Shown here one piece after another: positions 1-34,203 of a DNA stretch of 34,203 bases. The notes under the pieces were generated by a model. It did not search any database, was not told where the DNA came from, and saw only the letters and a list, made by a program, of their open reading frames with translations. This stretch comes from Lenisia limosa (lineage: Eukaryota > Protista > Breviatea), in contig LPNZ01010338.1 of the NCBI GenBank assembly GCA_001655205.1, positions 1-34,203 on the forward strand. The letters are read 5' to 3'. The position numbers and the translations under genes are program-made. How positions within the stretch are numbered: position 1 is the first letter of the stretch; each line of letters opens with the position of its first letter.

Positions 1-180
1 GGGGGGGGGGGGTATTCAGATGTGATGGAGATGGGTCCATCGCATATATTTTCAGAACCCTTCATACGTATCCTTAAAATGAAGCAGAATTTCATCAATA
101 TTAGATTGAAAATATATAGTTTTCCTGATATTGTATTGAAATATTTTGATACTAGCTGACTGAAACACCCCTCCCCCCAC

Positions 181-3100
181 AGTCGCCGACAGTGCCGTAT
201 CCAGAGTACGTTGACCGCTTGCGACCACCGTACATATAAAGCCTATCTCCGACAATGGTTGTACTAGAACAAAGTGAATAAAACTACAATCAAGTCCAGC
301 ACATAATACACCACAGGATTCAAATAATATGCCAAAAAGGGAACAATAAAAAAGAAAGCTTTTTATCCTCATCCATTCTTACCTTGCATGAGTTCTCCAC
401 GGAGGGGAAGGTCCTTTAACTTCCACCTCGGCCCATACCAATGACTGAAACAGTAAAGTGCGGACTACTATTAACCATACCTTCACTGCATTCATTATGA
501 TCAAGCCCAAGAGACCCCCCCCCCACATCCAAATCAAGTGTCCATAAGTCATCACAGTAGAGGGGCATCATGCTGTTAGGTGGGAAGGGTGCCTTGTACC
601 CGCTCCAAATATAAGCTTGGTCTAAAGTTGTGACGACTGATAGACGGATACTGAAAGGACCCGAACGGGAAAGGTGAAGAACCTCATATCAAATTTGATA
701 TGGTAGTAATCTGTTTGTGCCATGATTTTAACATTCCCTTTTACAAGTCAGATAACGCAAAGGTTGAATACGACATATTTCATAAATCATATAGATGTCT
801 ATTTGCAAACACATGTGATAAAATTCAACCGTTGTTCAATTAAAAACAGTTGGTCGTACAGCATTCAATTGAATTAGCAGGCTGACTCCCCCTCCCTACG
901 AGTGCCCGAATTTAGCCATCTTTGTGAAAAGGAACGTAGAGGAGGCATATTAGAGGGCTTCAGTAGCTCAATGCTCTGGAGGGTCAGGAAGTGCTATAAT
1001 ATTGGGAAGTGGTCAAATAAAAAAATTATATTGAAAAATTTGTAATAGTCAAAAAAAATGTAAGATCGAAACTCATCTTATCAGCGCAAACGTTAGTATT
1101 ACCTGTTGCCGATCAAATATATTATAAAAAATGACATGTATATATTATATTATATATTATATGATATATCAGAAAAAAAAGACCCCTCTCAACAGTGGGT
1201 CTTCATTGCAACCCACCATATCATCATTAATAAGGAACGTCTCTTCAATTGCTTCGGGAGCAAAGGGGCAATTTGTTTGGTAAGGCAAGGAAAGACACAA
1301 TGGGTTCACTGATTGACCAAAGAAGAGATACGTGCCCCCGGGGACACTGAAAGGATAAAAAAAATATCAAAGAATATACTACTTTATGCGGTATAGCTAT
1401 ATAGCTATATAGTATTTGAGATACATACAGTGAATAGCATATGTGATACATATAATATATAGTAGTAGCTATATGATATTTACATCATATACATATTCAT
1501 ATAGTACAGTGTATATTGCATAAAATGTACATATCATAACTGATAGTATATTGAACGAACAGTTATCAATCAAATAATGTAGCCTTGTATCCTCAGAGTT
1601 TCAATTGAAGGTCAACTCCCTACCGAATAACAATATTTCTACATAAAATATCTTACTTTGACCTCCTACTTGAGGAAGGTTTCGCCTGTAGGCCACAGTG
1701 GAACCTTGGTATTGTCTGGGTAGCTCATTTGCACTTCGGTCAGAGAATCTTCTTGGATGTCGTAAATCATAGCCTGTGGTGTGAGGTTTTTGGATGGAAA
1801 TAGAAAAGTGAAGGTTAAAATAATTATTTAATTTTATATTTCGCTTTATTTACGTTTTCGCATTCATTCAATAGAAGAGACCCTCCACATAAACAACCCA
1901 AAGCTAACAGTGTGAGAAGGGATTGCAGGGTCATGAGATAAGAACAGATTGTCCCTGAAGAAATTTTCTCTGATTGCCTCATCAAGTTGGGTATTGGTCA
2001 TAGAGTTCTGCAGAAAGGTTAAACAGCCAGAACTAGTATAAACATGCCACGAAAAAAACAGCCTTCTATTCTAACGTACCGAGAAATCAAGTCGATTCAA
2101 TGATGTTTTCGAGAAATCCCGAGTGAAAACCACCTTCATTCCAAGAGTGTATCCCTAAGTGTTAAGAAATACACAGAAGCTGATGACACATCAATGGAAA
2201 ACTGAAACGCTTAAAATGACAAATAAATGGAGAAACATACCAGACGGTAACTGAAAGACGCTGAAAAAATTGACCCTGGAATCTGCAGCAGGTGAGTGTG
2301 GGACTTCAGAGTGTGTATACATGTCATATCCATATTTTGTAATATATTATACTGTATGTATTATAGACATCTACTTATAGGTGTGCAACAACAAAACTGC
2401 TTTAGCTTCAGAAAAAACGTAGGGTACGCCTACAAGATACGCCTGGAACAGAGGTAGAGATTCCTCGTCTGAGTCTATTTTCCTGAGTACAAGGTTGACC
2501 TTGAACCCTGTGACAAGTTCACACTCTTTAAGCTTGGCTGAAGAGTGATATGTGCTTCTTTGTCCAAAAATGATTATACAAAATGTAACGTAATTAAATT
2601 AGTTTTGGTATTCATGTGTATTCTATTGATGTATCTCATTGCTTATTTCACCGATATTCGTGATCTCAAAAACGGGTATAACTCAAACTTGCATATACAA
2701 TAAATCAAGCATACCTCCATATAGGACGTCTAGAGTTATGTCAATTGTCAGATTGGCGTTCTGTGAGAAGATTCTTTGGGAAATGGGCTCATCAAAGTAG
2801 TCCAGGCTTCGCCCTGAAGTTTTAGAGCCAACAGTTGAGGTAGTGATTCCGCCAAATCAGAAGGGACATACCCCCTGGCCAACAATTGACATACCCCCTT
2901 GGCCAACCATTGACAGCATCATAGTCCTCCTGTGGGTACACTTCTAAAGAGTGAGTTTTGCGTTCTTAAGATGAAATGAGACAAAGTGAAGTCAGATCCT
3001 TACATACTTCCACATGAGAGGCTTTTTAAGTCAGTAATGTTCGAAGGAGGACTGAATTCTACAGAGATACGTAAATTGGAATATAAAAAAGTACCAATAT

Positions 3101-6100
3101 AGATTGTATATAAATGTCTCATTTAAAAAATCGAACCAACTATGGTAATACCCTTATCTCCACCTGTTTCAGCATAGAAAGCCTCGGGCCGAACAATGAC
3201 ATTGGGCCGGACAAGGAGTAACTCGCAGGCACTTGTTGTGGTGAAGAGCAGTTCAAGGTTGAAGAGGACAGAATACTCCACTTCGACCTCTAACACATGT
3301 CCTGTGTTGGTGATACTAAACGTGCCGACATATCTTTTGATCTTGATGTTCAAGAGTTCAAATACTAAGGTGGATGATTTGTACAACTTCTAAACTAATC
3401 TGCTTTCTTTCTTAGCCCGATGTATATCATATACTATATTACATATTATCTCCATATTAAAAAACAAAATAGATCAGATTATATTTATTACAAACCTTCG
3501 GGAATTATGACAGATAACGAAGGTGACCCTATTCCGTAGGCTTGCATTGCATTGTAGCCATACTAAACGGTTAGTGAAAGCAAATGGATATTATTATATT
3601 CAGGAGATGCAATATCGAGTCTGGTATGACAGAACTTACAAAAACAAACTTCTGAGTAAAAACAAGTGAGCTGACCCCCAACCTGGGCTCGGATAGTCTC
3701 CGGATGGTCCACACGTAGGTCCATGATTTTGTCCTGGAAACGGCCCACAACGGCCACAGTAGCATTCCTGTGGAATTAATTGGAATACTTGCAATAGCAA
3801 AACCACGTAATCAACTCTAATGCGAGTTTTCAAAACCAGAGTTTAAAATAGTCGCAATAAATAGACAGGAAACAATTAAATATTTGTAGGTATTTGAGAG
3901 AAAAAAGACCAGCCAGACATCATTCTCACTTTGTTATCGTTTGCGTTGGAGGGTTGGGGAGGAGTTGAAATACTTCGAGCTTATTGGTAACTTCCACTCG
4001 AATGTACTCGTCCCTACGGTTTTGAGTTTCATTACAGGAAATGGTGGGACTGAATTGAATGAGTGCTGTCCAATTACTCACAAACCAGGTTCATGCTTCA
4101 CTCAGTAATGAGCTTGCACTGGCATAGAAAAAATATTAAAACAATAGTATTGAACTTGACCACATCTCAAATTCAATCAAACTAACCTATTAATGGGGTC
4201 AACATTATCTCTGGGCGTGAGAGAAATTTCGTATGTTGACGAGCGGTAAACTGTGGTATTCAACTCTCCATCTAGATTAGTCAGGTAAATAACAACGCTG
4301 GTGTGAATGCAACATTTCCTACTAAGAAGATCAAAATTAAAATGAGAAAGCCCTCATCCACTCCCTTGATCTTACATTCCCAATAACACACTTGCCCTAC
4401 ATGGATCCGTCACAGTGATATCGAAGTATTTGTTGAAGTCAAAGCGGCGGAAGTAGAAGTGGAAATAGGATACGTAAGGACCAAAGCGAAGGTCGTCTGA
4501 TGTTCTAAAGGAATAACATTATTTGAATTCAAATATACTGGAGGTCTATTGAAAAAACATATGATATATGTAGAAGAAGCCTGTACTTGTGTTCAAACAC
4601 TGTACCACTATCTTACATATTTATAAACCAAATTATCAGCAAAATAAAAGAGATATCAATAAGTTACTTATTGCGCGAATATTTTCGAATATTTTTCCCC
4701 TAAGAAAGAGGTATCGAATAGATCTTCTGATCCCAAAGCATACAAGCACTCTAGTGTGAGTTCTCCTGATGTTCCAGCCCCAACACTTGGAGCACCAGAA
4801 AACTGGGACTTTGAGTGATCTGGAAGACCTGTAATTGTCAGAAATGATCCTCAAATGACATTCCTATAATAAAAATACAGTTCAAGGAAAAATTCATAAC
4901 TGGCTAAAGATCGTATTATCATAAGATCCACTTGAAGCTAACCAGGAACATAAATGAGATTGCGGCTGTATGTAATGTTTTCAAACTCAATGCTAAATTG
5001 TCAGGCGTTGCAAAACTGAACAAACGTGTTGAAAGGTCTCAGAAAGAGTAACCGTTAGTGTTCCTCACATTCAAAACAAACATGTTCACCAAAAACCAAC
5101 ACATTCGAGGGTATTAAGACCCCAGCATACTAGAGAATCGCCATTTGATTAGTGTAGGCATTTTCGTGAAGAACATCATAGCGAACAAGAACACCGTCTC
5201 CGTCCTATTCAGTCAATGTTGTGAGGAAGTGAACAAATGTGCGCCAAAAGAATAACACACCAAACATAGGAATTAGAATGGCATCGATTATTGGTGGAAA
5301 TAAGAAATCAGGTATCGAAACAGGGATATTGATTGTGTTATCAATTAACAATAAAGAACTAAGAAATAAACCAATGTTTCGCAACCACACACACCTGCTC
5401 AAGAGTGATATTTGGTGTTACTGGTTCAGGGTAGGCGAGTATTGTAACAAAGTCTACTTCCTTGAACCCTTCTCCCTCGAAACGAATCAGCATGCCCTGA
5501 ATAGCGGTAAAAGGTGGATGGCACCACATGTGCAAGTGATACACAATGTATACGAATGCCACCCAAATACCCGGACATCATTATATTCGCGATCAAAAAG
5601 CGCCACTGCAGCTTGCCGCGTCTCAGTCAAAGACTCATTGTAGATTCGAGGCCCTGATGATCATAAATTACCAAAACATAATCCAGATGTTCGATTATGT
5701 ATCACCTTTGCTGCTGCCCAGGATATGACGCCAAACTACAGCAAACCATCTCAAAATCTTCGTTTCTCTATGTTTCACCCCCTCCGCTCACCCCTTGCCC
5801 AGGCAACTTCAAAGGTACCTGAAGACCCCTCAGAAATCTCAACAGAGGTGAGGCAGCCAAAAACATTGACTTCGTAGATAGCAGCCCCGCTATTAAGTAA
5901 ATAGTAAGCTGATTGTTGTAGGTAAAGATGGGCAACAAATGACAAACTAATTGTCATAAAAAAAAGTAAACCCCCATACAATACTCTGTTTCTTCCTTCA
6001 ATGAATCCAAACTCGGCGTATTCAGGGTTGTCTGGTGCGCTTGGTGCCCTTTGGGAATGAGGCATTGAGCGACGTTATTGGGTAGGTAGGAAAAAGGAGA

Positions 6101-7140
6101 GATAAGGAAAACTTGTCCCAAACACCCTCGAGACTCCCTCCCCCAACACACCAAACTTGGTAGTAGCCAGGGTCGTCAAAATAATTGAGAGGCATCTTCT
6201 GGGTAAGCATCTTGGTAGCCCCCTAGAGGCCGGTTAAAGAGAGTAAGCAAATTGGAAGAGGGAAACGGTGTTAGTCAGTGGTGCTAATTGCGATTCCTCT
6301 TATTCATGTTCCAAAATTATACAATTTCACCCTCTAACATAAGAAGACGAATGCTGTGAGCTATAGCCTTCGACTGAGTCAGGAACGCCATAACTGTAAT
6401 CCTAGATAGATTACACTGAACTTGCAGAGAAAAAAAGAGACAGGATCCCCCTAACATTGTCAAGGTTTACTGCCGCCTCAATGCGAAGTTCCGATGCTAA
6501 CAAGGGGGAAGCATCCTACAAATTAGACAGAAATAGACGTTAGAAGGGAAGAGGGTCAACCAAAGGTCTTTCGCTGACCCGTTTAGTGATGCGGAAGATG
6601 TTGTCGTTTCTGCGAGAAGAGGAGTTAACGAAGACATATTCAGAGGAAAATCCCTCATATTTCAAAGGTTCTTCAAATATATAGCCAAAGCACAGCTGGA
6701 AGAACCCCAGAAGAGCGAAAAGCCGACAGATTTCAATTGACATCGATTAGCTAATGATCGGCTAAACACTCTCTCTATCAAATATAGCTTTTATTCAATT
6801 ACTTAAACATCTCCCATCATAAAATTGTCACATATTTGCTTCGGAACAAAATTGTTATATATGAGGAATTTTCATAGGCGTGTCATGGCATTTTTGAACA
6901 AGTTAAAAAAACAACAAACACACTATTGCAACATGTGCAACATGATGAAAAATTGAAAAATTTGTATTGTAGTTTTATATAACCCCAAGGAGGGTTTGTG
7001 TGTGGTTTCTTTGGGACTCGGGGACTTCTGTTTCCTGGGTTGTATACCCCAGATATTGATTTAAGTTCCCGAATTCCCGATTCAAAAATCAATGCACAGT
7101 CAATGCATATAAAGAGACACAATATTATAACCAATGCCAT
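181..7140 (-). CDS. Large multi-exon secreted/surface protein with C-terminal Kelch repeats (3' end runs toward or off the window start)
   Basis: The first exon encodes a hydrophobic signal-peptide-like MALVIILCLFICIDCALIFESG (ORF 6883-7140). Phase-consistent splicing of exons 527-650, 383-444 and 181-263 gives ...AYIWSGY...YCDDLWTLDLD|SLVWAEVEVKGPSPPWRTHAS|TTIVGDRLYMYGGRKRS, a typical Kelch repeat. About 25 further short exons bounded by GT/AG lie between these; not all were phased. Confidence 0.75.
2865..2915. repeat. 23/24-bp tandem duplication spanning a splice donor
   Basis: gacataccccctggccaacaatt (2865-2887) is followed by gacatacccccttggccaaccatt (2888-2911). Each copy carries GTATGT on the minus strand. 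Confidence 0.85.
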
Positions 7141-7503
7141 CGAGAAACATTAAATAATAAGAATAAGAAAAACGGTGAAACGGTCTATTTTTTCACCTTC
7201 TTTGGTGAAGAATCTACATCGGTAAAAGGAGAGCAACTCGGTGATTTTGAATCTCAATAGTATTTGACGGGTATTTGACCAATCACATTCAAGGTTATTC
7301 TACATATTACAAGTAAATAAATACCCTCCCCAATACTCTAGACTTTCCAAGTGAAAGCTGCATTTCACAAACCTTGGGGTAATGCATGTCGCTTAAACAT
7401 GGACGCAATACTAGGTTGGCCCCACCCTCCTGGTGATGGTTAATGGTTCAGATTTTATTTGCTGTCATCTACAAAGAAAATAACAAGTTCTGTTACATCT
7501 TCC

Positions 7504-9314
7504 TCAAAATTCATAATATGTCATCCCTAGGCCATCTACCTCATATGCCAGAATCTGATCATTGTCTGAAAAAATCTCTGGAATTCAATAAATGTTCTGT
7601 GAATAAACCATAATCTAAGCCAAAGAAAACACATCTAACCTGGAGGCGCAATACAATTGTGGCTTGTTGAATGGGCAAGAGCTTGGTTGTCAACTTTTCG
7701 GCTAGATTGTTAGAAGACCAAGGAAAGGGAACTTTCGTGCTTTGGGTGTCACTGACTCGATCAAAATACGGCCCCCACTCACAATTGAAGCGAATTGGCG
7801 ATAGCATTTGCAGAGCAAATGATGTCAGGGATAGTTAATTTCCGGGTCAAATAAGCATCAACCTGGTTGCGTGATGAAAGGTCTATCTATTCGTAACTGA
7901 TATGTTTTTGGAGAGTCATGTGAGATCTGAATACCACCTCCTACATCCTTTGCTTCCAAGAACACCGGCATTCGATGATGGCACCATTGAAGGTGTTTTG
8001 CAGCCGCAGTGGTCAGAATCGTGTAGCAATTGGACTGGTCAACAAGGCCCGCCAGGAAGAGGAGGGGGGCCTTGGGTTTTGATGAAGGTGACACTGTTTG
8101 GTGAGTTTGAACCCTAAGCTAATCGTAATTGCTCATCGAATCCTGAATTGCCTTATCTCTAAGCTGATATGTTCAAACAAGACACATATATGATGTAATA
8201 CATATTACAAAAAGGAAAAAAAAAATTAAAAATTAAAAAAAAAATAAAAAAGAAATTGCAAACCGAGTGTTTCTGAAGACCGAATATCCCCTTTGGGGAG
8301 AGCAAATTTCGGAGGTCGACCAGCAGAAAGAAAGGTGTCATTAGGGTGGAACACGTAAGGCTCTTTGTTACTCCATTCGTAGAACCTTAGAAAAATTACC
8401 CAAAATGAGTCATTCTATTTCAGTACCAAACATTAGCTTTTTGGGACGATAGTAACAGTTAATGAAATCATACCCTTCAATTGGAACCACACATCGTCCG
8501 TCCAAAGATGTAAACAGAGTCCTGGATTATCATTATGCAACAAACCTGAAAAGAACATCACATTCATTTGATTACAACACAAACGATGTCAGCATTGCTC
8601 ACAAGACAAAAGCTTGAAAATTCAATTGTAATACTATTTCACAATTACACAACAGCAGGCTACACAACATGCACCAGGTTTTTGATTCAAAACTTCACCG
8701 CAAATCCCAGCCAACTTCAGCCCAGAAAGCTCTTCAATGCTTTCCACCCGGTTATTGATGGAGACGTGTTGCGAGTGAGGCTATGGAGTTAGCCGAGGGA
8801 ATGGTGGTGATACCACAAAAAAGTATTGAATATCTGTATTTCAAATGACAGCAGCGTACCAATTGGAGTCCCCAGGTTGAAAGGGAAAGCTCTCTTCCCG
8901 TTTCTACTCAGTAAATAAAATAACCATACAGAGTGGAGTCATACAGAAATCCAGAGGTGTATCTTGGACATAGGAAAAAACTGACTTGATGACATCACAT
9001 ACCCTTGTTGTCCTTGTTTGTTCGTCTGTTGTAAAGTTAAAGAAGAACAGACAACGATTATTTTCAACAATAAACAAGATGAATAATCGAGTGAAGCCAG
9101 ACTCCTCGCCAACCTATCCCAAACGATCAACGGGCTTTTAGTTGAAGGTTTGACATTGTAATTTGAAGCATACTTGATTTCCGTTGTATCCTTATAGAAT
9201 AAGCTTGAGAACACCCGATACACTATCAAAATCACATCCCTACCTTATTTTCTGGAACATTGCAGTAGTTCCGCAAGGCTGGAGCCGACATTGCTAGAAT
9301 TACCCGGCCACACA
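7504..9314 (-). CDS. HMCES: SRAP-domain (HMCES/YedK-family) abasic-site processing protein, multi-exon
   Basis: Phase-consistent splicing gives (M)CGRVILAMS...NYNVKPSTKSPLIVW...RELSLSTWGLQLPHSQHVSINNRVESIEELSGLKTLFTSLDGRCVVPIEGFYEWSNKEPYVF...LFLAGL...CYTILTTAAAKHLQWCHHRMPVFLEAKDVDAYL...FRKVDNQALAHSTSHNCIAPP. This contains the SRAP motifs CGR, YNxxP, WGL, INxRxE, RCxVPxxGFYEW, TILTT and HxRMP. The exact 3' end and first exon are uncertain. Confidence 0.92.
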
Positions 9315-10593
9315 CTACATCCGTGATAAAGGGTGCTAACGGCTATTTCAACCACCTTCCTAAATATAAAACAAAGTAAAATCACTTCATCCCCCCCCCC
9401 CCNNNNNNNNNNNNNNNNNNNNNNNNNNNNNNNNNNNNNNNNNNNNNNNNNNNNNNNNNNNNNNNNNNNNNNNNNNNNNNNNNNNNNNNNNNNNNNNNNN
9501 NNNNNNNNNNNNNNNTGTTTCGGTCCTTTGAAGTCTGACTGTATCAAATTGTAACTGGAGTGTCAAACGGTATGAATCAGTACAAAAAAAAATATCTCTT
9601 TGTTTCGAAAGGTTGCTAAGAAAATATCTGACAAAAAAAACAAATCTTTATAAAATCGACCAGATACTATAGTCAATGTGAAGCTCTGAAAAAGAGAATG
9701 GCACATTCCAAAAAGATAGAACAGAGTGAGGTGCTGGGGGAATACACTACTACATACTGCAAAGAAACACATGAAAGTTTAACAACATGGTAAATGGGTC
9801 CAGGAACCACCTTATAACCAAAATGCCGATGCTATGCTGGTCTCCAGGATTCTGGTAGTGCTGAGAGTGTGATAATGGGTGGGAATGATATGTGATGGGT
9901 GGGTGTGCCTTGGAGAGTGTGGCTTCTTGAGCTGCATGTACGCTTCTTGTACGCTTGTGCTGCTGCTAGTACTCTCTGGTACTCTGTAATTTTCGTGTGG
10001 TGTCTATACCCCGGACGGTCCCTGGTTATACTTCCTTTTCAGAAGGGCCCCAGTGCTTTCGAGATGTTCCGCTGTCAATAATAAGCCATTTTTCTAATAG
10101 CTGAACATCCCCAGGACCCTCCACCACTTCTTCCCACCTCCAAAAAGTCAGGTCCTTCATTGCAGGAACATTTCGGAGCATTTGGTCTAGTTTTTGCACT
10201 GACATATATATATCTAAGGACGGGATCCCAAGCCCCTTTTTTTATTATCAGCCGTAGCCGAAGTGTATTCTTTTGACTTTTGGGCTAACTGAATAAGTGT
10301 TGTTGCATTTATCAGATACTTCCAACCACTCCAGAAGTCTTCTACTCAAATAGAATGATGACAATTGAGTTCCACTGTCACATCGGTATCCTTGGTGTTT
10401 TGTAGCGTGTTTCTCTTTCCCTCTGTTTCTTTGCTGTTTTTCTTCTTTTTTTTTTTCATGTTATGATTCTGTACATATATATATACTATATGATATGGTC
10501 TTTTTCTCACTTTTCAAAGAAACATTATGTATACACAAAAAAAAACAACCCATATTCAGCAAAATACCCCCCTAAAGACACATCTCCACAACC

Positions 10594-13500
10594 CTAAATT
10601 GCATGGAGCTCCTTTCCATAGTCATTTGAACTTGACTTCTTCTTCATCAGCATAGCCCCCGCTCCTCCAACAACAACCACTCCTGCAATGTGTAAAAGAT
10701 GTCCTAGCGTAGCAAAAACGTTCAAATGATGATCACCCCTCCCCTTACCAGCAACACCCGCAGCAATGATGCCAACAGGCATTCCGGAGTCGTCAGAGGT
10801 ATCAGCCTCTTCGGGGTCAGCGTTACCACCCTAAAAGATTAAGATATGGGGCACAGAGCAATGGGAAGAATGTCAGCCTCATATTAGGTGGTAGGTGCGA
10901 GTTTCATTAATTATGAAGTCCAGTGAACAGAAATGTATACACTCCGCAGTATAAGATATGTACAATGTCCAACTATCTTCATCATCGACAAACCTCGGAA
11001 GACCCCTGGTTGTCAGGCTTTGTAGGTTCTGTACCAGGATCGCCGTTATTGGAGTCGAAGTAGACTGGCGTTCTGTGGGATGATTACACACGCGAATGAT
11101 AACATCAAAACCAGATCTTCAACCATCCTGTAGATAGTGTGGACGGCTTAGGTCAGATATCCTTGTTTTTTTTTTACAAATAACCCCAGTCCTTTGTCAT
11201 CATTAAACAGAAGGCAGTCCATCAAAAGCGCTTACGATTCAAGTGACCATGACTCTTTGTTGTCGATGGAAATGCGGATGTTGTAAGTGGTTTTGTCGTC
11301 AACCTAAGGCGGTCATACTTGAAAAGAGAGACAAAGAATTATGAACCATATGGCGAATGAAAAAGTACCCACCTCGTCAGGAACCTTGCAGCCGACTATT
11401 AAGGTCTCAACAATCACGGTAGACTCCATAATGACATCAGAAGACCCGGCTTTTTCAAACTTGTTGAGTCAGAGGTATTAATAGGCTATCTAGAACACCA
11501 ATCAACCCAAACCCAAACAGCGGTCAGTGCCAACCTTGCAAAACACCCTGTCGACAATGACGTCATGAAGAGGAGATACTGGGATTTGGAGCCATTCCGA
11601 GTCAGGCAGGGCAATCTGAAAAAAAAGGGGGGGTAAGAAAAGAACGCTATAACCTTCCATAAATAAAAGAACAACTATCAACTCTATTGACTCTTTCATT
11701 CAGAAAAGTTTAACAGCTGTATCATCTCTCAAGCGCAATTCTTCGTATGCTATTCTCCTTACCTGCGGTCTAACTCTGAGAAGAGTTGGCTCACTATAGC
11801 GATACACCTAGGGTGATCAGACAGATGTAGATCCTTTCTAGATATTTATGCGATATGGTTCCATTCAAATGTGTATATCAGCTCTCCAAACTTCTCCCTT
11901 ACTCAGCCAATTAGCCAAAATCTCAGCATTCCACCCTACCGGCATGGGTTTACCAGGACGATAAGAAACATATCCTAAGGACACGTCTAACTTGAAGAAA
12001 CCAAGTCCGTCAATCAACTCCGTGCATGTCACCTGTTGGAGTGAGACGTTTTAAATCAGGAATTGCAGCAGTCCGCTGTTACATAATACAGTCGAAGTTT
12101 GAGGATTGTGATCATTAATTCGGGATTCAACAATATTATTCCCCTCCTACGGTAGAAGAGTCAACCTTGACAGCGTTGATCTTTGATCCAGCGAAACGGC
12201 ACACCATTCCTTTAAAGGGTAACATTTGGTGTATCAATAAAGTGTAGACGGCGGCGCTAATCAGATCAGTTCAGTACGTCGTCCCCCACTAACCATCGAC
12301 AGCAGTACCTTCCTTGAGATTGAAGGTGACGGTGAAGGAGCTTTCTTCCTCACTCCACTTGTACTACAAAGAAGATGTCGAATGATTGAACAACTTCAGC
12401 AAATCCAGTTTAATGATGTAAGTAATCTGTTCACAAAATACTTACTTTGTCAAGAGAAAAGTAAAATAAAAACAACTTAAAAAGTCATTTCAATTTCCAC
12501 ACCCCTCTCACGAATTTTGGTGAATAGTCGAGGATCTCGGGGTAGAAATCAGTGTAACACGTTCCCTCAAGACCAGGCTGATTACATGTCTCTGAAGGCG
12601 TATCACAACGCTCATTGCAGCAATAGCCGTCCGTGCTAATTTGTTAAATCTGAAAACGGGTCACTTTTGATCACGCCGTATTTAACAACCTACCAAAAAC
12701 CGTAATAGCACTCTGAGTCATCCGTGCAGGCTGAGAACATGAGATGAACAAATGACACTGGTCAAATACATTCAAGTTACCCAATTACCTAATCCTCTTG
12801 GCTTAATAAACTCGCATTTCCCTTCTTTGGAGCAGTAGTACTTAGACGAAGTACCGCAATCAGAAGCCTGAGAGCAGACCTTATCCTATTGAAATTAGTG
12901 GTGAGGGTACTCTGTTTGAATCATCGGAAAATCGTAAGTCTGAAGAGTAAACCAAGAATAAAACTCATTTAAGTATGCNNNNNNNNNNNNNNNNNNNNNN
13001 NNNNNNNNNNNNNNNNNNNNNNNNNNNNNNNNNNNNNNNNNNNNNNNNNNNNNNNNNNNNNNNNNNNNNNNATCGCGGGTGAACATTGTGGCGCAAGATT
13101 GGCTCCATGGGCTGTAGCACATGTGAGTCTGGGCGTATTTGCCTCCTACAAGGTTGGTTGAAAAGGGCTACACGATTTAAATAGCGACATATCCCCATTG
13201 TTTACAAACTTATAATTGGGTCAAATGATTTCTGAAGAGAACACATTACAAAGAGCCCCTCACCAGAGCATCCAGTTCCGGGACACATAGATCCGAAGTT
13301 TCTATCGCAGAATCCGCTGCCATTACACACTCCTAAGCAATTAACAAATTAGTTGGGAATATGGTAGTATTTGGGGCTGTTCGAAGAAGACGGAATGTCT
13401 CGATAAATTCTCGATAAATATCACTATTATATCGGTCGTTCTGGAACCGGATGGAAGCCCTAGTATTATAGTATATACAGTATTAATGCATTAGGGTTTG

Positions 13501-16500
13501 GGATCTGCTGGTGGTTGATAATCTCTTAAAATGTTGAAACTCTGGATGAAACATTAATTTCCAAACTTGTGACACCAACATCAAATAAAAAAAATACCAA
13601 CCATATCAACCCCGCCCATTCACCAGTAGGTTTACAGTCTCCAGATTCTGCAGTGCAATCGTCGTTGTAATCTTGACCACTATATAGGGGTTAAAAGAAT
13701 TTAGCTGTGAATAAAAAGGTGGACTTGAATCATGGCTCCAGGTTATAGATGATCATTTTCACTCATAGAATAAGAGTTCCTACAATTGTCCCTAACTAAG
13801 GCTCGCCTACAATGGTACAGGAGCACAATAGCCGAAATGACCAGGAACATTGCATGCCTTACAGGTTCCACACCTGAGACAGTAAGGTAATCATACTTAC
13901 AGCACCATTTTAGTATAGCACCTTCCTACCCATCTCTTTGACAGCATTTCCCATTAGAGCATCGGTCGGAGTAACACTCATCAGCATTAGTACAATCTTC
14001 TCCTATCAAGTCAGATATATACATACATATGTAGATAAAATAATAACTCACAATATCACAAGAAAAGGTCCAATTATTACTGAAAATTCACTGGTTCAAC
14101 CTACCCAGTTCCTTGGCTTTTGTGCATTGGCGGTTAACACATTTGTATCCCTTGATGCACTGGCTGTCTCTGAGGTGGTTAGATATATATTTCCGGTATG
14201 AAGACAGACTGCAAATATACAGTATTCCTACTTCCAGCATTGGGTCCAGCAAATACTGTCACAGCGATAACCTAAACCAGTTATAAGCTACAATGGTTTT
14301 GGGGAAGTAGTTGTATTTCTATAGGACACCACCGATAAATATCGATATTTATCCGTTTTGGTTTGTATAAGATCTAGTCGTCATCTTACCTTTGCAATGC
14401 TTCATGAATTCACCAGGGAGACATTCACCGTTCTTGCAGACAGCACCTGATATTTCCTTCACAAGTTAGTTGTGTTGATATCATTATTTTATACATATGA
14501 TATATACACAGAAGATCTTTCAAAAGACTTAAAAAATTCACATTCGTTCAAAACGGTACATAGGTTGGTTAGTCACCACAGCTCAATACATTTACGACAA
14601 AAAAGACAACCCACGGTCTCATGATCGGCCGAACAGGCGACACCACGACATGGCTCTCCATCCTTCATAATCTCACAACCTCCCTGAATAGTTAAACTGT
14701 AATATCGTTCATTGGGATCTCTCAAAACTACAAAGAATGGCTGTAGTCTTTTTGAAGTCAAAAACTACCCCAATTACCTTCCCGTCGCAATTTCCAGTTC
14801 TTCCACAGGAGAAAGGTCCTTGAACCTAAGGGATAAGCACGGGATATTCAGCAACATTTACTGGCAGGTACATACACAATGACAACTCTTCAACCTCAAT
14901 TCTGATATCTCAGCCGGCTAAGCCGCCCACCTTGCAGAACCCCCTGCTTTCAACACCCGAAGGTGTCAAGCTACATTTGCCCTTCACTGTCGCTACAAGG
15001 TCAGGGAATTGATCGCATATTGATGACAGTGCAAATCAAACACGTGTTCAGTTTTGAGTGAGAGAAAATGTAGTTCTTTAAAAATATGAATTACATAAGG
15101 ATAGTAAATCAATGAATGAAGAAAACCCTCCTCACCAGCACAAGAGTAGCAGCCAGTGTCACAGCGCTCTTCACAGCAGACTCCTTGAGAGCAAAACCCT
15201 CTGAATTGGTGAGTATTGGTTTATTCGATCAGGATTCGGAAGATTCTCGGGATATGGAGAGTCACAGTATTAAAATATTCGAGTGTTGCATACGAGGAGC
15301 ACTCAGAGCCGGAGTTACAGATATGGGCATTGGGGAGTTTGCTGCCATTAGCTGAAGGGTGAAGGACACTTCTCAGACTGTAAGAAGGAATAGGAGTATT
15401 ATTGCCCCAAAATATAATAAAGTACAACAGAACGTTGTTTCTGCCCCTCTTACGTACACATAAGGGCATATCAATACTCCACTTGCTGTCAATCTAAAGA
15501 ATAAAACTCAAACATAAAGAAAATAGATAACAGGTGCTATGGAAAATTTCATAATATTGTTGCTAAATCATCCAATTATTTACCTAACAAATTCGTTAAC
15601 AGCCTATAAGTTTCAGCAACACAATACTAGTAAAAGCCAAGCAAACATGGCAGTATAAGCGACTGGCATCAAAGGAAGTCCAATAGCCAGAATCGCACCT
15701 GAACAAATCAGTTAGAACTGATATAATAAGAAAAATCACATGTTTTTTGGTGAAACGTGCGTGGGATTACATGTTTGATTTTTTTTTTTTTTAATAACCC
15801 TTCCCACGTGATATCGCAGTGACTGCCGATTTCTGGTCCGTTGAAGCAGTGACCGTACCAAGACATGTTATCGCCTTTTTTCAGGTCCGGGCAATTGGCG
15901 TCTGGATTGTCAAATATAATTTATAATAAGAAGAATATTGAATACTTCAGATATGGTGAATTATACAAATAAATACCACTAATCCTCCCAGGGCTTCTTT
16001 GTCTCTGATAATTTTCTTTCGAATTTACAATTAAATGCCACCCACATTGCTTGCTTTTGGTCTGAGAAGGAAGGAAGTTACCACAAAGGCGACTCTCAAC
16101 TTCAGCTGTATCCGTGTGCATCACCATTCGAACGTACCCACGACCGCCTGGTGAGTTAGTAAAAAATGAAAGTGGAGGAGCGGGGTATTAACACCAAATA
16201 GAGAGTTGTGAAATACAGGTTATATCTGACATTCAATTCCAATACCCAATCTTAGAACCATCCCTTCATGATAATATAAAATTGTCAAACTTCCTGAATG
16301 TATATAATCCCCGATTTAATAAAATTTCACAGTAGCTTCTCTCCACCCCACCTGTTTTGGAATCATAGTAGTAATGGCCTTGGGTCTTTGGTCCATATGA
16401 ATTGGCAACAATCCAGTATTCTTCCTGTGCAAAGTAAAGGAATGTTTGAATGCCATGAGCACTGGAGTTTAATGGTATTCACGAATAACATATTCTCACA

Positions 16501-19500
16501 AACTATCAGTCAATTTTATGTGTCAAACAATTCGTAAAATTGTTAGAACCACATATTTTTGGAGTATTCATACAAATCAATTCAAAATTGTGATCGCTCT
16601 ACCTCCCCCCCCCCCCAANNNNNNNNNNNNNNNNNNNNNNNNNNNNNNNNNNNNNNNNNNNNGATGAAAATGGCATGATTGGAAATAACAGCTTCAACCC
16701 TTGACACACAAGCTCAACGGGCTTATTTGCAGATCTCTCAGATCTCATACCGAAAAATCTATTACATTTTTCCTCCAAAAGCAACAAAGCAAGTGTTGTT
16801 TAAACTACTTTTTAGGGGTGATCTACAAAATTCCCGGGTCTATGGACCTAAATTGGCGAGAGAACCAAAATAGACAGAGTTATTATCATTCTTCTTTGGA
16901 CTCACGATTCGGACAACATGGTTACTTGAGGCTGGTTCGGAATCAGCAGGTTTGTAGTACAATTCTAAACGGTCAAACGAATGAATATGTTGAAATAGAA
17001 GAACTCGTGTGCAATAATGATGATTTCATGCACACCTAACCTTCGGTTGCATCTCTCCAGGATTGTCGAGGGTACATGTATCCTGTAATGCTGCCACCGT
17101 TCATAATTTGCTCCTAACCAGTGAGTTGCATTTTGCAATCACAACATATATTTGGGAGGGATCCACCAATGTTCTTTTAGGTATACATTCGCAAACCTTC
17201 ATCAAGATTGGACCAGGCTCATTGATCCACCACACACCTTCATCAGACACACAAACGACAGGATCTATAGCGAGATGTTATCAGAAAAGACTATTCTGAG
17301 GAAACAGAAGAAGCTTTCGAGAATTATAAATATTGTTGTTACTTGTTTAAGAAAACAAAAAAGGTGCACAGATGAACCATTAAAAACAGTAAACTTCAAA
17401 CCGATTTTTTCAGGTTCGCAGGGAAGCGGAGGATCAGGATTCGGAAGATTCTCGGGATATGACTGAAGAGGTGGATGAGAGTGTTATATATATTATATGT
17501 AATAGTATGTGTTTATGTAATATTGATATCGATATGTGTTTATTGACTTACATTTTTTTTTGTGAGTGAGATCAGTAATGGCACTAAGTTTTTTATAACT
17601 TTTCGCAATTTTGAGTGAAAAAAACGGAATTTTGCACAAACAGTTTTACATTTTAGATTATTTACAATTCAGTTTGTTTTTCCAAATTGGGCAAGTTTAT
17701 CTTAAAAAAAACCTAAAACGGCTAAATTTGATGATTTTCCACAATTTCTAACTGCACGTTTAACGATATCGTTATTTTTACGAAACACTTCCTGATATTC
17801 ATGAGCATTTTTATGTTATAAGTCCTGAAAGTAGTTTGAGACTGTATCTTGAACATTTTATGAACTATTTGGGACGTAATAGTAGATAAAAAAGATGGGG
17901 TTTCATGAAAGGTGAAATTAGCAGTTTAGCATGTGCCAATTAAATCAATGTTTCAACAGGATCGACCTAAAGCACACGGCAAAAGCAAGTTCCGTGTATT
18001 TTATATCGATGCCACTTTTCATTAAGTTTTTTATAACTTTTCGCTTTTTAATTACGTATTCTAACTGTTTAGATGTGTAAATGATATATTTTTGACAATG
18101 CCAATGGATTGGCCTGCACAAAGTCCAGATTTGAACATTGAGCATGCATGATATCTACTTGACACACAATTGAACGAATCTGGTGTCACACCAACCTCCG
18201 AAGCTGATATGACGGAAAAATTGGAAGATGCTTGGTCTAAGATACCTTCAACTGCAATTAAAGACCTAATCGACTCCATGCCACGTCGTTGCCAGGCCAT
18301 TATCAACTCAAAATGATGCCCCACCAATATTAGGTTTTTTGGAATGTGTACTGCCTATTTTACATTATTTTCAAATATACATTTTATTTATTTTGGCCAG
18401 AGGTTAAATAACCTGTCTATTATTACATTTGATAGTGCAAAATGCCGTTTTTTTTCTCAAAATGAATAAAATTACCAAACGTTATCAAAAAAACTACTTA
18501 GTGCCATTACTTATCTCACGCANNNNNNNNNNNNNNNNNNNNNNNNNNNNNNNNNNNNNNNNNNNNNNNNNNNNNNNNNNNNNNNNNNNNNNNNNNNNNN
18601 NNNNNNNNNNNNNNNNNNNNNNNNNNNNNNNNNNNNNNNNNNNNNNNNNNNNNNNNNNNNNNNNNNNNNNNNNNNNNNNNNNNNNNNNNNNNNNNNNNNN
18701 NNNNNNNNNNNNNNNNNNNNNNNNNNNNNNNNNNNNNNNNNNNNNNNNNNNNCTGCAATAATGAGAATATAAAACTCAATACATCTATTTGGCAGATAGA
18801 AAAACGAAATAAAGCGTGAGTAAACTCGGCCCACCAAGGTAGTCCGAAACATCTGATGTGCCACCTTCCTCGCACGGATTGACTTCTTGACCACATGACA
18901 CCAATTGCTGGAGGGAGGTGGGGTGATGGAAAGGAGGAAAGTAATGCATGTGCATACTCCAACAGAACTAAGAATTGCCTTTGGTGAGTGATAATAACTA
19001 GTTCGCGCTGCAATACGTACCTGGACTGACAAAGCTTTTCCGCAGAGGCCTTCCAACAAACATATACGGTCAGAGAGCACACCAGTCACTGGGGGGGGGG
19101 GGGNNNNNNNNNNNNNNNNNNNNNNNNNNNNNNNNNNNNNNNNNNNNNNNNNNNNNNNNNNNNNNNNNNNNNNNNNNNNNNNNNNNNNNNNNNNNNNNNN
19201 NNNNNNNNNNNNNNNNNNNNNAAAAAAAAAATGGATGTTGCCAACATGCATGGATATAGCAAGACGAGCAATACGACTGATCTGACATCCTCATCAGCTT
19301 GCTGGCACTAAGAGATAAAAACTGCTATTTGTGTGCTGGTTTAGATGATAGATAACCAAAAATAAGGGGGGGGGGGGGTANNNNNNNNNNNNNNNNNNNN
19401 NNNNNNNNNNNNNNNNNNNNNNNNNNNNNTCTTGTAAAACCTTTGGTATACTATATTGTTTTTACTTAGCCTACTCTGGCATATATATCTCAGGGAAGTT

Positions 19501-19720
19501 GAATCTTCTCTTGACATCGTAGCCCCAGACTGGATTGATGAGGCATGAACTGGGTGCAGAAATGAGCAATATATTTTTAATTCGACTTTCACAGTCGGTT
19601 GATTGGCGATGATTCATATGGAATTCGGACAGATATTTGTATTGTGAGATTTTCCAATCATCAACTTAACAAACCGGAGATAAGCAAAAGCGACAGGACC
19701 AAGATGAAAGGAACCTTCAT
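10594..19720 (-). CDS. Type-I membrane papain-family (C1A) cysteine protease with Sushi-like, Cys-rich and IPT/TIG-like ectodomain modules (more than 30 exons)
   Basis: Signal peptide MKVPFILVLSLLLIS (ATG at 19720). Protease motifs: SDQSYCSSCYIHA (Cys codon 19259-19261), VLSDRIC, LSVQQLVSC...CEEGG, KEQIMNGGSI, NHVVRI (His 16918-16920), YWIVANSYG (Asn 16401-16403), GGRGYVRM. Then CPDL...CDITCDSGYW...W, repeated C..GxCCxxxC..C.xC modules, YPEILDYSP/CRFAG/YSEPTLLRVRP IPT-like segments, TM helix VGIIAAGVAGVVVVGGAGAMLM and tail KKKSSSNDYGKELHAI-stop (10594). Most junctions are phase-consistent; at least two exons fall in N-gaps. Confidence 0.88.
15227..15256. repeat. 30-bp exact copy of 17432-17461 (an exon of the same gene) lying in an intron
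   Basis: gatcaggattcggaagattctcgggatatg occurs identically at 15227-15256 and 17432-17461. Confidence 0.9.
17566..18519 (+). mobile_element. Degenerate, internally deleted Tc1/mariner-superfamily DNA transposon (about 950 bp) in an intron of the protease gene
   Basis: Terminal inverted repeats: gtgagatcagtaatggcactaagt (17566-17589) vs acttagtgccattacttatctcac (18496-18519), 1 mismatch in 24, with gapped similarity continuing to ...aaaacgg(a/c)attttgcac (17637 / 18435). A transposase remnant lies inside. No clean TA target-site duplication is visible and the right flank is a gap. Confidence 0.88.
17948..18333 (+). pseudogene. Tc1-like DD34E transposase C-terminal remnant (stops and frameshifts)
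   Basis: Reads MFQQD/[fs]DLKHTAK ... MDWPAQSPDLNIEHA*YLLDTQL...EKLEDAWSKIPSTAIKDLIDSMPRRCQAIINSK*CPT. This matches the Tc1-family motifs FQQDNxPKH, WPxQSPDLNPIExxW and SMPRRxxAVIxxKG. Confidence 0.92.
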
Positions 19721-20577
19721 TTTCAACTCCGCCTGATATGTGAAACACTTGAGAGACTTCAATTTGAACATATTCATATCAATCGAAAAATGAAAAATAT
19801 TACATGTGTAGTGTAAATAAATTTTAAACTCAAAATAACAACCCAAGATTCAAATATCAGACCCTAAGGAAGGTGATAAAAAAAGCGGATAAATCTATTG
19901 CAAAGACTCGCCGATCTCAGAGAATGTCAAGAAACAACGCCTCAAAAACGTCTATTTCAAAGTTATTTGATAATTTCCCTGGTCAAAGATGAGGAATATC
20001 CAAGAACACCCCAGTTTTGCTATAAGGCGGAAGGATGCATTCCGCCTCCGACAACCCGAAGGTATGTCAACAGCTTCAAACATTTCGCTTTCTTTCATTA
20101 ACTCACTTTATATTTTTTTATATTAATACCTACCGGTGGAAAGGTCAGAACGAATAACCGCGAAGTAGGACCGTCTTTTTCTTCAACTGCAGTTGCTTTC
20201 TCCCGTTCTAACCAGCTTAACAGACTGATAAATAGACAAATAAATGAATAATAGACAAATACGACACAATTCACACACAATCCACACACCCCGACCTGGC
20301 TCCTTTTCGGCTCAACCGCGGTCAGTCATAGCTTGGACCGGGGAAATTAAAGCTGCCCCTGCACCACCCCATGACTAAATCATATAAATTACGAAATTAA
20401 ACTCCCTTTAAAGCACAACCAAAAAATGCGAAAAACTCCAAAACACCGTTTCTAACCTTTGGTACTCTACTAAGTAACAATATTAATAGCGAAATTGAGT
20501 CATTTGAAAAGGTTCTTGCTATTTTCGTTTTATCCGGTTGTTCTAAAGAGCGATAGTCACCTTCTAAGGGACTAAAT
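19721..20577. promoter_or_regulatory. Divergent intergenic region (putative bidirectional promoter) between the protease and GNAT genes
   Basis: Inferred only from head-to-head start codons at 19720 (-) and 20578 (+). There is a GC-richer patch near 20285-20375; no specific motif is assigned. Confidence 0.35.
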
Positions 20578-23500
20578 ATGACAGAACCAGTTAACATAGT
20601 GAATGCGCCGCAGGAAGCTGTGGTTGCTGTTGTAGGGGTGTCAGAACCAGTTGGAGGGTCTGAGATTACCAGCGCTGATGTTCCGACCTCTCACAGTATT
20701 CCTGATGTAGTCACTCTCCCAATCCAAAGTGCCATCAATGTTGCGGATGCTGAAACCTTGGTGGGGAGAGAGTGTCTTAACTTTCCTCATTTGCCCAAAA
20801 TTTTGAAATACTTGTTGTTTTGTTTTTATATATAATTATATGATATATATTTTTTTTTTTTTATTAATATTTTTTTTTTTTTTGACATACGCANNNNNNN
20901 NNNNNNNNNNNNNNNNNNNNNNNNNNNNNNNNNNNNNNNNNNNNNNNNNNNNNNNNNNNNNNNNNNNNNNNNNNNNNNNNNNNNNNNNNNNNNNNNNNNN
21001 GTTTTGTTTTTTTGTACCCGTTAAGATATAAATTCAATGGTGATATTCTTGCCTATGTTCTGTTCAACAGATATTCTTCCATTGACCTTGCGATAAAACA
21101 GCTCTCATGTTGAAGGTTGCATCCAGCGTGCAGCCAGATGACGTGGACCCTCTGACTGCATCTAGTATGGGGCTTGTCGTTGGATATTCATGTCATCTTC
21201 AAGGGTTAATTGTTATGCAGTTCAATTATTCTTGCGTATTATTTTTGATAGTGATTTCACCCTGCTCATTACCAATTCATTTACCCCCCCCCCCCNNNNN
21301 NNNNNNNNNNNNNNNNNNNNNNNNNNNNNNNNNNNNNNNNNNNNNNNNNNNNNNNNNNNNNNNNNNNNNNNNNNNNNNNNNNNNNNNNNNNNNNNNNNNN
21401 NNNNNNNNNNNNNNNNNNNNNNNNNNNNNNNNNNNNNNNNNNNNNNNNNNNNNNNNNNNNNNNNNNNNNNNNNNNGGCGCAAAGTTGGCAATAATCAAAA
21501 TCATTTTTGCTTTCCACAAAACAACCCTTGTTAAAAACGCCAACAATCAATTGGAACTCTGTAGTTTGTATGATAACTATCGGAGTTTAGTTTTCTCACT
21601 ACCAATCATGTTTCTATCGTCACTCTTCAGCGCAAAAGGAGAACAACTGAGGTCGACCCGACTCCCCCAATTGAGTCCACTGTCGAGGTACCTGGGAAGT
21701 TTTGCATTCGAAACGACAAGATTTGTTGGACTATGCTTGAATATAACGCCCTTTTCTTTTTATCAATCAAATAAGTTCCGCAGATGGGCGGGGGGCGTAA
21801 TCAATATTTGCCCAGTTTCAGTAATCAGATATGATATTGAGTTCCCTAGGTTGACCGGCCTGTTCGAAGAGGACGGAAGCCTGGAAAGAAGAACAACACT
21901 GCTGCCGTTATTGGTGGGATGGCTTTGTTATGCAGATCTGTTGACTACATGGAAATATTATCAAAAGAGATCTTGAGCGCTATTCAGTGAAATTCTTTTC
22001 ACATCCCCAGAAACCAACCCAAAGTATTCATACATGCTCGACAATCAAAATCTCCTCGAGAGGCCGACTCCTGCGCCTCCTGTATGTGAACTTCCGGCCA
22101 TCCAGGTTTGGTGAAGCAATTTGACTCTATTTCTGTTCTTTTATAATCACGTTGGATTTTGGTCTGTTTTTTTATATTCTAAAAATTTTACCCCCCCCCC
22201 CCATTNNNNNNNNNNNNNNNNNNNNNNNNNNNNNNNNNNNNNNNNNNNNNNNNNNNNNNNNNNNNNNNNNNNNNNNNNNTGTGGCGAAAGTCATCGGAGG
22301 CGGTGTTGTCAACGCCAACTCCCTCCTCAAGGCCAGGTTCGTTTACTATGTCCCTTCTCTATAAATTCTCGATAACATGTTTTATCTCTCATTCTCTGAT
22401 AAAAAAAAACTCAGTCTTATAAAAATAGGGATCTTTTGATACAGAACACCAAGGTTCCGAACCTCTCTCCTGCTCTCCTCCAGACTTTTGGCTTGGCGGG
22501 GTTCTCCTCACAACAGGTTTGATTGAAATGATGCCCAGTAATCATGTTCCTACTCCACCCTAAATATTGACATATTGGAAAACTGTAAGTACCTTCCCTT
22601 ACGCCCTCCCCCAGGTTATGCAGCTTCAACAGCAGCAGTTCTTCTTGCAGTACCGTGACCAGCAGCTTCAGATCCAAAAGGCACAAGCAGAGGAAAACGC
22701 CATTACCGGGACCCAAAGCAGTAACCCGGATCCTGCCACCCAGGAGACTTTCGAGCTTGGTGGGCTGGGTCTCGCATTTGTCGAATTCAGTCTTAATTCG
22801 AGGCTGATACCCTCCTCGATTTGAGCAGTGCTGTGAGAATGGAATTAACTATTGGTCCCATACATACAGTATAACCCCTTTATGAACACTTTGATAATAT
22901 TGCTGAAATAAACATTACTTAATAGACACATTGTGAAGCATGCTCACAACCTTGATGATTCCTTAATAGACACATTGTGAACCATGCTTACAACCTTGAT
23001 GATACCTTAATAGACACATTGTGAACCATACTACCTTGATGATTCTTTAATTCAAACATTTTGTTCTACAGCACGTTAGCTTACTTTATCATGACACTCT
23101 TCACCTTCCAGCCAAGGTATTTGGAGAAGGCAAGGTTACCGATGAGGCTCTGACGAAAGCTAAGGATTACATGGCCGCTGCGAAGAATGCTGAAACTGCC
23201 CTTCTTAATTCAGAGGGTGTGAGGATATAGTACACTCACATAAATCATGCGCACTTATGATTCCTCTAATATGTACATATAATGATATAATGTACAATAT
23301 ATACGTTGTACATATATGTATCATATATGATGAAGATATAATCGATGTTCACATTTTTTCAAAGCTATACTTTGCTGTCACCCCCTCCCCCATACACACA
23401 CCCAATCCAGATAATTTCTCGTTTGAATTGGTTTATCTTATAGTTGTTATACAATTGTACAATAGCGCCAATATTAGACTATTCCAAGTTATTTCAGCAT

Positions 23501-26500
23501 TTTATTGTTTTATCTAGAACATTGATAAGAAAAACTAACCATTCATCAGAGCGAACCCAGCAACAAGACCCCCCAGCTGTCACTCCCACCAAGGCATTCT
23601 ACGACCCCTGGAGGTATTCACTTTCCTGTGAATCCAGGGAACTGGTTGACAACACCGAAACACCCGGACTTGATTCCTGGACCGCTCAAATCTACTACAC
23701 CTGTATGTTGAGTTGTAATAGCACTACTTTGACAAGAGTTGGAAAGATGTAATATATCGTATATAATATGATATAGTTACACATACATAATTACATAATA
23801 TATTATACAATGTATATTCATACATTTGAGTTCTGGTTTTATTTTTTGAGATGAGTGTTTTTTTTTTTTTTCAAAAAGCCGTGCTCACCTTTTCTAGACC
23901 CGGACAACAGAAAAGAAGTGATTGGTACTGTTGAGGTTTGTGGCCTAGTGTGATTTGGCAAGGCGCTATGATATGAGTACAACAAGTCTATTTCTGAGTT
24001 CATGATTGTTCTACAGATTTTTTTGTGTTGCTTAACCAACATCCAAATATTATATCTTTTAATTGGTTGTTCCACCCAAATCAATATTCTTTATATTCCT
24101 TCCTAGAATAATCTACCAGACAATTGCCCCACTATCGCGTATTCCCGTGTTACACTGTAGTGGTATTGTATTGACCTTAACGCAACCAACTCAATGACTT
24201 GGAAGTCTAGCCCCTTATTGGTGAGGGTTTTTATGGAGAATATGAGTTAATACCCCTGCTCTTCAATCTTCAAAAACTTAACATAAAGGACTAAAATCAT
24301 GCCGCATTGTTCGCAGTTTAGCTCATATGATGATATGGTATACTTGAACTTGGGACAGGAAAGAAGACATGGATTAACATAAAAAGCTGCAGAATTGCCA
24401 CATTTCGTTCACACTTCTGCTTAACTATTTGACTATTTAGACGTCATTTTACCAAGCGCTGAACCCCGGTATTGCAGGCGTAAGGGGTGTTTTCGGTGTA
24501 CTATGAATATTGGTTTGTTGCATTTTTTATTTTCATTTCCATTCTGTTCATTTCCATTGGGTTTATAATCTTGTTTGTTGGGGAATTCAAAGTTATATTT
24601 TATGTTTAGGGAATTTTGGAGTCACCGAACATGGGTGCCGAGATTCACCAAATGACGTGCCATGCTCTCGAACTTGAATCCATTGGTCGCGTGTCGCTTA
24701 TCTCGCATATAGAGGTTGGGAGGGTTTATTATTAGAATTCCCCTCTGAAGACGCAATACCCCTTTTCTAAATATTGCAGTCGAATTTAAAAATATCTTTC
24801 CACATAAATAGTAGTGTTGAAATATGTTTTAAACCCCTGCAATAGCGGAACTTCTCATTATGGCTAGAGATACAGGCGAAACCAGGCATTTTTTTGGCTT
24901 GGAAAATTCCGAGCTCCCAGCTAGTTAGGCCGGTCCTTGTGCTAGCAGAACCGATTGTTCTGTTGTGTGAATTTCACTTCTTTTGAATCTCAATTCTGTA
25001 GATTCTCCAGCCCCATAGAAAAAGAGATGACAAGATCCACTTAGGCCTCCACACTCTTCGGTCCATTCTCTGTGGGCTGGCTAGCAATGTTATTGGGAGG
25101 TATTGTATTTCTCAACAAATTCGGTAGTATATGATATACAGTATATGCATATAATATATTAGCTATATTTACATCATTGGTTTTCTGGTTTATTTCATCA
25201 ATATATATATATACCTTCACCCATCCCCTTCTAGCCCTATGGCCTTGCGACTCAACACACGTTGCCTTTATCTGCCCTAAGGCGATCCAGTTCGAATCAG
25301 AGCAAGTGGCAGTTCAAGGAGGCGTGGGAGAGAATATTGTTCGAGGGGGGGGGGGTACNNNNNNNNNNNNNNNNNNNNNNNNNNNNNNNNNNNNNNNNNN
25401 NNNNNNNNNNNNNNNNNNNNNNNNNNNNNNNNNNNNNNNNNNNNNNNNNNNNNNNNNNNNNNNNNNNNNNNNNNNNNNNNNNNTTGAAGGACTTCTAGAG
25501 ATGATGATCACACAATAGTTTTACATTTTGAAAATCTTGGTAACACTTCAGGTGATCAAGTCCGATCCAAAGTTTTCAGACCTACCCCAAGACCATAACG
25601 TTGCTCGACCCAAACTGGCCCTCCATTTCTCCATCCTTGGGTTCAGGTTGGAGGCCCAGTGGAAATGGGTTAACATATTAAAGATCATATATCATATTAT
25701 TTTATCAAATAATAGAGTTAGCTACATGTATTCCCAAGACCCCTTAGTAGCCACTATACCCTCACATGACCCAACCTACGACTTTCTCTTTAAAAATTTG
25801 ACTGTACTGTCTCATATTCCCATTTTTCTGTTTTTGATTCCGCAGACCCTTCCGTCCCACAGCCACCACCATTCCTGAATTTCAAGTCCTCCATACTGCT
25901 CTCATGCGCCCGATTGGTACGAAGATCTGTCCTGGGTTACGGCTTCTTTCCAACTCTTTCATCTCAGTTTTTTTATTATTATTGATTCAAAAACATATGA
26001 GTGTGACTTACTTTCTCACCCCCGTACAGTTTTCCCAGGTCAACCTGAAATGGAAATTCCTCGTGACACCGCCTCTGTGAGACCCTTTCCCATCGGTAGA
26101 CGGGTTCACAAATTAATATGTCAGAACTTGAGGTTGTACTTCTATATTACAACTTCCTGCTCTATTTACACTAGTTTCCTAAAACAAAAATATGTTCTCT
26201 TAAAGTCCTAGAAGATTCCTAAAGTGCCGATAATTCACCAAGACCCATACCGTGCTCTCTTTCTCCACTCCTCTTACCCCCCCCCCNNNNNNNNNNNNNN
26301 NNNNNNNNNNNNNNNNNNNNNNNNNNNNNNNNNNNNNNNNNNNNNNNNNNNNNNNNNNNNNNNNNNNNNNNNNNACAATCATTGGTGAATTCCTGCATAA
26401 TGCTGGTAAGCTTGGAGTGGGGTTTTCCCCCTCCTTTTCCTTCTCTTTGAAATTATTTTCGTCAAATTAAAAAATTTGACCCTTTTAGATGGTGTGGACT

Positions 26501-27609
26501 ACCTTGCTGGAGCTCTTCAGGTATGACTCAATCATCCAAGGCTTGTGCATCCCCTTTCTCCACCCAACATACAGCCTTTCTCCCACATTTCCGCCCTAAT
26601 ATGTAGCAACCCCTAAACCATTTCCCTTCCCCCACTCCCATCATTAATGGAACTGATTCTGATATTCAGTGCGAACGAAGCGTCAATGTCGCCCCTGAAG
26701 TATGGTCAACATCACCACAGTCGGCAACAATCGCGTCTTTGGCTGGCAATTCACGTGGGGCGAATGTTTCAGAACATTGTGAAAATACCCTAAATTTCTT
26801 TTTTCTTTGGGAGCTTTTGTTTTGTTTTTGATAAATGAAAGGAGTTGGTATCGTGAAAATTGTGTATTTTATGTGACTCTTTTAGCGTTCTCAGGAGCTT
26901 TAATCAACAACTTCTGGGTATGTGGGGTGCACTACTACTATATCATATTAATTGCACAGATATATTATTTTTTTTTTCTCTTTCTAATTGCTTTGTGATC
27001 TCACCAGGTGGATCCATCTTTAAGAGGAAAGGGCATTGCTGCGAGTATCATCAAATCCTTTATCGGTTGGCAGTGTGTTTATTTTATTATTAGTATTCTG
27101 GTTCAGGGCACACACACACACTATCCCTAATAAGTCTTCGAAATTAGATGGTAAACTGTCACGGCTGATTCGAAATAATATGCTTGGCTATTCTATCCTC
27201 CACGCTTCTGTGTTTCCAAGCTTTCTTGAATGCCATCTTTGCTCCCCCTTACCTTAGTGTTTTCTTTTGTGATACCTTAGGTCGTTCAGGTCAACCTAGC
27301 AATGATCCGTTTTTCATCCACTCCTCCCCCATGAACCCCCACAATGCTCCTCTGGACCAAATTGAAGCCTATAACAGACTGTATGTGGACAAGGATTTTG
27401 GGGTACCCCTGAAACTCATACAGTTGTGGAGGGTTCACCAAATAATATTGTAAAGAGGTTGTAGACTTGCTGTTTTCCTTCGTCGCTACTGCCCAATATG
27501 TACAGTGACCAGGATAAGTCTTGACCGATTTACTCAACGATTTCCCCACGAAAAATAGTTCAATACTTATCCCGGTCACTGTATGGCGTACATCAGCCAT
27601 TTCCAGTAA
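20578..27609 (+). CDS. Large multi-exon protein: basic/AT-hook-like and Gln-rich N-terminus, two tandem GNAT-like acetyltransferase domains
   Basis: The first exon is MTEPVNIV...DAETL. Exons encode RKRRTTE, VRRGRKPGKK (from 21850) and QLQQQQFFLQYRDQQLQ. GNAT-like 1: SLISHIE|ILQPHRKRDDKIHLGLHTLRSIL...VAFICPKAIQFE...KLALHFSILGFR. GNAT-like 2: RALINNFW|VDPSLRGKGIAASIIKSFI (27008-27065)...FIHSSPMN...AYNRLYVDKDFGF. Several exons touch gaps and the C-terminus is ambiguous. Confidence 0.72.
22919..23047. repeat. Intronic 44-bp minisatellite, 3 copies (third 3 bp shorter)
   Basis: The unit ttaatagacacattgtgaa(g/c)catgct(c/t)acaaccttgatgat(t/a)cc starts at 22919, 22963 and 23007. Confidence 0.92.
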
Positions 27610-28269
27610 GCGATCTAACCCCCAAACAGGTTCGGAATGTTTGTTGCCACACCGTTTGAAGAAGCACTGGCCAAGATCATGGGGTCCCTCTCAAATGCTC
27701 GATTCCAACCCGTTTCGACTCTCAAGGTAATGGGGAGTGGGGTCTGCTGTAGTTGTTTTCTGGTGTATTTGCCTGTGTTTTGTTTGTTTCAATTAAATTG
27801 GTACTAGTTTACGATATGCTTCTCTCTCTCTGTTTTTTTTATTCTGCATTGACGGACAACCATTTCACTATTTTGCCCCTTTATTTGCTCACACTTTAGG
27901 ATTGGATGGTTCGATTGTAAGGGTTTTATTTGTACATTATGAAGTGTCTAAGAGTATTGTTGATTTAGTTTTTATTCTGTGTTAACAAAGGTTATCAGCA
28001 GTTTTTTTTTTATTATATTAAAATGGCATCAAGTATTATAAAATGATCAATATAATATATAATATATAGTGTATGCATCCTGTGTATGCATGTTATTGCG
28101 CAGAAGACACTGATGTGCTTCTGGTCGTTTGTTTTGTATGGTCAGTTTCTCACCTCTTAGGTATAGTAATTCCCACTGTATTAACATAGTGTGATAGATG
28201 GCTCTGAAACCCAAAAAAAAAGAGGAGAACCATGAATAAATAATGCAAGAAAGACAGACAGATACAGAT

Positions 28270-30020
28270 TTAGTTTTCAGGGTCACAGTCGGGTTGGGCA
28301 CAGGGGCACTCTTCTGGGCATTCCTCAGGGCAGCATTCTTCTTGGCTCTTCTCCTGACAACATTCATCCTTGCAGCACTCTTCGGGGCACTTGCCGTCCT
28401 TGCAGCAGTCCTCAGGGCATTCGCACTCCTTCGCACAGTCTTCAGGACAGCATTCCTCGGCATTTCTGGCGTGACGAGCATGACGGAACATTTTCTTCAT
28501 CATTTCTGAAAAGTCAAACAAGTTTGAATGAAAAAGGGAAATAACCGTTTTCGCATACTGTGATGCATTTTCATCATACGAGGGTGGCACATCATCATAT
28601 GGGGATCGCAGGGAGGGTGGCACATCATCATATGGGGGTCGCAGGGAGGGTGTCCCATTGCACCATGCATTCCTAAGGGTATAAAAATGGAAGTTCAAAA
28701 TGGAAACAATGTGCTGAAGTCAACAATCGTGTGCAACAAAACAATAAACATCAGCATACCGCCTTCCATACCGCCCATCATATGGTGGTGAAACATAGGA
28801 GGTCCGTGGGGATGCACCATTGGACCGTGAGGGTGCACCATGGAAGGAGGGTGATGGATTCCTAAAATCATTAGACAATATGTTCACTGATACCATCAAA
28901 AATCAATGTTGTCATTAGCAAACCAGCCATGAAGCCATCCTTGAAGCCGTGAGAGTAAGCTTTTTGTTCACGTCGGCAATGACGGCGTCCGACTGAAACA
29001 TCAAAAGGAAAAGGAAATTCATTGGCGCAGTGATGATCAAATAACAGGTAAAATAACAACATAGCCCCACATACATTTGCATTTCTTGTCCTTCTCGTTC
29101 TGCTCAGAGTCGGAATCGGAGGAGGAGGATGTTGACTCTACGAAATGAGGAGATAAAGGATGTAACGGTAATGCTACCAAATTTGCCAATAACTCAAGGA
29201 CTACAAACGAAATTAAACATCCAAAAGAATTTCAATTACCAAAGTCATGACAGATTAAATCTCACCTTCTTCTTGAGGACAGCAGGGGTGTCCGTGGAAT
29301 CCATAGCCATGGGGATCTAAAAAGTTAAACCAGCACGAGAATTTGACTATAAATAATGCAGTTAAACATACCGCATCCTTCGGGGTGCCCGTGATGGGGG
29401 TGTCCGTGTCCAGGGTGTCCTATAATGTTAAAAAAAAGGAACAATATGTGAAACGGAATATACAAAAAAAAAAAAAAATTATCCGGTATGTTTAAAAAAA
29501 CACAAAAGAGTTCAAATGAAAGCAAAGATTATTTGCACCCACCATGTCCATGAAAACGCCCACGTCCGCGACCATGTCCGCCGCGTCCACCTCTTCCGCC
29601 CATTCCAAGACCTAAATCGTCAATTGCTTGAACAGGATAGGACAACAACGAAATCCATCAAAACATCATCCACATCATGTTAATTATTTCAATTTAAGTG
29701 CCCCTCATACGTCCCATGAAGCCCTCCATGAATCCCATACGGTCACGTCCGCAGCAGGCTCCACGGCCACGACCACGGCGACCACCTCCTGAAGTGTCAT
29801 TTGCGTGAAATGGACAAGCATTTGATGACATGACGAAAGCAGATTAAATCACAAGTAAATCAGAAAACGGTTTTTATTAAAAAATATGTATACATTATTG
29901 ACGATTGAGGGAAATCACCAAATCAGGCATCAAAAGCAAAAACCTACGTCCAGGCTGAGGGGATGAGGAGGCAGAGACGTTGGCAACGGGGGTGGTGTTC
30001 TTGTTGTTAGTGTCAGACAT
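28270..30020 (-). CDS. Low-complexity RGG / His-Gly / Met-His / Cys-Glu-rich putative metal-binding protein (about 10 exons)
   Basis: Phase-consistent exons give MSDTNNKNTT...PGRGGRRGRGRGACCGRDRMGF...GGRGGRGGHGRGRGRFHGHGHPGHGHPHHGHPEGCDPHGYGFHGHPCCPQEEESTSSSSDSDSE...GIHHPPSMVHPHGPMVHPHGPPMFHHHMM...HPPCDPHMMMCHPPCDPHMMMCHPRMMKMHHKMMKKMF...NAEECCPEDCAKECECPEDCCKDGKCPEECCKDECCQEKSQEECCPEECPEECPCAQPDCDPEN-stop. Confidence 0.82.
28580..28652. repeat. 33-bp coding tandem repeat (HPPCDPHMMMC x2)
   Basis: gagggtggcacatcatcatatgggg(a/g)tcgcagg recurs with a 33-bp period (28580, 28613, partial third copy at 28646). Confidence 0.88.
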
Positions 30021-30140
30021 TTTGTTGTTAGTGTGGTAAAGAAGGATCTCTTTGATGAAATTTAATAAGACTCTTTATAAAAGAAATGGATAACAATGGG
30101 ACGAGGAAAACGGGCTTAAATAGATGACGGATATGGATAT

Positions 30141-30188
30141 TGGATTTGGATTTGGATTTGGATTTGGATCTGGATCTGGATCTGGATC
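30141..30188. repeat. Compound hexanucleotide microsatellite (TGGATT)4(TGGATC)4 in a divergent intergenic region
   Basis: Read directly from the sequence. It lies between the start codons at 30020 (-) and about 30385 (+). Confidence 0.92.
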
Positions 30189-30384
30189 TTCTACTGATCG
30201 TTGATCTCTATTTGCCTTATCTCTGAAAAAAACTGACTGTTGACTGACTGTTGACTAACGGAAATTAAGTATATTTTTATTATTTATTTATTGGATTGGT
30301 TAGAGGGTAACACCGAGTCGATTATTAAACCACGTAGTTCCCCAAATAAATCTAAAGTTCTTTGTTTTCGCTTCCTCGTCCAAG

Positions 30385-33300
30385 ATGCCTCCACCAACAG
30401 ATTTCACCCAAGGAGTAAGAAATCAATACACCATAACAGTACTCTTTTTGCCTCACGTTCCCCATCATTGTTATCTACCTATTATCCATCACGCCCATCT
30501 CTTGACTAGCGTATTTATCATTTGAACCAAGGGTAAACCGAAATGGTGTTGGATTTCTTTTGAGAAATATGTAAACTTTTGATTAGATCCTGAGACATGC
30601 TACACTGTAGTCTGCTTTACAGTTGAGGCGTTATTGCTTGGCAATACAGTTGCTGTGTAATGACCGACATATCAGATTCCCTTCAGATAAACCGATCAAA
30701 ACTTACCACGGCCAGTTTATACGACTGAACATACATACTGTCCTGTTTAAAAATGGAATTCTATCTACACTACAATGACTTTATAGCCGCCAGAGGTATT
30801 CGAGTCCCACGATCGTGACAATCCAACCGGGCTGATTGAAGACTCTGTGGTGGGTGGCGAGGTCTTGGCTAAAGTATCCACGCTATTACTATTTGAATAT
30901 GTGTTAACTNNNNNNNNNNNNNNNNNNNNNNNNNNNNNNNNNNNNNNNNNNNNNNNNNNNNNNNNNNNNNNNNNNNNNNNNNNNNNNNNNNNNNNNNNNN
31001 NNNNNNNNNNNNNNNNNNNNNNNNNNNNNNNNNNNNNNNNNNNNNNNNNNNNNNTAATTATTTTAGTTATTTTGCACCATTTCTCAAGAAATTACATACT
31101 ACTGAATTGGCACAGTTTTTACTCTAAGAAATAGCTCCAAACAGCATTGACCACCAGGCTGCACCGCGGGTGGGAAAGGACGTTGACAGTTCCGCCATCT
31201 CAATCGAGGAGTCACGCAAGGCGTTTGAAAGCGCCCACGCCACGTGGATGCGTGGTGGGTGGGGGGCGAAGAGTATTCTTCAGTAATATTAGTATTAATG
31301 CGGTATATCACTGATAAAGTTATCTAAACCCACATACATACAGGGTTAATGAACCAGCCCTCGCATTTGCTGACCACTTCTCCCTTAATGACATCAGACC
31401 ACTCACAGGCCTTGCGACCCCGAGCTGCCCTCCCCCCACCGTCTGAGATGTCCGCCATGCCGGGGAGACTCAAAAAATTTGAAGCACCTATCGAAAAGTA
31501 GGGTGAATTTGATCAATGCGAAGCCCTTTTAGGAGAAATATGTAATTATTAATAGCCTTGGCAATTTCACTTTCCGTTACTCCTGTTTTACTATTGGTCC
31601 TCCCTCTTCAATAGCCACCCCAGAACCTAAACGGTGACATTCCTAGATTGGCGCGACTTGAAGCGGAAGTAGCGGAGTTCAGAACTACTCTCGTGGAACT
31701 TGGCGATGTGAAGGGGGGGGGGGGGTNNNNNNNNNNNNNNNNNNNNNNNNNNNNNNNNNNNNNNNNNNNNNNNNNNNNNNNNNNNNNNNNNNNNNNNNNN
31801 NNNNNNNNNNNNNNNNNNNNNNGTGCGCCGTCTTCTCTGCCGGTACGAGAGATACTCCAACGCCTGTCTGTTCTGGAGGTATGTGATATAACATGTTTGC
31901 ACCGATATTTCAAATATCGCCCTTCCTTACAAGAAGGTGACATTTGCTTTTCATTTCTTATTACCACTTCTAACTTTCTCAGGGTACTCTTGATGACTCA
32001 AAAACTGACCCCATCATTACAGCTCCCATTACATCGTAAGTGCATTGTAGTGTGATACAATTAGATCCAGTTTAGTGTTTCGCAAAGATTAAGCAAATCA
32101 CTATTATCTATTATCACAATATTTAGTATCATAGTGTTCCTCCTGGTATCGGAATACGGCAATATAGAATTATAGATCCACCTGCTCAATTTTACATCCC
32201 GCTACCCCTCCTGATGTACACCTTCTTTTCAGCCATTCTTACTGAGTTTTTTTTTTGAGGTTGTTATCAGGGGGGTACACCCCCGTGTGTTNNNNNNNNN
32301 NNNNNNNNNNNNNNNNNNNNNNNNNNNNNNNNNNNNNNNNNNNNNNNNNNNNNNNNNNNNNNNNNNNNNNNNNNNNNNNNNNNNNNNNNNNNNNNNNNNN
32401 NNNNNCCTAGCAACACCCCAGTCATTACCAAGGCCCAACACTTAATTTCCACCCTTGCTTCCAGGTAAGGTTTCCTTTTTTGTGTAACTGAGAAGTACTC
32501 GTATTTTTGCTCATATTATTGATCCTCTTACTAATACTTGTTCTCTTAACACATTGTTCAGTCCTCCTAATCCCCAACTCCAACCCTTCCAATAGTAATT
32601 GCCTTGCTATGCTCGGTTTGGTCAATAATACAGTCTCATCCACGTTTAGTAGTGCGCTCCGAGAGGCGCCTTCAATATCTCGCGTTGAGCATGACGCTTT
32701 AGTAAGGCGAATGGAGGAAGTTGAAAAGGTTGGGAGAAAATCATTCGTAGTGTAACTGTGATGGATTTTTGAACAAGGAACAGTTTTTGTTGTAATATGG
32801 CAAGAAATTACTTTTTAGTTAATGGAGCCGTCTGCACTTCAAATGAGTCTTTCTACAGCTGAAAATGCCTTGAATGCTGTAACACCTGAGGTGAAAGGGA
32901 GGTCAAAAGTTAATAGTTTGTTCAATTAATACAGTCATTTCTGTCATGCGTATTCTATTTTAAAAGAATATTCTTAAAAGGAGGAGGGGCATTTCTATTA
33001 ATACGATAACCAAGAATCTGTCCTTATGTTTTGTAGATTTTGATTGCTTTTCGAGAAAGAACAAAAGCCATTCAGCAAGCAGTGGGGAGAGGGTCTGTGT
33101 GTGATATAGTATATAACTATATTCTAAGGCAGAATGTTTCATACACACATAATCAGAATTGGGGAGATGAATTTTTCTGCTGCAATTCAAGGGGCGAAAA
33201 CACAATATTCCTTGATGAGAGGCAACGAAATATTTTTTCTGACCCACTAGGCAAGCAAGTTGGAAGGCGATGTGAAAGATGATGCTCAATTTGGTTTGAG

Positions 33301-33744
33301 CGACTTGGCAGCAAGAATCGAAGACCTCAGTACTGCACACAATGTACAAGGTAGATTCGGCAATGTTATTCCAATATCTTTGGATTCTAATGTTCTCTTT
33401 GTTTTTGACCCACCCCTAGTTTCAAGCGCGAATTTGTTGTCAGAATCGAAGAAACAGCAACTGACGAATGCTGAGGCTCTGCAGCACCTCAATGAGAAAG
33501 TCAATGAGGTGAGAGGAGGAGTTGGGCAATGAGATAGTCAATGAGGTGAGAGGAGGAGTTGGGCTCAAGAAAGTCAATGAGGTGAGAGGAGGAGTTGGGA
33601 TGATATTTCTGTTCTACGAAGTCCCTCACGTTCCAGGTAATGTCGTCTTTTGAGACCAACAGTATAACAATGCTCTCGAATCTCGACATTTTACAACAAC
33701 GGTTGTCTACTGCTGAACATCTTGCTGCCCAACTGCCACAATAA
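30385..33744 (+). CDS. Multi-exon coiled-coil protein of unknown function (ends uncertain)
   Basis: GT/AG-bounded exons encode heptad-like segments: KLARLEAEVAEFRTTLVELGD, VREILQRLSVLE, HDALVRRMEEVEK, LSDLAARIEDLSTA, EALQHLNEKVNE, NLDILQQRLSTAEHLAAQLPQ-stop. Several junctions from 31.1 to 33.7 kb are phase-consistent. The start at MPPPTDFTQG (30385) is tentative, and three gaps interrupt the model. Confidence 0.62.
33488..33599. repeat. 36-37-bp tandem triplication spanning an exon end and splice donor
   Basis: The core agtcaatgag|gtgagaggaggagttggg starts at 33499, 33536 and 33572. Confidence 0.92.
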
Positions 33745-34086
33745 TGTGGGCCTGGGGCAAATCGTTTATGACTCTTCTACCCCCACCCTCTCCTTTTTTT
33801 CTCCGCACTGGGATCCATTTTTCACCAATTCTAGATGATGGTGAATGAACTCCTCAGATGAGGTAAACGTGTTCTCTTAGACCTCCTTTATTCAAGATAT
33901 TTAACATTAAATCGTGTCCATAAGACTGTTCTACTCTTGAGTATTGCATAATTCCATCTAAAAGTAGATTATTGCTCATTGAGATTGTGGCCAACCGCCA
34001 AAGACGTTTCAAGAACATAAAACTGTGTATCGAAAAAGAAAGTCATACAAAAGCAAATAAAGATACCATTAGAAGGGGTGATAAGT

Positions 34087-34203
34087 CTAGTCAAAAGAGG
34101 CCTCGGAAATGGCACGTTCCCACTTGTCCTTGGTCACCGTTTTGGTCGGCCGGATGTGAATGACGTGCCCGGGCTGGGCTGAACGGAGCATTGTACTACA
34201 CAG
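34087..34203 (-). CDS. Possible 3' exon of a gene extending beyond the window
   Basis: A GC-rich open frame ...MLRSAQPGHVIHIRPTKTVTKDKWERAISEASFD-stop. No family was recognised. Confidence 0.25.
   Translation of the reverse strand: MCSTMLRSAQPGHVIHIRPTKTVTKDKWERAISEASFD

Follow-up and report, generated by a model that had tools for sequence, protein, structure and literature searches.

A locus of the breviate Lenisia limosa is predicted to encode a papain-like (C1A) protease carried on a long, modular, membrane-anchored stalk. The locus lies on the minus strand of contig LPNZ01010338.1 (assembly GCA_001655205.1), and the window analyzed here is the whole 34,203-nucleotide stretch of that contig. 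In the model that we favor, a single, very intron-rich gene would give rise to a type I membrane glycoprotein with a cleavable signal peptide, whose divergent but catalytically complete C1A head, with no space for an inhibitory propeptide, would sit at the tip of a stalk of ~580 residues. This stalk would be built, in order, from a Sushi-like module, at least three bacterial-type Cys-rich repeats, two Ig-like (IPT-like) modules, and an acidic linker, and would be anchored by one transmembrane (TM) helix followed by a cytoplasmic tail of 16 residues. Judged from the sequence, the reading as a whole, namely one gene encoding an active, propeptide-less C1A protease on a membrane-anchored mosaic stalk, is by a small measure the probable one. 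A papain-like protease on a long, Cys-rich, membrane-anchored stalk would be an unusual design, and it is unproven, as an assembly gap separates the protease half of the proposed protein from its anchor half.

Gene model and assembly gaps

Exons were chained from the sequence, and the chain was then curated. The resulting model runs from a start ATG at 19720 to a TAG stop codon at 10596–10594 (minus strand) and joins 38 exons through 37 GT-AG introns into a single open frame of 904 codons (Table 1). The frame depends on the removal of 35 of the 37 introns to stay open. Exon-like signals on the minus strand are restricted to 10.6–19.7 kb, and none was found on that strand in the flanking regions 19721–23500 and 7000–10593. 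Module and exon boundaries are partly interleaved in the stalk: IPT-like module 1 begins within exon 28, which also encodes a Cys-rich half-unit, exon 32 bridges the two IPT-like modules, and exon 36 bridges module 2 and the linker.

Table 1 Features of the predicted gene and protein, ordered from the 5′ end of the gene.
Feature	Exons or introns	Model residues	Position in window	Strand	Basis or detail
Whole gene model	38 exons; introns 32–1570 nt	904 codons + stop	10594–19720	−	
Start codon and signal-peptide-like MKVPFILVLSLLLISG	exon 1		19671–19720	−	read from sequence; most hydrophobic stretch of the model
Assembly gap	intron 2		19381–19429		exon 2/3 phases compatible; N-terminal to the profile-covered part
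C1A catalytic domain	exons 2–10	about 17–252	16046–19549	−	local Peptidase_C1 profile
Oxyanion Gln codon		52	19277–19279	−	..DQSYCSSCY..; column invariant in 104/104
Catalytic Cys codon		58	19259–19261	−	..DQSYCSSCY..; column invariant in 104/104
Assembly gap	intron 3		19104–19221		C1 profile alignment
Assembly gap, beside repeat element	intron 5 (1570 nt)		18523–18752		repeat search and C1 profile alignment
Catalytic His codon		189	16918–16920	−	..SSNHVVRI..; column His in 104/104 comparators
Assembly gap, between His exon and Asn exon	intron 8 (481 nt)		16619–16662		C1 profile alignment
Catalytic Asn codon		201	16401–16403	−	..YWIVANSYG..; column Asn in 104/104 comparators
Sushi/CCP-like module	exons 11–13	255–312	15454–15901	−	pattern C-P..G...C..GY...C...W...P.C, read from sequence
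Cys-rich repeat region	exons 14–28	321–641	12551–15351	−	phmmer and repeat profile
Assembly gap	intron 25		12979–13071		sole link between the contig with exons 9–25 and the contig with exons 26–38
IPT/TIG-like module 1	exon 28 (inside) to exon 32	644–733	11793–12544	−	consensus pattern only
IPT/TIG-like module 2	exons 32–36	735–827	11057–11789	−	consensus pattern only
Acidic Pro/Thr/Ser-rich linker, TM helix, and 16-residue tail		linker 828–866; TM helix 865–888	10597–11056	−	hydropathy

The locus contains five assembly gaps, each within a modelled intron, and two of them may conceal coding sequence. Exons 3 and 4 join without an indel relative to the C1 profile, which means that the gap in intron 3 conceals no coding residues. 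The gap in intron 5 adjoins, at its lower edge, one arm of an inverted repeat (17563–17594 / 18491–18522) and has an acceptor-like ttattgcag at its opposite edge; the profile alignment across it has ~10 residues deleted and requires no additional exon. Across the gap in intron 8, the joined model is 7 residues short of the profile in the His-Asn hairpin, and a micro-exon may be hidden there.

The two halves of the model are linked only across the gap in intron 25, which no homopolymer borders. Translation that continues past the exon-25 donor would terminate 15 codons later and might yield a secreted product, and the model could be an artefact in which two adjacent genes, one for a secreted protease with Sushi-like module and repeats and the other for a separate repeat-IPT-TM protein, are merged over the gap. 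Alternatively, the locus could be a decaying copy whose defects fall in its five gaps. The sequence on either side argues otherwise: both flanks carry the same repeat family on the same strand, and the flanking exons are phase-compatible (0/0). Furthermore, the readable sequence ahead of exon 26 (93 bases) contains a single ATG that opens an ORF of only 15 codons and has its GT sites out of phase, leaving no usable start for a second gene, and the 38 exons together require neither a frameshift nor an in-frame stop. We consider such an artefact unlikely. Elsewhere, the junction between the protease and the Sushi-like module lies on one gap-free stretch, where the intron is 144 nt long, lacks an ATG, and is phase-compatible.

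Several candidates were rejected during curation. An automatic, re-trained exon chain was set aside because true protease exons were lost to micro-exons. The candidate exon 'SYPENLPNPD...' (17402–17462) was dropped because its core, a 30-nt repeat, recurs identically at 15227–15256, and 'SEVGV...' (18097–18203) because it falls inside an element bounded by inverted repeats. As filler for the His-Asn hairpin, 'FKQHLLCCFWRKN' (about 16768–16806) has a poor acceptor and no G-x-G. The ORF at 13145 that runs into a gap ('EANTPRLTCATAH...') has a good acceptor but does not match the repeat profile.

A divergent, catalytically complete papain-like head

The joined model scores 38.7 bits (E 4e-14 for a single sequence) with a local C1A hidden Markov model, against at most 4.7 bits for 200 shuffled sequences. 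The profile was made from 104 of 120 fetched prokaryotic proteins, those with a QGxCGSCWAF motif, and seven of the fetched ORFs were verified, all as Pfam Peptidase_C1 (E 1e-33 to 1e-53). The alignment is collinear over res. 43–225, and the separate, unjoined ORF pieces match the profile in the same collinear order. Together, these matches support assignment of the domain to peptidase family C1A (PF00112), with homology spanning res. 43–225. Pfam found nothing meaningful in 20 stop-to-stop ORF pieces, as the exons are only 20–41 residues long, and a phmmer search of the PDB with exons 4 and 6 gave no match even at E up to 10.

The initial annotation had placed an N-terminal C1A domain here, complete with the oxyanion Gln and the catalytic Cys, His, and Asn, and all four residues are indeed retained, at Gln52, Cys58, His189, and Asn201, in columns that are invariant among the 104 comparators. 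Departures from the consensus lie directly beside them (CSSCY for CGSCW, NSY for NSW, and HV for HA); the Tyr that replaces Trp after Asn201 is shared by 3 of the 104 comparators.

No inhibitory propeptide, either I29-type or cathepsin-B-type, was found. Only ~26 residues separate the signal peptide from the profile match, which leaves no space for one; intron 1 (121 nt) is free of gaps, with the caveat that intron 2 contains one. The propeptide of C1A enzymes normally assists folding, and its absence casts doubt on protease activity.

Two features of cathepsin B were also sought. Its occluding loop (~20 residues with a His-His pair, expected between the CNGG region and the central sheet) is not found: by comparison with generic prokaryotic C1A proteins, the region is ~10 residues shorter and has no His-His, with the caveat that intron 5 holds a gap. 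The stretch ..LSDRIC.. is present after the active-site helix (19060–19086), in a comparison where all comparators are prokaryotic and none is a eukaryotic cathepsin B; a ..SDRIC.. motif here is a possible mark of cathepsin B.

Alternatively, the papain-like head could have little or no enzymatic activity and serve for binding, making it in effect a pseudo-protease within an adhesion or recognition receptor, as in tubulointerstitial nephritis antigen (TINAG). TINAG and TINAGL1 are adhesion-type proteins that combine a cathepsin-B-like domain with Cys-rich extracellular modules. TINAG, however, is secreted, has its Cys-rich modules at the N-terminus, and has lost the catalytic Cys, whereas the Lenisia protein has the protease first, keeps the Cys, and carries a TM anchor. 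A pseudo-protease would be in line with the missing propeptide, the substitutions beside the catalytic residues, the shortened His-Asn hairpin, and the placement of the domain on an adhesion-type stalk, but it would have kept all four catalytic and oxyanion residues in invariant columns, while the known pseudo-proteases of the family usually lack the catalytic Cys. We regard this possibility as quite improbable and prefer a catalytically active head.

A proposed mosaic stalk with bacterial-type repeats

The stalk is rich in Cys, with 60 in model residues 252–645, and is dominated by a unit of ~85 residues present in at least three copies. With exon 28 as the query, phmmer returned 27 matches at E ≤1e-3, the best at E 2.8e-22. 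A profile built from 159 copies of the repeat gives the model 122.9 bits and delineates three clear units (res. 321–405, 474–559, and 597–641). Residue-level alignments reveal homology, with ~50% identity per half-unit, to the unit G.aC....eC.sGfC.dG.CC...C...C..C...G..GtC. The relatives of the repeat are all bacterial among the matches checked, and in proteins from MAGs it co-occurs with FG-GAP, SBBP, PPC, and OmpA domains. No named family for the repeat was found in Pfam or in NCBIfam, the latter searched with four exons, and none of the 27 matches, which were obtained with stalk exon 28 alone, is a near-identical protein or one of the same architecture.

These searches bear out the several Cys-rich repeats of the initial annotation; its other stalk modules persist as patterns. 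For the Sushi-like module (PF00084), the consensus is present in exons 11–13, but exon-level Pfam searches of the ORF pieces yielded no profile match. Likewise, a consensus-like pattern is recognizable in both of the proposed IPT/TIG-like domains (in module 1, P.I...SP ... C.F.G....A..V....V.C ... Y.Y), but neither has a profile match: exon-level Pfam and PDB searches were negative for IPT/TIG (PF01833, an Ig-like E-set fold known from transcription factors and plexins), phmmer against the PDB with exon 31 was empty up to E 10, and an ESM Atlas search with the same exon gave no usable match. The two modules are also not significantly alike, their similarity score being reached by 51 of 1000 shuffles. 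The parallel with Dictyostelium Tgr proteins drawn earlier depends on these putative IPT/TIG domains, for which the profile searches gave no match.

Predicted membrane anchor, topology, and site of action

Hydropathy analysis of the model identifies only two hydrophobic windows, res. 1–26 and 862–889. The first corresponds to the putative signal peptide and the second to a TM helix whose coding sequence is split between exons 37 and 38 (splice sites GTAAGG...TTGCAG). Acidic residues precede the helix on the outside, and KKK follows it on the inside, in agreement with the positive-inside rule; the 16 residues after the helix (KKKSSSNDYGKELHAI) form the cytoplasmic tail. The single TM helix and 16-residue tail proposed at the outset are hence recovered. 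With an N-terminal signal peptide, one C-terminal TM helix, and a basic cytoplasmic side, the model has the hallmarks of a type I single-pass protein, and these features support a topology in which a catalytically complete papain-like domain would be membrane-distal on a long Cys-rich stalk.

This topology fits a surface or an internal location alike. The same gene could encode a hydrolase tethered to lysosomal or phagosomal membranes, or a precursor that loses its protease head in an acidic compartment, given that C1A enzymes are typically endolysosomal and that type I proteins with short tails often reach endosomes. Yet the sequence of the 16-residue tail contains no clear YxxPhi or [DE]xxxL[LI] sorting motif, and Sushi-like and Ig-like modules on a disulfide-rich stalk of ~580 residues are a combination seen more typically in proteins of the cell surface. 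An intracellular role appears rather unlikely, and we favor display at the cell surface. The protease would be active and exposed both on the plasma membrane and on the phagocytic membranes that form from it, where its substrates may be proteins of bound particles or prey, or surface proteins nearby. Prey capture, shedding, and self/non-self recognition, as suggested in the initial annotation, are further possible roles. The stalk would act as a disulfide-rich spacer and possibly as a binding arm.

Comparison with known tethered proteases

ADAMs, meprins, and type II TM serine proteases share a general layout: a stalk of disulfide-rich modules carries the catalytic head and holds it at the membrane, so that cleavage or shedding takes place locally. 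They belong to other catalytic classes and folds, are zymogens with prodomains, and have no homology to the Lenisia head. The working principle of the Lenisia protein may nonetheless be akin to that of ADAMs, meprins, or the Entamoeba protease-adhesin complex.

Closer in sequence family are the EhCP-B peptidases of Entamoeba histolytica, papain-like enzymes whose C-terminus carries a TM helix, a GPI signal, or a hydrophobic stretch (PMC1913524). These are classical pre-pro, cathepsin-L-like proteins with propeptides of ~105 residues and short C-terminal extensions, mostly 300–474 residues long (one has 650) (PMC1913524). The Lenisia protein, likewise from an amoeboid protist, shares with them the C1A domain, the signal peptide, and the predicted anchor at the C-terminus. 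However, it falls outside the EhCP-B type, having an anchor but no propeptide and ~580 residues of modules before the anchor, which in EhCP-B directly follows the enzyme. In Apicomplexa, cryptopain-1 and the falcipains are C1A enzymes for which membrane attachment is predicted or established (PMC10454693); unlike the Lenisia protein, they are type II, with the anchoring N-terminal TM segment lying inside a long prodomain, and have no C-terminal stalk (PMC10454693).

The literature search for the full architecture yielded no description of it and turned up only these Entamoeba and apicomplexan membrane-bound enzymes. The statement in the initial annotation that the architecture was not recognizable from any characterized protein thus holds for the full arrangement in the literature searched but not for membrane anchoring of papain-like proteases, which was already predicted for EhCP-B (PMC1913524). 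Membrane-anchored papain-like enzymes therefore have a precedent, and what is new here is the long mosaic stalk together with the missing propeptide.

Prokaryotic multidomain C1A proteins of 800–950 residues (for example, ORFs L090:327-3071 and L007:190-3051) likewise have an N-terminal Peptidase_C1 domain, encoded near the beginning of the ORF, with surface modules, Ig-like or of other kinds, behind it. Their genes are intron-less and end in T9SS tails or dockerins, in contrast to the eukaryotic type I anchor of the Lenisia protein. When one such long bacterial protein served as the query of a word search for partner domains, only close Zixibacteria-type relatives were retrieved; C1A is combined in them with T9SS tails, dockerins, and fn3 but not with TIG, a result that is uninformative for eukaryotes. 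The combination of protease and Cys-rich repeat was found in none of the prokaryotic proteins examined, and the nearest relatives of the stalk repeat are in bacterial surface proteins.

Possible origin and implications

In a tentative scenario, which we hold to be possible but doubtful, exon shuffling has generated a family of membrane-tethered enzymes with a common stalk cassette beneath different heads, here a propeptide-less papain-type protease. The cassette would comprise the Sushi-like modules, the bacterial-type Cys-rich repeats, the Ig-like modules, and the TM anchor, and its repeats may have come from bacteria, with introns interrupting them only afterwards. The regulation and use of a C1A enzyme at the cell surface would then take a new form, for example in contact-dependent digestion or recognition of prey.

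If the architecture is real, it would represent a eukaryotic papain-family protease without the propeptide that aids folding and silences the enzyme, tethered to the membrane through an adhesion-type stalk. It would raise the questions of how such an enzyme folds, what restrains its activity, and whether tethered cysteine proteases serve free-living protists as ADAMs and meprins serve animals. Should the repeat be of bacterial origin, the locus would also show cleanly how a eukaryotic mosaic gene rich in introns has taken up an extracellular module from bacteria.

Gene model and splicing

As judged from sequence, the most likely product of the locus is one type I membrane protein with a papain-like (C1A) head that lacks a propeptide and has its catalytic residues complete, and the sequence observation of the initial annotation was largely right. 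The weak points of the single-protein model are the scaffold gap between its two halves, the unconfirmed Sushi and IPT assignments, and the modelled splicing.

The window is eukaryotic DNA (G+C ~38%) with numerous N gaps. No long open reading frame was found across the gene locus; the minus strand carries short open pieces with recognizable protein motifs in a consistent order. GT..AG introns were enumerated between motif anchors, and exons were chained by a simple program using codon log-odds and splice-site scores, after which the result was curated by hand. The model comprises 38 exons of 37-124 nt, giving 904 residues in a single open frame, and 37 GT-AG introns that range from 32 to 1570 nt, the majority measuring 56-170 nt; retention of 35 of these 37 introns breaks the frame. 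By the same scoring, which was trained on the gene locus itself and is thus not independent evidence alone, exon-like signals are dense on the minus strand at 10.6-19.7 kb and absent from it at 19721-23500 and 7000-10593, so the locus forms one isolated minus-strand exon cluster. Such signals also occur at other, untrained places of the window, with further clusters at ~0-4 kb and 28-31 kb (minus) and 20-27 kb (plus), indicating neighboring genes. Exon-by-exon searches of Pfam, NCBIfam, PDB sequences, and the ESM Atlas were unsuccessful because the exons are so short.

Introns as small as 32 nt lie beside introns of 0.5-1.6 kb within this one gene. The 32-nt GT-AG intron at 17114-17145, between exons 6 and 7, is required for aligning ..SQIY/EQIMNGG.. 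to a conserved helix of the papain fold. Intron 37 (10683-10748, 66 nt) falls inside the transmembrane helix, in frame and stop-free; its retention would insert 22 extra residues mid-helix, an RGD triplet among them.

Coordinates of features at the locus and in comparator proteins
Feature	Position	Strand	Content or basis
Signal-peptide-like start	19720	minus	
Exons 9-25	13072-16618, gap-free	minus	Asn exon, protease C-terminal end, Sushi-like module, Cys-rich units
Exons 26-38	below 12978	minus	last Cys-rich unit, both IPT-like modules, TM helix
Hydrophobic helix, then KKKSSSNDYGKELHAI, then stop	stop 10596-10594	minus	
Clear Cys-rich repeat units	residues 321-405, 474-559, 597-641		profile of 159 copies
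32-nt inverted repeat	17563-17594 / 18491-18522		88% complementary
Inhibitor_I42 ahead of Peptidase_C1	L086:3877-5157, L078:309-1850, L074:3411-5981		prokaryotic MAG contigs

The protease head

A prokaryotic genome collection was scanned for the DNA pattern of QGxCGSCWAF, yielding 120 comparator loci; all seven ORFs checked among them are Pfam Peptidase_C1 (E 1e-33 to 1e-53). A local HMM made from 104 comparator proteins scores 38.7 bits against the joined model (E 4e-14, single sequence), and 200 shuffles of the model's residues give 4.7 bits at most. The alignment is collinear over residues 43-225. It bears out the C1A domain of the initial annotation with its oxyanion Gln and catalytic Cys, His, and Asn: Gln52, Cys58, His189, and Asn201 all fall in columns invariant across the 104 comparators, whose CGSCW columns are fixed by the search pattern itself, and the sequence next to the catalytic residues diverges, with CSSCY in place of CGSCW, HV in place of HA (V in 4/104 comparators), and NSY in place of NSW (Y in 3/104). 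The raw, unjoined ORF pieces also match the C1 profile in the correct order, which makes the C1A result independent of the splicing model. The head contains the stretch ..LSDRIC.., which we take to be reminiscent of cathepsin B, and no occluding loop is present in the modelled head.

Propeptides usually measure 60-100 residues. Between the signal peptide and the point where the profile match starts there are only ~26 residues, intron 1 (121 nt) is gap-free, and nothing exon-like lies upstream of the start, so a usual propeptide has no place in the model.

In three of the seven checked prokaryotic papain-family proteins (from comparator loci L086, L078, and L074), a chagasin-type inhibitor domain (Pfam Inhibitor_I42) lies N-terminal to Peptidase_C1, at the propeptide position of eukaryotic enzymes.

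The stalk and membrane anchor

Residues 255-312 follow a Sushi consensus pattern (C-P...G, ..C..GY.., ..C.., W...P.C), an unconfirmed assignment, and its final part occupies a small exon of its own (15454-15493). The stretch 252-645, which includes residues 321-641, holds 60 cysteines. Exon 28 (41 residues), searched against 1.84 billion representative proteins, gave 27 matches at E 1e-3 or better (best 2.8e-22), and a single matched protein holds as many as 35 copies of the repeat. Compared locally, all 27 cover only model residues 316-645, one alignment extending to 688, and none matches the protease or IPT-like part. Those checked are bacterial, with FG-GAP, SBBP, PPC, or OmpA partners; a Candidatus Binatia MAG is the source of one, another is encoded by a single 9.3-kb ORF of a MAG, and a third lies among bacterial genes. 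No near-identical protein was returned for this query, so the gene product or a transcript-derived copy is apparently absent from that collection. Pfam and NCBIfam hold no model for the repeat; a profile from 159 copies scores 122.9 bits against the model, which upholds the Cys-rich repeats noted earlier. Single units spread across up to four successive exons with the profile order kept.

By eye, residues 644-733 and 735-827 each conform to the IPT/TIG consensus (P.I...SP, C.F.G....A..V....V.C, ..Y.Y), and the similarity between the two is not significant, its score being reached by 51 of 1000 shuffles; they are therefore named putative IPT-like Ig-type modules, unconfirmed. The model has only two hydrophobic stretches, 1-26 and 862-889; an acidic linker lies before the second and KKK after it, in agreement with the single transmembrane helix already proposed.

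In P0008, a bacterial protein of 747 residues related through the Cys-rich repeat, the last repeat gives way (residues 615-747) to a linker rich in Pro/Thr, then to a hydrophobic helix, and finally to an Arg-rich end. Repeat, linker, anchor, and basic tail thus come in the order seen at the C terminus of the protein encoded in the window.

Continuity of the model across assembly gaps

The junction of exons 10 (protease) and 11 (Sushi-like) is gap-free, and the 144-nt intron between them (16045-15902) is phase-compatible and lacks ATG, so a separate gene cannot begin there. Exons 28, 32, 36, and 37 each hold parts of two modules, tying together the Cys-rich region, both IPT-like modules, the linker, and the transmembrane helix. 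The critical gap, 12979-13071, separates exons 9-25 from exons 26-38. Both sides share strand and repeat family, the exons meet in phase (0/0), and no usable start exists in the 93 readable bases ahead of exon 26, all in favor of the join. Two points count against it: the join comes from scaffolding, and translation past the exon-25 donor runs into a stop 15 codons on, which makes a secreted product possible.

All five gaps fall within modelled introns. At 19381-19429 the phases are compatible and the region precedes the profile-covered part. At 19104-19221 the exon 3/4 join fits the C1 profile with no insertion or deletion, so no residues are missing. Gap 18523-18752, inside the 1570-nt intron 5, adjoins an inverted-repeat arm at its lower edge and is therefore probably due to the repeat element; an acceptor-like ttattgcag lies at its upper edge. 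The exon 5/6 join is phase-compatible, the model there being ~10 residues shorter than the profile, and no hidden exon is required. Across 16619-16662, joining exons 8 and 9 leaves the hairpin that connects the His and Asn strands 7 residues short, either a true shortening or a hidden micro-exon. Homopolymer runs (C12 19092-19103, T10 19222-19231, C14 19367-19380, G12 16607-16618) flank three of the five gaps, so such tracts appear to break the assembly; 18523-18752 and 12979-13071 have no homopolymer flank.

Relation to known enzymes

The architecture had been reported as unfamiliar from characterized proteins. Literature searches found no description of a C1A head on a Sushi/Cys-rich/Ig-like stalk with a type I anchor, but membrane anchoring as such has already been predicted for papain-like enzymes. 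The EhCP-B family of Entamoeba histolytica consists of papain-like pre-pro enzymes, mostly of 300-474 residues, with a C-terminal transmembrane helix, GPI signal, or hydrophobic end (PMC1913524). In apicomplexan cryptopains and falcipains the anchor is an N-terminal segment (PMC10454693). Ig-like or sorting domains also occur in long C1A proteins of bacteria.

Repeats within introns

Intron 5 harbors a ~960-bp element (17563-18522) that ends in the 32-nt inverted repeats, its upper arm adjoining gap 18523-18752. Within it lie a 30-nt direct repeat (17582-17611 / 18020-18049) and an open stretch of 97 codons that matches nothing in Pfam, and the whole looks like a small transposable element. 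Two introns of the gene each hold an identical copy of another 30-nt sequence (15227-15256 and 17432-17461); its gene-strand translation, ..YPENLPNPD.., led the automatic exon chain astray, and it is probably a dispersed repeat.
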